From Candidatus Bathyarchaeia archaeon (GTDB lineage: Archaea; Thermoproteota; Bathyarchaeia; 40CM-2-53-6): a stretch of 64,000 nt of DNA. Positions 1-64,000 of the stretch are shown in pieces. The stretch is taken from contig JBEKVV010000003.1 in NCBI GenBank assembly GCA_049513715.1, positions 256,001 through 320,000 of the forward strand, given 5' to 3'. The position numbers were made by a program, and so were the translations under genes. Each line of letters starts with the position of its first letter. Position 1 is the first letter of the stretch. The notes below the pieces were generated by a model. The model had not been told where the DNA came from. It searched no databases and saw only the letters and a program-made list of their open reading frames with translations.

Positions 1-488
1 TTCGCGAAAATCTCTCCTTGATCGTCAATCACAAGTTTGATTTTCGGCAGCTGCCTTGGCGGCGGCCCGCCGAGGACCTTTGCCGTGTTCGGGTCGAAGA
101 CACCTCCGTGACAAGGGCAGAATGTCTGGAGGGGATTGCTTTCCCATCCTGCAACGGCAACCTTGTCGAAGTGAACCTGGCAACCGAGGTGCGTGCAAAG
201 CGCATCGAACGCAACGAAGCCGCTTGCAAGGTGAATCAGTATCGCCGGCCTGTCTTTGTGGGGATACTCAAACAGGAGACTGTCGTTCAAGGCAACATCT
301 TTGGTGTTTGCCACCCTGGTCTTTGGATATACGACGGGCCCGCTTTGCCTGGGTACGAAAAGGAATTGACCCAAACTGGTCAGAGGAGTCAAAAGAGCTG
401 CGCCGGCGAACAAAACGGCCAGTTTCAAGGCGTCGCGGCGTGTAACCCTCGGAAAGAGGTAATTCTCGTTTGGATGCTCTTCTGTCAA
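1..488 (-). CDS. Rieske [2Fe-2S] protein with TAT signal, truncated by window edge
   Basis: Manual translation (not in ORF track): MTEEHPNENYLFPRVTRRDALKLAVLFAGA..., Rieske boxes CTHLGC and CPCHGG. Confidence 0.92.
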   Translation of the reverse strand, partial: MTEEHPNENYLFPRVTRRDALKLAVLFAGAALLTPLTSLGQFLFVPRQSGPVVYPKTRVANTKDVALNDSLLFEYPHKDRPAILIHLASGFVAFDALCTHLGCQVHFDKVAVAGWESNPLQTFCPCHGGVFDPNTAKVLGGPPPRQLPKIKLVIDDQGEIFA

Positions 489-635
489 CACAATTTCCAA
501 TCGGTAAGTACATCAGATGCGGTTTATTTATGCCGGAAAGAAAGAAAATACTACTATGTACCGTTAGGACCGAAACCCAACATAAATTCAGCAACTTCGA
601 AGTCAGGTTTCGCCTTTCGGGAGAGGATTTGCTGG

Positions 636-1568
636 TTAGGATCGCTTGTAAGGTTGCCCAGTGAACGCGAAGGTCTTGAACAATTCATACACCTTGTCGG
701 GAATGCCTTCAACAACGTTGAGCCCCAAGGCTCTAGCAACATCTAACGTGATTGGGGTTGCGTGGGACATGTAGCCCTTTGCTAGAAAGTCCGCAACTCG
801 CTCCGCTTGTTCCTTGTCCATCTTGCCGTCGAGGAGCCACGTAACGAACGCTTTGGCGTTTTCAATCTCCAAGTTCGCGGCATCAGACAAGATGATCATT
901 CTGTCGGTGATATTCTGGATTGGTTTGGTTTTCACAAGGGTCGACAATGAGCCTGCAGGCCACATCCCGTCAGGCGTGGGAATTTGTGGGTCTACCGGGC
1001 CCAATACACTATATTTCTCCATCCGAATCTCGTTAGCTGCAAGGCTCATCAATGAACCGCCAGACATTGCGTAGAAGGGAACCATGACCGTAACCTTTGC
1101 CGGATGGAACTTGATTGCCATCGCCATCATCTGCGCGGCCGAAGCGTAACCGCCAGGAGTATGAAGAATCAAGTCAATGGGTTTGCTCGGAGGGGTTTTT
1201 CGGAATGCTTGAAGAACGGCCTCGATGTCCTCGATGCCGATCTCCGGCTCTTCGCCTTCTTCGGTCCAGAGTTCCTTCTTATGTATCATTGTGATGACTT
1301 TCGTTCCGCGCTCCTCTCCAAGCTCTTCAAGTATTCTCCGCCGCCAAGCAAGAATTCCTGCTTTCGTAGTGGGACGTTGCGGAGCCGCGGGTTGAGCGGC
1401 TTGCGGTTCTTCTTCTTCCTTGGTTTTCTCTTCCTCTTCTTTTCCGGTTTCCCCCTCTAGTTCGACGGTTTGAGGTTTCCGCGGCCGAATTAGGTAAAGG
1501 AGTGCCATTGAGTTCAGCGCAGAGACGATGAGCACTCCCATTCCCAACGTTAGTTCAAATATGTCCAA
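636..1568 (-). CDS. Membrane-anchored SDH-family (ClpP-class, S49-like) serine protease
   Basis: N-terminal TM helix; LHTPGG, AMSGG (Ser), GPVDPQ (Asp), MSHATP (His). Confidence 0.88.
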   Translation of the reverse strand: MDIFELTLGMGVLIVSALNSMALLYLIRPRKPQTVELEGETGKEEEEKTKEEEEPQAAQPAAPQRPTTKAGILAWRRRILEELGEERGTKVITMIHKKELWTEEGEEPEIGIEDIEAVLQAFRKTPPSKPIDLILHTPGGYASAAQMMAMAIKFHPAKVTVMVPFYAMSGGSLMSLAANEIRMEKYSVLGPVDPQIPTPDGMWPAGSLSTLVKTKPIQNITDRMIILSDAANLEIENAKAFVTWLLDGKMDKEQAERVADFLAKGYMSHATPITLDVARALGLNVVEGIPDKVYELFKTFAFTGQPYKRS

Positions 1569-1580
1569 CCAAGCCCAACC

Positions 1581-2510
1581 TCAATCATTGTATTTCTTTC
1601 CCGGCCCTGGAGTCCCGCTGAACTCGATCGTTTCGAAGAGTTGGTAAACCTTCTCTGGAACGCCTTCAGTTACCTTGAGGCCAATGGCGCGGGCGACATC
1701 GAGCGTGATGGGGGTCGTGGATGCCATAACCCCGCCCACAAGGAAATTCGCGACCTGCGACGCCTGATCCTCACTCATCTTGTCCTCAAGAAGCCATTTC
1801 ACAAATCCTCTTGCGTTCTCAGTTTCCATTCGTGCCGTTTCGGCAAGTAGGACAGTTCGGTCGGCTATCGTTTCAATGGGTTTACGTTTCAATACTGCCA
1901 TGATCCAGTTCGCAGGCATATCATCGACGAGTGGCTCGACGGGCGCCAGAAGGCTATACTTTTCCATCATCACCTCGTCCCCTGCCAGAACTATGTATGT
2001 CCCGTCCGAAAACGCATAGAAAGGAACCATAACCGTAACATTTCCTTTGTGGTGCTTTAGGGCCATGGCTATCATGTCCGCAGCGAAAGTCGAACCGCCC
2101 TCGGTGTGAACAATGAAGTCTATGGGGGTGTCAGGTGGCGTTTCCCGCAATCGAAGCAAAATTTCCTCGGAATTTTCGAGAGTGATCTCTTGTTCGTCGT
2201 CGCCTTTGTTCCAAGGCTCTTTTCTATGAATTAGCGTGATGACTCTCGTACCGCGTTCCTGTTCAAGCTCGCGAATCAACTGAGCCCTACGAGCTAGAAT
2301 CTGTTCCTTGGTGGGCTCGTCGGCCGGTTCCTCTGTTTCTCCGTCGTCACTCTCTTCTTCCTCATCCCCTTCATCTTCCTCCTTCACGACGGCCTGCTGG
2401 CCTGAGGCTGAAGGCAGACGCCTTAGGAACAACAGGCTGGTTAACATGTTGAGGAGAACTACGACAACTATTGCTACTGCGAGCAGTATGTCGAGTTCTT
2501 CCACTACCAT
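1581..2510 (-). CDS. SDH-family protease paralog, probably catalytically inactive
   Basis: Colinear with 636..1568 but HTEGG, AFSDG, APVEPL, MASTTP. Confidence 0.85.
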   Translation of the reverse strand: MVVEELDILLAVAIVVVVLLNMLTSLLFLRRLPSASGQQAVVKEEDEGDEEEESDDGETEEPADEPTKEQILARRAQLIRELEQERGTRVITLIHRKEPWNKGDDEQEITLENSEEILLRLRETPPDTPIDFIVHTEGGSTFAADMIAMALKHHKGNVTVMVPFYAFSDGTYIVLAGDEVMMEKYSLLAPVEPLVDDMPANWIMAVLKRKPIETIADRTVLLAETARMETENARGFVKWLLEDKMSEDQASQVANFLVGGVMASTTPITLDVARAIGLKVTEGVPEKVYQLFETIEFSGTPGPGKKYND

Positions 2511-2633
2511 TCACCATTCCGAAGGGGCGAGTGTGCAAAATCCCCGAGGATTGTGTGTGGATTGCGTTGCCGTCCTCTAAAAGACTTGGCCTAGTGGCCA
2601 ACGCGGTGATGGTTCTCCGTCGCAGATGATGGA

Positions 2634-3998
2634 TTAATTGACGATTCTTGGTACCTCGATGCTTGTTGGCTCGTAGTCTTCCAACTTGCCATGTAGGAAT
2701 GCGTCGTATGCTTGGAGGTCTAGGAGACCGTGGCCGCAATTGTTGAAGGCGATAACCTTCTTTTCGCCAGTCTTCTTACAGCGAATAGCCTCATCGATTA
2801 CAAACTTGACATTGTGTGCAGTTTCCGGCGCTGTTATCATACCCTCTGTCCGAGCCAGTATTCGCGCGGCTTCGAAAACCTCGTTTTGTGAGTAAGCGAC
2901 TGAGGTTACGTATCCTTTGTTGATGAGGTAACACAAGGACGGAGCTTTGCCATGGTACCTGAGGCCACCTGCATGAATGGGCGGTGCCTGGTACTTGTGC
3001 CCGATTGTATACATTTTCAAGAGCGGAGTCATCTCCGCGGTGTCAGCGAAATCATAGGTGTAGGCTCCGCGGGTTGTTGATGGAACCGCCTTTGATTCAC
3101 AGGCGACGAATTTTGCCTCTGATTTTCCTTTCAGCTTATCGGCCATGAAGGGGTAGGCGAACCCTGCAAAGTTTGATCCTCCTCCAATGCAACCGGATAT
3201 GACATCTGGTTGGATGTCGATCATTTCGAATTGCTTCTTCGCCTCTTGGCCGATGATAGTTTGGTGGAGCAGAACATGATTCAAAACGGACCCCAAGCAA
3301 TACTTCGTGTGATCGTGGGTTAGACAGTCCTCAAGCGCCTCACTAATTGCGATGCCAAGCGACCCGTAGTTGTTGGGGTCAGCTTCCAGCAGACTTCGAC
3401 CGAACTTTGTATTCTTGCTTGGTGAGGCAACCACGTCGGCCCCGTGAGTCTCAATCATAATTCGGCGCCCAGGTTTCTGGTCGTAACTTGCTCGAACCAT
3501 GTACACACTGCACTTAAGTCCGAATAGGCCCGCGGCCATTGCCAAGGCTGTTCCCCATTGCCCAGCACCAGTCTCAGTCACGACCCGTTCGTTGCCTTCA
3601 GCCATGTTGTAGTAGGCCTGAGCTATGGCGGTGTTTGGTTTGTGACTGCCAGTTGGGTTGACGTATTCGCACTTATAGTAAATCTGCGCAGGCGTGTTCA
3701 GATACTTCTCCAGCCTCTTCGCTCTGAGGAGTGGGGTGGGTCGCGGTAAACTCAGGTATGCGTCGTAGACTTCGTCGGGTATTTTGATGAAACGTTCTGT
3801 TGAAACTTCTTGCATGATCAGCTCTTTCGCGAAGAGCCTCAGGAGTGGCTCGGGAGACATTGGTTTGAGCGTCTTAGGGTCCAGGGGAGGGGGAAGAGGT
3901 TCCGGAAAGTCTGCGAGAATATTGTACCAGTGAGTTGGAGTTTCGTCTTGGGGAAGAAACACAGCGTGGTCTCTGTCAACGGTGGCGGTTTTGAGCAT
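2634..3998 (-). CDS. trpB2: Tryptophan synthase beta chain type 2 (TrpB2)
   Basis: GSHKPNTA PLP-Lys, ETGAGQWG, GGGSNF, HAGGLRYHG. Confidence 0.95.
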   Translation of the reverse strand: MLKTATVDRDHAVFLPQDETPTHWYNILADFPEPLPPPLDPKTLKPMSPEPLLRLFAKELIMQEVSTERFIKIPDEVYDAYLSLPRPTPLLRAKRLEKYLNTPAQIYYKCEYVNPTGSHKPNTAIAQAYYNMAEGNERVVTETGAGQWGTALAMAAGLFGLKCSVYMVRASYDQKPGRRIMIETHGADVVASPSKNTKFGRSLLEADPNNYGSLGIAISEALEDCLTHDHTKYCLGSVLNHVLLHQTIIGQEAKKQFEMIDIQPDVISGCIGGGSNFAGFAYPFMADKLKGKSEAKFVACESKAVPSTTRGAYTYDFADTAEMTPLLKMYTIGHKYQAPPIHAGGLRYHGKAPSLCYLINKGYVTSVAYSQNEVFEAARILARTEGMITAPETAHNVKFVIDEAIRCKKTGEKKVIAFNNCGHGLLDLQAYDAFLHGKLEDYEPTSIEVPRIVN

Positions 3999-4060
3999 GA
4001 GTCAGCATTCCTGCAGATTAACGCTAGACGGGAACATCACCGCAGCATTTAAGACTTTGT

Positions 4061-4076
4061 TGCACATTTCTGTACG
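4061..4076. promoter_or_regulatory. Putative paired TRP boxes (TGCACA-N4-TGTACG) in divergent trpB2/trpY promoter
   Basis: Two 5/6 matches to TGTACA next to AT-rich TATA-like TTTAAG (4048-4053). Confidence 0.55.
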
Positions 4077-4096
4077 TCAACGGTCGATGGTCAACC

Positions 4097-4600
4097 ATGT
4101 GGCGCCAGATCTCAGAACGTCTCGAAGATTATCCCGGCCGACAGAAAGTGGCCAAAGCACTCGTGGAGCTTGGGCTCAGCATCAAAGAAGGCCCCAAAAT
4201 ATACTGCGGCGGAATCGAACTTTCAGACGTGAAAATTGCGCGTCACCTCGGAGTCGACCGACGAACGGTAAGAGACACTGCACAACTCATCTCATCAGAC
4301 CCACTCTTGAAGTCAGTCTTCGAAAGAACTCGCCCAGCCGGCCCATTCCTCGCGGACGTAGCGAAATTTCTCGGGTACAGCGTAATCGAGATCTACGCAG
4401 ACTCACACTCAGTCGGAATCGTTGCGCAAGCCGCATCGCTAATTGCGCAAGAGAATATTGCAATAAGGCAGGCTATTGCAGACGACCCTGACCTTACGCC
4501 GGAGCCGAAACTTACGTTGGTTGTGGAGAAGGAACCGACAGGCGCTATTTTGCAGAAGATGCTTAAGATTCCGGGCGTGGTTAAGATTTCAACTTACTAA
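4097..4600 (+). CDS. trpY: TrpY-like regulator (HTH + ACT, COG2150)
   Basis: IARHLGVDRRTV HTH, C-terminal ACT (GIVAQAASLIAQENIAIRQ); divergent from trpB2. Confidence 0.75.
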   Translation: MWRQISERLEDYPGRQKVAKALVELGLSIKEGPKIYCGGIELSDVKIARHLGVDRRTVRDTAQLISSDPLLKSVFERTRPAGPFLADVAKFLGYSVIEIYADSHSVGIVAQAASLIAQENIAIRQAIADDPDLTPEPKLTLVVEKEPTGAILQKMLKIPGVVKISTY

Positions 4601-4729
4601 GCCGGCCGAAGTCTGCTAGACGCTCAAAACATCGCAGTGTACAATCTCACTGATCGGTTTTAGCTTCCTGCGCTTTGTCTTAGGTTCGAATAGGAAAACA
4701 AAAGGCATCACACTCACCAGTTCCATTCT

Positions 4730-5014
4730 TTGGGCGCCCCGACCAGACCCTTTACCCGCATCGGCACCGTGATCATCGCAAAGGATAGGAGACCCGTTGA
4801 CATTCTGAGTGAGAGTGATTTTATCAAGCTGAGCGCGCGAGGATGCGATGTGAAGGAAGCGTCGACCAAGGAGTTCATGAACAGGAAGGTTGTCACATGC
4901 GGCCCTTCTGTCACAGTGATAGATGTTTTGATTATGCGAACTGAAAGAATCTTCCACCCTCCAGTAGTCAAAAGCAGCAAGTTAGTTGGCGTTGAAGCAC
5001 AGTCAGCTGGCTAG
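4730..5014 (+). pseudogene. Degenerate CBS-domain gene fragment
   Basis: PVDILSESDF...KEFMNRKVVTCGPSVTV...PPVVKSSKLVGV resembles a CBS pair; no intact N-terminus. Confidence 0.55.
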
Positions 5015-5022
5015 TTGCAGCA

Positions 5023-5475
5023 TCATTGCGGCTTGTTCGAGTTCTTCTCGATAATTGCCCAGAGGCCTTCTTCCAATGTTCCGCCGAATTGGGGTTTCTC
5101 GACGAATCTCCCAATCTCACGCCAGTTGCGGTCATGGACTATGATGGTTGGAATTCTCAGCACGTTCATTTCGTCGGCAATATCGCGGTTATCGTCGAAA
5201 TCGATGACTTTGATGTTTAAGGCAGCGTTGTTAGCGGCCGCGAAGACCTTCACGAGATTTGGCAGCTGAGCCCGGCACTCGGCGTTCCATTCTGTCGCGA
5301 AGACAACCAAGAAGTATCGATCGGTTAGGCTTGAGAACTTGTCGATAACGTCCAGTTTCGGCTGGTATTCTTGCACTCGCTTCTTGATGGTTGATTTTAC
5401 TGAGGAATTCTTGATGTTGTTGACGTAGTCCCACAGGTTGGGGTAGGGCCCTATTACGTTCCGGAGAAGTGACAA
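5023..5475 (-). CDS. Thioredoxin-like protein with atypical WNAEC site
   Basis: FATEWNAECRAQLP, RIPTIIV..REIGRFVEKP. Confidence 0.8.
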   Translation of the reverse strand: MSLLRNVIGPYPNLWDYVNNIKNSSVKSTIKKRVQEYQPKLDVIDKFSSLTDRYFLVVFATEWNAECRAQLPNLVKVFAAANNAALNIKVIDFDDNRDIADEMNVLRIPTIIVHDRNWREIGRFVEKPQFGGTLEEGLWAIIEKNSNKPQ

Positions 5476-5622
5476 AATGACGACCTACAAAGCATGTATC
5501 ATTGTGCCGCTTCAGCGGAAGAAATTAGGCAGCATCATAGAGGCTGCATGTACTCCCTGTGCATTCGTGTTTTCAGCCTTTTAGTTCTATGGGAGCAGAT
5601 ATTTGAGGTTTGGCGCTCCACT

Positions 5623-7599
5623 CTAGAGTTTGGGGACGACTATGATTTTCTTGGCATCAAAGCCTAATTTGCCTTGGGTGCTCTGCCCAGCGGTGCCATA
5701 TACCTCAATTTCTTTGCCTATCAGGTCTGCGAGTTCTTCCTTCCTAATGCTAACACTTGTTCCCCCTTCATTCAGCATTCGTTCAACAATCTGCTTGGGG
5801 TCTGTGGAGGCGAGGCCGGTTGGGTCTTGGTTGGTGAGAATCACTTCGGCAACTCCTGTGCCGTCGTCAATCTTCAGACGCCCGGACAGGACTATTTTGC
5901 CCGCTTTCTTGCCGTTGCAGCGGTCACACATCAAGCTGTTTTCAGTGACTTTGAGGTCGCCGTTACAAGTTTCGCAGAGGGCTGTGAGGCTCACCCCTCC
6001 AACGGTGTCCAGCACCATGCCCTTTACCCATGTAGTCAGTCCTGATTCGAGGGCAATCACGTGTCGTATGTCTTCCCATGCTGGCCTGCCGGTCGCTGAT
6101 TGGTCGAGTGTATTGATTTTGGTGAAGGGTAATGTGGTCAATTCCAGCTGGCCGGTGAAGCCCGGGCGAACGCTAACCCCGACGATTCTGAGCTTTGTTC
6201 CCGGTCGGAGCTTCGTTGCGCCTGTTGCCTGTTCCCTCCAAAGAGTGACTTTCACCGATCCCGTCTCGTCGCGCAAAGTGAAGGAGGCAACATCAACCGT
6301 TTCCCCTTTCTCTGTGACCACTTGCCGGATTAGTGGCTCATCGGAGACCGAACCTTCGACGGTCAAAAGGCCTTTCGCAGATTCCAATGCGTTCAGCTTT
6401 GTAATGATGAGCTGATAGGTTCTCTGCTCCGTGGATTTCTGAAGCTCTCCCGACCTACCGAGGCTCAATCTAAGTTCACCCAGACGTTCGCGAACAGTTA
6501 CGCCGCGAACTTGAACTGAATCACCCTCCGAAATCTGGTTGACCAATTCGGCTTGGTCGTCCCAGAGTGAGAGTGAAGCAATGCCGGTTTCATCGGCGAT
6601 GAGGATTGATGATACTTTCACGGATTCCCCTGTGGGCCGTTTGACTTCCCTAGGCGCGCTCTTGGCTAGGATTGAGACATTCAGGTCTGCCGTTGCGACC
6701 TCAGGGGTCAGTGTGGCAATTTTGTAGGTCCGGCGAATCGGAGGCTTGAGGTATTCGGGTGACGAGTCGAGGACTGTTGTCTGGGTTCGTTTTTCAGCAT
6801 ACAACTCCACTCTTCCATTCGAATCCTGCCGCGTCCGCGCATTCACGACCTGCAGAATCTCCCCCTTCTTTAGCTCCCGAAGTTCTTCAGCTCGTTCGTT
6901 CCAAGCAACAAGGGGTATGGAACCTGATTCGTCTGCAATGATTGCTCGAAGCACACTACCCGTTCTGTCCTCCTTTGTGAAAGAGTAATTTCTAGGGTCT
7001 AGTTGGACGATGCCAACCGCGTTTACTTGATTTGCGTCAACCGTGAGCTTCCCTATTGGTGTGAATAGCTCTTTGAATTCAGGGAAATCCGAAGTTGGTA
7101 GATCCTGGGGGTCAACGTCGATGCTGCTTCGGTCGCCGGCATGCACCTCCGCGTCTCCGGAAAGACCCTGCCTCGTGTAGGCGTGGCCTATCCTCACAAC
7201 TCTCCCCTGTAAGTTACCTTTTCTAGAGACGACGTCGACGTGCCTATCCCAAAGAGCACAGCTTGCCCTATTACTTCTATCAACCAAAACTAGCCGAAGA
7301 ACTCGGCCGGGCGTTCCATCACGCCTCTGAAACGTCTGCGGAGGCCAAGCCATAAGGACACGACCCGATACGGTGACATCATTCAGCCCACTCACGAGAT
7401 CTCTGAGTTGCATTCTTCCGAGCTCGGTTCCACGTGTTTGGATTAGCAGCTCCTCGGCGACTAGCCTCGCCGCTCCTTCGTCAGAGAGTAGACCGTGGCC
7501 TTCTTTCTTCTTTTCTTCAATTAGAGCCAAGACTCTGTCTTCAGAGAGGTCATGCCGTTTGGAGAGGATGTCCTCCACAATGGTTTGAACTGTGGACAA
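5623..7599 (-). CDS. rpa: Replication protein A, multi-OB-fold with Zn finger
   Basis: Repeated DESG/DETG-x-I/V-x-x-x-W OB motifs; CETC...CDRC. Confidence 0.9.
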   Translation of the reverse strand: MSTVQTIVEDILSKRHDLSEDRVLALIEEKKKEGHGLLSDEGAARLVAEELLIQTRGTELGRMQLRDLVSGLNDVTVSGRVLMAWPPQTFQRRDGTPGRVLRLVLVDRSNRASCALWDRHVDVVSRKGNLQGRVVRIGHAYTRQGLSGDAEVHAGDRSSIDVDPQDLPTSDFPEFKELFTPIGKLTVDANQVNAVGIVQLDPRNYSFTKEDRTGSVLRAIIADESGSIPLVAWNERAEELRELKKGEILQVVNARTRQDSNGRVELYAEKRTQTTVLDSSPEYLKPPIRRTYKIATLTPEVATADLNVSILAKSAPREVKRPTGESVKVSSILIADETGIASLSLWDDQAELVNQISEGDSVQVRGVTVRERLGELRLSLGRSGELQKSTEQRTYQLIITKLNALESAKGLLTVEGSVSDEPLIRQVVTEKGETVDVASFTLRDETGSVKVTLWREQATGATKLRPGTKLRIVGVSVRPGFTGQLELTTLPFTKINTLDQSATGRPAWEDIRHVIALESGLTTWVKGMVLDTVGGVSLTALCETCNGDLKVTENSLMCDRCNGKKAGKIVLSGRLKIDDGTGVAEVILTNQDPTGLASTDPKQIVERMLNEGGTSVSIRKEELADLIGKEIEVYGTAGQSTQGKLGFDAKKIIVVPKL

Positions 7600-7919
7600 G
7601 AATGGGCTGCCTCGTTCTGAAATTGCCCCTAGTTGATGTGCGGGAAACCTAAGTTTTGTTATTCGCCGGGTGCTGTTTTACACGATGATAGCATGAGACA
7701 TTGCTGTTCCTAGCACAGAACATTGATATACTCGCACCCATGCGTCGCGAATTAGCGCGGAGGACGAGCCGACAACGGGCAGTTTCCAAGACAATCGCAT
7801 GTCCTCGCCCTACCACCCTACTCACACCAACTACGCGGGGCTCAAACCAGTTCAGTCAAGACAAGAAACCAAGACGAAAACTATTCAAGCCCACAACCAG
7901 CACTCTACGTGAGCCAGAA

Positions 7920-8186
7920 TTGGAGCCCCAATACGAGAAGGTTGGCAGAATCACACATTTCTACTCGAAAGCAAGCGTTGCAATCATCGAGCTTTCCGCA
8001 CCGCTTAACAAAGGCGACAAGATCACAATTAGAGGCAGCACAACGAACATCGAACAGACCGTCGACTCAATGGAAACAGAACACGAACAGATACCCGCCG
8101 CCCAAGCAGGTCAAGCGGTTGGGATGAAGGTCGTCGGCCGTGTACGCGAAAACGACATCGTCTACAGAGTTAAGGCTACTGCGTAG
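7920..8186 (+). CDS. Small beta-barrel protein (EF-Tu domain 2-like / U32 peptidase C-terminal-like)
   Basis: VGRITHFYSKASVA...GD.I.IRG...EQTVDSM...RENDIVY; TTG start at 7920. Confidence 0.75.
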   Translation: MEPQYEKVGRITHFYSKASVAIIELSAPLNKGDKITIRGSTTNIEQTVDSMETEHEQIPAAQAGQAVGMKVVGRVRENDIVYRVKATA

Positions 8187-8257
8187 ACAGATGGTTCCAC
8201 CATTTCCCGCAAGCTTAGAATAGCCGTGGCCTGTAGCCCTCGGAAGAGCGACGTGAA

Positions 8258-8569
8258 ATGGCAGAGGTAACAATCGAAGGAACCGTACTCGTGGTAACGC
8301 CTATACAGACAGGTGGGCAAGGACGACCCATGGTGCAAATGACTTTGGGAGATCCGTTCAAAGGGCCAGTCACATTCCCGCTCGACATGGACAAGGAGAT
8401 TGCGGGAGTCACAATAGCCGTTCAGCGGGCCATCAGTCAACTGCCCGGCCTCGGACAGCAGCTCGGCACACCAAGACTGATCGTTACATTGACTGAAGAA
8501 GAATACCAAGACTTGGGGCGCCCCAGGTACCCAGACCACGTAACCATAACCTTGAAGGTACAAGTCTAA
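8258..8569 (+). CDS. Arcadin-1-like protein
   Basis: Size and motif PRLIVTLTEEEYQDLG resemble Pyrobaculum arcadin-1 (recalled PRITLWLTEEE). Confidence 0.7.
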   Translation: MAEVTIEGTVLVVTPIQTGGQGRPMVQMTLGDPFKGPVTFPLDMDKEIAGVTIAVQRAISQLPGLGQQLGTPRLIVTLTEEEYQDLGRPRYPDHVTITLKVQV

Positions 8570-8873
8570 GCCTAGGCATCACTGGGTTCATGAAATAGGC
8601 CCCCGCTCGTTGACGCCCGTTTCTCCATAACATGGCTTTTCGCAATTGAATGAGACCATACGGCTTAGATCGGTTCCTAGGTTGATTCTCGAATCTTCAA
8701 TGCGGGCCGGAAATAGTAAAATAGTATCTTTGCGCACAGATTAACTCTCCTTTGCGATTCCGACAGTGGAATACAACAACGACCTTGGATATGTTGGCAT
8801 CTCGTCCCCCGTGTAGGAGTGAAAATCCATCCCGACTCTTTGGAGCCAGCGTTTTGCTCATCGGACTCAGCGA

Positions 8874-10067
8874 ATGAGAAGCTCGGCAATTCGCGAACTT
8901 CTGAAATTGACCGCAGAGCCCGACATAATCTCATTCGCAGGCGGATTACCCGGCCCCGACGTGTTTCCCGCGAAAGAGTTTCGATCTGCCTGCATGCATG
9001 TCTTGGAGAAGCATGGCCCTGAGGCGCTTCAATACGGCACCACTGAAGGATTCGAGCCACTTCGCCAAATGATTGCGAGACACGCGAAACGTTACGGGAT
9101 AACTGCAGGACCTGAGAACATACTCATTACATGCGGCTCTCAACAGGCACTGGACTTGATCGGCAAGGTCTTCATAGACCCTGGAGACCGCGTTATCGTC
9201 GAAAAACCAACGTACCTTGGTGCACTGCAGGCTTGGAACGCCTATGAAGCCAACTTTATCGGGGTATCAACAGACGCTGACGGCATCAGAATAGATGAAC
9301 TTGAGAAAACTCTGGATGTAGGCGGGAAGTTCGTCTACGTAATGCCCAACTTTCAGAACCCAACCGGCGTAACCCTCTCTTTGGAAAGAAGAAAAAGACT
9401 CATCGAACTAGCCGCGCAATACCAAGTACCACTGATAGAGGATGACCCTTACGGTCAACTTCGTTACGAAGGCAAACACATAACGCCGCTATTCGCTCTC
9501 GACGGCCAAGACGTAATCTACCTCAGCACCTTCTCCAAAATCCTTTCGCCGGGGCTACGCTTGGGCTGGATAATTGCCCCGCCAGACATCATTCACCGGC
9601 TCGTCCAAGCAAAACAAGGCACTGACCTCCACACTAGCACGCTCATTCAGATGGTTGTGTACGAAGTTGCACACGGCGGGTTCTTAGATAGGCAGGTGCG
9701 AGCTATCCGCTCAGTTTACCGCGAACGGCGCGACGCGATGTTATCAGCTATGAAGAAGCAGTTCCCTGCCGGCGTTCGGTGGACCGAACCACATGGCGGG
9801 CTCTTCTTGTGGGTAACACTACCTACACCACTGGATTCGGCTGAGGTGCTGCGTGAAGCACTCAAAGAGAAAGTCGCCTTCGTACCCGGAGCATCATTCT
9901 ACCCCGACGGTTCAGGGGCCAATACAATGCGTCTCAACTTCTCATATTCAAAACCGCCCATCATCGAGGAAGGCATCCGCAGGTTGGGGAAGGTCCTCAA
10001 GATCATGTTAACCAACACGAAGCCCATCGAATTACCAGTTCAATCACCAAAACGAACAAGTCCATGA
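8874..10067 (+). CDS. Class I PLP aminotransferase (LysN/2-aminoadipate transaminase-like); N-terminus may extend to 8829
   Basis: SAIRELLK, SFAGGLP, NPTG, EDDPY, TFSKILSPGLRLGW. Confidence 0.92.
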   Translation: MRSSAIRELLKLTAEPDIISFAGGLPGPDVFPAKEFRSACMHVLEKHGPEALQYGTTEGFEPLRQMIARHAKRYGITAGPENILITCGSQQALDLIGKVFIDPGDRVIVEKPTYLGALQAWNAYEANFIGVSTDADGIRIDELEKTLDVGGKFVYVMPNFQNPTGVTLSLERRKRLIELAAQYQVPLIEDDPYGQLRYEGKHITPLFALDGQDVIYLSTFSKILSPGLRLGWIIAPPDIIHRLVQAKQGTDLHTSTLIQMVVYEVAHGGFLDRQVRAIRSVYRERRDAMLSAMKKQFPAGVRWTEPHGGLFLWVTLPTPLDSAEVLREALKEKVAFVPGASFYPDGSGANTMRLNFSYSKPPIIEEGIRRLGKVLKIMLTNTKPIELPVQSPKRTSP

Positions 10068-10291
10068 ATACCTCGGAAAACCTTCAATGTACCCCGAAAA
10101 AGGATATCTTTCGGATTCTGATTCCCAGCACAGTAGGTGCTGGACGTCCTCAAGCTGCTGCCCTGCAAAGTCCACCAAGAAAGAGGCTACAGCGACAGTG
10201 TCCGAAGCACGATAGCTGAAACCGAGGAAAGTTCCGAACGAGCCGCATTATCTGAAGCCACTCGCTGGCATGAATCGCTCGTTGAGTGAAT

Positions 10292-13144
10292 TTAATCCCA
10301 GAACAGTCTGGTTCTTGCGTATTCGCGTTCTGCTTTCAATATGTCAACGTAGAGGTCGTCTTGGGTTCTGTGTGGTCGTCTTAGGATTCGGGTGGCGGTT
10401 GATGGCCCTACGCCCCTGCCGCTCATGACGATTACTGCTTCTCTGCCTTTCGTTTGGACTAGGCTTGCGCTGAGCCACGCCTGGTGCCAGTTATGCTCCT
10501 CCTCTGGCGAGAGTTTTATCCCCTTCTTCTTTTTCTTCACGATTCTTGCGAGTTTATCGTTTGACCTGTATGTAGCGGCGACGAGAGTCGACGAGCATTT
10601 GGGGCATCGTATCTTCTCACCGAGTTGTCCTACGACTCTGACCGCGTCCCAGTCGCCGTTGAAGACACAAACCAAACGAACTGTATCAGCGAGCAACCGC
10701 TCCCGCACAATGTCCGTTAGTGATCTTGATGGGACAGCTGGCCTGAGCAGGTCGTGTGGAATAATTTTGTCAATTATCGGAGTCGCAAATGGGGAGCATG
10801 ATTCTGCCCGTTCTTGGGCTATATCTATCGTGAACTCTCTGGATTGGATTTTCGCGACAATGACTTTGGTCGTTGAAAGGTCGAATTTTTCTTGAAGGAC
10901 CTCGCGTTTCGTTTCAGTGTTCACTGGAGTATCCTTCATTGCACGAACGAGCATGCGCGCCCGGTACGAGCGGTAATCGGCCTTTCTTTCCACTATTCCG
11001 AAGCGCCTGGCAACGTGCCATTGTCTCCAAGCAAATAGGTCGGAGGCCTGCAAAGCCTCGTTTAGGACCATTCCCACATCTTCTGGCGTAAACTTCGAAA
11101 GCTCCAGCGCAACCATTTCGGGCACGATTTTGAATGGGCATATTATGGCGATTCGGTAAGGATCAGTCTGTGTGGCCACGTTCACGCCGTATTTGGCGCT
11201 TAGCATTGATGCCAGAATCATTGCCAGTGTTTCGTTTACAGTGCTTCCGAAGCATGCGTGGATGATTATGCAGTTTTCGAACTTTTCAATGATAATGTGT
11301 TTGTCGGTTGGTACTGGGTAGTTCTTCTGCTGCGACCTTACGGTTTCGTTGATTTTGCTGATAGCGGCATCGGTGAGTTCCAGTTGGTTCTGAGTCTCGT
11401 TCAACTGTGCTGGGTCGTCGGATCTTTCAGAGAGTGTGGCCCGGAGACTTCCAACCTCTTGTGCGGTCTCGAAGCTGACTGGGATAATTTCGCCCTCCCA
11501 ACTGGGGATGGCATCCAAGGTTGGGACGGTTGGCTCAACCTCGACCGAAAGCTTCTCCTCGTTGACATTAATCACCCTCCAAGTCTGACCGTGAATAATG
11601 AAAACAGTTCCAGCCTTGCATTTCCTGGCCACGAAATCTTGATCCAAAGTTCCGATTCTGCGTTTCCTGATGAAATCGAAAACGTCGAACCGCTTTACGT
11701 CAGGTATGACTGAGAGATTCTCGTAGTAGTACCTGAAGGTTCGAGGGAAACGTGCGGAGATTATATCGTCGATGAGCCTGATGATACGGAGCGAGTCTAG
11801 GAATTTGACCAACGCATGGAACTCTTCGCCTGTAAGTTCCCTGTACGGGTAGGCTCCTCGAATGATTTGGTACGCTTCCTCAAGCTTCGCCCTCTTTAGG
11901 TCTAGGGCTATGCCGGCAACTTGGTGGGCGAGGACATCGAAGGCTTTGTCGTGAATTAGTGTTTTTTCTATTCTTCCTGCTTTGGAGTTCTTGGCGATGA
12001 CGGCGGCTTCGAGCAGGTCATCTGCCCAAGTGCCTATGACGGTTCCCTTCGCGAGCCCCCGCAGCGTATGCCCGCTTCGCCCGACCCGTTGAATGAGGCG
12101 GGTTGACATCCTAGGGGACATGTATTGAACAATAAAATCCACCCTACCGATGTCCATTCCGAGCTCAAGGGATGATGTGCAGATGACCCCCTTCACTGAG
12201 CCCTCATGAAACCCCTTCTCAACCTCTTCCCGGATCTCACGTGAGAGTGAGCCGTGGTGTACGCGTACACCAAGATCAGGGGATAGCACGCGTAATTGTG
12301 ACCCCACGGCTTCGGCTTGTTCGCGAGTATTCGTGAAGACTAGGGTTGACTGTTTCTCGGAGATGATCTCAGAGATTCGCCTCGCTCTGGCAATGGTTGT
12401 TGGCGGCAACCCGAATCGGTCTGAGTCTTTCGCATCTTGTGCGGTTGGGGGAACATATTGGATTTGGACTTCGAATCTCCTTAGTTCATCGGACTTTGCG
12501 ACTGTGACGGGCCGGTCGGATCCGGCGAGAAAACGGCCAACCTTCCCCTCCTCTCCAACGGTTGCGGACAGACCTATTCTTTGGAAGTTTCTGCCAGCTA
12601 AGTATTGTAAGCGTTCGAGGGCTAGTGTGAGTTGGACGCCTCGTTTGCTTGTGGCAAGTTCATGAATTTCATCGACAATAACCCATCGGACGCCTTTCAG
12701 GTGCTCGCGCATTCTTCGGCCTGGCAGAATGGCTTGGAGGGTTTCTGGGGTTGTGACGAGCATTTCGGGTGGTGATTTTGCTTGCATGGCCCGTGTACTG
12801 GTTGGCGTGTCCCCATGCCTAACCTGCACCTTGATTTCCAACTCTTTTCCAATAAGCTCGAGCCTCCGCAAGATGTCGCGGTTGAGCGCTCTGAGTGGGG
12901 TCACGTAGAGAATTGTGATACCCTTCGTCTCTCCGGCTGAACGCAACTCGAGAAACATGTTGAAAATAGGAAGAATCGACGCTAGCGTCTTGCCCGTTCC
13001 CGTAGGAGCGATCACCAGAACGTTATCTCCGCGCAGAATCGACGGGATTGCGATCTTCTGTATATCGCTGGGTTCCTCCAGGCCTATTTTCTCCAGATGA
13101 GACCGGATGGGTCTGTGCAACTGTGAGAACGTGTTCTCGAGCAT
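10292..13144 (-). CDS. lhr: Lhr-family SF2 helicase
   Basis: APTGTGKT, DEIHE, SAT, QRVGRSGH, winged helix and C-terminal CPKC. Confidence 0.92.
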   Translation of the reverse strand: MLENTFSQLHRPIRSHLEKIGLEEPSDIQKIAIPSILRGDNVLVIAPTGTGKTLASILPIFNMFLELRSAGETKGITILYVTPLRALNRDILRRLELIGKELEIKVQVRHGDTPTSTRAMQAKSPPEMLVTTPETLQAILPGRRMREHLKGVRWVIVDEIHELATSKRGVQLTLALERLQYLAGRNFQRIGLSATVGEEGKVGRFLAGSDRPVTVAKSDELRRFEVQIQYVPPTAQDAKDSDRFGLPPTTIARARRISEIISEKQSTLVFTNTREQAEAVGSQLRVLSPDLGVRVHHGSLSREIREEVEKGFHEGSVKGVICTSSLELGMDIGRVDFIVQYMSPRMSTRLIQRVGRSGHTLRGLAKGTVIGTWADDLLEAAVIAKNSKAGRIEKTLIHDKAFDVLAHQVAGIALDLKRAKLEEAYQIIRGAYPYRELTGEEFHALVKFLDSLRIIRLIDDIISARFPRTFRYYYENLSVIPDVKRFDVFDFIRKRRIGTLDQDFVARKCKAGTVFIIHGQTWRVINVNEEKLSVEVEPTVPTLDAIPSWEGEIIPVSFETAQEVGSLRATLSERSDDPAQLNETQNQLELTDAAISKINETVRSQQKNYPVPTDKHIIIEKFENCIIIHACFGSTVNETLAMILASMLSAKYGVNVATQTDPYRIAIICPFKIVPEMVALELSKFTPEDVGMVLNEALQASDLFAWRQWHVARRFGIVERKADYRSYRARMLVRAMKDTPVNTETKREVLQEKFDLSTTKVIVAKIQSREFTIDIAQERAESCSPFATPIIDKIIPHDLLRPAVPSRSLTDIVRERLLADTVRLVCVFNGDWDAVRVVGQLGEKIRCPKCSSTLVAATYRSNDKLARIVKKKKKGIKLSPEEEHNWHQAWLSASLVQTKGREAVIVMSGRGVGPSTATRILRRPHRTQDDLYVDILKAEREYARTRLFWD

Positions 13145-13242
13145 TTGTGGCTCCCCATTCTCCGCTACTCAGGGGTTTCCACCGGGCAACGTAGGTTAGG
13201 GTGGAGATATGGTTGTGCCGCGGCCAACGACACCCTGCAAGC

Positions 13243-13353
13243 TTAGGCGGATGGTTTCTCGTAGGCGAGGTAAACGAAGATGAGAACGACCGCTAGAAAG
13301 GCCAGGAACATTATTCCGATTTGAAGAAGGCCCCAGTATTCATCAACTGTCAA
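13243..13353 (-). CDS. Small single-TM protein (36 aa)
   Basis: MTVDEYWGLLQIGIMFLAFLAVVLIFVYLAYEKPSA; TTTAAA box ~45 nt upstream. Confidence 0.5.
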   Translation of the reverse strand: MTVDEYWGLLQIGIMFLAFLAVVLIFVYLAYEKPSA

Positions 13354-13417
13354 CGTCTTGACGCTCGCTTGCACCGTAGAAAGCAGATTCCCATTTAAAC
13401 ACTGCTCATACCAAGGG

Positions 13418-13849
13418 TTACTCAGGTGTCTCGGTTTTTTCTTTGGCCCTCCAACGGTCTGTAACAATTGAATACTGCGAATCTTTCTTCGTGATCGTTG
13501 TGAACTGGTTCAATGCTTCAGCGACCCGTTGAGCTATAATGTGGTAGCATAGGCCTCTCTTTTTGTCCATGACGCGGAAGTAGTAGTCGTCGCAGTAACA
13601 GAAGGGAATGTCCGGCATTACTTGATATTCCCCCTTCCTGCCCTGAACGGCCCAGACTAAGCGTCCGCTGGGCATGAACTCATACTTCCTAACCTTCTTG
13701 GAGTTCGCCAAGTTCCAGCCGTTCGTAAACCGCCCACCGAAAGTCTTTGTGAGTGCGTCCTTTAGTTGATCAGAGAGTTCACGTCGCGACTTTAGCTCAG
13801 CGCAAGCCTCCTCCATCAACTTGTTCTCAATCTCGTAGGCTGTTTGCAT
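13418..13849 (-). CDS. SWIM zinc-finger protein
   Basis: FCYCDDY...LCYHIIA (CxC-xn-CxH). Confidence 0.85.
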   Translation of the reverse strand: MQTAYEIENKLMEEACAELKSRRELSDQLKDALTKTFGGRFTNGWNLANSKKVRKYEFMPSGRLVWAVQGRKGEYQVMPDIPFCYCDDYYFRVMDKKRGLCYHIIAQRVAEALNQFTTITKKDSQYSIVTDRWRAKEKTETPE

Positions 13850-14083
13850 GTGAATTCCAACAAGGAGGCCGGTGTTCACTGAAGGAAGGCGGACAATTGG
13901 CCGTGCGACTTTCAAAGTTTGTGATATTTATTGACGAAGTATTCGCGCTCAGCAATTGAGGGTGTGAGCGTTCAAGAAACGTTTTTAAGTGATACTGCTT
14001 CGGTCTATGCAGTTGCGCTTGACCGTTTTCTTGCGCGACCGCGTTAAGCTCCCGAAATTGTTCTCGGAGGCAAAACCAAAACC

Positions 14084-14734
14084 ATGTATCAAGAACAGAA
14101 GAGTAACATGCCGAAGTTCGTGATGACGGGAACCACTACTATGGGTCTCGTCTGCCGGGATGGTATAGTGCTCGGGACTGATACCCGCGCGACACTGGGA
14201 ACCTTCGTCGCCCACAAGAAAGCGAAGAAGGTTTACGCAATCGACGAACACGTCGCCATGACCATTGCCGGAGGCGTCGCGGACGCTCAGAGCGTCGTAG
14301 AGGTGCTTCGGGCTAACTCGAAACTCTACAAGTTCGAGAAAGGCCTTCCTATACCAATAAGCGCGGTCGCACGACTAGCGGCAAACATCCTCTTCTCATC
14401 ACGGTACTACCCTTTCATACTCCAATCGATTATCGGCGGAATGGACGACCAAGGCGCCCACATTTTCGCCCTTGACCCCTTAGGTAGTGTTACGGAAGAG
14501 AAATGTGTCTCCACAGGTTCAGGGTCGCCTGTGGCATACGGCGTTCTCGAGCCAGGTTACAAAGAGGGTATGTCTGTTAAAGAAGCGATACCCCTCGTGG
14601 TTCGGGCCGTCACTTCGGCCATGAAACGGGACTCGGCCAGTGGGGATAGCTTCGACGTGGCTGTCATTTTGAAGGATGGTTATCGGGAACTCAGTGATGA
14701 CGAGAAGAAGAGCGTCCTCACTGAGGCCAGTTAA
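14084..14734 (+). CDS. psmB: Proteasome beta subunit
   Basis: Propeptide then G|TTT catalytic Thr, DTRAT, GSGS. Confidence 0.96.
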   Translation: MYQEQKSNMPKFVMTGTTTMGLVCRDGIVLGTDTRATLGTFVAHKKAKKVYAIDEHVAMTIAGGVADAQSVVEVLRANSKLYKFEKGLPIPISAVARLAANILFSSRYYPFILQSIIGGMDDQGAHIFALDPLGSVTEEKCVSTGSGSPVAYGVLEPGYKEGMSVKEAIPLVVRAVTSAMKRDSASGDSFDVAVILKDGYRELSDDEKKSVLTEAS

Positions 14735-14777
14735 ACCCCTCTCTTGTCATGAGAATTCTAAGTAACTAGATCTCAGG

Positions 14778-16709
14778 GTGGTTTCGGCAGTGGCTAAGCT
14801 GGTAGATGAAACACAGGTAAGAATACGCGAAACCATAATTTCCCACATGCCGAAAGAGGCCGAAATAACTCGAATCGAATTCGAGGGTCCCCGCCTGGCG
14901 ATATACGTGAAGAACGTTGGCCTGCTGCTTGAGCAAAGCTACGTGGTCACAGATATCGTAAACCTACTTCACAAACGGGTCGTCATCAGATCGGACCCGT
15001 CAATCCGTCTTACTGAGATCGAATCTGAACGACTGATTAAGGGCATTGTGCCGACCGAGGCAGAGATTACGGAGATTAACTTCGACCCTAGTTTGGGCGA
15101 GGTTGTTATCGAAGCAAAGAAACCAGGCCTCGCGATTGGAAAAGATGGAATGACCCTTCAAGATATCATTAAGAAAACCAGTTGGCGCCCGAGAGTTCTG
15201 CGAGCGCCTCCATTGCCATCCAAAATCATAGCCAGCTCCCGACACATCCTTCACTCGGAAAGTGAAGAGAGAAGCAGAATATTCAGAGATGTCGGGGAAC
15301 GAATTTTCCGGCCTAGGCTCGCGAAAACCTCTAGCGTTTTCTTCACGCCGCTTGGGGGCTTTCATGAAGTCGGACGCTCGGCTATGCTTGTGCAGACTGA
15401 GGAGAGCTGCGTTATGCTGGACTGCGGAATCAGTGCCGGCGCCGAGCATCCCCTTTCAGCATATCCAAGAATCGACTCGGACGCCTTTGACATAGAGAAA
15501 CTTGATGCGGTAATCATTTCGCACAGCCACCTCGACCATTGCGGCTTTGTTCCTTTCCTCTACAAGTACGGTTATGATGGACCGATCTACTGCTCCGAGC
15601 CCACCTCTGTGCTTATGACGTTACTGCAACTCGATTACTTGGACGTCTTCAACAAGGAGGGTGGAATCGCTCCATATGACCAGAAGGACGTTCGCGAAGC
15701 AGTGATGCACACCATACCAGTCAAGTATGGCGTGGTCACCGATGTGGCGCCTGACATTAAACTAACCCTCCACAACGCGGGCCATATTATCGGAAGCTCA
15801 ATTGTCCACCTCCACATAGGAGAAGGCCTACACAACCTAGTCTACTCTGGGGACTTCAAATTTGCTCGCACAATGCTCTTGGAACCTGCGGTCTGCTCTT
15901 TCCCCAGAGTGGAGACGCTTGTTATGGAGAGCACGTATGGCGGGCCTGATGATGTAATGTCGGACCGAGAGACCGTGGAGGGCAAGTTGACAAAGATTGT
16001 GAATGACACCGCGGAGAAGGGTGGGAAAATCTTAATCCCCACTCTGGCCGTTGGACGCGCTCAGGAGATCATGCTCGTCCTCAACGCCTACATGAAGAAC
16101 AAACTGATCAAAGAACTTCCTATATTCATTGAAGGAATGATTTCCGAAGCGACAGCCATCCATACCGCCTACCCGGAATACTTGGCGCGAGATTTGCGTG
16201 AGCAGATTCTATACAAGGACGTCAACCCGTTTCAGTCGGATTATTTCACGAATGTGGATCATCCGTCTGAGCGAGAGAAGATTGCGGCCGGGAACCCATG
16301 CATTATTCTTGCCACCTCAGGGATGATGGAGGGCGGCCCGGCAATCGACTATTTCCGATACCTCGCTCCAGACGAAAAAAACTCCCTAGTGTTCGTCAGC
16401 TACCAAGTGGAAGGGACGCTGGGGAACAGGCTGAAGAATGGGGCTAGAGAAGTTTCATTGATGAGCAGAAATGGGAAAATGGACGCCTACAAGGTGAACC
16501 TGCGCGTAGAGAGCGTCGAGGGCTTCTCAGGCCACTCAGACAGAAACCAACTATTTTCCTTCCTGAAACGAATATCGCCGAGACCGTCGAGGGTGATAAT
16601 GGGGCATGGCGAGCGAAGAAAGACGGACCTATTTGCACATCAGGTGTCGCGTATCCTGAGGCTGAGAACGGTGGCGCCTGATAATCTGGAAACATTAAGA
16701 TTAAGGTAA
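14778..16709 (+). CDS. fttA: aCPSF1/FttA KH-beta-CASP ribonuclease
   Basis: Two KH domains, HSHLDH, GFSGH; conserved position after psmB. Confidence 0.96.
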   Translation: MVSAVAKLVDETQVRIRETIISHMPKEAEITRIEFEGPRLAIYVKNVGLLLEQSYVVTDIVNLLHKRVVIRSDPSIRLTEIESERLIKGIVPTEAEITEINFDPSLGEVVIEAKKPGLAIGKDGMTLQDIIKKTSWRPRVLRAPPLPSKIIASSRHILHSESEERSRIFRDVGERIFRPRLAKTSSVFFTPLGGFHEVGRSAMLVQTEESCVMLDCGISAGAEHPLSAYPRIDSDAFDIEKLDAVIISHSHLDHCGFVPFLYKYGYDGPIYCSEPTSVLMTLLQLDYLDVFNKEGGIAPYDQKDVREAVMHTIPVKYGVVTDVAPDIKLTLHNAGHIIGSSIVHLHIGEGLHNLVYSGDFKFARTMLLEPAVCSFPRVETLVMESTYGGPDDVMSDRETVEGKLTKIVNDTAEKGGKILIPTLAVGRAQEIMLVLNAYMKNKLIKELPIFIEGMISEATAIHTAYPEYLARDLREQILYKDVNPFQSDYFTNVDHPSEREKIAAGNPCIILATSGMMEGGPAIDYFRYLAPDEKNSLVFVSYQVEGTLGNRLKNGAREVSLMSRNGKMDAYKVNLRVESVEGFSGHSDRNQLFSFLKRISPRPSRVIMGHGERRKTDLFAHQVSRILRLRTVAPDNLETLRLR

Positions 16710-16726
16710 GAAGCTAGAGCGCTGGT

Positions 16727-17104
16727 CTATTCTGTCTCCTCGTCCGCCCCAGCACTTGCGGTGGCGACGGCTAACGGAGAGTTTTCTTTCCCACGCCACA
16801 CCTTCACTGTGGGCGGAGTCATCACAATTCTCTCTTCGCCAAGCCTCGCAATATCCCCTTGAATGGATTTTATAAAATCAACGAGTTCGCTAATCGCTGA
16901 CTTAGTTTCCTCGACACTTCTCTTTGCGATAGGAGTTATCTTGACAATCAGAATGTTGCCCTCGATAATCTCCGCCTTGACCCGGGGTACATCTGTAGGG
17001 TCACGCAGCGGATACGCCTTCACGTAAATCGGATGCTGAATGGAGGGGTTTACTAACGGAAACCTTTCGTTTCTCTCATCACTTGAGCTAATCATTGATG
17101 TCAC
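16727..17104 (-). CDS. sepF: SepF-family cell division protein
   Basis: GNILIVKITP...GDIARLGEERIVMTP. Confidence 0.85.
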   Translation of the reverse strand: MTSMISSSDERNERFPLVNPSIQHPIYVKAYPLRDPTDVPRVKAEIIEGNILIVKITPIAKRSVEETKSAISELVDFIKSIQGDIARLGEERIVMTPPTVKVWRGKENSPLAVATASAGADEETE

Positions 17105-17310
17105 ACAATGCTTGTTCCTGCACGACGATCAGTTGTCTCAGGCGATGCCAGTTTAAACGTTTGCGCGGAAAATCGAGGATTCCAACACGCCCATGTCAAG
17201 ACCGTGCAGGACTTCCACTGTGAAGTACCGATTGTTTGTCACTCACGCGTATGGGAAATTCACAGCCACAACGAGCTTCAACAGGCCTCATTTCCAGTGG
17301 AACCTCACGC

Positions 17311-17799
17311 CTATTTTGATGCACCAAAAGCGGTCCAAAACACGTCGCCTACATAGTGCACGTTCCTGACTGCCTTACCCTTGCCCATCGACTTCATGGC
17401 TTCAGAATCCAATTCAGCGATTCCAAGAGCGATTGTCTTGCCGAATTTCTCATCGACAATTGCCACCAAGTCCCCTTTGGCAAAAGCATAATTCAACTGC
17501 TTGATGCCTGGCCTCATCACCTGCGCGCCATTCACCACGTGAGGGACAGCACCCATATCGACTACGATTCTCGGCAGAGAACCCACTAACTCATCGAACT
17601 TCAATGAAGGAAGAAGGCGTACCTTTGTGCGGAGAATCAACGGTTTCTCATCAACGAAAAACACCGACCCCCCCTCAACAACGAGTTCCTCGAATCTCTC
17701 AGCTGCCTTCAGCTTCTGCTCGGCCCGCGGGTACCATTCTGCGAATTCCCTTATGACCTGTCTAGCCTCACTGTCCTTCAAATGTCGTCGTGCAGGCAA
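17311..17799 (-). CDS. PUA-domain RNA-binding protein (DUF1947+PUA)
   Basis: VVDMGAVPHVVNGAQVMRPGI...HYVGD. Confidence 0.9.
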   Translation of the reverse strand: MPARRHLKDSEARQVIREFAEWYPRAEQKLKAAERFEELVVEGGSVFFVDEKPLILRTKVRLLPSLKFDELVGSLPRIVVDMGAVPHVVNGAQVMRPGIKQLNYAFAKGDLVAIVDEKFGKTIALGIAELDSEAMKSMGKGKAVRNVHYVGDVFWTAFGASK

Positions 17800-17993
17800 G
17801 GCCCTTCAGTCGATTACCCCAGCATTTCGGATTATTAACGTCACGTTTCTCGTCGAACATAATTCACCTTCCTGGCAAGGAAGGTGAGGTGTGGGACAAA
17901 GCAACCGGAGGCATTTCTTGGCCAGCCTAAGCTTTAATTTGGAGGCCTTTCCTTTACGGTGAAACTGCTTTCAAAATCAGGTCAGAAAGAACA

Positions 17994-18224
17994 ATGTCTG
18001 CAGTCGCCGACAAGATCTTCCAAGAGAGCCTAAGCAAAATCGTTCTCGTGGAACTGAAAGGTAGTCGTACGATACGGGGGAAACTCTACAGCTACGACCA
18101 ACACATGAACCTGGTGCTGGAGGACGCTGAAGACGTTTCGAACCCCGACAACGCACGAAATATTGGCACAATCATCGTTAGAGGCGACAATGTGGTGCTC
18201 GTCTCGCCTCCACCTAAGAGGTAA
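17994..18224 (+). CDS. Sm-like archaeal protein (Lsm/SmAP)
   Basis: GKLYSYDQHMNLVL, IIVRGDNV; upstream of rpl37e. Confidence 0.95.
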   Translation: MSAVADKIFQESLSKIVLVELKGSRTIRGKLYSYDQHMNLVLEDAEDVSNPDNARNIGTIIVRGDNVVLVSPPPKR

Positions 18225-18263
18225 AATTCAAGGTAGAATAACTACTTCTCGAGGAGTGACGCG

Positions 18264-18455
18264 ATGACTAAGGGTACAGCATCCTTCGGAAGACGAGGAC
18301 GCTCAAAGACCCATATTAGATGCAGACGTTGCGGCCGGCACTCCTATCACATAAGGTGGAAACGTTGCTCCGCCTGCGGTTTCGGAGCGTCCAAGAGACT
18401 CCGCGGATACGCCTGGCAAACGCATACCATGAACCGCTTCAGAAGGATCCGGTAA
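18264..18455 (+). CDS. rpl37e: 50S ribosomal protein L37e
   Basis: KGTASFG, CRRCG..SYH...CSACGFG. Confidence 0.97.
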   Translation: MTKGTASFGRRGRSKTHIRCRRCGRHSYHIRWKRCSACGFGASKRLRGYAWQTHTMNRFRRIR

Positions 18456-18533
18456 CCGTTTCCCTCAGTGAAGAGCTCAAAGTCTAGCTTCTTAGCAAGC
18501 GTGCTGAGTTTAGCATGAATGCTGACTCTGAAT

Positions 18534-19301
18534 CTAAGCGGATGGGCTGGGCGCTGCGGGCGTAGTCGCAGTGGTGGCAGCGGCAGCTTCAGGGGCTGCA
18601 GGCGGAGGAGACGGAGCTGGCTTCTTGAAGTTTTCCAAGAAGGTTACGGTTTGAATGCTCGAGAAGAACTTCTCCACATCAGCGGTTATGGTACGTTTAG
18701 CCACTTGGAGTCCTTCAAGGAAGAAAGCTTCCTCCGGAATCTCAGCCTCCAACTTCCCGTCCGAAATCTTGACGTTGAACTTCTGCTGTTCGACAGATGA
18801 AAGCCGTTTGTGCAGTAAATTCTTCACTTTGTCTTCGTCGGTCTCGATAACCTTCTCCACCGTCGCATCATAGATGAGGGTCTTACCGGCGAAGGGATTA
18901 TTGTAATCGACCTGAACTCTGCCAGCGCCGACTGCGCGTACCTGGGCTACCTTACCGTCTATGTTCACCTGCAAACCAGGAACCGGAGTCATGCCATCAG
19001 CAGTGAACTTGCGAAGCGGAACCAACCTGACTTTCTTTGGGTCACGAGCTCCGTAAGCCTTTTCGGGGGGCAGTTCCACCGTCTTAGCCTTGCCGATTTC
19101 GAAACTCGTCAAGGACTCGTCTAGTCCTTTAGGTACCCATCCTTCTCCGATGACAACGAAGAATGGTTCATACCGTTCTTCCCCGTGGTACAGTTTCGTT
19201 TCCTTTGCCACATTCTCCAGCGTTGTCCCGACGGTTTCTCCAGTTTCTTTCACTTTCAGCGTGTAGTTTAGGAGGATGAAGTCGCCGTTTTTGAGGGGCA
19301 A
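18534..19301 (-). CDS. Long-type FKBP peptidyl-prolyl isomerase
   Basis: PPEKAYG, VDYNNPFAGKTL. Confidence 0.92.
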   Translation of the reverse strand: MPLKNGDFILLNYTLKVKETGETVGTTLENVAKETKLYHGEERYEPFFVVIGEGWVPKGLDESLTSFEIGKAKTVELPPEKAYGARDPKKVRLVPLRKFTADGMTPVPGLQVNIDGKVAQVRAVGAGRVQVDYNNPFAGKTLIYDATVEKVIETDEDKVKNLLHKRLSSVEQQKFNVKISDGKLEAEIPEEAFFLEGLQVAKRTITADVEKFFSSIQTVTFLENFKKPAPSPPPAAPEAAAATTATTPAAPSPSA

Positions 19302-19478
19302 TCAATAGCACCTTGATCTTTGAAGGCGAACGTAAGATTTGACCGCTCTAGATTAATCTTTCAGCAGAGACCTCAGAAACAATGCTTGAAGAGTTGAACT
19401 TGAAGAGGACGTCACGATCGTTCAAGCTTGAGAAAAGGGAGTTGAGGGGCCGCGAGTCCCTCAAAGTGACGCCGTCCA

Positions 19479-19904
19479 CTAAGTCTTTGCTTCGGGTGGC
19501 TTCCAGGTTATCCCTAAAATGCCTCCGATTAGGCCTAGTATGAGTCCGACTCCGAATCCGCCCATTGCACTTCCGAATATGCTTAGGACCGAGAACACTA
19601 CGATGACGGTGCCCCAAGTTGAGTGCTCTGCAGGCTTCTTGTTCAGCATCAATGCGCTGATTATCACTATGACCCCAAATACAAGGCCTAAGACACCCAG
19701 TACGCCGAATGCCGCGCCCATCACGCCGAAAGGGTACCGGCCGTAACCCATCATACCGCCGAAACCACCATAACCGCCCATCATTCCGAACCCATACTGC
19801 CCCATGAACGATCCGAGCATAGACATCATTCCTCCACCCAGAAGGATGAAGATGCCCGCGACCAAGGACAACACAAAGGCGGCCGTTGGCTTTTCCTCTG
19901 TCAT
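19479..19904 (-). CDS. Gly/Met-rich membrane protein
   Basis: KPTAAFVLSL, GMMGG repeats, GLILGLIGGIL. Confidence 0.8.
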   Translation of the reverse strand: MTEEKPTAAFVLSLVAGIFILLGGGMMSMLGSFMGQYGFGMMGGYGGFGGMMGYGRYPFGVMGAAFGVLGVLGLVFGVIVIISALMLNKKPAEHSTWGTVIVVFSVLSIFGSAMGGFGVGLILGLIGGILGITWKPPEAKT

Positions 19905-19927
19905 TTCTTACTTGTCACCTCCAAAGA

Positions 19928-20491
19928 TCAGTTGAACTCAACCTCTTGTACGAACGCGCCATGCCAGGAGTGGTACCACACTTGACCCGTGTAGCCGTTG
20001 ACACTCAACATGCCAGCGACTTTTCCGTTGACTGTGAAGTCAAAGGTGTAATATCCGTAGAACTGTGTAGCCATCTCAGTTCTTGCGCCTTGGAAGTGCG
20101 CGTCAAGAAAGGTTTGCGCAAGCTGCTCAGCTTTGTTCTCGTTGACGGTCATGGTTGATGATTTTTGCTTCGCGTAACCCATCATGCCGCTTGCCATCGG
20201 GCTGTACTTTGTGTTCCACATCATGTTAGGGCCAGGTTCAGGCATCATGACCCCGGTGCCAATGCGGTTGCCCATTATGCCACCGCCCATACCCGATTGT
20301 GGAACCTGCTTCCAGATAAGCATCTCAAACGCGCCGATTCCTGTGTCTTTCTCATAGTAGATAACGTAGAAGTTGTTCTGGAATTCCATGATTTCCTTGA
20401 TTGCTAAGTTTGGGTTCTGTGTTGACGCTAAGTATTGCTGAGCGATAGATTTCGCCTGGTCGAGCGAAATTGGAGAACTCGTCTGAACCAC
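19928..20491 (-). CDS. Met-rich protein with two PepSY-like repeats, N-terminus apparently missing
   Basis: SLDQAKSIAQQYL, PEPGPNMMWNTKY, FYGYYT, SVNGYTGQVWYHSWHG. Confidence 0.75.
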   Translation of the reverse strand: MVQTSSPISLDQAKSIAQQYLASTQNPNLAIKEIMEFQNNFYVIYYEKDTGIGAFEMLIWKQVPQSGMGGGIMGNRIGTGVMMPEPGPNMMWNTKYSPMASGMMGYAKQKSSTMTVNENKAEQLAQTFLDAHFQGARTEMATQFYGYYTFDFTVNGKVAGMLSVNGYTGQVWYHSWHGAFVQEVEFN

Positions 20492-20551
20492 AGTCTGCTG
20501 TGCCCATTGCGCTTGCTGGTTCTGCCCCTGCCATACTCGGCGGAGTTGAGT

Positions 20552-20692
20552 TCAGCTGTACTTGGTGGGGTTCTTGTCAAACTCCTGCTTACAGGCCGCC
20601 GAGCAGAAGTAGTACTTTGCACCATCGCGGACACTTGTGTACTTCGCTTGGCTTTCAGAGACGTTCATTCTACAGACCGGATCAACCGCCAT
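20552..20692 (-). CDS. YHS/TRASH metal-binding protein (46 aa)
   Basis: Manual translation MAVDPVCRMNV...YYFCSAACKQEFDKNPTKYS. Confidence 0.9.
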   Translation of the reverse strand: MAVDPVCRMNVSESQAKYTSVRDGAKYYFCSAACKQEFDKNPTKYS

Positions 20693-20831
20693 ATCTCAAT
20701 CACCCGTTATACCTACTTCGTAATAGTATCTAAGACTTCGTTCGACTCGGATATTCCGCTCCGTGGATTTCGAAAGTCACGAGCCGCAACATTAACAACC
20801 AATCACCCAATCATGCTCTTTCCGAATAGCC

Positions 20832-21368
20832 ATGCCTCCTTCGAAAACAGCCAAGACCGTGCCCAAGTCATTCAGAATAGATGAGTCCGCGCTTCGGGCA
20901 GTCGAGGCAGAAGCGGCCTCTCTCAGCGTAAGCCCAAACACGCTTGTGAACCAAATTCTCAAGCAGTACGCTGAATTCGACCGCTTTGCACGCAAAATCA
21001 ATACTGTGAAAATAAGCAGCGCTCCCTTCAGAGGCCTACTCTCAGCGACTAATGTCGACCAACTCATTGAAGTCGCCAAATCCGCGGGCAGCAGCATTCC
21101 CCAAGCATTTGTGACAGCGAAGCACGGAAAGATTGACCTTGGTTCTCTAATCAATCACGTGAGATCTTTGGCAACATATGCCCAACTTTTCGAGTTTAGC
21201 GAAACCTTCGACCCACATGGCCATGTGGTCACGCTCATCCATGATTATGGCTTGAACTGGTCCATATTCCTAGTGCACTACATCAGCGCAATGTTGGAGC
21301 AAATCGGCGTTTCACCAAAACTAGAGATGAGTGACAGGTCTGTGATTTTCACTCTGTCAAATCAATAG
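20832..21368 (+). CDS. Ribbon-helix-helix regulator with C-terminal ligand-binding-like domain
   Basis: SFRIDESALRAVEAEA...SPNTLVNQIL. Confidence 0.7.
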   Translation: MPPSKTAKTVPKSFRIDESALRAVEAEAASLSVSPNTLVNQILKQYAEFDRFARKINTVKISSAPFRGLLSATNVDQLIEVAKSAGSSIPQAFVTAKHGKIDLGSLINHVRSLATYAQLFEFSETFDPHGHVVTLIHDYGLNWSIFLVHYISAMLEQIGVSPKLEMSDRSVIFTLSNQ

Positions 21369-21383
21369 ATGCAATGCACACAG

Positions 21384-22535
21384 CTACTGTGTTTTCGCGA
21401 AGACTTCTCTAGCTGATGCTACGGCTTCCCCGTTCTTCAGTCTGTGTCCTTGCTCCAATAGGACGGATTCGATAGCTGTTGCGGTTGCAAGGATTTCGAA
21501 TTGTGATACGGTTCCCATTACACCGATTCGGAATAGCTGGCCATGGGTTTTCCCCATGCCACCCGCAACCACGAGGCGGAACTTGGAATTCAGTGCTCCT
21601 CTGAATTTCTTGTCGTCTATGCCTTTAGGGTACTTGATCGCTACGACGGTGTTAGAGCGGACTTCTTTGCGTGCGAAGAGCTCCAATCCCATGGCTTCGA
21701 CTGCCGCGTACGTCGCGTCGGCACAGGTTTTGTGCCGTTTAAAGCGAGCTTCAAGCCCTTCTTGGCGGATCATTTGCAGAGCTTCATCAAGAGCGAAGAA
21801 GAGATTCACTGCTGGTGTGTATGGTGTTTCCTTCTTGCCGTCCCAGAATTCCTTGCAAATTTGAAGGTCGAAGTAGTATGAACGCGGAGTCTTCTTGATT
21901 ACCTCCCACGCCTTCGGGCTCACTGATATGATTGCCAACCCCGGTGGGGTCATCAAGCATTTCTGGCTCCCGGTAATGCAAATGTCTACTCCCCACTCGT
22001 CGACGGGAAGCTCAACACCTCCCTGAATTGAAATCGCATCGACCAAGAAGAGCGCGCCGTACTTTCTGCAGAGTTCACCGATTTCTTTCAGGTTTGGGGT
22101 AGTTACACCTGTTGATGTTTCGTTGTAGATTATTGCGACAGCGGTTACAGGGGAATTCTTCTTGAGAGCTTCTTCAACTTGACTGACGGTGACTGCGTTT
22201 CCCCATTCAACAGGAATCTCGATACCTTTCCCGCCCAACAGGTTCACTGCTTCAAGGAAACGTTGGCTGAACACACCGTTAACAGGAACAATGATCTTTG
22301 CGCCTGGATTGCAGATGTTTCGGACTGCGCATTCCACCCCGCCCGTTCCTGAGGCGGAAAGCACGAATAGGTCGTTCTTTGTTCCAAAGACGTACTTGGC
22401 GTTGTCAACTATTCGAGCGTGCAGTTCGTGAAATTCGGGTCCGCGGTGGTTGATGATCGGACGAAGCATAGCGGCGGCTACCCTTGTTGGAATGTTCGTC
22501 GGCCCGGGCAACATTATCAATTGCTTAGTTTCCAT
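21384..22535 (-). CDS. Class V aminotransferase (serine/alanine-glyoxylate type)
   Basis: MLPGP, ASGTGG, NETSTG, GSQKCL. Confidence 0.92.
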   Translation of the reverse strand: METKQLIMLPGPTNIPTRVAAAMLRPIINHRGPEFHELHARIVDNAKYVFGTKNDLFVLSASGTGGVECAVRNICNPGAKIIVPVNGVFSQRFLEAVNLLGGKGIEIPVEWGNAVTVSQVEEALKKNSPVTAVAIIYNETSTGVTTPNLKEIGELCRKYGALFLVDAISIQGGVELPVDEWGVDICITGSQKCLMTPPGLAIISVSPKAWEVIKKTPRSYYFDLQICKEFWDGKKETPYTPAVNLFFALDEALQMIRQEGLEARFKRHKTCADATYAAVEAMGLELFARKEVRSNTVVAIKYPKGIDDKKFRGALNSKFRLVVAGGMGKTHGQLFRIGVMGTVSQFEILATATAIESVLLEQGHRLKNGEAVASAREVFAKTQ

Positions 22536-22725
22536 TTGTGAATCCCCAGTTTTGATGCGTGGAGAAGTTATTCACTGAAAACCTTTTCTCAGTACTCTCT
22601 CATGTGACATTCAAACCCAGAAGATGCGGTAGCCACTTGAAGCGGAAGATGAATCTATTATATGACTACGTGGAGAATAACGTCTGAGCACAGCCACAAT
22701 AGGGTCGCCGCTAGAGTACTGACAG

Positions 22726-23997
22726 GTGTGGTCTCCAGTGTCGGTTAAGCTTGGCAAAATTATGGGGATACCGGTCAGGATACACTACACTCTCTGGTTA
22801 GTTTTCATTCTGATTGCGTGGTCTCTGGCCTACGGGTATATGCCCCACCAGTATCCAGGGCTCAGTGCGATGACTTATTGGGCGATTGGCATCGCGTCCG
22901 CCGTAATACTATTCGCATCGGTGCTAGTCCATGAGCTGTCCCACTCCTACATAGCCAAGAAGAATGGACTCCCCATCGCGAGAATTACGTTGTTCTTCTT
23001 CGGTGGCGTTTCAGAAATGACTGAGGAACCCCAAGACCCAGGATTGGAAGTCAGAATGGCTGCAGCTGGCCCGCTGATGAGCTTCCTAATCGCAGCCGTG
23101 CTGGCCGCGTTTTGGTATCTCCTCAGTCTCGCCAAAGCTCCTGTGGCAATAACGGCTACGCTCGGATATGGTGCACTAATCAACGCAGTACTAGGAGGTT
23201 TCAATCTACTTCCAGCTTTCCCACTCGACGGCGGCAGAGTGTTTCGGGGAACCCTCTGGAAGCGATCGGGTAACCTGATCCGATCCACGAGAAACGCTAC
23301 TAGGGTCAGCGAAGTATTCTCACTACTGATGATGTTTGGTGGTTTCGCCGCGATAATCTTTGGAGACTTTGTTGATGGACTATGGATAGTCGTTTTGGGT
23401 TGGTTCATCAGATCCGGAGCCGAAACCAGTCTGAAACAAACGATTATGGGCGAAGCTCTGGCAGGTGTGATGGTTGGTGAAATCATGACACGAAACGTGC
23501 TCAGCGTTCCATCTGACTTGACTGTGCAGCAGTTGATAACCGACTACTTCCTCGTCCAACCTCACGGAGGCTATCCGGTGATTCAAGATGGACAAATCTT
23601 GGGCCTGTTGACGTTGCAGAGCGTCCGGTCGGTTCCGAAGGAGGCACGAACAACAGAAACGGCTAGGCAAGTAATGCTTCCCTTAGACCCCAAGATCACG
23701 GTCAAGCCAACAGTATCAGCTTTAGATGTCATGCACAAGATGGCACGCGAGAGATTGGGGCGACTTCTCGTAACCGACAACGGGCATTTGCTTGGAATCG
23801 TCACCCGCGGAGACTTGATGCGCTCAATCCAAATGAGGCAGGACCTTAGCTTAGGCTCCATTCTTCAGCGACCTGAACCATGGTCTCCCTCCACCCCAGT
23901 TGCACCGAGACAGGTTAGGTACTGCGTTCAATGTGGAGCTCAACTGACTATCGGAACCGCAACATGCCCATTCTGCAATGCTAAACAGCCCCAGTAA
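22726..23997 (+). CDS. Site-2 (M50) protease with CBS pair and C-terminal Zn ribbon
   Basis: HELSH, NLLPAFPLDGG, CBS pair, CVQC..CPFC. Confidence 0.93.
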   Translation: MWSPVSVKLGKIMGIPVRIHYTLWLVFILIAWSLAYGYMPHQYPGLSAMTYWAIGIASAVILFASVLVHELSHSYIAKKNGLPIARITLFFFGGVSEMTEEPQDPGLEVRMAAAGPLMSFLIAAVLAAFWYLLSLAKAPVAITATLGYGALINAVLGGFNLLPAFPLDGGRVFRGTLWKRSGNLIRSTRNATRVSEVFSLLMMFGGFAAIIFGDFVDGLWIVVLGWFIRSGAETSLKQTIMGEALAGVMVGEIMTRNVLSVPSDLTVQQLITDYFLVQPHGGYPVIQDGQILGLLTLQSVRSVPKEARTTETARQVMLPLDPKITVKPTVSALDVMHKMARERLGRLLVTDNGHLLGIVTRGDLMRSIQMRQDLSLGSILQRPEPWSPSTPVAPRQVRYCVQCGAQLTIGTATCPFCNAKQPQ

Positions 23998-24132
23998 AGC
24001 GCGTCGACTTTGCGATTCTAATTGAGTTGCTAATCTCCCTTTGGTCATCTGGCCGAAGAGAGCCGACACGAAAACACTATCGCAACAGGGATTGTTAAAA
24101 GGCGAAAGCAAGTAGAACCCGTCGATGAACTC

Positions 24133-24927
24133 TTGCGTATACTCAGTTTGCTAACCGATTTCGGCTTGGCAGACCCATTCGTAGCAGAAATGAAAGCGGT
24201 CATTCTAGGCATATGCCCTGAGGTGAGAATTGTCGACATCAGCCATCAAGTCGACAAGTTCAATGTTAGAATGGGTTCATTTCTACTGGCCAGCGCAGCG
24301 CCACATTTCCCAAGTGGAACAATACACGTAGCGGTCGTGGACCCCGGTGTGGGCGGCAATCGTCGCCCAATCCTTGTTGACGGGCAGCGAAGCCTATTTG
24401 TCGGCCCCGACAACGGGTTGCTGATACCCGCAGCCCAATCTGAAGGCATTCTCCACGTCTATGAACTAACAAATAGAACCCTCATGAGTGCTGACGTTTC
24501 GGCGACATTTCACGGCCGGGACGTTTTCGCTCCTGTTGCAGCACATGTGGCGTGCGGAACTGCACCGAAGGATTGTGGGGAAGAGATTTCGGATTATGTG
24601 AAAGCAGCGTTTACTGAGCCTAAGGTCGAACGCGGACGGGCGATTGCCGAGGTCATCTACGTTGACGGATTCGGAAACATTGTGACGAATCTGAAGCCTG
24701 AGCACATCACGAAACTGAACTTAGCCTTTGGTGAACGGATTGCCGTTACCATTGGTAGGCGCAGGATCTCCTGCCGATATGTCAGAACCTATTCGGACCT
24801 AATTGGAAGAGAGTTGGGTTTTCTTGTTAGTAGCCATGGGTTCGTTGAAGTTGTTTGCCTAAAGGGAAATGCCGCAAAGAGGGTTGGCGCTAGAAGTGGG
24901 GTTGGTGTTCGCGTTGTTGGTGCTTAG
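24133..24927 (+). CDS. SAM hydrolase/halogenase family (DUF62)
   Basis: LTDFG, VVDPGVG, GPDNG, TFHGRDVFAP. Confidence 0.93.
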   Translation: MRILSLLTDFGLADPFVAEMKAVILGICPEVRIVDISHQVDKFNVRMGSFLLASAAPHFPSGTIHVAVVDPGVGGNRRPILVDGQRSLFVGPDNGLLIPAAQSEGILHVYELTNRTLMSADVSATFHGRDVFAPVAAHVACGTAPKDCGEEISDYVKAAFTEPKVERGRAIAEVIYVDGFGNIVTNLKPEHITKLNLAFGERIAVTIGRRRISCRYVRTYSDLIGRELGFLVSSHGFVEVVCLKGNAAKRVGARSGVGVRVVGA

Positions 24928-25456
24928 GTTCGTCGCTCAAGGCAAGCTCCCGCAGTCGCTCGTCACCAAATATGCTCTTGATGTAAGCCGCTGTGGAGGG
25001 TGGAACAAGTTGCTCCCAACTCTTGCCTTGGACGACACGTTCTCGAATTTCCGTGGCAGAATAGGTTTCACGATCAAAGAATGGAATGGGTTCCACTCTG
25101 AACCCGGCCTCCTTAAACAACCTAGTCGTAACAGGCTCATTCGAGAACACGACCTCGAATCTCGGCGTCTGTGAGACTAGATGTGAGACCCATAAGTCGT
25201 GAATCCTTAGGTCGCGGATTGGTATGAGGTAGTATTTCGATGCGTCTATTTTCGCTTCGTCTAGCGCCAAGCGAATCATTGTAATTCGCTCGCCAGCGGT
25301 GAAGGGGTTGTGTAGGGTATGGCTGAACTGAGCACTCCCAATTGCAATGATGACCTCCGAGATTTTCTCGAGAATATGTTGAGTAGAATGCAGATGGCCT
25401 AAGTGAAAGGGCTGATAGCGCCCAATCATTAAGCCACGGTGCTTGTTTCGGTCCAA
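24890..25456 (-). CDS. nadM: Nicotinamide-nucleotide adenylyltransferase
   Basis: GRYQPFHLGH, NPFTAGER, SATEIR. Confidence 0.94.
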   Translation of the reverse strand: MDRNKHRGLMIGRYQPFHLGHLHSTQHILEKISEVIIAIGSAQFSHTLHNPFTAGERITMIRLALDEAKIDASKYYLIPIRDLRIHDLWVSHLVSQTPRFEVVFSNEPVTTRLFKEAGFRVEPIPFFDRETYSATEIRERVVQGKSWEQLVPPSTAAYIKSIFGDERLRELALSDEPKHQQREHQPHF

Positions 25457-25623
25457 AGGAGGATACCCTGAACGTGCCTTCTCGTTGCGAGGGCTTTGTT
25501 AAGCCCACTATTAAGTGGCGTCCACGACCGCCGTTGAATGTTGGCTAGGCCTTGGCAAATCCTGGGACCGCAATGCCCTATTCTACAACTGCAGTTTGCT
25601 ATACCGTTTCTTTCGGGACTGCA

Positions 25624-26193
25624 TTAGCTGGGAACCCACAGAGAAGTCGTTGAGACTTTCTTCCCTTGAAACTCGACGCCTTCATGTTCTAGAAGCCGGT
25701 GTTTCATGTAAGCTCCCTCTGAGGGCTTTCGGCCGGGCATTCCATAGTTTAAGATCTCGAGAGTGGACGTGACAACCCGGTGGCAGGGAATGACTAGTGA
25801 GAACGGGTTCGTGGCAACCGCGGTGCCAATTGCCCGAGCGGCTTGAGGCCTGCCCAGCTTCTTCGCCAGCGCTCCATACGTCGTGACCTTTCCCCGTGGG
25901 ATTTGATGGAGAAGGAGATACACCATTTTCCGGAAATCTGAAACATTTGAAAAGTTCACTGAATCCAGTCCGACGCTGCCTTCACCCCTGTATAGCTTGT
26001 AGAGTTGCTCAAGCTGGGATAGGTTCGGTGAGCTTTCTCTTGTGATGCCGGTCTTCGGGAATGAACTGCTTACAGCTTTTTCTGCCTTGGCTTGGCTCTC
26101 GTCTGAAAAGGCGCAGGCAACTAATCGATTGTTCTCGTTCAATGCAGCGGCGAACCAGACGCCATCGAACTCATGGGATGAAACGCGAAACAA
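25624..26193 (-). CDS. ogt: O6-methylguanine-DNA methyltransferase
   Basis: IPRGKVTTYG, PCHRV. Confidence 0.93.
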   Translation of the reverse strand: MFRVSSHEFDGVWFAAALNENNRLVACAFSDESQAKAEKAVSSSFPKTGITRESSPNLSQLEQLYKLYRGEGSVGLDSVNFSNVSDFRKMVYLLLHQIPRGKVTTYGALAKKLGRPQAARAIGTAVATNPFSLVIPCHRVVTSTLEILNYGMPGRKPSEGAYMKHRLLEHEGVEFQGKKVSTTSLWVPS

Positions 26194-26323
26194 GTTTACC
26201 CAAAACCAATATACTTTGAGATGGTTACCGATAATAAAGTCTAAGGTATGAAAGGGGCGCGCGGCTGCATTAGTTTCATATGCCTCTCTGGCTGATTAGA
26301 TTGACCTGTAATTCCGTGTTGTT

Positions 26324-27652
26324 TTGGTGGACTTGAGCTCGCTGCAAGACCTCGAATGGATTCAGAGGCGCACTGGTCTAGACCCGGTTAAAAATGCTGA
26401 GAGCCTAGCATTCATTCAGACCACTTCATCAACAATGTGTATGGAGTGCCGCGGTGGCCGCATGCTCTGCGGTAAAAGCAGCTGCCCAATCCTTGCGAAA
26501 GCGAAATCTCTTGTAACTCACCTTCCAGACCTACGTTCAGACCAGATTGACGGGTCCAGCCCGCCCGGCGCCTTCGTTGGGCATATTGGGTACCCGAAGG
26601 TGTACTTGGGCCCGCTGATTCCGGCAACGAAAGGGGATACGCAAATCCTAGACATGCCTGAACTCTGGCTTGGAAAGAGCATTCAGACCATTATTGATTA
26701 TAGGTTCAGTTTGATTCGCGGAAAATCATTAGTTGAGGTTCATGACGCCGCTGACCCATCCAAATACTTACTCGATATCCACGACCTTGCGCTGTCTTCC
26801 GCCTCGGTAGATGTGGATGCCAAGTTCAGAAAGAAGCCTCGAATGGCTGTGTCGCTAAGTGAGGACACCCAGCCCTTCGGCCCCTCCGCACTGATCGAGA
26901 ATATGCGAATCTCCCCCAGCACTGGGGAGCGCAAGATTGAGGCTGTGTACTATGATGCGGATGAGTTGGCTGCGGATGGAATGTACGACATGTACCATGA
27001 TGGGGTGGAGGTATCGCGGATTCAACGCATCCTCAGCCTAGGCATGCTCGGAGTCCAAGACCAACGAAAAATCGTCCCGACACGTTGGAGCATCACAGCC
27101 GTAGATGATACCCTGTCGAAGCATCTCTTGGAATCTGTAAGGCGATACCCGCCAATAGACAAGTTCCAAGTGTACAAATACCACTATCTTGACAACGTTT
27201 ACGTTGCGATCCTCTCACCGCGGAACTGGGAGTACGAATGCATCGAGGCATGGTTCCCCGGAACAACCTGGAACGAAACCGGAACCATACCAGCCATGAT
27301 GGGCGATCATGAACCCTACGAGGGCCGAACCAAATATGCGTCCATTGGCGGATGCTACTACTCAACAAGGTTGGCTGTTAACGAGGCGCTTCAAAAAATG
27401 CAACGACAAGCGGCCGCTCTGGTCCTCCGCGAGATCAGACCTGGTTACATTTTGCCGGTGGGCGTTTGGAACGTAAGAGAGAGTGTCCGCGCAGCATTCA
27501 GGATGAAGCCATCGGTTTTTGACACATTCGAGCAGGCGTTTCAATTCTCGTGTAAGGAATTTCTGATACGGCCGGAGACCTGGGCCAAGAACAGTAGGCT
27601 GATCCGAAACGAGATGTATCAGCGTCGGTTAAGCCAGTATTTCACTAACTGA
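26324..27652 (+). CDS. nreA: NreA DNA repair protein
   Basis: CxxCxG..LCG...CP, VPTRWSITAVD, C-terminal PIP box QRRLSQYF. Confidence 0.92.
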   Translation: MVDLSSLQDLEWIQRRTGLDPVKNAESLAFIQTTSSTMCMECRGGRMLCGKSSCPILAKAKSLVTHLPDLRSDQIDGSSPPGAFVGHIGYPKVYLGPLIPATKGDTQILDMPELWLGKSIQTIIDYRFSLIRGKSLVEVHDAADPSKYLLDIHDLALSSASVDVDAKFRKKPRMAVSLSEDTQPFGPSALIENMRISPSTGERKIEAVYYDADELAADGMYDMYHDGVEVSRIQRILSLGMLGVQDQRKIVPTRWSITAVDDTLSKHLLESVRRYPPIDKFQVYKYHYLDNVYVAILSPRNWEYECIEAWFPGTTWNETGTIPAMMGDHEPYEGRTKYASIGGCYYSTRLAVNEALQKMQRQAAALVLREIRPGYILPVGVWNVRESVRAAFRMKPSVFDTFEQAFQFSCKEFLIRPETWAKNSRLIRNEMYQRRLSQYFTN

Positions 27653-27685
27653 AACTCGCACAGCGCGGGCCAATGCACGTATCAG

Positions 27686-28126
27686 TCAGAGAGACCCAAC
27701 GTACGCGTAGAGCTTAGTAACACCGATCTCCTTTAGTGTAGTGAATCTGCAGTAGCCGTCAAGAACTTGCATGTCCTCTTTTCTTAAGATAATTGGCCAT
27801 ATGACGATTCCATATTTCTCGATGGACTTTCGCATCTCCATCCTACGCTGCTTGAGCCGTTCGGGGAAGTTATAACCTGTCTTTGGATTAACGAAATTCA
27901 TCATTGTGGGATCCGTTTTGGGTTCGTCAATGCGCACGATTTCCAGTTTCCACTTTCGTTGATGCAGGGTCGACAGCCAAGGTTCTCTCGCCGGGTCGTC
28001 GGGCATGTCCCTAATGTCCTGTTCCCACTCCCTTCGAACCTGAGTGGTGATGAATTCACGAATTGCTTCAGGGTTCTCGATGACCCAGTAGGCAATTCCA
28101 TTAAGGGAACGAACTGGCGTGTTCAA
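27686..28126 (-). CDS. Hypothetical protein with ParB/Srx-like C-terminal motif
   Basis: SIEKYGIVIWPIILR...VLDGYCR. Confidence 0.6.
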   Translation of the reverse strand: MNTPVRSLNGIAYWVIENPEAIREFITTQVRREWEQDIRDMPDDPAREPWLSTLHQRKWKLEIVRIDEPKTDPTMMNFVNPKTGYNFPERLKQRRMEMRKSIEKYGIVIWPIILRKEDMQVLDGYCRFTTLKEIGVTKLYAYVGSL

Positions 28127-28150
28127 TTACATGATCCCGCAGAATAGTGG

Positions 28151-28780
28151 CTACCAATTGTTCTCGTGGATGAAATTCTCAATTGGTGACCGTTTGGGTT
28201 CACTGAACCTGCCGATAGGATAGCCAATGTAAACAAGAATCCCCGGTTTCACATATTCCGGTAGATGGAGAACTTCTTTCAGTTCGGCCATTTGGAATAG
28301 AGGGAAAATGGAGACGGCTGTGCCCAGGCCGAGAGCTCTGGCGGCTAGGAGGAGGTTTTGAACGGCGGGAAAGACGGAGGCCCAGTTTGACTGCTCCTCC
28401 AACCACGCCCATTCATCGGAAAGCCGTTTCGCGCGCTTCGCGTTCAAACAGGCCAATATTAACACGGGAACATTATCCGTGTTCAATGCCAGCCATGCAA
28501 CTGGATTGCCAGGGTCAAGGAATTCGGCAACTGCCTCCTTGGGAATCCGTAGGTTCGATTTGGCATAAACTTCAAGCCCCTTCACAGTTAGGTTTCGAAG
28601 CTGTTGTTTGATGAGGTGGTCTTTGACCACGATGAACTCCCAAGGTTGTGAGTTTCCACCCGAAGGCGCCTTGCCAGCCGCCTCCAATATCGTTTGAACC
28701 TTCTCAGGTTCCACGGGGTCAGGTTTGAGCCGCCGCATGCTTCGCAGGGTTTTGATAGCTTCCAATGTGGAGATTTCCAT
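28151..28780 (-). CDS. Nitroreductase family protein
   Basis: RSMR, APSGGNSQPWEF, QNLLLAARALGLG. Confidence 0.92.
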   Translation of the reverse strand: MEISTLEAIKTLRSMRRLKPDPVEPEKVQTILEAAGKAPSGGNSQPWEFIVVKDHLIKQQLRNLTVKGLEVYAKSNLRIPKEAVAEFLDPGNPVAWLALNTDNVPVLILACLNAKRAKRLSDEWAWLEEQSNWASVFPAVQNLLLAARALGLGTAVSIFPLFQMAELKEVLHLPEYVKPGILVYIGYPIGRFSEPKRSPIENFIHENNW

Positions 28781-28906
28781 CTTTCAACCGACCGAGTACA
28801 GGTAGAGCTTGGGAAACGGTCTCGTTGACCTTATGATTTGTGCACATGGGACCTGAAAAGCGAGGAGATCCGATTATGCGGCCTAGGTTAGATGACCTGG
28901 AAGTTC

Positions 28907-30010
28907 TTATGAAATGGTGTACTTCGCTACGACCTCGTCTTTCAAGGTCACGCCGAGGCCGGGGGTGTCGTTCGGTTTGACTTTCGAGCCTTCCCACGCA
29001 AGGCCATCCACCACGTCTTCTAGGATGAATTCGGTTGGTGGTGCAACATCCAAGTACTTCAGCCCTGGGCAGGCGGTTGCAAGGTGAATGCTGGCCGCGG
29101 CGCTGATTCCGGTCTCCACAGTGCTCCCAATCATACAGGGGACGCCCGCGGTCTGGAGAACCTTAGCGATTTGCATTGCTCGGTGAAGCCCGCCGCTTTT
29201 GAGGTGCTTGATGTTGACCATATCTGCGGCTTTCAGGTGAATGACGGCGGAGGCATCGGACGGAGACCAAACGGCTTCATCGGCCATGATTGGGGCGTCT
29301 ACTGCAATCGCGATCCTCGCCAAACCTACCCTATCATCCCACGGGACTGGTTGTTCGCATGCGGCGAAGTCGCTGCCGAACTCAAGGAGTATTTTGATGG
29401 ATTCCTCAACTATCCAAGCTTGATTCGGGTCAATGATGAGTTCCATGTTCGGCCCAATGATTCGCCTTACCGCTGCGATGCGCTCCATGTCAGAAGGCCA
29501 GTTTCGCGCGACTTTGATCTTGTAACTGGTGCACCCACCGTGTACATGACGCTCAGCTTCTTCCGAAGCGTCCCGGACGGAACCGAGGTCACTAAAACCA
29601 AGGCTCGTAAGGGCTTCCCTCTGTTTCTGGCCAAGAATCGAATGAACCGGAACACCCTTCAACTTGCCCAATGCGTCATGGGCGGCAATATCAATTCCGG
29701 CCTTCGCTGAAGGGTTGGAAATCAACACCTCATCCATACGCACACAAATCCTATCCATATCAACGGCCTCCGAGAATTCATAGCCCGTCAGCGCGGGTGC
29801 CAAGTAGTCTCGAATTACTGCTAGGACGGAGGCTTGTGTTTCTCCAGTTATGTGGGGTTTGGGATCGCACTCCCCGATTCCGACAATGTCGCTATCAGTG
29901 TGTAACTTGACCAAGACGGGTCGAGTGTCTTTCTGGATAGCTCTAGAAGTGGCAAACGGAATTCTAAGTGGTATTTTTAGCGGAATGATTTCAACGCGAG
30001 TGATCTTCAA
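28907..30010 (-). CDS. Enolase-superfamily dipeptide epimerase/muconate lactonizing-like enzyme
   Basis: YKIK, DPNQ, EQP, ADE, NIKHLK. Confidence 0.88.
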   Translation of the reverse strand: MKITRVEIIPLKIPLRIPFATSRAIQKDTRPVLVKLHTDSDIVGIGECDPKPHITGETQASVLAVIRDYLAPALTGYEFSEAVDMDRICVRMDEVLISNPSAKAGIDIAAHDALGKLKGVPVHSILGQKQREALTSLGFSDLGSVRDASEEAERHVHGGCTSYKIKVARNWPSDMERIAAVRRIIGPNMELIIDPNQAWIVEESIKILLEFGSDFAACEQPVPWDDRVGLARIAIAVDAPIMADEAVWSPSDASAVIHLKAADMVNIKHLKSGGLHRAMQIAKVLQTAGVPCMIGSTVETGISAAASIHLATACPGLKYLDVAPPTEFILEDVVDGLAWEGSKVKPNDTPGLGVTLKDEVVAKYTIS

Positions 30011-30181
30011 ATCTTCGGACGCCCAATATGTCCTGACATTTGCTCAGTATATCTAATATGGTGTCGCATCTACTGCGGCCGAGGATTTCATGCGTCGCAA
30101 TTTTCGCTACAGTGGTCATCATTTTGCGTTGCAGTTTCGTGCTCTTAAGGCCAAACAATTCTCGAGCTACGAGAAAGGTAA

Positions 30182-31201
30182 TCAGTGGATTGTTCTAATT
30201 CTCAAACCGCCTTCAGAGAACCTGTACTGCAGAATTGCTCCGCCTTGCTTGGTGATCGCGTCCTCAACCTGGCGCCTCTTTCCATCTCGCACCAAAACCA
30301 TAATTGACCCCCCTCCTGCAGCACCGCAGCCTTTCGCAGCTGAACCCCCAGCTTTCAGGGCTTGTGCGATTATTCGTTTCATTTTCGCTGTTTCAATTTT
30401 GGGGGACAGTCGTCGTCTGTTATGCCACTCAAGGTTGAGCAATCGTGAAACTTCTTCCATGTCTTCGTCACGAAGTGCGTCCAGCATTTTCAGTGCGATG
30501 TTCTTGATGGACCCTAGTGCTTTGATTGCGGAGCGGTCGCGTTCAATGTAGTTTCTGAAGATGTGCCAGTTGGTCATGGAAGACGAACGAGATTCGCCAA
30601 CATAGGTTAGAACCAAGTTCTCCTCCAATTCTGATTTGAACATGTTCGATAGGCTGAGTTTCTCCACGTAGAGCCCTTGAGGTTTGAACCACAGAGCCTT
30701 GACGCCACCATATGCGGCTGCAAGGTGGTCTTGTTGGCCTGTGGGGTTCATGATCGTTTGAACCTCCGAGTTGAAGGCGAGTTCGACGAGGCCCATCAGA
30801 GAGCGCTTGCGGCCAAGGAGCTTGCTCAAAGCTCCAACCGTAGCGACGGCTAGGGCTGATGACCCACCCAGCCCAGAGCCTAGAGGGGCCTTGCAGGATG
30901 TTTCCAGGTTGAGGCCCACCTGAGGTTGAAAGTTTCTTACAACGTTCTTCAGGAGAGCCAGCGGCCCTGATTGTGTGAGGTTCTCAGAGTTTGAGTATGA
31001 CTCGGTGACGTTGAGGTCTTTGGATCTGATTACGATTCTCTTGTCTTTTCTTTTCCATGCTCGTGCGGTTGCGTTGAGGTTTATGGAAGCGTTGATGGTC
31101 AACCCGAACCCTTGAAATAAGTTCAATGGAAATATGTCCAGGGTTCCGCCGGCCAGGTCCATTCTGGTCGGGGCAACTGCCTCGACTCCCAACGAGCTCA
31201 A
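30182..31201 (-). CDS. GHMP sugar kinase (HddA-like)
   Basis: PTRMDLAGGTLD, PLGSGLGGSS, GQQD, GAAGGG. Confidence 0.85.
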   Translation of the reverse strand: MSSLGVEAVAPTRMDLAGGTLDIFPLNLFQGFGLTINASINLNATARAWKRKDKRIVIRSKDLNVTESYSNSENLTQSGPLALLKNVVRNFQPQVGLNLETSCKAPLGSGLGGSSALAVATVGALSKLLGRKRSLMGLVELAFNSEVQTIMNPTGQQDHLAAAYGGVKALWFKPQGLYVEKLSLSNMFKSELEENLVLTYVGESRSSSMTNWHIFRNYIERDRSAIKALGSIKNIALKMLDALRDEDMEEVSRLLNLEWHNRRRLSPKIETAKMKRIIAQALKAGGSAAKGCGAAGGGSIMVLVRDGKRRQVEDAITKQGGAILQYRFSEGGLRIRTIH

Positions 31202-31695
31202 CTCCTAACCTGTTCCCCCTTCTATTGCCCGAGGTTCTTACAATGTTCGATGAAATGTGGATGGAGCTTGGGTTTTGCGTTTGGCCGCGTTTGTGCCAGG
31301 GTCCGGGTGCAGGTTTATATGTGTGGGAGTGTGCTACACAACTACATAATGGAGATGTGCGAATGAGTCTGTCAAAACACCAAGTCGAGAAGCATTTGCC
31401 GCTACTAATTGCCATCTTGTACGTTGCCTCAGGCGATTACCTATCGCTAGTCAGACAGCTTAGACTGATAGTCTGAGACACGGACTCATTCAACTTTTAG
31501 ACATCTGAGTCACACAGACGAACAAGTTCATCGCACCCGAGCAAGTAAAAGCTCCAAAGGCACGTCAACTTACCTCAATTCCGCCTCAATCTCGCTAATG
31601 CGTCTGCCAGCATACGAGCTATTCAATACCCACATGTCTATTTCGATTCAACGTCATCATTAAGTCATCAACAGTGAATCAGTGTTGGAATAGTC

Positions 31696-33318
31696 TTGCG
31701 TGAAGTTGAAATCAACAACCTGACTTTCGTCTATGAAAACCGAAAAGACCCAGCTCTTGAACAGATCAACCTAACTGTGGACAGTCAAGAATTTGTGCTC
31801 CTAGCGGGCGCAAGCGGATCGGGCAAATCCACTCTCCTGAAATGCATCAACGGGTTAATTCCACACCGTTACGTAGGTGATTACTCGGGAGAAGTCAAGG
31901 TCAGAGGCCAACCTATTTCCAGCAGTCGATTCCTCGACCTCTCGCTTGTCGTCGGAACGGTATTGCAGGAATCAGACAAGCAATTCGTTTCCTCTATCGT
32001 TGAAGATGATGTGGCCTTCGGGCCTGGTAACCTAGCCTTGCCGAGACGCGAGATTGAGCAACGGGTCACACACGGCCTGCAATCGGTGGGCATCTTGCAC
32101 TTGCGTGAAAGATCTCTCTTCGCATTGTCTGGGGGTGAGAAACAGAAACTTGCCATAGCCGACATCTTGGCCATGGAGCCGAACATATTACTGTTCGACG
32201 AGCCCCTGGCAAACCTTGATTCCAATGGCGTCAGGTTAATGCAAGGACTCTTCGAAGAGCTTCAGGCCTCTGGAAAAACGATAATTGTCGCCGAACACCG
32301 AACAGAGGAGGTCCTTCGTGCAGACCCGTCTAGGATTCTAGTAATTGACCGGGGTCGCGTTGTCGCCGACAGCGACGATCCGGCCATCCTAACGAACTTC
32401 GCGGATACGCTGAAAGTCCCGGCTGAGTATTTCGTTCGCCTGCCACAGATGATCACCACGAGCATTCAGCTGCAAAGAACGAGGCCTTCGGTTGCATCTC
32501 AAGAATTGGGTGAAGAGCTCGTTCGCCTCCAAGATGTGAGCTTTGAGTACCCCGGAGGAATCAAGGCTCTCAACAATGTCTCCTTAACCATCCGAGAGGG
32601 TGAACGGATCGCGCTCCTCGGTAACAATGGGGCTGGGAAGTCTACACTCGCCATGAGCCTGGTGGGAATTCTCAAGCCGACCTCGGGCCAAATACTTGTG
32701 AGAGGAAAAGAAACAAAAACACTGTCGATATCGGAAATCGCACGGACAATCTGTTTGGTCTTCCAAAGCCCCTTCAGCATGATATTCGCAAAAACCGTTC
32801 GCGCCGAGCTGAAATTCGGGCCGGAGAACATTGGGTTAGAGCCCGATGAGATTTCCAAGATACTCCCTGAAACCGCGAGGCATTGCTCGATTATGCATCT
32901 TTTGGACAACTCACCATTTGCGTCCAGTTTCGGAGAGAAGAAGCGCATCTGCGTCGCCTCAGTGTTGACGATGCAACCCAAATGCGTCATATTGGATGAA
33001 CCAACTGCCGGGCAAGACCATAGGAGTTATACAAGCTTCATGGATTTCATTGCATCATTGAGGGACCGAATAGCATCCTATATCGTCATAACTCATGACC
33101 CTGACCTGGCAATCGAATACACAGACCGCGCAATCGTCCTTAGCAACGGCCGAATCATTGCAGACGGGCCCACTCGAACCGTCCTCGCGAATCCAGCGAT
33201 CCTCAGTCAAGGTGCTATACGAGAAACATCGTTGATCGAACTTTCACGAAAAGCAACAGATGGAAAAGCCGTCTTGACTTTGGCGGAACTCTTACAGGCA
33301 TCGCATATAAGCCGCTGA
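31696..33318 (+). CDS. ECF transporter fused double ATPase
   Basis: Two Walker A motifs (GASGSGKS, GNNGAGKS), LSGGEKQ, DEP. Confidence 0.92.
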   Translation: MREVEINNLTFVYENRKDPALEQINLTVDSQEFVLLAGASGSGKSTLLKCINGLIPHRYVGDYSGEVKVRGQPISSSRFLDLSLVVGTVLQESDKQFVSSIVEDDVAFGPGNLALPRREIEQRVTHGLQSVGILHLRERSLFALSGGEKQKLAIADILAMEPNILLFDEPLANLDSNGVRLMQGLFEELQASGKTIIVAEHRTEEVLRADPSRILVIDRGRVVADSDDPAILTNFADTLKVPAEYFVRLPQMITTSIQLQRTRPSVASQELGEELVRLQDVSFEYPGGIKALNNVSLTIREGERIALLGNNGAGKSTLAMSLVGILKPTSGQILVRGKETKTLSISEIARTICLVFQSPFSMIFAKTVRAELKFGPENIGLEPDEISKILPETARHCSIMHLLDNSPFASSFGEKKRICVASVLTMQPKCVILDEPTAGQDHRSYTSFMDFIASLRDRIASYIVITHDPDLAIEYTDRAIVLSNGRIIADGPTRTVLANPAILSQGAIRETSLIELSRKATDGKAVLTLAELLQASHISR

Positions 33319-33368
33319 AAAGAGATTAATAGTAATTAAGAAGAAGGGTCCGGTTGGCGAATTAGAAG

Positions 33369-33938
33369 TTGAGCAAGCAAGGACTCAAAGAATCTCTGTT
33401 CTCAGCGAAACAAATTGTCGCAATGGCTGTCGGCACTGCACTCTACGCTGCTCTAACGATACCGTTCAATGCAATTACGGTTCCAGGGGTCTGGCTGGTA
33501 TCTGTGAGGCCCACTGTGGCCATACCGATGCTCTTCGGCTTCGTTTTTGGGCCAATCACGGGGTTCGTCGCAGGTTTACTGGGTAACATTTTGTCGGACG
33601 CGATTTCTTTCGGCGGATTCTTCTGGAACTGGGACATTGGCAACGGCCTCATGGGTGCCGTACCAGGGATAGCCTACTTCATCATCAAACGAACCGACTG
33701 GGGCAAAGTCAAAGGGCTCACAGCTGCCGCCGTTCTGGCTGCTATCGGAGCCGTCGTCGGAATGGGTTTTGCTTCAATGACGGACTACATATTCCAAATA
33801 GGCCTCAACACTATGGAGGCTGCATACGCTGAATTCGTGGCGGCGGGCGTAACAAACCTGGTGAACGGAATAATCCTGACACCGATATTGCTCTACGCAT
33901 ACGCCAGCGCAACGGCAGGGCGCGCAAGAAGAGTTTGA
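33369..33938 (+). CDS. ECF S component (DUF1393/MtsT-like)
   Basis: Multi-TM, FGPITGFVAGLLGNILSD. Confidence 0.85.
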   Translation: MSKQGLKESLFSAKQIVAMAVGTALYAALTIPFNAITVPGVWLVSVRPTVAIPMLFGFVFGPITGFVAGLLGNILSDAISFGGFFWNWDIGNGLMGAVPGIAYFIIKRTDWGKVKGLTAAAVLAAIGAVVGMGFASMTDYIFQIGLNTMEAAYAEFVAAGVTNLVNGIILTPILLYAYASATAGRARRV

Positions 33939-33950
33939 CAGCAACCTGAA

Positions 33951-34760
33951 ATGATTCAGATCAAGTACTTTCCGGGAAACACTCTACTGCACCGATTGGA
34001 CCCGAGAACCAAATTCCTACTTCTGATTCTTTTCGTTTTCACGGAAGTTGCTTTCCTAGACATCAGAATCCTAGTCTTTCCCGTCACAGCTTCCATCCTG
34101 CTCTACCTATCAGCGAGGATACCATTCAAAGAAACCAAGTCCACATGGAAATTCCTATTCACCGTCATCGTCTTCATTTCCACAATTAACGCCCTCGTAA
34201 CTTTCACCCGCCCAACTGTCCCTCACCCCCACGTGATCGCGAGCTTTTGGCTGTTCACCCTCAGCCTAGAGGGAGTCGTGTTTGCATTGGCATCGTTGAT
34301 GCGCCTACTATCCTTGGCGATCGTTTCGATTTGTGTTATTATGACAACCGACCCGACGCTCTACGCCCCGGCACTTGCCAAGATTGGCGTCCCATACAAG
34401 GGGGCTTTCGTGGTCGAACTTGCATTGCGCTACCTACCAGTATACGTGGAGGAGTTTGAGACTACTATGAATGCGCAGATGGCTCGCGGGTTTAAAGTCA
34501 AAACTAGGGGAGGAATATTCGCCCGGATCCTCAAGACGGTACCACTTCTTGTTCCCGTTGCCATCAACGCAATGCTATCCATATACGACATAGCAGACGC
34601 AATGGAACTTCGCGCTTTCGGGTCCAAGGAGAATCGGACTTGGTACAGAACGGTGCACTTCAAACCCCTAGACTATGCCGCCACCTTCTCCCTCACCTCG
34701 ATACTCGCGTTGGCAATCTTTTTGAGGACGCAATTCACAACGTTCTGGATTCCAACCTAG
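33951..34760 (+). CDS. ECF T component
   Basis: LHRLDPRTK, AQMARG, AMELRAF. Confidence 0.92.
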   Translation: MIQIKYFPGNTLLHRLDPRTKFLLLILFVFTEVAFLDIRILVFPVTASILLYLSARIPFKETKSTWKFLFTVIVFISTINALVTFTRPTVPHPHVIASFWLFTLSLEGVVFALASLMRLLSLAIVSICVIMTTDPTLYAPALAKIGVPYKGAFVVELALRYLPVYVEEFETTMNAQMARGFKVKTRGGIFARILKTVPLLVPVAINAMLSIYDIADAMELRAFGSKENRTWYRTVHFKPLDYAATFSLTSILALAIFLRTQFTTFWIPT

Positions 34761-34778
34761 AAGAGCCCTTAGAGGTCG

Positions 34779-34889
34779 ATGTTGGTGTATCCGAATGCAA
34801 AATGCCCGAAATGTCAGGTGTGTGGAGGATGCCTCCAACGGTCGTATGGTCGATGGTTCTGCGCGTTTTGTAGAAGGTACAGCAATTAG
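34779..34889 (+). CDS. Zinc-finger micro-protein (36 aa)
   Basis: MLVYPNAKCPKCQVCGGCLQRSYGRWFCAFCRRYSN; GAGGT just upstream. Confidence 0.55.
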   Translation: MLVYPNAKCPKCQVCGGCLQRSYGRWFCAFCRRYSN

Positions 34890-34969
34890 TGATTACGGTA
34901 CGGTTTGCATGTTTGAAATCGTTAGTTTACGGTTATTGATGGGTAGTCAAATTCCTGCAGGCTCTTGTC

Positions 34970-35341
34970 TTAGAAGAGCTCGATCCATATTCCATTTGGG
35001 TCTTCCACATAGGCCCAGCGGCTTCCGTTGGATTTCATTTCCGAAATGACCCGATAACCTGCTGCCCGGGCTTCCTCCAAAGCCTTGTCCAAGTTCTCCA
35101 CGTTGAAGGCCAAATGGTCCAACCCCTCTCCGACCACGTACTCCTTGTAGTATGGGCTCTCCTTTTCGTAGTAGTTCAATTCAAGCGTGAAGCCCTCGCT
35201 TTCCAGCCCGACGGTTTCACCTTTGGTTTGCTCTACCTTGCTCCTACCCTTCACTTGCATACCAAGTAGCTTCGAATAGAAATCCGAGGATTTCTGCAGA
35301 TCCTTGACCCTGATTCCAACGTACAAGAATTTTGATTTCAA
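34970..35341 (-). CDS. VOC/glyoxalase family protein
   Basis: GIRVKDL..S.DFY, LELNY, DHLAF, DPNGIWIEL. Confidence 0.9.
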   Translation of the reverse strand: MKSKFLYVGIRVKDLQKSSDFYSKLLGMQVKGRSKVEQTKGETVGLESEGFTLELNYYEKESPYYKEYVVGEGLDHLAFNVENLDKALEEARAAGYRVISEMKSNGSRWAYVEDPNGIWIELF

Positions 35342-35494
35342 GGTAATCGGGCACAAAACTTGTGAACGCGTACACTTATGATTTGCTCGAATTCAAGTCA
35401 CAGCAAGAGCGGAAAAAACGCTCATTTTGCTATCAGACTCCGTAAATGTGTGCTCAATAGAGACCTCTATTAGCTGCGGCGACTATAATAGCCC

Positions 35495-35866
35495 ATGTCA
35501 ATTCGCGTTTTTCAATGCATTTGCCAAAAATGTGGCGCCAAATTCGAATTCACAGGATCATATGATAAGTTCAGTGAGTTCATGGACTCGGAGAATTTCA
35601 AATGCTCAGGCGGCCATGCAGAAAATCGTTCGCCGCGGGGTTTTCTTAAGATCATCAAGATGAGTGAGACTCAACCGGTCTTGGAGTGGAAACCGACTAC
35701 GGGCAGAAATTACGTGGATGTCCTCGACCCTCAAACGGCTCTCATCAAAGGCATGCAAATAGACCACCTTGGATCAGGGCTGTACATTGACCGGCGTTCA
35801 CGCAAGAAGTACGATTACGAGGAAGACACGAAAGGTTATCGACACTACTACGAAGTGCCCGCATAA
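35495..35866 (+). CDS. Hypothetical protein, putative Zn-binding
   Basis: CICQKC...CSGGH; TATAATA upstream. Confidence 0.7.
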   Translation: MSIRVFQCICQKCGAKFEFTGSYDKFSEFMDSENFKCSGGHAENRSPRGFLKIIKMSETQPVLEWKPTTGRNYVDVLDPQTALIKGMQIDHLGSGLYIDRRSRKKYDYEEDTKGYRHYYEVPA

Positions 35867-35892
35867 CCCGCCGAAAAACACAACCCCTGTCC

Positions 35893-37011
35893 CTAAGCCT
35901 CAGTCACGAGGCTGCGACGGTTAGCGAGCCTCTCGGAGACCTTCCGCAAGAGTTCAGGAACATTCGCCCCTGTTTTAGCGCTTACCTCCAGGATTTCTTC
36001 AGCTCCGAAGATTCTGCCGATTACACTACGTACCTCATCCAAACGTTCGCGGGTTACAATGTCAACCTTGTTGAGGCAGATTAGAACCGGAACTCCACTG
36101 ACCTCGCTTTGCATCACTTTATGCGAGGCTGAAACTTTCCTATAGACGGTTTCGATTTCGTCGCTACCGTCCACGAATAGCAGGATCAGGTCCGAGTTTG
36201 CGAGTTCATTCAACGTTGTGTGGAAGGCTTTCAGAAGTATAGGGTTGAGGTCTTCGATGAAACCAATCGAGTCTATCATAATGAACGACGCACTAGGTTC
36301 ACTGCTCAATGTTCCGGGCACCTTTCGCGCGAATGTCGAGAGTGTTGTAAATGGTCCTAGCCCTATCTCCTTCGACTCTGATGCGAGCCTGTTGAACAAC
36401 GTAGTTTTGCCGCTCTGAGTGTAGCCTGTCAGGGCTACGATACGGAAACCTGATTTACTCCGGCGCTCTCGCAGCCGCCCTTGTTTGGACCTTATGGCGC
36501 GTAGTTGGCCTTCGATTTTGCTGATTTGCTTTCGCGACATGGATTCATAGGCCTCATACGGATAACGGCCTGGGCCACCCCTCCCCATCTGCTCGCTTAC
36601 GATACCGCGCATTCGAACTGATTCCCTGCTCCAAGAGAACGTGTAACGCAACCTGGCTAATGCGATTTGGAGTTTAGCCTCAGTTGTCGCGCTCCGCTTT
36701 TCGAAGATTTCTAAGATGAGTAGGTTTCTGTCGAGAACTTGAACATCGCCGCCCAATTTCTTCATTATTCTGAATACTTGGCCTGCTGAGAGTTGCCTAG
36801 TGAAAATCACTGCGTCGATTGATTTTTCACTAACGGTCTTGGCGATTTCGCTAATCTTCCCTTCCCCGACGCAGTAGGATGAGTCAATGGACTCGCGATG
36901 TTGTGTGACTTGGCCGATTACCTCGTAGCCGGCGGTCTTGGCGATGTCGTTCGTCTCATCGATTCGGGGCTTGGTTCGCGGTGTAAGGCACTCTACTAGG
37001 AGCGCTTTCAA
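35893..37011 (-). CDS. hflX: GTPase HflX
   Basis: LILEIFEKR, EAKLQIALA, GYTQSGKTT, DSIGF, NKVD. Confidence 0.92.
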   Translation of the reverse strand: MKALLVECLTPRTKPRIDETNDIAKTAGYEVIGQVTQHRESIDSSYCVGEGKISEIAKTVSEKSIDAVIFTRQLSAGQVFRIMKKLGGDVQVLDRNLLILEIFEKRSATTEAKLQIALARLRYTFSWSRESVRMRGIVSEQMGRGGPGRYPYEAYESMSRKQISKIEGQLRAIRSKQGRLRERRSKSGFRIVALTGYTQSGKTTLFNRLASESKEIGLGPFTTLSTFARKVPGTLSSEPSASFIMIDSIGFIEDLNPILLKAFHTTLNELANSDLILLFVDGSDEIETVYRKVSASHKVMQSEVSGVPVLICLNKVDIVTRERLDEVRSVIGRIFGAEEILEVSAKTGANVPELLRKVSERLANRRSLVTEA

Positions 37012-37085
37012 CTTGTGTGCACCTGTAGAATATGAGAAAGGATTACTGACGCCTCACCAAAATGGAGACTGATTCATCCATATTG

Positions 37086-37220
37086 TCAGTCTACTCTGAA
37101 ACTCATTCTCTCGGCAGTGGCCAGCCTGGTACACCTTAGGCATATGTCAGGCGAAGGAGAAAGGAGGTCAAACGCTACAATTGGGGCGCCACATTGCTTG
37201 CATTGTTTCGTGCTGGACAC
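37086..37220 (-). CDS. Zinc-finger micro-protein (44 aa)
   Basis: CKQCG...CLRC after GTG start. Confidence 0.55.
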   Translation of the reverse strand: MSSTKQCKQCGAPIVAFDLLSPSPDICLRCTRLATAERMSFRVD

Positions 37221-37344
37221 TAATCGATCATTCACGAACGCCTTGTGCTTGCCGACTAATATGTGAGAGAGAAGATTTGCCCTGCCGTGCGACTTAAATG
37301 GCGCAAATTGCTCCGTTTTCCTTGAGAAATGGTCCGGCAGCATT

Positions 37345-37599
37345 ATGACCACGCACGCCATTATTGGACCTATGAATTCGAGTGCGTTGGACCCCCTTGG
37401 ATTTCTCAAGGGCTACTTGGAAACAAGATTCAAGTCGACTTTGGATTACTTCGCAATTGAAGGTCGTATGTCCCCCGATACGGAAGGCGATTTCGGTGTC
37501 ACAGGAACTTACCGGAAGAGAGCGGGCGACAAGAATGTGTTCTTCACTGCCACTGTGAACGTCGCCTCACACAAAGTTCAGAACTTACAGGAATATTGA
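37345..37599 (+). CDS. Small hypothetical protein (start may be 37372)
   Basis: Shares PD..G...V.GTY...FTATV with next ORF. Confidence 0.7.
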   Translation: MTTHAIIGPMNSSALDPLGFLKGYLETRFKSTLDYFAIEGRMSPDTEGDFGVTGTYRKRAGDKNVFFTATVNVASHKVQNLQEY

Positions 37600-37638
37600 A
37601 AAGAGGCGATATTTGAAATTCGGTAGAGCAGATTCGAA

Positions 37639-37911
37639 TTGCGGATAGCCAGCCCCGAAGATGCAAGGAGCGTTGTCAGAAAGTACATTGTCGGCACGCG
37701 GTCGCGGCATGGAAAAATAACCTCCATCCTAGTGGATGAGGAAACAAAAGGCCCAGACGAAAAGGGCAATTGGTCGGTAAAGGGAACTTATTCGACAGAA
37801 GAGGGCGGCAAAGAACCTTTCACCGCTACAGTCACTCCCCGTGGCGAAGTCATGATTACCACGCAACCCCATGATGCCAGCGGAAAAAGACCGTCAAAGC
37901 CCGGCAGATAA
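37639..37911 (+). CDS. Small hypothetical protein, paralog of upstream ORF
   Basis: GPDEKGNWSVKGTY...FTATV. Confidence 0.75.
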   Translation: MRIASPEDARSVVRKYIVGTRSRHGKITSILVDEETKGPDEKGNWSVKGTYSTEEGGKEPFTATVTPRGEVMITTQPHDASGKRPSKPGR

Positions 37912-38019
37912 TCATAGGCACATCTCTTAAGAAGGACCAGAAAGCAAGTTACTTTGCCAGACTAATTCTGACTTCGGTGCCGATTTCCCTATTGAGAGAG
38001 GGGATGCTAGAGTAGAGGA

Positions 38020-38202
38020 ATGGTTGAATTGCACAAGATGAGATCTAAACCCAAGCCAAGGCCCCCTACATATTGGACCCAGGGCACGGCCATGTGGTAC
38101 CGCCGCTATGACCGAACGGGCAGACAGGAAAGATGGCCGGTTGAAACGCACAAAAGCGTCTTCCGACAGTCTATTCTCCACAAACGTTTGAACGCCGGCT
38201 GA
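38020..38202 (+). CDS. Possible small basic protein
   Basis: GAGGA-preceded ATG, fills intergenic gap; no motif. Confidence 0.35.
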   Translation: MVELHKMRSKPKPRPPTYWTQGTAMWYRRYDRTGRQERWPVETHKSVFRQSILHKRLNAG

Positions 38203-38320
38203 AGCCATCGACAACACACTCAGCAACGACCATCAGCTTTATCCCAGATGCCCGAGGATGTACGCGAACCCTGAGCCCCGCATGAAATCTCGCGGGAAAC
38301 ATCCGCCATCGTGAAAGTCA

Positions 38321-39250
38321 TTGCCAAAACTCACCAAGTTTCGAGGGAATCCCATCATTGCGCCTGAACAGGGCCAAAGTTGGGAAGTAGGTGGCACATT
38401 CAACCCTGCTGCAGTCAGATTAGATGGTGAGATTCATTTGCTCTACCGGGCCGTCGACGCCAACCAAATCTCACGACTGGGTTACGCGCGCACATCGAAC
38501 GGAACAGAGATATCCTTCCGCTCTTCGACCCCCGTCCTTGAACCTTCCGCTGAGTGGGAAGAGTTCGGCTGCGAAGACCCTCGCATAACGCCGCTCGACG
38601 GAACTTTCTATGTTACCTACACAGCATATTCGCGTCGAGGGCCACGTATCGCACTTGCTCAAACGCAAGATTTCGTACATTTTCAAAGGCACGGGTTAGT
38701 CGGGCCCGACCTCAACGACAAGGACTGCGTCATATTTCCAGAAAGGGTCAACGGGAAGGTTGCGATATTGCACCGAGTCCAGTCAGAAGTTCAGATAGCC
38801 TATTTCGAGAGTTTTGAAGCGCTTAAGGGGTCGCGAGAATTCTGGGACGGCTATCTTAAGCACTATCGGGATTATGAGGTTATCAAACCCTTATTCAGTT
38901 GGGAAAGGAGGAAGGTTGGCTCGGGCCCACCACCGATCAAAACCGACCGAGGGTGGCTTTTGATCTACCATGGCGTCAGCATTGACCGCGCCTACCGTGC
39001 TGGAGCCATTCTCCTCGATTTAGATGAACCCTCAAGAGTGTTGGCGCGTACTAGGCAGCCAATTCTCGAACCTGAGATGGAGTTTGAGAAACATGGCACT
39101 GTTCCAAACGTGATTTTCCCGGACGGCGCAGTTGTCCTAAGGGGCGAATTGTTGGCATACTACGGTGGGGCTGATAGGGTGTGTTGTGTGGCGAGTGCCC
39201 CCCTAGACGAATTTCTAGATGAACTGGAAGAGCAATCATTGCCTACCTGA
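38321..39250 (+). CDS. GH130-family glycoside phosphorylase/hydrolase
   Basis: FNPAA, LLYRA, GCEDPRI, KDCVIFP, GWLLIYHG, YYGGAD. Confidence 0.9.
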   Translation: MPKLTKFRGNPIIAPEQGQSWEVGGTFNPAAVRLDGEIHLLYRAVDANQISRLGYARTSNGTEISFRSSTPVLEPSAEWEEFGCEDPRITPLDGTFYVTYTAYSRRGPRIALAQTQDFVHFQRHGLVGPDLNDKDCVIFPERVNGKVAILHRVQSEVQIAYFESFEALKGSREFWDGYLKHYRDYEVIKPLFSWERRKVGSGPPPIKTDRGWLLIYHGVSIDRAYRAGAILLDLDEPSRVLARTRQPILEPEMEFEKHGTVPNVIFPDGAVVLRGELLAYYGGADRVCCVASAPLDEFLDELEEQSLPT

Positions 39251-40283
39251 GAGTCTTCGGCGACTGCGTTAGATTCTCAATGAATGCTGTTGCGGCCAAG
39301 AGGAAAGCGACGGTGGATTCCGCGCCTTGGTTCTCGTTCAAGCCATCCGGCGTTATTCCATCGCAACAGGCGCCACTCGTGGCATCATAGACGTTCACGG
39401 ATTTTGTATTCAAGCCAAAGAACCATCCTAAGGCTTGGCGTAATATCTTCTCATTTACACTGGACTGATTGATTCTGCACGCTAGCGCTGAAGTCTCGAC
39501 CATTGCCCCAGCATCAATTGGTTGTTGATCGTATAGGGCTCTTTCTCCGCCTTTGACGTACCAGCCGCTGCTTCCGATAGGAACGTGGATATCGTCTATG
39601 GTCGTGACCTTCTGCAGGAATTCTAATGATTTTTGGGCAGCATCAAGGTGTTTCCTTTCGCCAAGCGATTGGTATGCCGCAAACAGTGCTTGGCTTAGAC
39701 GCGGGTTGTCATAGGATAAGATGTCTTCGAACCAATCCCAGCCTGGAGTGCGAGTGCCATTGTACAGTTCGAACAGGTTGTCTGCTAGCTCCTTGAGGTT
39801 GGCCGTGAGATTTCTGTCCTCGGTATCGGTGTGGAGCCTCTCTGCGATGCCGAGGCAAGCGTAGGCCTTTGTCCGTGGTGTTGATGTGGCCTCTCTTGCC
39901 CAGGGCAATGCTCGGTCGAAAATCAGGCGGGCGATGGCTTTCATTCCTCTCGGCAGATTTGAGTTAATCATCGTCCCGGCTGCCCAGATCGCACGTCCCA
40001 AATGATCTCCGGCTGTAGGTTCGTCGATAATTCTTTGCGAGAAATCCATGAGGTTATGGAACGTGCCGTTTTGCGCCTGCATGAGGAGAAGAAAGGCGAT
40101 CATCTTCCGTTGGAACTCAGCAAGTCTATCATTGGGCCACAGCGCCTGTGCCTTTACAGCAAATACCAAAGCCCGTGCGTTGTCGTCAACTGCGTATCCT
40201 TCTCTTCGGGCCGGCACAGAGAATTTTGCGTGCTGCAGCAGCGCATTATTGTCTGTTAAGGCGAAGACGTGGTCGAGTTTCAC
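39243..40283 (-). CDS. (alpha/alpha)6 toroid glycosidase-like protein (usually C-terminal to GT4)
   Basis: LQHA..SVP...GY.VDDNARAL, WFE..LSYDN, DQQP, NQGAEST; probable GTG start 40283. Confidence 0.82.
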   Translation of the reverse strand: MKLDHVFALTDNNALLQHAKFSVPARREGYAVDDNARALVFAVKAQALWPNDRLAEFQRKMIAFLLLMQAQNGTFHNLMDFSQRIIDEPTAGDHLGRAIWAAGTMINSNLPRGMKAIARLIFDRALPWAREATSTPRTKAYACLGIAERLHTDTEDRNLTANLKELADNLFELYNGTRTPGWDWFEDILSYDNPRLSQALFAAYQSLGERKHLDAAQKSLEFLQKVTTIDDIHVPIGSSGWYVKGGERALYDQQPIDAGAMVETSALACRINQSSVNEKILRQALGWFFGLNTKSVNVYDATSGACCDGITPDGLNENQGAESTVAFLLAATAFIENLTQSPKTLR

Positions 40284-41466
40284 TGATTGCTGCAGCTTCA
40301 GCGAGAGTTCCTTTAGCCCGCATTGCAGATCTGAAGATGTCACCATATTGATCAGCTACTTTTCCCCAACCAACTTCTTGCCCGTACTTGAATGCCTTCG
40401 CCTCTAGTTGCCGGCGAAGACGCAAATCGCCCAGTATCCGTTGGATGCATTCGGCGATTGAAGAGGCATCTGCGAACTTGCACAATAACCCTCTGTTATC
40501 GGAGAGAGTCTCTTTTGCGAATATCGTCGGGGTAGAGACAACGGCTTTCCCATGGCTGAGCGCAAGTGTGATTGTTCCGCTTGAAACTTGCTCTTTACCC
40601 AAGTATGGTGCAAGGTATATGTCAGCTGCCTGGAGGTAAAGCGAAAGCTCATCTTCAGGCAAGTACCGGTCTACAAAGCGCACGTTACGCTCAACCCTCA
40701 GCTGCATCGCTAATGAGATCAATTTGGTTCGGTAGGCTTCGCCATCACGCTTCCTAACCGCGGGATGCGTTTCACCTATCACCAAGTAGAGTAAATCAGG
40801 TCTCTCTTTCACCGTGTAAGCCAACGATTTGATTGCATGTTCTATACCCTTCCCCGAGCTGATTAGACCCGCCGTGGCCAGGACAGTGCGGTTCTGGAGC
40901 CCAAGACGACGTCTTGCATAGGCCTTGCGCAAGTGCTGTGGAGCTGCAGTCCCATGACGGATGACCGCGATCTTCTGAGGGTCTATTGCGAATTGCTGTT
41001 CTAGAAGCTTCGCAGCAGACTCAATCGTAACCACCACTGTACTGCTCAATTGGCAGATTTCCCGAACAATCTGACGAGCTTCTTCATCTGGGTCGGTGAG
41101 CACAGTGTGGAATGTTGTTATCAGAGGCGCTTCGATATTTCTGCAGAGGCCGAGAACATACTCGCCCCACACACCGCCGAAGATCCCGAACTCGTGCTGC
41201 AAACTCACGACATCAACGTTCGATTCGTTCAGGAAGCCGGCGGCTGAGACGTAGCTTCTGCGGTCATATTGATCGATGATCTGCTCTGCCACAGAGCCAG
41301 TGGAACGGTTTAGGTCGTCCTCGATGGCAACGATAACATTGCGTTCGGTGCGCCTCCGCGTTAGCACCGCGAGTGCCAAGTCTCGTGTGAAAGTTGCGAT
41401 TCCGCACTCGCGTGGTGGGTAGGTGCTGACGAATCCGATTTGCGGTTTCCTGTTCAACATGCTCAC
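40246..41466 (-). CDS. GT4 glycosyltransferase
   Basis: STYPPRECGIATFT, QHEFGIFGG, GKGIE, SSGT. Confidence 0.9.
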   Translation of the reverse strand: MSMLNRKPQIGFVSTYPPRECGIATFTRDLALAVLTRRRTERNVIVAIEDDLNRSTGSVAEQIIDQYDRRSYVSAAGFLNESNVDVVSLQHEFGIFGGVWGEYVLGLCRNIEAPLITTFHTVLTDPDEEARQIVREICQLSSTVVVTIESAAKLLEQQFAIDPQKIAVIRHGTAAPQHLRKAYARRRLGLQNRTVLATAGLISSGKGIEHAIKSLAYTVKERPDLLYLVIGETHPAVRKRDGEAYRTKLISLAMQLRVERNVRFVDRYLPEDELSLYLQAADIYLAPYLGKEQVSSGTITLALSHGKAVVSTPTIFAKETLSDNRGLLCKFADASSIAECIQRILGDLRLRRQLEAKAFKYGQEVGWGKVADQYGDIFRSAMRAKGTLAEAAAISETRPRLRLNRQ

Positions 41467-41790
41467 ACCTACTTGACATCGAAGCTACGGCTTCCACCGG
41501 ACATCCAACCCACAGGCAACCCAACCCTGGGGAGTGAAGTGCAACGAAAGGCGCAACCAACACACATCATTACGTTCTCAGGATTAATAGCCCTACTCTT
41601 TCAAAGTTCTACAGTCATAGTCGATATGAACGGTGCGAATACATGAGATTATTAGTTTCACTATGTAGATGAAGAGTCATGAAATGACCCGAAGATTCCA
41701 GCCTCAGCGAAGCGAGAACGTCTTTGAGGGTCAAAACGCTACTTCTTCGGTGCCGCCTCGGTTCGATGTGTTGATGTTTCCGGTGGCAAG

Positions 41791-42981
41791 TTGATGGCGA
41801 CGAATCCAAGAAAAACTGGGTCAGTGAAAGAGCTTTCGCTCTTGTTTCTCAAGCTAGGCACGATTGCCTTCGGCGGGCCAGCTGCGCACATAGCGATGAT
41901 GGAGGAGGAGGTTGTTCATCGCCGGCGTTGGCTCTCGAAAGAGAAATTCTTAGACCTTCTCGGCGCAGCCAACTTGATTCCTGGCCCGAGCTCAACGGAG
42001 TTGGCTATCTACATTGGATACCTTCAAGCGGGGTGGATCGGGCTTCTGCTGGCTGGTGTGTGCTTCATTCTCCCGGCAGCGATCATCGTAACAGCCTTGG
42101 CTTGGGCCTACGTCCAGTATGGCTCGCTACCTCAAGCCATCGGCATTCTGTACGGCGTCAAGCCTGTCATCATCGCCGTGATTTTGCAGGCATTATGGAG
42201 CCTTGGGCGTACTGCCGTGAAAACGAGGTTTCTTGCTGTGGTTGGCCTCGCTGCGTTCACGCTGAGTTTTCTTGGCGTCAATCCATTAATAGTCATCTTC
42301 GGATTCGGAAGTATCACAGGGCTCGGTCGATGGATTTTCGTACAGAAGAATAAAGAGCGGCCCACTCGGCTTTCTCTCATTCTCTTGCTTGTTACTCCTC
42401 TCCTAGCATACGTCGTTCAGACTGCTGCATCAACAACGTACGCTACACCTTCCTCGATTGGACCTTGGCCGATTTTTTTGATTTTCTTGAAGATCGGCTC
42501 GGTTGTCTTTGGCAGTGGATATGTGCTTCTTGCTTTTCTGCGCGGTGACCTTGTTGTGCATTTGCATTGGTTGACTGATTCACAGCTGATTAATGCCGTG
42601 GCGGTCGGCCAGGTCACGCCCGGGCCCGTCTTCACAACCGCCACCTTCATCGGCTATTTGCTGGCGGGACCTTACGGAGCATTCGTTGCTACGACAGGCA
42701 TTTTCATTCCCGCATTCGTACTTGTTGCCCTAAGCGGTCCCCTCATACCGCGGATACGACAATCCAAGATTGCAGGAGCTTTTCTAGACGGGGTGACGGT
42801 TGCATCGCTTTCTTTGATGGCGTTTGTCACTTACGAGCTTGGTAGGGTTGCGCTAGTCGACATAGTGACAATCGTCTTGGCAATCGCAAGCGCGATATTG
42901 CTGATTCGTTTTCGCCTTAACTCTGGGTGGCTTGTGTTCCTAGGAGCCACAGTGGGACTACTCACATTTGTTCTGAGATGA
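41791..42981 (+). CDS. chrA: Chromate efflux transporter (long-chain CHR)
   Basis: AFGGPAAHIAMM, PGPSSTE, FGSGY, TPGP. Confidence 0.93.
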   Translation: MMATNPRKTGSVKELSLLFLKLGTIAFGGPAAHIAMMEEEVVHRRRWLSKEKFLDLLGAANLIPGPSSTELAIYIGYLQAGWIGLLLAGVCFILPAAIIVTALAWAYVQYGSLPQAIGILYGVKPVIIAVILQALWSLGRTAVKTRFLAVVGLAAFTLSFLGVNPLIVIFGFGSITGLGRWIFVQKNKERPTRLSLILLLVTPLLAYVVQTAASTTYATPSSIGPWPIFLIFLKIGSVVFGSGYVLLAFLRGDLVVHLHWLTDSQLINAVAVGQVTPGPVFTTATFIGYLLAGPYGAFVATTGIFIPAFVLVALSGPLIPRIRQSKIAGAFLDGVTVASLSLMAFVTYELGRVALVDIVTIVLAIASAILLIRFRLNSGWLVFLGATVGLLTFVLR

Positions 42982-43080
42982 TTAACAGTTGCGGCTGGTT
43001 TGGCAGTAATGCTTAATATGTCGCATGCAGTTGCGTGCGATTTCAACTCACAAAATCGGAGTCCCGATTGATGATAAACT

Positions 43081-43368
43081 TTGGCACGTCTCTTGGCTTT
43101 TGTAAACATTTTTGTCGAGTCGGCCACTTTGGACGACGTCGTACAAGCTCTCTCTAAATTATCTAACGTGGAAGAACTCTACGAAGTAACCGGGGAATTC
43201 GACATCGTCACGCTCGTTTCAGCAGCTGACATAGAAGAATTCCGCGACTTCGTGAAAAACAAGCTTCTGAAGATAAAGGGCGTTAAGAGCACGGTAACAT
43301 CCATCGTGTTGAATGCTCCAAAAGGACCTAGGAACGGAGCTCAAGCCGCAAAATCTACCTCCCAGTAA
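43081..43368 (+). CDS. Stand-alone Lrp/AsnC ligand-binding (RAM) domain
   Basis: VTGEFDI...GVKSTVTSIV, no HTH. Confidence 0.85.
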   Translation: MARLLAFVNIFVESATLDDVVQALSKLSNVEELYEVTGEFDIVTLVSAADIEEFRDFVKNKLLKIKGVKSTVTSIVLNAPKGPRNGAQAAKSTSQ

Positions 43369-43455
43369 CAACCACCCTCCTCTTCATCGAGGTTGACCTC
43401 GTCAATCCTTACTGCGAATGAAAATCCTGGAGTATCGTGATGGTGCTGAAGCAAT

Positions 43456-45111
43456 TTGATCGACCTCATCCAAACAATAGTCATAATTCTGATTCTGGGA
43501 ACGGCGATAGCTTTAGGGCGCCTTCTCGCACCATACGTCACAAGAGTCTTCGCGCGTGCACCAAGCCGCTTTGATAATGTATTGAACCCCCTCGAGAACT
43601 GGGTCTACAAACTCGGGGGGGTAAACCCAACCCATTCAATGGACTGGAAGGAATACTTCCTATCCTTGCTCTTCGTCAACGTTATTCAAATGGGGTTAGC
43701 CTTCCTAATTTTCGTTTTCCAAGACAGACTTCCCATGAATCCTCAGGGATTCACAGGCCTAACATGGGACCTCGCCTTCATGCAAGTTATCTCATTCGCA
43801 ACCAACACTAATCTCCAGCACTACAATGGCGAAACCACACTTTCATATCTAAGCCAAATGACCGCAGTTCAATTCCTGCAATTCGCCTCAGCCGCATCCG
43901 GTATCTGTGTTGCGGTAGCATTTGTGAGAGGTTTCAAGAACGGCGCCAAAGACTTAGGTAATTTCTATGTTGACTTCATAAGATCCCTAACGAGGGTTCT
44001 CTTCCCACTATGCTTTGTAGCGTCTCTGATCTTTGTTTGGCTCGGTGTGCCTCAAACTCTCAACGGATACGCGGTTGTGAAAACCTTCGAGGGCGCGACA
44101 CAAGTAATCTTGGTAGGTCCTGTCGCGTCCTTGGTCTCAATAATGCAGATTGGCACGAATGGGGGAGGATATTATGGAGCCAATTCCGCTTATCCATTCC
44201 AGAACCCAAACCCTGCGTCGGACGTCCTTCAAATCATCTTAATGTTGCTCATGCCTACTGTGATGTGCTTCGTCTATGGGGAAGTTCTTGGAAAGAGGAA
44301 AGAGAGCAGACCCATACTTTGGGGCTCATACGCGCTCTTCGTCATCGACCTGATAATTGCATTCATCCCCAACCCCACCCTAGGCCAGGGCATGGAGGTT
44401 CGGTTTGGGGGCTTCTTCTCAGCCTTTTGGACCGTTGTAACGACAGCGGTTACAACGGGTTCGGTCAATGCTTCGCTTTACGGGATGCATCCACTCGTCA
44501 TACTTTCAGGGTTCATGGGCATGTTGATCCAAGCTACACCGGGTGGAAAGGGTGTTGGCTTGATGTACATGGTCATGTACGTCGTGATCACTGTATTCAT
44601 CGTCGGACTCATGTCAGGAAGAACCCCTGAATATTTGGGAATGAAAATCAACGGACGAGACGTCACACTCGTAATGATTGCCTTCCTGATTCACCCAGTC
44701 ATCATCCTAATTCCCACCGTGGTGGCTTACGCAAGTGGAGCCGCAAACGCAATCGGCTTGGGAGGCGACTCACTCGGTTTCACGCAGGTTCTATACGAAT
44801 TTACATCCGCCGCCGCCAACAATGGTTCGAATTTTCTTGGTGCGACAGGGAATACGCCATTCTTCAACATATCAACGGCCCTGGTAATGTTCGCAGGTCG
44901 TTACGCTCCAATGGGTGTGTTGCTTGCGCTCGCAGGGTCGATGATCGGAAGGAAGAGACATGTCGAGATTGGGTTGAAAACCGATAGCATAACGTTCTCC
45001 ATTATCCTTGTTGGTAGTACATTGATTCTTGTGGTTCTGACGTTCTTCCCGTTCCTCGCACTCGGACCAATACTCTCCTACTTCCGAGGTTTCGTAAATG
45101 GGTTCGGTTAA
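43456..45111 (+). CDS. kdpA: K+-transporting ATPase subunit A
   Basis: TNTNLQHY, GTNGGG, TTGS, SAAANNGS. Confidence 0.95.
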   Translation: MIDLIQTIVIILILGTAIALGRLLAPYVTRVFARAPSRFDNVLNPLENWVYKLGGVNPTHSMDWKEYFLSLLFVNVIQMGLAFLIFVFQDRLPMNPQGFTGLTWDLAFMQVISFATNTNLQHYNGETTLSYLSQMTAVQFLQFASAASGICVAVAFVRGFKNGAKDLGNFYVDFIRSLTRVLFPLCFVASLIFVWLGVPQTLNGYAVVKTFEGATQVILVGPVASLVSIMQIGTNGGGYYGANSAYPFQNPNPASDVLQIILMLLMPTVMCFVYGEVLGKRKESRPILWGSYALFVIDLIIAFIPNPTLGQGMEVRFGGFFSAFWTVVTTAVTTGSVNASLYGMHPLVILSGFMGMLIQATPGGKGVGLMYMVMYVVITVFIVGLMSGRTPEYLGMKINGRDVTLVMIAFLIHPVIILIPTVVAYASGAANAIGLGGDSLGFTQVLYEFTSAAANNGSNFLGATGNTPFFNISTALVMFAGRYAPMGVLLALAGSMIGRKRHVEIGLKTDSITFSIILVGSTLILVVLTFFPFLALGPILSYFRGFVNGFG

Positions 45112-45172
45112 TTCTGAGAGGTGAATCGAGACGTCAACCAACGATCAACGGCCTAGTCTGCGGGCAGGGACT

Positions 45173-47266
45173 ATGTCCAGCAAGACCTTACTCGACTCAA
45201 TAGTGAGGCTGAACCCCGCATCATTGATTGCGAACCCCGTTATGTTCATCGTTGAAATCACATTCTTCATCGTGGCAGCGATGGCCGTCTACCCGCAAGG
45301 ATTTCTGCCCGTAGCGAGTCCAAGTGAACGGATTTTCTACGTTGAAGTTGCAGCCATTTTGCTGATTACAGTTTGGTTCAGCACACTCTCGGATTCACTC
45401 GCCGAAACTCAAGCAAGGAACACTGCGAACAGTCTTAGGAAGCTCGAAACGGAAACGATGGCCAAGAAAATCGTGGCGGAGGGTAGAGATCAAGGAGAAA
45501 GATCAACGGTCCTTACTCCCTCTACTCAGTTGCGACGAGGGGATATGATCCTGCTGGAGAAGGGAGACCTGATTCCCATAGATGCAGAGGTAACTGAGGG
45601 GATAGCAATGGTGGATGAATCTCTTCTCACAGGTGAATCGGTTCCCGTCAGGAAGGCCTCTAGCGATCCACTCATCGGAGGTTCAAAACTCATCAGCGAC
45701 ACATTAACTGCAAGAGTCACAGTGAACCCTGAAGACAGTTACATCAACCAAATGATCCGGTTGGTTGAATCAGCAAAGAGACCGAAGACTCCGAACGAAC
45801 AAGCAGTGGTAGTAGTTCTGATTGGACTTACGGCCATTTTCACAATAATAATTTTCGCACTTCTTGGAATGTCGGTCGTGCTCAGTCTCGGCGCCGACCT
45901 CTCAGTCCTAATTGCACTATACGTTTGCCTTCTTCCAACCACGATTGGCGCGCTGCTTCCAGCAATCGGCCTCTCGGGAATGTCTAGGTTGTATGGAAGG
46001 AAAATTGTTGCAAAGTCAGGCAGGGCAATTGAGACTGCCGGCGACACGGACACGATCCTTCTCGACAAGACCGGCACGATAACGGTCGGGAGCAGGCAAG
46101 CAATCGGTTTCATACCCTTTGGTGCTCATTCTGAGCAGGAAGTCGGCGAGGCAGCGTTCCTGTCTTCTTGGCATGATGACACTCCAGAAGGGCGAAGCAT
46201 AATCAGGTTAGCCTACACTGGCCGCCTGATACCCAAGGAATTGAACGACCTAGCACTTTCAGAATCCTACGAGTTCTCAGCCACGACCAGAACGAGCGGC
46301 GTGAAATTCACCAGTGGTACTGGTTTCATGCTACCGAAAGGTGGCGAGGAGCGAGCTCGATTTAGGCGAAAATTCACGGCCTCCTTGAGCAGCTTGGAAG
46401 GGGGCCAGGTTGAAATCTTGAAAGGAGCTCCAGACGCGATAAAGGCACTTGCGGCCTCGACACCTCCTGACTACGACACTGTCATTAACAAAATCTCCGG
46501 CGAAGGCGATAGTCCCGTAGCGATCTGCAAGAACCGTGAAATAATCGGCATGATTCGTTTAAGAGACGTTTTGAAGACGGGTATCAAAGAAAAAATCCAG
46601 GCTGTCAAAGCGATGGGTATCCGCCCGGTGATGATAACTGGGGACCAACCACTCACTGCAAAAAGCATCGCATCTGAAGTTGGTATAGACGAGTACGTAC
46701 CGCAAGCAAAGCCTGAGGACAAGCATGGAATTGTTCTCCGCGAGCAAGCGAACATGAGGATTGTTGCCATGATAGGCGATGGGACGAACGATGCCCCTGC
46801 GTTAGCCGTGGCTGATGTAGGCCTCGCCATGAACTCTGGAACGCAAGCGGCGAAGGAGGCTGCCAACATGGTTGACCTTGAATCTAACCCTGCAAAGGTC
46901 ATTGAAGTCGTGATGCTTGGGAAACAGCTACTCATGACACGAGGAGCAGTTACCACATTTAGTATTGCAAATGATGTTGCGAAATATTTCGCAATAGTCC
47001 CGGTCATGTTTGCAGTTGTACCCGAGCTGCAAGCCTTGAACATCCTCGGGCTGGGGTTGCATAGCGCTGTTCTGTCTGCGTTGATTTTCAACGCAATCAT
47101 AATTCCGCTGCTGATCCCTTTGGCCATGAAAGGCGTCTCATTCAAGCCCTCAGACACAATGACGCTGTTTCTGAAGAATACGATGATCTACGGTGTCGGA
47201 GGAGTGATAGTGCCGTTTGTAGGAATCAAGTTGATAGACATCCTTCTACGGGCGATTCATGTTTAG
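45173..47266 (+). CDS. kdpB: K+-transporting ATPase subunit B
   Basis: TGES, LPTTIG, DKTGT, GDGTNDAPAL, ANDVAKYF. Confidence 0.96.
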   Translation: MSSKTLLDSIVRLNPASLIANPVMFIVEITFFIVAAMAVYPQGFLPVASPSERIFYVEVAAILLITVWFSTLSDSLAETQARNTANSLRKLETETMAKKIVAEGRDQGERSTVLTPSTQLRRGDMILLEKGDLIPIDAEVTEGIAMVDESLLTGESVPVRKASSDPLIGGSKLISDTLTARVTVNPEDSYINQMIRLVESAKRPKTPNEQAVVVVLIGLTAIFTIIIFALLGMSVVLSLGADLSVLIALYVCLLPTTIGALLPAIGLSGMSRLYGRKIVAKSGRAIETAGDTDTILLDKTGTITVGSRQAIGFIPFGAHSEQEVGEAAFLSSWHDDTPEGRSIIRLAYTGRLIPKELNDLALSESYEFSATTRTSGVKFTSGTGFMLPKGGEERARFRRKFTASLSSLEGGQVEILKGAPDAIKALAASTPPDYDTVINKISGEGDSPVAICKNREIIGMIRLRDVLKTGIKEKIQAVKAMGIRPVMITGDQPLTAKSIASEVGIDEYVPQAKPEDKHGIVLREQANMRIVAMIGDGTNDAPALAVADVGLAMNSGTQAAKEAANMVDLESNPAKVIEVVMLGKQLLMTRGAVTTFSIANDVAKYFAIVPVMFAVVPELQALNILGLGLHSAVLSALIFNAIIIPLLIPLAMKGVSFKPSDTMTLFLKNTMIYGVGGVIVPFVGIKLIDILLRAIHV

Positions 47267-47278
47267 GAGATTGCTAAT

Positions 47279-47722
47279 ATGAACAAGCATGGTTATGGTG
47301 CCGCCGTCAGACTGGCAATTATCTCATTAGCATTGTGTGGCCTAGTGTTTCCCCTGGTCGTTACAGGGTTTGCGCAACTATTTCTCCCGAATCAAGCAAA
47401 CGGGGGACTTATCACATTCCACGGCCGTTTCGTGGGTTCCTATTTGATTGCACAGAACTTCAACTCCCCGATGCTCTTCCACCCAAGAAACCAAACATAC
47501 TCCGCTTCAGGCGTGGACCCGGACATTACCCTCCAAGACGCCTATTCTCAGATTCCGAGGATACAAGCTACGACTGGAATTCCTCCGGATGCGCTGAAAC
47601 AGATAGTTGATGAGAACGTCGAGCGAACTTTATGGATCGCTGGCGAGCCGTACGTCAACGTACTCAAACTCAACCTGGTACTGATCGAAAGATACCCGGC
47701 AATCTACCAATCGTTCAGCTGA
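47279..47722 (+). CDS. kdpC: K+-transporting ATPase subunit C (short form)
   Basis: QANG, SASGVDPDI, GEPYVNVLKLN. Confidence 0.93.
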   Translation: MNKHGYGAAVRLAIISLALCGLVFPLVVTGFAQLFLPNQANGGLITFHGRFVGSYLIAQNFNSPMLFHPRNQTYSASGVDPDITLQDAYSQIPRIQATTGIPPDALKQIVDENVERTLWIAGEPYVNVLKLNLVLIERYPAIYQSFS

Positions 47723-47780
47723 TACGCCCCCTAAGGTTCCACGAAAGTTCGAGTTTCGGTAATAGAGCGGTGTCATAACA

Positions 47781-47973
47781 ATGTGTGTAGTAGTCGCAAT
47801 TGTTGTGATTACGGGTCTGGGTAATACTGAGGCTTAGCAACAGACTGTCTCGAGCAGTCGGTACTTCAACCCTAATGATCCTAGATACGGTCATGAACAT
47901 ATTGATGGCTGCCATCGGGGTTGCGTTTCTTCTGAAAGACTTCAGTGCAGCCTTTGGTATCGCATTCATTTAG
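47781..47973 (+). pseudogene. 3' remnant of a MarC-family membrane protein gene
   Basis: ILRLSNRLSRAVGTSTLMILDTVMNILMAAIGVAFLL resembles MarC C-terminus; frameshift near 47820, no 5' half. Confidence 0.55.
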
Positions 47974-48000
47974 ACATAGGTTGAGAGAACTGACTTCGGT

Positions 48001-48909
48001 TTAGACTAGTTTACGGATTTGGTCTAGGTTATTCAGGAATCCTTCTTCGGTTTGGCTGTCTGGGGAGAACGTGGGGTCAAGGATTAGTTCATCTGGCGCA
48101 AACTTCTTGACCGCGTCAACATCCTCCTTTAACTGGTCTAGGGTTCCTGAGAAGAACGCGCGGTCCTTGCCTTGTGGTTGAGTGGTTACTGTAATGTTGT
48201 AACGAGCGATGACCTTCATGCTTGCTGGGTCACGACCAGCGGATTTTGCCATACTCTTGAGCTGGCCTGTGGTTGATTCGAGTTGGCTAAGAGTCGACCC
48301 AACGGGCATCCAGCCGTCCGCCAACGTAGCCGTACGCTTCAGTGAAGCCGGCGAAAAGGCTGCAAGGTAAATCGGTGGATGGGGTTTCTGCACGGGTTTA
48401 GGTTGAATGATAGATTTAGGTAACTGGAAGAACTTTCCATGAAACTCGGCAGGGTCCGTCGTCCAGATTGTCTTAAGGACTTTGATGAACTCGTCCGCTC
48501 GTTTGCCTCGTACTTTCATGTTGGCGCCGGCAGCGTCATTCTCGTCCTGCGACCAACCCAAACCGAACCCAACCCTCAACCTGCCACCTGACAACACATC
48601 CAAGGTAGTCAGTCGGCGTGCGAGAAGAACGGGGTTGTAGAATGGAATGTCCAACACGCTCGTCCCCAGGGCTACACGGCTTGTATGCGCGGCGGCGAAA
48701 GTCAGAGTCTCCAAGGGGTCGAAGACACGTTTGTAGGGTTCAGGTAGCGCGTGACCATAGTATGAGGTCTGCGGATTCGTGGGGTACAGCAAGCGCTCCG
48801 TAACCCAAAGACTGTCATACTTCAACTCCTCCGCTCGCTTCGCCACTTTTATGATCGTTCGAGTATCGGCAACGGGGCCAATTTGCGGAAGAAAGAATCC
48901 AACACGCAT
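48001..48909 (-). CDS. LLM-class (probably F420-dependent) oxidoreductase
   Basis: AEELKYDSLW, DPLETLTFAAAHT, TLDVLSGGRL, PKPVQKPHPP. Confidence 0.9.
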   Translation of the reverse strand: MRVGFFLPQIGPVADTRTIIKVAKRAEELKYDSLWVTERLLYPTNPQTSYYGHALPEPYKRVFDPLETLTFAAAHTSRVALGTSVLDIPFYNPVLLARRLTTLDVLSGGRLRVGFGLGWSQDENDAAGANMKVRGKRADEFIKVLKTIWTTDPAEFHGKFFQLPKSIIQPKPVQKPHPPIYLAAFSPASLKRTATLADGWMPVGSTLSQLESTTGQLKSMAKSAGRDPASMKVIARYNITVTTQPQGKDRAFFSGTLDQLKEDVDAVKKFAPDELILDPTFSPDSQTEEGFLNNLDQIRKLV

Positions 48910-49060
48910 GGCAAATCTCCGCGCGAGCAGAGCATTACAGCACTATAAACACTCTGCTGTTAGCATGCGTCTCTTCGGAATCTACCACCTCATTTTCCGA
49001 GACTTCTAATTTTCCTATACGATTAGTTGGAATGACATTAAACCAAGCGCGAGTGAGAAG

Positions 49061-49086
49061 TGGCAGCTCCAGAGGGATTTCCACCC
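49061..49086 (-). repeat. Degenerate copy of tRNA-Lys 3' end (older att site)
   Basis: tggcagctccagagggatttccaccc vs 59619-59644 tggcgggtccggagggatttgaaccc, 21/26 identical, same orientation. Confidence 0.65.
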
Positions 49087-49402
49087 AAGTGGGTCCAAGT
49101 CCCTGCCTGATGTGCGATATCAAGCGGGTAAGCTTGTGCGGGAAGGATTTTGATCACAATTTACGAGTGCATATAAGGCGGTGATTTTTCCTTAACAAAG
49201 TTTCAACTTGGAAAGCATCGGAAAGGAAGCGTTAGTTTTCCCGTATCAGCTTGCCCTTGATGCGCGTGTTACTGTTTTCGTCGACTGATACGATCTTCTC
49301 TCCTTTCTGATTTAGGAAAGCCAACGACCTTCCCTCCGTCGCCCTGGAACGCGGTTCAGTCGCACATGCCAAAATCATGAACGTCGGAACTTTGCTAGCC
49401 AG

Positions 49403-50197
49403 CTAACATTCAACTCGTTCCCTGATTTCGTGCCCGCCAAACTGGAACAGGCGAGGTCTGCCATTCGAAAGTTCTACGTACGTGTTGTGGACAGGTGCAT
49501 CAGTTACCCACGAGCCGCTGTTGGCAACAGTTTCGGTAGTATTTACGAAAGGTCGGTGGGTGTGTCCGAAAACGAGGACCCCGTTTGGCTGAATTATCTT
49601 GGCTCGGCTGCATGCCCGTTTTTCAATATCACCTAGGATATTTCTTAATCTCTCTTCTGGTCCAGTTTGCAGGGTCTCCGCAGTTTTTCTGATTCTCTCT
49701 TTGCGAAATAGAAAAGTTAGAAGAAATTCTATATCACTCCAGCTTCCTGTCAACGTTGCCCATACTCCACTCTCGAAATCACCCGCTTCATCTGACATAA
49801 CCCTACACAGAGCCTCCATCAACGGTTCTTGCTGGATAAGATCAAACTCCCAGCCATGTAGGAACATGTACCTGTATTTGCCATCACGCAGAGTCAGAGT
49901 TTTCTCAAAATTGAACGGATACACGAAATTTTGGAGCCTCAATACATGGAAGTCATGATTTCCAGCAACATAGTGAACCGTAATCTTCTCGCTAAGAGAT
50001 AGTATCTTATTGATAGTGTCCTTGCTCTCAAGGAACACTCCCGAGGAGTCTCTTCTCCACATGTCGAGAACGTCTCCAAGGAGTACCAGGTTGGTAATCT
50101 CATCATCTTTTGTCAGCTCGTCCAGAAACTGATTGAAGGCTATCTTGTCTGAATTTACGTAACCCAAATGCTGATCTGAAACGACTACTACTTTCAT
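49403..50197 (-). CDS. Calcineurin-like metallophosphoesterase (LpxH-like)
   Basis: SDQHLG, LGDVLD, GNHD, HGW, GHTH; ATG at 50197. Confidence 0.9.
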   Translation of the reverse strand: MKVVVVSDQHLGYVNSDKIAFNQFLDELTKDDEITNLVLLGDVLDMWRRDSSGVFLESKDTINKILSLSEKITVHYVAGNHDFHVLRLQNFVYPFNFEKTLTLRDGKYRYMFLHGWEFDLIQQEPLMEALCRVMSDEAGDFESGVWATLTGSWSDIEFLLTFLFRKERIRKTAETLQTGPEERLRNILGDIEKRACSRAKIIQPNGVLVFGHTHRPFVNTTETVANSGSWVTDAPVHNTYVELSNGRPRLFQFGGHEIRERVEC

Positions 50198-50730
50198 GGT
50201 TGCGACCTCGGATTTGACATAGCTGCAACGTATGCACGGTATCCTTTTGCTGCATATTTGTTTGAAAGGTAGAGCATAGCCACGCTCCATGCGAGTGTTG
50301 CGATGTACCAAAGTGGGACCCAAGTAAAGCCAAGGTTGAGACCCCATCCGGGTCTCATCATGGTCCATTCATCATATCCTATGGGTTGCCATCTTGTCAC
50401 GAACCAGGTGGCGTCTTCAATTAAGAGAGATAATGGCAAGGCTGCTGCACATATGAATAAGACGTACTTCTTCTTGTCTTCGAGGATCCATTGTAAGTGA
50501 CTCCACGCTAATGCAGTGGATACTACGAGCATGAGGACCAGCAGGTCTACGTGGTAGTAGCTAAATCTCCCGAATAATGGCAGACCGAGTGATCCCGTCG
50601 GAATCCATTTCGCTTCAATTACACCATAATCCGCACCCGCGATGAATGTTGCTGCGAGCTGACTCACTATCTCAATTTCGTAGGTTAATTTCCCACTTAT
50701 CAGGTGAAATAATGAGCTAAGGGAAATCAA
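50194..50730 (-). CDS. Hypothetical membrane protein
   Basis: Several TM segments; stop overlaps the phosphoesterase start (ATGA). Confidence 0.7.
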   Translation of the reverse strand: MISLSSLFHLISGKLTYEIEIVSQLAATFIAGADYGVIEAKWIPTGSLGLPLFGRFSYYHVDLLVLMLVVSTALAWSHLQWILEDKKKYVLFICAAALPLSLLIEDATWFVTRWQPIGYDEWTMMRPGWGLNLGFTWVPLWYIATLAWSVAMLYLSNKYAAKGYRAYVAAMSNPRSQP

Positions 50731-50861
50731 TAGAAATCCACAACACCGAGAGGATTTGCAACAGAAGGTTTCTGTACTTAATTGCTTGCTCTTTGCATCT
50801 TTCCCGCATGTTGGGCAGGGGATTTTGACCCCAATTTACCAGTACATATAACGAAACAAGA

Positions 50862-50885
50862 GGCGGGTCCGGAGGGATTTGAACC
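50862..50885 (-). repeat. att direct repeat: exact 24-bp copy of tRNA-Lys 3' exon
   Basis: ggcgggtccggagggatttgaacc identical to 59620-59643. Confidence 0.93.
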
Positions 50886-51310
50886 TGTTTGGGTCTAAAT
50901 CCTGCTGAAAGTAGTTTCTTGCGAACGCGGCTACGTCAACCGGAATATTCCGAGATTGTGTCCTCTATACACATGTGCGTCAGTACGTTAGGTCCGGAAT
51001 GCCTCATAACGCCGTTTCAATCCTTATGCCGGAAGCAACGGTCCAACTCTGATGAGCTTGTCGCCTCAAAAACAATGGATCGCCATGATGCTTTGGGCAC
51101 AATCAACCTGAATCAGGTTGGGTGCTCAGACAGCTTTCATTTCCGAGTGTACACACATTGGAGTCCAGGCAAGATGATTGTGACAACGCTTCGAAAAGTT
51201 ATGAGAAATCAATTCGCTCGATGGTTCTAGCTGACCCTATTCCTTGACTTTCAGAGCGGAGGCTTTCGACCCTGATTTGTCAGAGCATACGAGCGCTAAG
51301 CGAGACTTAC

Positions 51311-52150
51311 CTACGATAGTTTGCTTTTCAGCGAGGCGACGAATTCGTCGGGCGTCAACGCGATCGGCATTTGAAGCCCCTGTTTTCTCAAGTCGCATGA
51401 TAATCTGGTCGCAAGTGGGGGTCTCATGCGAACCCGTTCCATCAGCTCCTCGTCGCTGAATAGGTCTCGGGTTGGAAGGTCCCTGAGAATCTGCCCGTGA
51501 TCCACCAGAATAACCCGATTCGCATATTCAGCGACCAATTTCATGTCGTGAGTAATCATTATGACAGTTAAACCAGTTCGATTCAGGTCGGCGATAAGGC
51601 CAGTCAGATACCTCGAATTCCCGTAGTCCTGGCCTGTTGTCGGCTCATCCAGAAGCAGAACGCTAGGCCGCGAGACCAAAACAGTAGCCGCAGCCAATCT
51701 ACGTCTTTGGCCTCGACTGAGCGCTTGGGGATGTACGTCCTTATACATGGCCAAGTGAACGGTCTCCAAAGCCTCTGTGGCAATTGCGTTCACCTTCTCC
51801 TCAGAAACCCCCATGTTTCTGGGACCGAAAGCCACCTCATTCCAGACACTTCGCGTGAACAACTGATGATCGGGATTCTGTAGCACAAAACCAATCCTTG
51901 ACCCAATCTCACTCAACTTGGCTTCCCGCGTGTCTACTCCATCGACGAGAATTCTTCCTCTAGCAGGTTTGTACAACCCAACGATCAGAGACGCAAGAGT
52001 GCTCTTTCCAGAACCATTTTGCCCAATTAGCCCGACAAATTCCCCGCGCTTGATTTCAGCGTCGGCGCTTCGGATTGAGTACTCCTCGTTTCCCGGGTAC
52101 CTGTACCACACGTCCTCCATCTTGACAACAACGTCAGTCACTTTGGCCAC
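51311..52150 (-). CDS. ECF ATPase
   Basis: GQNGSGKS, QNPDHQ, LSRGQ, DEPTTGQD. Confidence 0.92.
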   Translation of the reverse strand: MAKVTDVVVKMEDVWYRYPGNEEYSIRSADAEIKRGEFVGLIGQNGSGKSTLASLIVGLYKPARGRILVDGVDTREAKLSEIGSRIGFVLQNPDHQLFTRSVWNEVAFGPRNMGVSEEKVNAIATEALETVHLAMYKDVHPQALSRGQRRRLAAATVLVSRPSVLLLDEPTTGQDYGNSRYLTGLIADLNRTGLTVIMITHDMKLVAEYANRVILVDHGQILRDLPTRDLFSDEELMERVRMRPPLATRLSCDLRKQGLQMPIALTPDEFVASLKSKLS

Positions 52151-53054
52151 TCACCTTGAGTTTAGGATCAGGTTGTCGTCGCACTAGACCCTGAACAAGC
52201 GTTCTGATTTCATCAAATGTGATGGCCGAGACTGGTTCTTCATTTCGGCCGCGAAGTGAGGTCAGTGATTTTGATATGAGCGCGGCTTCTGGGATTTCAA
52301 TTCCAATCGAGCTTAGATAATCCGTGTGGTCCCTCAGAAGCTCCCGTGGTGGCTTGTCGAGAACAATCTGGCCTTCGTGCATGACGACGACCCTGTCAGG
52401 CATAAGAATGTCCATGATCCGCTCCAAACGGTGTTCAATGAGAAGTATGGTCATCTTCTTCTCATGGCGCAGTCTCTGAATCGTGGAAAGAACTTCGCTA
52501 GTGCCAGCCAAGTCCAAGTCTGAAGTTGGCTCGTCCAGTATCAATATACTCGGTGCAACCGCCAGGTTCGACGCGATTGCCACTCTCTGCTTCTGGCCAC
52601 CAGAAAGTGCGAAGACGAAACGCTCACTGAGGTCACTGATTTCTATATTTGTCAATATCTTGCCGACTCGTTCCCTCATATCCTCCTTGGGAACCCCTCG
52701 GTTCTCAAGCCCGAAGGCCACCTCATCTACTACCCTGAGGCAGAACAGTTGATTGTCGGGATTCTGGAAAACCAGCCCTGCGTGTTCCGACAGCTTTGCA
52801 ACCGAATTCTCCCTCGTGTCATAACCGTTCAAAAGAACCCGGCCTTTCATCTCGCCTGAAATGTTGTGCGGAATCAAACCGAGCAGGGCCAAGGCCAGCG
52901 TTGACTTCCCGCAGCCGCTCGGTCCCACCATCACAACAAACTCCCCTTCCGTCACGGTGAGATTTACGTTCTTGAGGATGCTCGGCGGAGTGTCGCCTTC
53001 TTTCAGCGGCGGATACGAGAAAGAAAGGTCTTGCACAACTACAGACATAAACAA
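52134..53054 (-). CDS. ECF ATPase
   Basis: GPSGCGKS, QNPDNQ, LSGGQKQR. Confidence 0.92.
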   Translation of the reverse strand: MFMSVVVQDLSFSYPPLKEGDTPPSILKNVNLTVTEGEFVVMVGPSGCGKSTLALALLGLIPHNISGEMKGRVLLNGYDTRENSVAKLSEHAGLVFQNPDNQLFCLRVVDEVAFGLENRGVPKEDMRERVGKILTNIEISDLSERFVFALSGGQKQRVAIASNLAVAPSILILDEPTSDLDLAGTSEVLSTIQRLRHEKKMTILLIEHRLERIMDILMPDRVVVMHEGQIVLDKPPRELLRDHTDYLSSIGIEIPEAALISKSLTSLRGRNEEPVSAITFDEIRTLVQGLVRRQPDPKLKVSGQSD

Positions 53055-53184
53055 CTCCCTCCTTTCCGTTCAAAGTCAGCGCCGTGTATTTCCATAATCT
53101 ACAGCACTTCAGCTTCCATCAATCGATCTTATGCTGCTCATCGCTAGAGTAGCTTTCTGATGAGCACAGCCTCCATGGATTTGG

Positions 53185-54015
53185 CTACGAAGGGGTATGA
53201 TACGTGAACCCGACGCCTGCGAGAAAGCCGTAGGAGAACCTGAGGTACGTTAATGCCGCAGCTGTGACCAGGATGGCTCCGACTATGATCCAGTCGGTTC
53301 TCTTCATCGAAAGGTCTCTGAAAGCAGTTCTTTTGGTTGTGCCGAATGCCTTTATCTGAATCGCGTTCCCCATTTCTGTGGACCTTCGCAGTGCGCCTAT
53401 CATCAATGGTTCCAGTATGAGTTTCATCTTGTACAGGTTGCGAGCAAACCGTCCACTCTTGTGGCCCCTGAGGTCTATGGCGTTGCTGATGTTGATATAT
53501 TCCTCCAAGAACAAAGGCACGAGCCTAACGGTAACCGTAACCCCAAACGCTAGGACCGAAGGGAGGCCGATCTTGGACAGGCTGAGCAGCATTTCACTCG
53601 GGTCAGTTGTTGAAACCAAGACGACCGAGATAAGGAACGCCAAAGTTGTCTTGAACGAAATGACCAACCCCCACAACACTCCCTCCAAGTAGACCGGCAA
53701 ACCGAATATCGTGCCCAGCAGGACCGTGTTTGGAGGACCACCACCAGTCCTTAATCCAAACGTACCCAACACCGTGAGTCCCAAAATCGTTGAGAAACAA
53801 AACCCAGCCATGTACCATCGAGTGATTTTCGGCACGCGGGCTAGAACGATGAGGATTATCGCGAAAATGTGCAGTGCCACGTAGACCCTGATATCATTAA
53901 CAAGAACAAATGCGATGTACATTATGGAAGCTATCAGCAGTATCTTGACTCTAGGGTCCAAAGCATGCAGAAAGGTCTTCTTGTCGAGGCTCCAAAAGGT
54001 CAGTGGGGACGCCAT
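53185..54015 (-). CDS. ECF T component
   Basis: LHALDPRVK, AIDLRG, AIQIKAF. Confidence 0.9.
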   Translation of the reverse strand: MASPLTFWSLDKKTFLHALDPRVKILLIASIMYIAFVLVNDIRVYVALHIFAIILIVLARVPKITRWYMAGFCFSTILGLTVLGTFGLRTGGGPPNTVLLGTIFGLPVYLEGVLWGLVISFKTTLAFLISVVLVSTTDPSEMLLSLSKIGLPSVLAFGVTVTVRLVPLFLEEYINISNAIDLRGHKSGRFARNLYKMKLILEPLMIGALRRSTEMGNAIQIKAFGTTKRTAFRDLSMKRTDWIIVGAILVTAAALTYLRFSYGFLAGVGFTYHTPS

Positions 54016-54125
54016 TCAACTTACCACATACTCATGAATACCCGTCCCACTCACCGCCCTTGATTGGTGGGACCACAGGCGGACGCCGCCCTACGTAGGT
54101 GGACATCCGCTTGGGCAGCTACGAC

Positions 54126-54707
54126 TCACTTGCCTATCAGTGGTTTGATTGCTTTTCCAGTTCGGAAACCCAGCAGACCCATCACCGGTCCAGCGATGAC
54201 GAACCCCGCTCCCGCAATCGCTAGGACATCTGCCGGAAGTACAGTGGCGAAAAATACTGGCATAATGATGCCGAATCCTATCGCGAAAGCAGCAATTCCG
54301 TCAACCAGACCTCCAATGATAACGCTCCACCAGTTGTCCATGTAGTGGCCGGAAGAGAACCAAACAGCGATTATCGCGATTTCCGCTATGACTCCCTGGC
54401 CTATGTTCTGCATAGCCCAGATTGGGCTACCGCCGAAGAACAGCAGATTGACCAGCAGCTGGATGAGTGTGAAAATGATCACGGTGAAAGGCTTCCGAAC
54501 GATCGCGGCGGTCACACAGAACAGGAAACTGAACTGCATTATGAACCACCACTCACCAATCGGCGTAGGAAGCGGCAGCATAATTCCAATCATGTTGATT
54601 ACCCTGCTTATGGCAGCAATAACAGCGATAACAATTATGTCTGGTATCGATAACTGCCAGAGCTTCCTCGAACCTCTCTGCGTTTGCATCATAGAACGTC
54701 GAGCCAT
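54126..54707 (-). CDS. ECF S component (YkoE-like, substrate unknown)
   Basis: Multi-TM, DIIVIAVIAA, IVRKPF, QGVIAE; first gene of ECF operon. Confidence 0.75.
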   Translation of the reverse strand: MARRSMMQTQRGSRKLWQLSIPDIIVIAVIAAISRVINMIGIMLPLPTPIGEWWFIMQFSFLFCVTAAIVRKPFTVIIFTLIQLLVNLLFFGGSPIWAMQNIGQGVIAEIAIIAVWFSSGHYMDNWWSVIIGGLVDGIAAFAIGFGIIMPVFFATVLPADVLAIAGAGFVIAGPVMGLLGFRTGKAIKPLIGK

Positions 54708-54923
54708 AATCTGACTCTGTGCTGGCTTTTAGATTATCGTATATTCACAGAAGAATAATCAGACATGTATATTCAGACACAAGTTTGTATATACCCCAAG
54801 GCTCAATGCGTCAGAAATACGCATAGAAAACGGGAAGATGTACGAACAGGGGGTATCTAAATGAAACTGTGGACAAAGATTTTTACCTAAGTTTGAACGC
54901 ATTGTTGCCGGAGCCTGTCAAAC

Positions 54924-55391
54924 GTGTTACAGAAAATGGAATTAGAGTGGCCGGAAATCAAAAACAAAGTCACCGCGTCGCTACTCAAGGAAGAAGAACC
55001 CGAGCTATGCGAGGCTCTCTGGAGGAAGATCGAGACTCCTGCGAAACTATTCTGCCGGCACACCTTATCGACTGGTTATGTGTTCATGGGTGAACAGCGT
55101 CCCCCGAGACATCCTGTCCAAGCTGGCACACAGGCCGTGCCTTTGGGCAGGAAGGAATGGTTGCCATCTAGGATTGAGCCTGGGAGCGTAATCTATTCCG
55201 GTGTCGGAGGATACGGCGGAATTACCGTCTACTACGGCCCGTCCACTACGCCTCTGCGAGAATCAGGCTCGCCGGTCGCGAAAGTCGATAGGAATCAGTT
55301 GGACGATCTGGTGAGAGGCGGGGAGTACGTTTTCAATGCTCAGTACATGACGCATCGGCCGTCAATTATGATTGTTAGAAGGGTGAAATAG
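54924..55391 (+). CDS. McbB/cucumopine synthase-like N-terminal (cyclophilin-like) domain as separate protein
   Basis: ELEWPE..VTASL...PELCEALW, HTLSTG, YYGP, PVAKV, IVRR align to recalled McbB N-half. Confidence 0.78.
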   Translation: MLQKMELEWPEIKNKVTASLLKEEEPELCEALWRKIETPAKLFCRHTLSTGYVFMGEQRPPRHPVQAGTQAVPLGRKEWLPSRIEPGSVIYSGVGGYGGITVYYGPSTTPLRESGSPVAKVDRNQLDDLVRGGEYVFNAQYMTHRPSIMIVRRVK

Positions 55392-55392
55392 G

Positions 55393-55980
55393 ATGGCAAA
55401 AGATTGGCACGAGGTCAAGGATCAACTCGAAGCTGAGTTGGATAGGATTTGGTGGGACGAACCAGAAGAGGTTACGATGTCCAAACTGGGTATCTTCCCC
55501 AGTGGAGCGGGCGTCTACAACCAAGTGTTGGGGAACCTCTTCTTCCAACTCACCGAGACGCAAGCAATGGGCTGGGCGACTGCGGAACCCATTGTGAAGC
55601 AGCTAATTGCGAATCCGACATTCACGCTGGAGCAGTGCGAGATTGTGTGGAAGTACCTTACTGTCAATATGACTAAGCTCCTTGGAGGTATGGACCCGCC
55701 GAGGTGTCCTGCTCCTTGGCTCAACCTTCCAAAGCTGCTGCAGTTTTCAAATGACATTGTCAATTCCTTCGAGACCGTCAAAACCAAGGAAGAGTTGTCC
55801 GATCTCTTGTGGAGCTGGTTCAACTACGTGAACTGTGTAAATCGCTGGTTCGCGTTGGCGTTTCCGTGGCACCTAGGAAAAATGTTGCCGCAGGTGACGC
55901 CCAAGGACGTCGAACAACTGGCCAGATTATCGGGGATGAAGGTTCAGAAGGAGGCGCTACAAGTTGTGGAACAAAGCTAG
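55393..55980 (+). CDS. Cucumopine synthase/McbB C-terminal helical domain as separate protein
   Basis: ELDRIWWDEPEE...G..PSGAGVYNQ and YVNCVNRW...FPWHLG align to recalled McbB C-half. Confidence 0.82.
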   Translation: MAKDWHEVKDQLEAELDRIWWDEPEEVTMSKLGIFPSGAGVYNQVLGNLFFQLTETQAMGWATAEPIVKQLIANPTFTLEQCEIVWKYLTVNMTKLLGGMDPPRCPAPWLNLPKLLQFSNDIVNSFETVKTKEELSDLLWSWFNYVNCVNRWFALAFPWHLGKMLPQVTPKDVEQLARLSGMKVQKEALQVVEQS

Positions 55981-57085
55981 AGGATCCATCAAGCTCCTAA
56001 TGACGCCTGGGCCCCTCGAGGTTTCTCCGCGGGTCCTTGAAGCAATGTCGAGGCCCCAAAGTTACTCATACTACAAGAACTTTCTCGACTTATTCGCGGA
56101 AACGACGGAGAAGATGAAGAAGATCTTTCAAACGAAGAATGACGTGCTCTTAATGCAAGGAGAGGGAGTCCTTGGCCTGGAGGCCGCAGTCGCCAACACC
56201 ATTGACCCAGGCGACAAGGTACTCGTTTTGGACTCCGGACCTTTCGGCAAATGGTTTGGAGAGTACGTTGTGAACTTCGGAGGACAAGTCTCTGAGATGT
56301 CAGTGCAATACAACGACGCGATTGACCCCGGCCGGCTCAAAGAGAAACTGGAGACGGAGAAGGACGTCAAAGCAATGACAGTTGTCCACTGTGAAACACC
56401 CGCCGGCATCATGAACCCAATTCGAGAACTCTGCCCGCTCGCGAAAAAGAAAGGAATCCTAACAATAGTTGACGCCGTCGCATCAGTTGGTGGCGTAGAT
56501 GTGAGGCCAGACGAGTGGGGAATCGACATTTGCATTACTGGTTCCCAGAAGGCTATTTCCTCAACACCTGGTCTGACCATGGTATCAATGAGCCCCGAAG
56601 CATGGGAAGCCGTGGACAAGAAGAAGAAACCCATCAAGAACTCCTACCTGAGCCTAACTGATTGGAGAGATGCGTGGATAAAGCACGGGCATTTTCCTTA
56701 CACGCCCTTCATCTCTGAAATCTGTGGGCTTGCAGAAGCCGAAGATGAACTGTTGGAGGAGGGACTCCAGAACTCATTTGCAAGGCATCATGCAGCTGCG
56801 GAAGCGTGCAGAAAAGGCGTGGATAGGCTTGGGATGAAGCTTTGGCCGAGAAGACGGGAAATCTGCGCGGACACAGTAACTGCCATTCAGATCCCTGACG
56901 GTTACACTGACATGGGCATCATCAATACTATGGTCGAGAAATACGGGGTTCTCATCAGCGGCGGACCAGGATTAGAGAAACCATTGCTAAGAATCGGCCA
57001 CATGGGATATGCAGCGACAGTCATGAATGTCACCACAACAATGTGGGCTCTAGAACAAACTCTGAAGGAACTCAAGAAAAACTAG
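55964..57085 (+). CDS. Class V aminotransferase, pyridoxamine-pyruvate aminotransferase-like
   Basis: QGEGVLGLEAA, YNDAIDP, GSQK, DWRDAW..FPYTP.ISEI. Confidence 0.8.
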   Translation: MWNKARGSIKLLMTPGPLEVSPRVLEAMSRPQSYSYYKNFLDLFAETTEKMKKIFQTKNDVLLMQGEGVLGLEAAVANTIDPGDKVLVLDSGPFGKWFGEYVVNFGGQVSEMSVQYNDAIDPGRLKEKLETEKDVKAMTVVHCETPAGIMNPIRELCPLAKKKGILTIVDAVASVGGVDVRPDEWGIDICITGSQKAISSTPGLTMVSMSPEAWEAVDKKKKPIKNSYLSLTDWRDAWIKHGHFPYTPFISEICGLAEAEDELLEEGLQNSFARHHAAAEACRKGVDRLGMKLWPRRREICADTVTAIQIPDGYTDMGIINTMVEKYGVLISGGPGLEKPLLRIGHMGYAATVMNVTTTMWALEQTLKELKKN

Positions 57086-57256
57086 CCACTTGGAACCATC
57101 AACAAAGAGCCAGCAACGTTACGGAGTCTCTGCGCCACGAATTCCCACTACCAATCTGCGTCGATGAAGCCGTGAAGGGGGCTTCGGCCTTTCGGCAAGC
57201 ACGATGTGGAAGTTCGACCGGCGGAGCGGAGGAAAGTCCAAATCCGCTCATTTCCA

Positions 57257-57263
57257 TATATAA
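57257..57263 (+). promoter_or_regulatory. TATA box of Lrp gene
   Basis: TATATAA ending 28 nt before TTG start (leaderless-type spacing). Confidence 0.6.
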
Positions 57264-57291
57264 TGCGCCTGCATAGTGGTTTTGACGCCTC

Positions 57292-57765
57292 TTGACTGGC
57301 AAAGATCGATTGGACAAGATCGACCGCAGCTTACTGAATAGTCTCCAACGAGACAATCGGATTCCGCTGGATCGTCTGGCTCGCAAACTCAGGATACCCA
57401 AATCCACGATTCACTATCGGATACGTCGCCTCGAAAAGGCGGGAATCATCAAAGGATACGGTGCCAGGCTCGACGCAGCCCAACTGGGACACGACTATCT
57501 TGGAATAGTCGCAGTTCGTGTAACATCTGGACCACAGGGTGCCGAACGAATCGGAAAGCGATTGGCTGAGGTTAACGGGGCATGGGCAGTTTACTATGTC
57601 TTGGGAGACATAGACTTCATAGTGGTAATCAGGGCACATGACCGGGATGACTACATGAGGAAGTTGAACGAAATCTTCAACGTTGGAGACATTGAACGAA
57701 CAACTACTCACATCGTCGCGCGAGTATTCAAAGACCCAATACTCGATCCAACAGTGCCCTTATAG
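57292..57765 (+). CDS. Lrp/AsnC transcriptional regulator
   Basis: LDKIDRSLL..LQ, STIHYRIRRLEKAGIIKGY, GDIDF. Confidence 0.93.
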   Translation: MTGKDRLDKIDRSLLNSLQRDNRIPLDRLARKLRIPKSTIHYRIRRLEKAGIIKGYGARLDAAQLGHDYLGIVAVRVTSGPQGAERIGKRLAEVNGAWAVYYVLGDIDFIVVIRAHDRDDYMRKLNEIFNVGDIERTTTHIVARVFKDPILDPTVPL

Positions 57766-58114
57766 CCTGTTAAGCGCCGACCCTCTTCAGGTAATTGCCA
57801 AAAACGAACCCCTGTAAATGAAGCATCTCCGATTCGCACCCAAGCACCACCGTTCGTCTATCATACAGCGCAGGAACCAAAGCCCTCCGTAGACACGAGA
57901 CAGTCCGGTTCTAATCATCGAGTTTTCATGATACAAACGGAACAAAGTACAATATAGCCAGGGGATTGTGCACCACCTTCCCACATTCCGCAGCATAAAT
58001 TGTACAACGTTCAACTGACGGAAAATACCTCATATATACTTCATATGCGGAAGATTTACAGTCTCTAGGGGTGCGAATGGAAAAAGAGTACCTATTGCCG
58101 ATGGAGCGAATGTT

Positions 58115-59464
58115 ATGAAAGGAGCAGTTACTACGGCACCGTTGGTAGGTAACGTCGCCACTGGGGTCACACAGATATCTCTGCCAGTTGAGGAATTGCC
58201 GCGCAAATGGTACAATATCATCCCAGACTTACCCAAGGCGTTGCCTCCGCCGAAAGAACCCGAAACCGGGCCCTCGCGGGCTGAGTTTCTGGGCAGAACA
58301 ATGATCCATGAATGCCTGCGGCAAGAAGCCTCCAATGATCGATGGATTCCGATTCCAGAAGGAGTCAGAGACCTCTTAATTCAAGCCGGGCGACCTCGAC
58401 CACTCTACAGGGCCCGAAGGCTTGAGAATAAGTTAGGGCTGAAGAAGGTGAGGCTCTACTACAAGCGTGAAGACCTTTCCCCGACTGGTTCTCACAAAGT
58501 CAACACGGCCTTGCCTCAAGCATACTACGCCGCTAAAGAAGGAAAGAGCGTTCTCGTAACGGAGACGGGGGCTGGGCAATGGGGGACCGCATTGTCCTAC
58601 GCCGCGTCACTGATGGGGCTGTCGACGGTCGTATTCTGGGTGAGGGCCGTTCACGATTGGAAGACAGGGAGACGCACTCTAATGAGACTGTACGGTGCGA
58701 AGGTCTATGCCTCACCGAGTGACCAGACATCTTTCGGAAAGAAGCTTCTCTCAAAGGACCCCAAACATCCCGGGTCGCTGGGAATAGCGGTCTCAGAGGG
58801 CCTTGAGTACACGGAAGGTTCGCCTGACCGAGTCTACTGCTTGGGTTCGGTTCTGAATCACGTTCTGATTCATCAATCCATCATCGGTCTTGAGGTCATC
58901 AAGCAATTCGAACAGGTGGATGACTCACCCGACCTTGTCGTTGGTTGCCTCGGTGGCGGCTCGAACTTTGGCGGCATCGCGCTGCCTTTCATGGGCGAAG
59001 TTCTTGCCAAGAAGAGAAAATGCGAATTCCTCGCCTCCCAGTCAGAGGCGGCGCCGAACCTTCTGAAGGGAGAGTACAGGTATGATTTCGGTGACACTGC
59101 TGGCCACACGCCCCTTATGATGATGTACACTCTAGGCCACGAGGCGGTGATGCAGCCTATTCGGTCGGATGGCTTGCGTTACCATGCGGCGGCTCCTATC
59201 ATCAGCGCGCTGAGGGCGCAGGGCCTGCTTCGGGCAGTTGCATACCCCGCCGACGAGGTCGCAGTCTTTACGGCGGCAAGACTGTTCCTTGAAAGTGAAG
59301 GTTGGCTCATCGCAGGAGAATCCGCACACGCCGTCAGAGCCGCAATCGATGAAGCTAAACGAGCTGAGTCAAAGGGCGAAGAGAAATGCATACTGATCAA
59401 CATCAGCGGACACGGCTTCCTTGATATCGACGCATACAGCTCTGTACTGCATCTGGACGGCTAA
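58115..59464 (+). CDS. trpB2: Second, divergent TrpB2
   Basis: GSHKVNTA, ETGAGQWG, GSVLNHV, GGGSNF, DGLRYH. Confidence 0.92.
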   Translation: MKGAVTTAPLVGNVATGVTQISLPVEELPRKWYNIIPDLPKALPPPKEPETGPSRAEFLGRTMIHECLRQEASNDRWIPIPEGVRDLLIQAGRPRPLYRARRLENKLGLKKVRLYYKREDLSPTGSHKVNTALPQAYYAAKEGKSVLVTETGAGQWGTALSYAASLMGLSTVVFWVRAVHDWKTGRRTLMRLYGAKVYASPSDQTSFGKKLLSKDPKHPGSLGIAVSEGLEYTEGSPDRVYCLGSVLNHVLIHQSIIGLEVIKQFEQVDDSPDLVVGCLGGGSNFGGIALPFMGEVLAKKRKCEFLASQSEAAPNLLKGEYRYDFGDTAGHTPLMMMYTLGHEAVMQPIRSDGLRYHAAAPIISALRAQGLLRAVAYPADEVAVFTAARLFLESEGWLIAGESAHAVRAAIDEAKRAESKGEEKCILINISGHGFLDIDAYSSVLHLDG

Positions 59465-59490
59465 GTACGGCGGTCCATCCGGAGACTGTT

Positions 59491-59643
59491 CTACAGGGCC
59501 GAGATGCTGCGTCCCATTTCCTTCATGTACTTTTCATGTTCTTCTACGATTTTGCCGAATCTGTCGTCATCGTAAGACCATCGATGCGCGAGAATAGAAG
59601 GATTCAAACCTAATTTGATGGCGGGTCCGGAGGGATTTGAACC
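59491..59643 (-). pseudogene. Putative integrase relic reading out of the att site
   Basis: GSNPSGPAIKLGLNP...KIVEEHEKYMKEMGRSISAL*, resembling the first helices of a tyrosine-recombinase core-binding domain. Confidence 0.45.
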
Positions 59644-59763
59644 CTGCCGGCCACGAAATGGTGGCTCTCGACCTTCGGGTGTCCCTCAAGCCTGCGTTAA
59701 GAGCTTCGGCCCAGCATTCATCAATGCCCAATCCGCCGCTCTACCTGGCTGAGCTACGGACCC
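59619..59763 (-). tRNA. tRNA-Lys(CTT) with three introns (30/31, 37/38, 51/52) and encoded CCA
   Basis: Removing 59705-59732, 59681-59697 and 59644-59666 gives a 77-nt cloverleaf; each intron forms a BHB-like 4-bp helix with 3-nt bulges. Confidence 0.93.
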
Positions 59764-59840
59764 ACCAAGAACCTCTGAACGCAGGCTAGGGAAATTAAAG
59801 TGTTGTCTGCTACAGGTTTAGCTAAGCAATGTGATGACTG

Positions 59841-60926
59841 ATGGCGGGGGAGCTAGTTTTCATAGGCCTGGGCCTCCACGACGAAAAAGGCCTCTCAATC
59901 CGCGGACAAGAAGAGGCCAAATCCTGCGAGTTCCTATTCGCTGAATTTTACACCGGAGTAATGCCGGGGTTGAGCATGGATAGCTTGGTGCGCTTGGTCG
60001 GTAGGCAGGTTCAGCTTCTTTCACGCAAGGAAGTTGAAGAAAGACCTGAACAAACCATTCTTGCGAAAAGCAAGAACAGCAAAGTTGGGTTCTTCGTCCC
60101 AGGCGACCCCATGGTAGCGACGACACATGTTGACCTCCGCATTAGAGCCCAGAAAGCAGGGATCAGGACGCGAATCATCCACGCCGCCTCTGTAGCTTCA
60201 GCGGCGGCAGGAGTGTCAGGGCTACAATCCTACAAATTCGGCAGAACCGTAACCATACCGGTCTCATCGCAAGGGCAACTTCCCGAAAGCATCATCACGA
60301 ACATTAAGACCAATTCTGCAGCAGGCCTGCATACTCTCGTACTCCTGGAAATCGACGTTGAGAATAATCGGCACATCACTATCCCAGAAGCCTTGAAACT
60401 GGTTTCTAACCCGGACAGAACGGGCGGTGCAGTTGGAGCCCAGACATTGATTGTGGGAATCGCACGCATAGAATCCCCTGACATGGTGGTGAGGGCAGGA
60501 ACCGTCAGCGACCTTATGAAGGAGGATTTCGGCAAGCCACCTTACGTCCTAATTATTCCCGCTCGGTTGCATTTTGTTGAGGCCGAAGCCTTAGAATTGT
60601 TCTGCGGCGCACCAAGAGCACCGGTGAACCCACCCATGACTGAACCCAATGAGGATCCGGGGCAGCGGGCGCGCACATACATTTCAAACTTTGAGAAGGC
60701 TCTCCATACCTCAAACGTAATGGTGGAAAAGAACCGCATCGACGGTGCAGCCATCACGAAGGTGACAGACGCAATTCACCGCTACCTCGAAGACGCACGT
60801 TACTATCTCGAAAACAATAGACCCACAACTTCCTTAGCGTCAATCGCATATGCTGAAGGCCTACTTGATGCGCTGATCTTTTTGGGTCTAGCGAAGCCAG
60901 ATCAGCCATCGCGAAGTTCTTCGTGA
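59841..60926 (+). CDS. dph5: Diphthine synthase fused to DUF357
   Basis: FIGLGL, GDPMVATTH, YKFGRTVT, LHTL; C-terminal YLEDARYY...YAEGLLDA. Confidence 0.9.
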   Translation: MAGELVFIGLGLHDEKGLSIRGQEEAKSCEFLFAEFYTGVMPGLSMDSLVRLVGRQVQLLSRKEVEERPEQTILAKSKNSKVGFFVPGDPMVATTHVDLRIRAQKAGIRTRIIHAASVASAAAGVSGLQSYKFGRTVTIPVSSQGQLPESIITNIKTNSAAGLHTLVLLEIDVENNRHITIPEALKLVSNPDRTGGAVGAQTLIVGIARIESPDMVVRAGTVSDLMKEDFGKPPYVLIIPARLHFVEAEALELFCGAPRAPVNPPMTEPNEDPGQRARTYISNFEKALHTSNVMVEKNRIDGAAITKVTDAIHRYLEDARYYLENNRPTTSLASIAYAEGLLDALIFLGLAKPDQPSRSSS

Positions 60927-60933
60927 CAGGAAC

Positions 60934-61455
60934 ATGAAACGACATTATCTGTGTCTCCTGTTTGTGCTGACACTCATGCTGCCGTATTCGGCATTGGGTC
61001 AAGAATCGCTTTCAATCACAGTTAGCACGGACAAACAGAATTATGGACTGGGGCAGATTGTTGTGTTTACTGTGGAAGTGCGGCAGGCGGGTGCTCCTCT
61101 GGCCCACACGCCGGTTTACTATGAGCTTCGTGACTCTCAGAATCAAATAAGAGCGAACGGGTTAATCACCACAGACGATACGGGCAGGTATACAAAACAA
61201 ATCACGATCGGGAATGACTTTCCTCTCGGGTCATACACCGTGTACGTTAGAGTCACGGTAGGCAGCCAGACCGCATCTGCCACAACTGCATTCCAAACGA
61301 TCCCAGAGTTTCCTTCCCACATAGTTCTACTCTTCACACTTGCCGTGGGCATCGGCATCTTAGGGGCATCCAGAAGAAGGAAGTTATCCGGAAAACAAGC
61401 CATTTATCAAGAAACATGGAATGTTCGCGTTGGGACGCCTAGGCGGCTAAAGTAA
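60934..61455 (+). CDS. Secreted Ig-like protein with PEF-CTERM-like sorting signal
   Basis: Signal peptide, TDKQNY, IPEFP + TM + RRRK. Confidence 0.75.
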   Translation: MKRHYLCLLFVLTLMLPYSALGQESLSITVSTDKQNYGLGQIVVFTVEVRQAGAPLAHTPVYYELRDSQNQIRANGLITTDDTGRYTKQITIGNDFPLGSYTVYVRVTVGSQTASATTAFQTIPEFPSHIVLLFTLAVGIGILGASRRRKLSGKQAIYQETWNVRVGTPRRLK

Positions 61456-61456
61456 A

Positions 61457-62089
61457 ATGAGTTCCGGAAACATTAGGTCGATCATCAAAGCCGCCTATCT
61501 ACTCCAGTTGAGACATGGACCCTTCACTGAGGTAGAATTTGAAGCGGCGGGTAATGCGTCTGAGCTACAAAATGTCCTGAAACTCCAGTATTTGGAAGAA
61601 CAACAAGTGAATCAGGAGAAGAGGTACTCACTCAGCGAAAAGGGACGTGCCCAAATCAAAGTGGTCTTAGCGGGAGGTGTTTATGATGTTCTCCACCTGG
61701 GACACTTAGCCGCCCTAACTGAGGCAAAGACTCTTGGCGATGTTCTGGTTGCCGTAGTTGCCACAGACATCACGGTTGAGATGCTGAAGGGCCGTAAACC
61801 GGTCTTTCCTCAAGAAGACCGCAGGGCGCTGGTTGAGGGGTTAAAACCCGTTGACAAAGCGATCTTGGGGTATGAGGATGTGGGCTTTGGTTTCGAGCAG
61901 GTACTGGTCGAAGTCATGCCGGACATAGTTGCTTTCGGCTACGACCAAGAGAACCTAGAACGTAGCGTCAGCGAAATCATTAACCGCCGTAAACTCAAGA
62001 TCCAGACAGTCAAACTCACGCAGTACGAGCATGAGAGATACCTAAGCTCAACATCAGTTAAGCAGAAGCTGTCGGAGCAATTGCGTTAG
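61457..62089 (+). CDS. ribL: FAD synthetase-like cytidylyltransferase with N-terminal wHTH-like extension
   Basis: GGVYDVLHLGH, PDIVAFGYDQ, SSTSVK; adjacent to ribK. Confidence 0.8.
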   Translation: MSSGNIRSIIKAAYLLQLRHGPFTEVEFEAAGNASELQNVLKLQYLEEQQVNQEKRYSLSEKGRAQIKVVLAGGVYDVLHLGHLAALTEAKTLGDVLVAVVATDITVEMLKGRKPVFPQEDRRALVEGLKPVDKAILGYEDVGFGFEQVLVEVMPDIVAFGYDQENLERSVSEIINRRKLKIQTVKLTQYEHERYLSSTSVKQKLSEQLR

Positions 62090-62793
62090 GCGCTGCTCTT
62101 CTTGTTCAATGTTGTCGTGAACGCTTTCACCTTGACAGTGTCACCATCTTTGACGTGAAGTGCCTTCCTAAGGTTCTCTGAGGAGATTAACTCGACCACG
62201 TCTCCCGCGTAGTGTGTTCTGACTGGGAAGATGAGGCCGCCCTCGATCTTGTCCGCGATTTTTCCGTGGAAGCATTTGGCTGGTCCGAAGCTTCGGTTGC
62301 CATCCGTGAATCCCTCAATCAGGATGAACGGAGAAGCTTCCAGCAACCTAGCATCATCCTGATCTTCCTTACGCACGCGCAGGTTCAGTGTTCCCGGATA
62401 AGGCTCGAAGCCGAGTTTAGCTGCGAACTGCTGTTTATACCCCGACTGGGTGACGTAGTAGGCGCCCTCACCTAGGCCTGAGAATACGACGCCCTCGAAC
62501 ACAGTTTCCGTTCGTTTCAAGTCAAAGGCACGCTTCAAAGTTAGGAACATGTTTTCCAGATGCTTGACGCCGCTGTTCGTGATCTTGATTGATTCCCGCC
62601 GTCCCAGTCGGACTCGGTGAATTAGCCCCATTTTCTCGAGTTCAATCAAATGCCTAGACGCGGTCTGCTGCGACGCCTTCAGCAGCTTCGCTAGGTCTGT
62701 GGTTGTGAATATGACCTCGTTCGGGTAGGCGCCTACCTCGATGAGTTTGTAGAGGGTTATGAGTAGGCTGGGTTTGATTTCTTGAGTTGACAT
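62086..62793 (-). CDS. ribK: HTH-fused CTP-dependent riboflavin kinase (RbkR type)
   Basis: SQQTASRHL, SGLGEGAYY, PYPGTLN, RTHY. Confidence 0.93.
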   Translation of the reverse strand: MSTQEIKPSLLITLYKLIEVGAYPNEVIFTTTDLAKLLKASQQTASRHLIELEKMGLIHRVRLGRRESIKITNSGVKHLENMFLTLKRAFDLKRTETVFEGVVFSGLGEGAYYVTQSGYKQQFAAKLGFEPYPGTLNLRVRKEDQDDARLLEASPFILIEGFTDGNRSFGPAKCFHGKIADKIEGGLIFPVRTHYAGDVVELISSENLRKALHVKDGDTVKVKAFTTTLNKKSSA

Positions 62794-63422
62794 TTCTGCC
62801 TCGTAACCTCATCATGTGCCATGATTATCGGTGCCGGACCCCTGGCGGTTAGACATCGTTTCACGATCTTGACGGCGTCCTCTAGGGATACCTTGTGTCC
62901 CACACTAACATAGATGGTTTTCCCATTCCCCGGTAGGGTCACAAGTTCCGCTATCGGATAACCTTCCTTATCGAGTACTCGGCGACCCTTTACCGACCCG
63001 TAAAGCAAGCTCTTCGCCACCCCAATCGTAGGTCGGTCAAGCGCGACCCCGACGAAGCAGGCTAAACCGAACCTTCTGGGGTGCGCTAACCCGTGCGCGT
63101 CCACCAAGCACACGTATGAATTCCCACGCAACGCCCTAATCGCCCTCAGGACCGACGGGGCTTCCCGAAAGACCAGCAACCCCGGGATATACGGGAACCT
63201 GATTTTCTCTGTCACTGTCTTCACGTTGAGGAGTTGGAGTGACTCGGCGTCCACCATGGTGGCTGCCGCTACGGTTGTCCCACGAAGATACGTGGCATCA
63301 CAGCCCACCAACTTCTCCAACTTGGATGGAAGGTCGCTCTTCTCGCTTACCAGCGGAGCCCATTTTTCCTGTAAGGCTATGGCTTGTTTTGGCGAGAGTT
63401 TGCTTGGAAGCCTGATTCTCAA
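62757..63422 (-). CDS. nfi: Endonuclease V
   Basis: FPYIPGLLVFRE, DAHGLAHPRRFGLA, IGVAKS. Confidence 0.93.
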   Translation of the reverse strand: MRIRLPSKLSPKQAIALQEKWAPLVSEKSDLPSKLEKLVGCDATYLRGTTVAAATMVDAESLQLLNVKTVTEKIRFPYIPGLLVFREAPSVLRAIRALRGNSYVCLVDAHGLAHPRRFGLACFVGVALDRPTIGVAKSLLYGSVKGRRVLDKEGYPIAELVTLPGNGKTIYVSVGHKVSLEDAVKIVKRCLTARGPAPIIMAHDEVTRQKCQLKKSNPAYS

Positions 63423-63447
63423 CAGAAATCCATGCTTTCCGCGGGTC

Positions 63448-63879
63448 TCAATCAGCCATGGCGGATTTAATTCGTTTCGCGGTCTCTTCTAATACAGCCC
63501 GACTTGGCCTATCCTTGTAGTTAGGCCCAAATTTCAAACCGAAACCGTCACCGGTAAACCTCGGAATAACGTGCAAGTGTACGTGGAAGACCTCTTGCCC
63601 TGCAACAGCCCCATCTGCCACATGGAAGTTCACTCCTTCACAGCGCACGCCAGACCTCCGAAGTGCTTGGCTGATTCGCATTGCGACTTTGAATAGATGA
63701 GCTCCAGTTTCCAGCTCAAGGTCGGCGAGTAGGGCGGCATGCACGTTTGGAACAACCAATGTGTGCCCCGGGTTAACTGGTTGAATGTCCAGGAACGCAG
63801 CAGCCCTTTCGTCCGCGTAAAGTGAGGTCGCTTCAGCTTTGCCTTGTATGATCTTACAGAAGATGCAATCGTCGGTCAT
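63448..63879 (-). CDS. HIT family hydrolase
   Basis: CIFCKI, HVHLHVIPR. Confidence 0.94.
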   Translation of the reverse strand: MTDDCIFCKIIQGKAEATSLYADERAAAFLDIQPVNPGHTLVVPNVHAALLADLELETGAHLFKVAMRISQALRRSGVRCEGVNFHVADGAVAGQEVFHVHLHVIPRFTGDGFGLKFGPNYKDRPSRAVLEETAKRIKSAMAD

Positions 63880-63998
63880 CTGGCCACGCTAGCCTTTCTG
63901 GTGTGATTTGCCCAGTTTGCGTTCCACACTTCGCAGGGCTTTTTCCAGGGAGATTCTCCTCAAGTCTGTTGCGACATCGCCGCGGGTCGTCTCGAGGA
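63876..63998 (-). CDS. 3' end of an upstream gene cut by window edge (position approximate)
   Basis: Open frame ...LRRISLEKPCEVWNANWANHTRKASVAR* with ATGA overlap into the HIT gene. Confidence 0.35.
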
Positions 63999-64000
63999 TT

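Follow-up and report, generated by a model that had tools for sequence, protein, structure and literature searches.

A two-gene relative of the McbB-type Pictet-Spenglerases in a Bathyarchaeia archaeon, and its possible role in the opening of cyclic amino-acid adducts

The closest described relatives of the gene pair reported here are the bacterial-type Pictet-Spenglerases, namely McbB (PDB 3X27), KslB/AsKslB (9NS6, 9UWA) and Fcs1, with which it has both domains and their folds in common. The characterised members of this fold all make rings. In the cited passages on KslB, an H-x-x-(V/S)-S/T-G loop binds the amino-acid carboxylate (PMC12012969), Phe46, Ile50 and Phe89 form a ring-binding cage (PMC12012969, PMC12547825), and Tyr92/Asn93 contact the catalytic loop across the dimer. 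KslB Ile50 and AsKslB Ile59 are also known to line the aromatic-ring pocket (PMC12547825). One glutamate is indispensable: activity is abolished in KslB E274Q (PMC12012969), in AsKslB E276L (PMC12547825) and by all 19 substitutions of this residue in Fcs1 (PMC10372676).

The same two domains are found in the synthases of cucumopine and mikimopine and in their paralogs on Ri/At plasmids, which are annotated as DUF3830 or hypothetical proteins. Cucumopine and mikimopine are described as Pictet-Spengler products of histidine and ketoglutarate (PMC12536604), and opine catabolic genes are said to usually adjoin the T region (PMC8087989). In Kong 2024, 12 archaeal PF18631 proteins are counted, and its network was drawn from sequences of 200-500 aa, a range that would drop most stand-alone bundles. 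A literature search by title and opening of the abstract gave no sign of a two-subunit or ring-opening McbB-fold enzyme among the papers listed, and Hooykaas 2022 may already describe the plasmid paralogs; the reaction direction and the opine link proposed below would be new.

The window is the whole stretch of 64,000 nucleotides that was analysed. Its gene content and nearest relatives also point to an archaeal host, most likely one of the Bathyarchaeia. An earlier note on it had proposed that an McbB-like enzyme is divided here between two genes, with the inter-domain linker gone, and two intact open reading frames were indeed found (Table 1). The barrel ORF corresponds to residues 21-160 of the McbB chain (E 3.8e-4) and the bundle ORF to residues 185-327 (E 1.5e-6), and about 15 linker residues are left uncovered. 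With family profiles, the matches to McbB improve to 2e-14 for the barrel and 1e-14 for the bundle, and KslB and AsKslB are also recovered. The junction reads TAG-G-ATG, as had been noted, and the GGTGA of the Shine-Dalgarno-like motif before it would pair with the 3' end of the 16S rRNA of the host genome. Unlike McbB and KslB, to which its identity is about 20-30%, the pair consists of two chains instead of one and carries a lid insertion of 10 residues.

Table 1. Features at and around the gene pair, in window coordinates
Feature	Position	Strand	Remark
ECF T component (CbiQ) and two ABC ATPases	51311-54015	-	from ORF/Pfam scan
ECF transporter S-component-like gene	54126-54707	-	divergent from the pair; weak PF09605 match, E 0.011
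Barrel-half gene	54924-55391	+	GTG start, 155 aa, cyclophilin-like/DUF3830-type fold
Thr109 codon ACG of the barrel	55248-55250	+	column of McbB Glu97 / KslB Glu274; a Glu codon would take two base changes
RBS-like AGGGTGA	55380-55386	+	6 nt before the bundle ATG
Bundle-half gene	55393-55980	+	195 aa, PF18631 Cucumopine_C
Glu55 of the bundle	55555-55557	+	aligns with KslB Ile50 / AsKslB Ile59
Lid insertion, bundle residues 99-109	55687-55719	+	at the place of KslB Tyr92/Asn93
Class V aminotransferase, pyridoxamine-pyruvate-aminotransferase-like	55964-57085	+	17-nt overlap with the bundle gene
Lrp/AsnC regulator	57292-57765	+	from Pfam; downstream neighbour
TrpB2-like PLP enzyme	58115-59464	+	second copy of the subtype in the genome

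The stretch is present in a single contig in each of three DNA runs with zero differences (these are assembled contigs, and the runs are possibly the source of this DNA), and according to database records the two proteins occur on 30 and 44 contigs. No second copy of the pair was found in the host genome, and no RNA data set with the locus is listed. In a scan of GTDB, 69 loci were obtained. Both halves are present in 63, all of them as two ORFs with the barrel before the bundle; in five others a single half is found where the contig stops, and the last has no profile match. The frame offsets of the junctions (37/19/8 for 64 loci, this one included) and their stop codons cover all three possibilities of each, which rules out a frameshift or readthrough. 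The sign of an artefact named by the earlier note, namely close homologs that are all fused and reads that betray an indel, is therefore not what these loci and contigs look like, and the two-gene state is virtually certain to be natural.

In searches beyond these loci, 242 relatives of the bundle were found among 382 candidates (170-205 aa among the 120 listed) and 43 relatives of the barrel among 60 candidates (85-167 aa). The full pair was found in none of 60 relatives, and its distribution is patchy. Only two fused close relatives turned up, P0332 and P0230, of which P0332 was the one match among 8000 long candidates scored, which is weak evidence of rarity; a wider search gave fused proteins in 17 of the best 150 clusters. 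A bundle tree of 52 chosen rows, the one tree in which mikimopine synthase was placed, has a close clade (100/100) that includes both fused members and has this pair deep within it. The barrel tree was built after removal of near-duplicate loci and of six rows that were fragmentary or misaligned. A single origin of all fused rows was rejected (p-AU 9e-53), as was the exclusion of P0332 and P0230 from the close clade (p 0.007), both on trees with five long branches and no mixture model.

The architecture has thus switched several times. Since both fusion orders exist, a two-gene ancestor is favoured, on trees without a secure root, and the two-gene state explains the opposite domain orders of McbB and KslB. 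Thus the earlier note was right to call the split natural, but its ‘fission’ of an McbB-like gene finds no support, the fused members being nested in the two-gene clade. By its gene order, its lid motif DPPxCPAPW and its place in the bundle tree (100/100), the pair belongs to this clade. Judged from the alignments, the split and the insertion are traits of the whole clade, and among the three only the loss of the glutamate is special to this copy. Other arrangements were also seen: a barrel-bundle-bundle-barrel set in a Nitrososphaerota genome, with Asp for Glu in one barrel (L020 1979-3999); two barrels and three bundles near hutH in Pseudoflavonifractor (L095 5765-11784); seven bundle-profile matches in Chelatococcus asaccharovorans (G062); and, in a genome of the same genus, a lone DUF3830-like barrel after an ABC transporter, with no bundle gene within 2.2 kb (L072 1492-1956).

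The suggestion that the halves form a heteromeric enzyme gains from the consistency of the two-gene loci and from a model of both chains, the multimer check that had been proposed. The two-plus-two complex of barrel and bundle was scored at 0.87 against 0.03 for the best control, and of 157 solved complexes 116 attain the mark applied to this score, as do 2 of 215 mismatches; the score may owe something to likeness with the solved McbB and KslB structures. At least 93% of contacts recur between runs, with a partner pLDDT of at least 87. The predicted interface takes in barrel residues 45-52 and 106-111 and bundle residues 92-110, including residues 98-101, 104-105 and 109-110 at the lid; Glu55 is not listed in it. 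From the model, the two halves very probably form a heteromer. McbB and KslB are of the single-chain homodimer type, whereas this pair is two ORFs and a predicted two-plus-two assembly. It is thus not a Pictet-Spenglerase as defined, having two chains and no glutamate, though it is built like one.

The predicted structure of the barrel (AlphaFold, pLDDT 86) has McbB as its best match (Z 19.0, rmsd 2.0 over 135 residues). The lone DUF3830/cyclophilin-like barrels PDB 3KOP and TM1367 share the fold (Z 16.4 and 11.8); unlike them, this barrel is accompanied by a bundle gene and gave no match in a Pfam scan of its ORF, DUF3830 included. As in KslB, the carboxylate loop and the YG-x-TE loop are in register. 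The former is kept as H46-T-L-S-T-G51 (residues 46-51) and aligns with HAVVSG of KslB. In the latter, YYGPSTTPL aligns without gaps with KYGPLTEYL of McbB, and the family profile puts YGPTTETL of KslB, with Glu274, in the same column. The catalytic glutamate is thus absent, as had been claimed from McbB Glu97, and Thr109 stands in its place. Of 104 close barrels, a partly redundant set of 39 database proteins plus 65 ORFs from the loci, 103 have the glutamate, as do 170 of 186 in the wider set. The split relatives keep it, so that the split and the missing glutamate, which the note had tied together, are independent traits. Glu113 of the LRESG motif was considered as a shifted catalytic residue and rejected on the alignment, for its column is variable and non-acidic (Ala 43, Val 30 and Asn 9 of 104). 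A second Glu-less sub-branch lies within the clade, with Lys, Gln and Val at column 109 (P0239, P0283, P0289).

Further positions bear on the substrate. The equivalents of KslB Arg256/Lys264 are absent, with Ile90 and Gly99 here; Arg and Lys are present in the pRi2659 proteins. Since these counterparts are lacking in the clade, ketoglutarate is an unlikely substrate. The position that we take to be McbB His87 is Gly in the barrel. Opening this position in McbB is said, from the 2015 work of Mori, to widen the aldehyde range.

The bundle matches Pfam PF18631 Cucumopine_C above the cut-off (E 4.2e-16), and its model (pLDDT 89) matches McbB in Foldseek (E 3.7e-5, rmsd 1.9). Its features in the ESM Atlas gave low-count DUF6589 matches only, which were taken as chance. 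By alignment and not from coordinates, bundle Phe51, Glu55 and Leu96 correspond to Phe46, Ile50 and Phe89 of the KslB cage, and the Phe is the same in both. Position 55 is Asp in 186 of 189 close relatives, and Glu occurs only in this copy, its variant P0169 and P0004. The apparent insertion in the second subunit, another point of the earlier note, proved to be real and clade-wide: about 10 residues follow Gly98 that McbB and KslB do not have, the motif DPPxCPAPW is found in 167 of 189 rows, and Pro106 and Trp109 are in all 189. From the model, it is predicted to be a lid over the active site.

Besides Glu109 to Thr in the barrel, the pocket of this copy has Asp55 to Glu, Trp62 to Ala and His92 to Asn in the bundle. 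These bundle changes are common to P0004, which is 82% identical, shares a clade with this copy (100/100) and is known from its bundle alone. A scan of metagenomes for the Glu55 motif returned eight stretches, two of them copies of this locus (L075, L079) and six without the two genes, and the barrel partner of P0004 was not found among them. Conserved columns are broken at 3 of 28 positions in the barrel and 5 of 53 in the bundle, which puts this copy in the upper fifth of both distributions.

At the locus itself, the coupled aminotransferase has NCBIfam NF046070 as its best family (358.6 bits, under the cut-off of 600) and 2z9u as its best PDB match (E 1.5e-72). Its Glu67 aligns gaplessly with Glu67 of the 2z9u chain, where alanine-glyoxylate aminotransferase has Ser. 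We take 2z9u to be pyridoxamine-pyruvate transaminase and its Glu68 to be the phosphate-site residue. Such a neighbour was found at this locus only and at none of the 69 others. On the other side, the predicted structure of the S-component-like protein resembles ECF S components of the PF09819 type (TM 0.75), and none was found with this query in 60 relatives. A scan for sigma-70-type promoters stayed at chance level, and this consensus does not fit archaea. More aminotransferases with the same phosphate-site Glu were seen (G000:C4:71470-80352, L087-L089), one of them again divergent from an ECF module, and in relatives such genes lie near aldehyde oxidoreductases and molybdenum enzymes; a B6-catabolic family in the genus is possible.

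Across the family, the neighbours are importers (NhaC-like, YuiF-like, PotABCD-like and amino-acid ABC, the YuiF and PotD labels being assigned by likeness), Lrp/GntR regulators and catabolic enzymes. At 11 of the 69 loci an Lrp gene is adjacent. Among 24 bacterial loci, six have hut or formimino genes in their flanks (L034, L036, L039, L053, L055, L063) and span Synergistota, Alphaproteobacteria and Bacillota; the other 18 have no hut gene in the examined flank, which was shorter than 10 kb in four cases. In Devosia (L036), the pair is downstream of a complete hut operon and an ABC importer, and in Bauldia it is near hutH/U/F. Of the 24 bacterial carrier genomes, among which kin are not independent, 22 encode urocanase, compared with 5 of 14 controls and none of 10 archaeal carriers; no hut genes were found in the flanks of the archaeal loci. 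The present host has hutH/U/I and FtcD, but on a different contig from the pair.

A similar picture is seen around the opine plasmids, whose proteins form a different clade with about 25% identity to the bundle, without the lid insertion and with other pocket residues. In pRi1724 and Sodalis pHS1, the paralogs are two genes in barrel-bundle order. That of pRi1724 lies to the right of mikimopine synthase, before importer and oxoprolinase genes, and that of pHS1 lies with hutH, an importer and an oxoprolinase; a distant split pair with hutH is also found in Chelatococcus. With this adjacent split pair, which lies immediately beyond the T-DNA of pRi1724, mikimopine synthase shares 54%/40% identity and forms a group (99/96; L081 11635-14519). 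Its open frame begins about 20 codons ahead of the annotated start.

In pRi2659 and pAtAG67 (L100), two fused McbB-fold paralogs sit inside a hutH/C/U/I/G/F cluster with an oxoprolinase (L099 21234-22196 and L082 12672-13619 in pRi2659), where the barrel-bundle paralog is divergent beside the bundle-barrel gene. One bundle-barrel paralog of this cluster has 92% identity with the cucumopine synthase of the T-DNA. The pRi2659 gene at L082 12672-13619 was considered as the cucumopine synthase itself and found to be the catabolic-region paralog, the T-DNA gene being a third copy. The same two-gene set with hutC is present in Chelatococcus (L093). A preprint describes pAtAg67 as octopine/cucumopine-catabolic (bioRxiv 2023.06.20.545721). 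At the 69 close loci, by contrast, no oxoprolinase partners were found. The simplest reading of this gene context is that McbB-fold proteins open the opine ring in the bacterium. For the two-gene family, a catabolic role on cyclic amino-acid/aldehyde adducts is probable, and the uptake and breakdown context of the pair differs in this from the biosynthetic one of McbB and KslB.

It is tentatively proposed, at somewhat less than an even chance, that the pair is a two-subunit enzyme that opens a cyclic amino-acid/aldehyde adduct. The two halves would assemble two plus two and run the Pictet-Spengler reaction backwards on an adduct imported by the adjacent ECF transporter. In the family, the carboxylate of the adduct would be held in the H-x-x-S-T-G loop and Glu109 would protonate the nitrogen of the ring; an imine would form as the C-C bond that joins the imidazole (or indole) opens, and water would then free the amino acid and the aldehyde. 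Such ring opening probably runs uphill unless a further step pulls it, and in bacteria HutH may do so by removing the histidine. In this copy, the pocket would be re-tuned by its four changes. Aromatic amino acids give Pictet-Spengler adducts with pyridoxal, and adduct formation is a known chemical sink of vitamin B6. Pyridoxal would be the foremost candidate for the aldehyde here, and its own 3-hydroxyl could do the proton transfer in place of Glu109. The coupled aminotransferase would turn the freed pyridoxal into pyridoxamine, which is unable to re-cyclise, and the importer, the ring opener and the pyridoxal-removing enzyme would make up a salvage route, at this one locus only. As the partner aldehyde, pyridoxal is nevertheless a rather unlikely choice, drawn from a single locus.

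The two-gene loci, the complex model, the hut and opine contexts and the small number of broken conserved columns count toward ring opening. Against it stand the need for the glutamate in homologs, the lack of an archaeal hut link, the aminotransferase of a single locus and the upper-fifth column breakage, which could also come from relaxed selection. Since loss of the glutamate inactivates KslB, AsKslB and Fcs1, it is doubtful that this copy carries out ordinary Pictet-Spengler catalysis, unless the acid comes from elsewhere. It is rather unlikely, all the same, that this copy is dead or nearly so, serving as a binding or buffering protein or being a recently disabled member of an active family. 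Such an end would agree with the loss of activity on every change tested at this Glu, with the sole Glu-less barrel among the close ones and with the absence of the complete pair from the 60 relatives. Both ORFs are nevertheless intact and coupled to neighbours, and Thr109 is kept in a barrel variant (P0168) that is about 93% identical, with differences counted by eye. The bundle changes, moreover, gather at pocket positions and recur in P0004, and the separate Glu-less sub-branch speaks the same way. From the sequences, the balance tips slightly towards a catalytically active copy.

The fold might instead do other imine chemistry, such as amine-to-aldehyde conversion or imine hydrolysis, and Pictet-Spengler chemistry in neither direction. 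The missing glutamate, the lack of the ketoglutarate-binding Arg256/Lys264 in the clade and the neighbouring aminotransferase would fit this, yet the clade overall retains the glutamate and the carboxylate loop, and its clearest contexts are of histidine catabolism, which fits the histidine-based chemistry of the opine synthases; we consider it quite unlikely. Less plausible again is that the pair runs forward and condenses histidine or tryptophan with an aldehyde, so as to scavenge the aldehyde or make a small alkaloid. All characterised members are synthases, the archaeal members have no hut neighbours and the extra TrpB2 is 2 kb away; but the family keeps company with genes of uptake, regulation and catabolism, neither tailoring nor export genes were seen at this locus, and this copy has lost its catalytic Glu. 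There is a negligible chance that a single fused gene was made to look split, or was given its Thr codon, by an error of assembly or sequencing, for although P0230 and P0332 are fused and the evidence is of contigs and not raw reads, the 63 split loci with their varied junctions, the absent linker and the identical contigs all speak against it.

In its widest form, the ring-opening proposal makes the two-subunit McbB-fold proteins widespread retro-Pictet-Spenglerases, which would be the missing ring-opening step of cucumopine/mikimopine catabolism, the source of the T-DNA opine synthases and a histidine recovery route for gut, soil and sediment microbes, with the Glu-less copy as a B6 damage-repair enzyme, its glutamate dropped because the pyridoxal-amino-acid adduct on which it works brings the acid itself. 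Taken whole, this is improbable; its family-level part alone, without B6 repair, is reasonably likely. If true, openers of tetrahydro-imidazopyridine or beta-carboline rings would account for the consumption of cucumopine and mikimopine and for the way in which histidine- and tryptophan-aldehyde adducts are dealt with by microbes of gut and soil, and if the pyridoxal adduct is the substrate, a repair route for that sink would be at hand. Among cultured strains, those of Blautia, Pseudoflavonifractor and Chelatococcus encode small, soluble proteins of the clade.

Elsewhere in the window, a diphthine-synthase-like ORF at 59841-60926 (361 aa) runs about 100 aa beyond the matched part in most relatives. 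Its tail presumably resembles DUF357. Three ORFs at 43456-47722 read like what we take to be KdpA, KdpB and KdpC.
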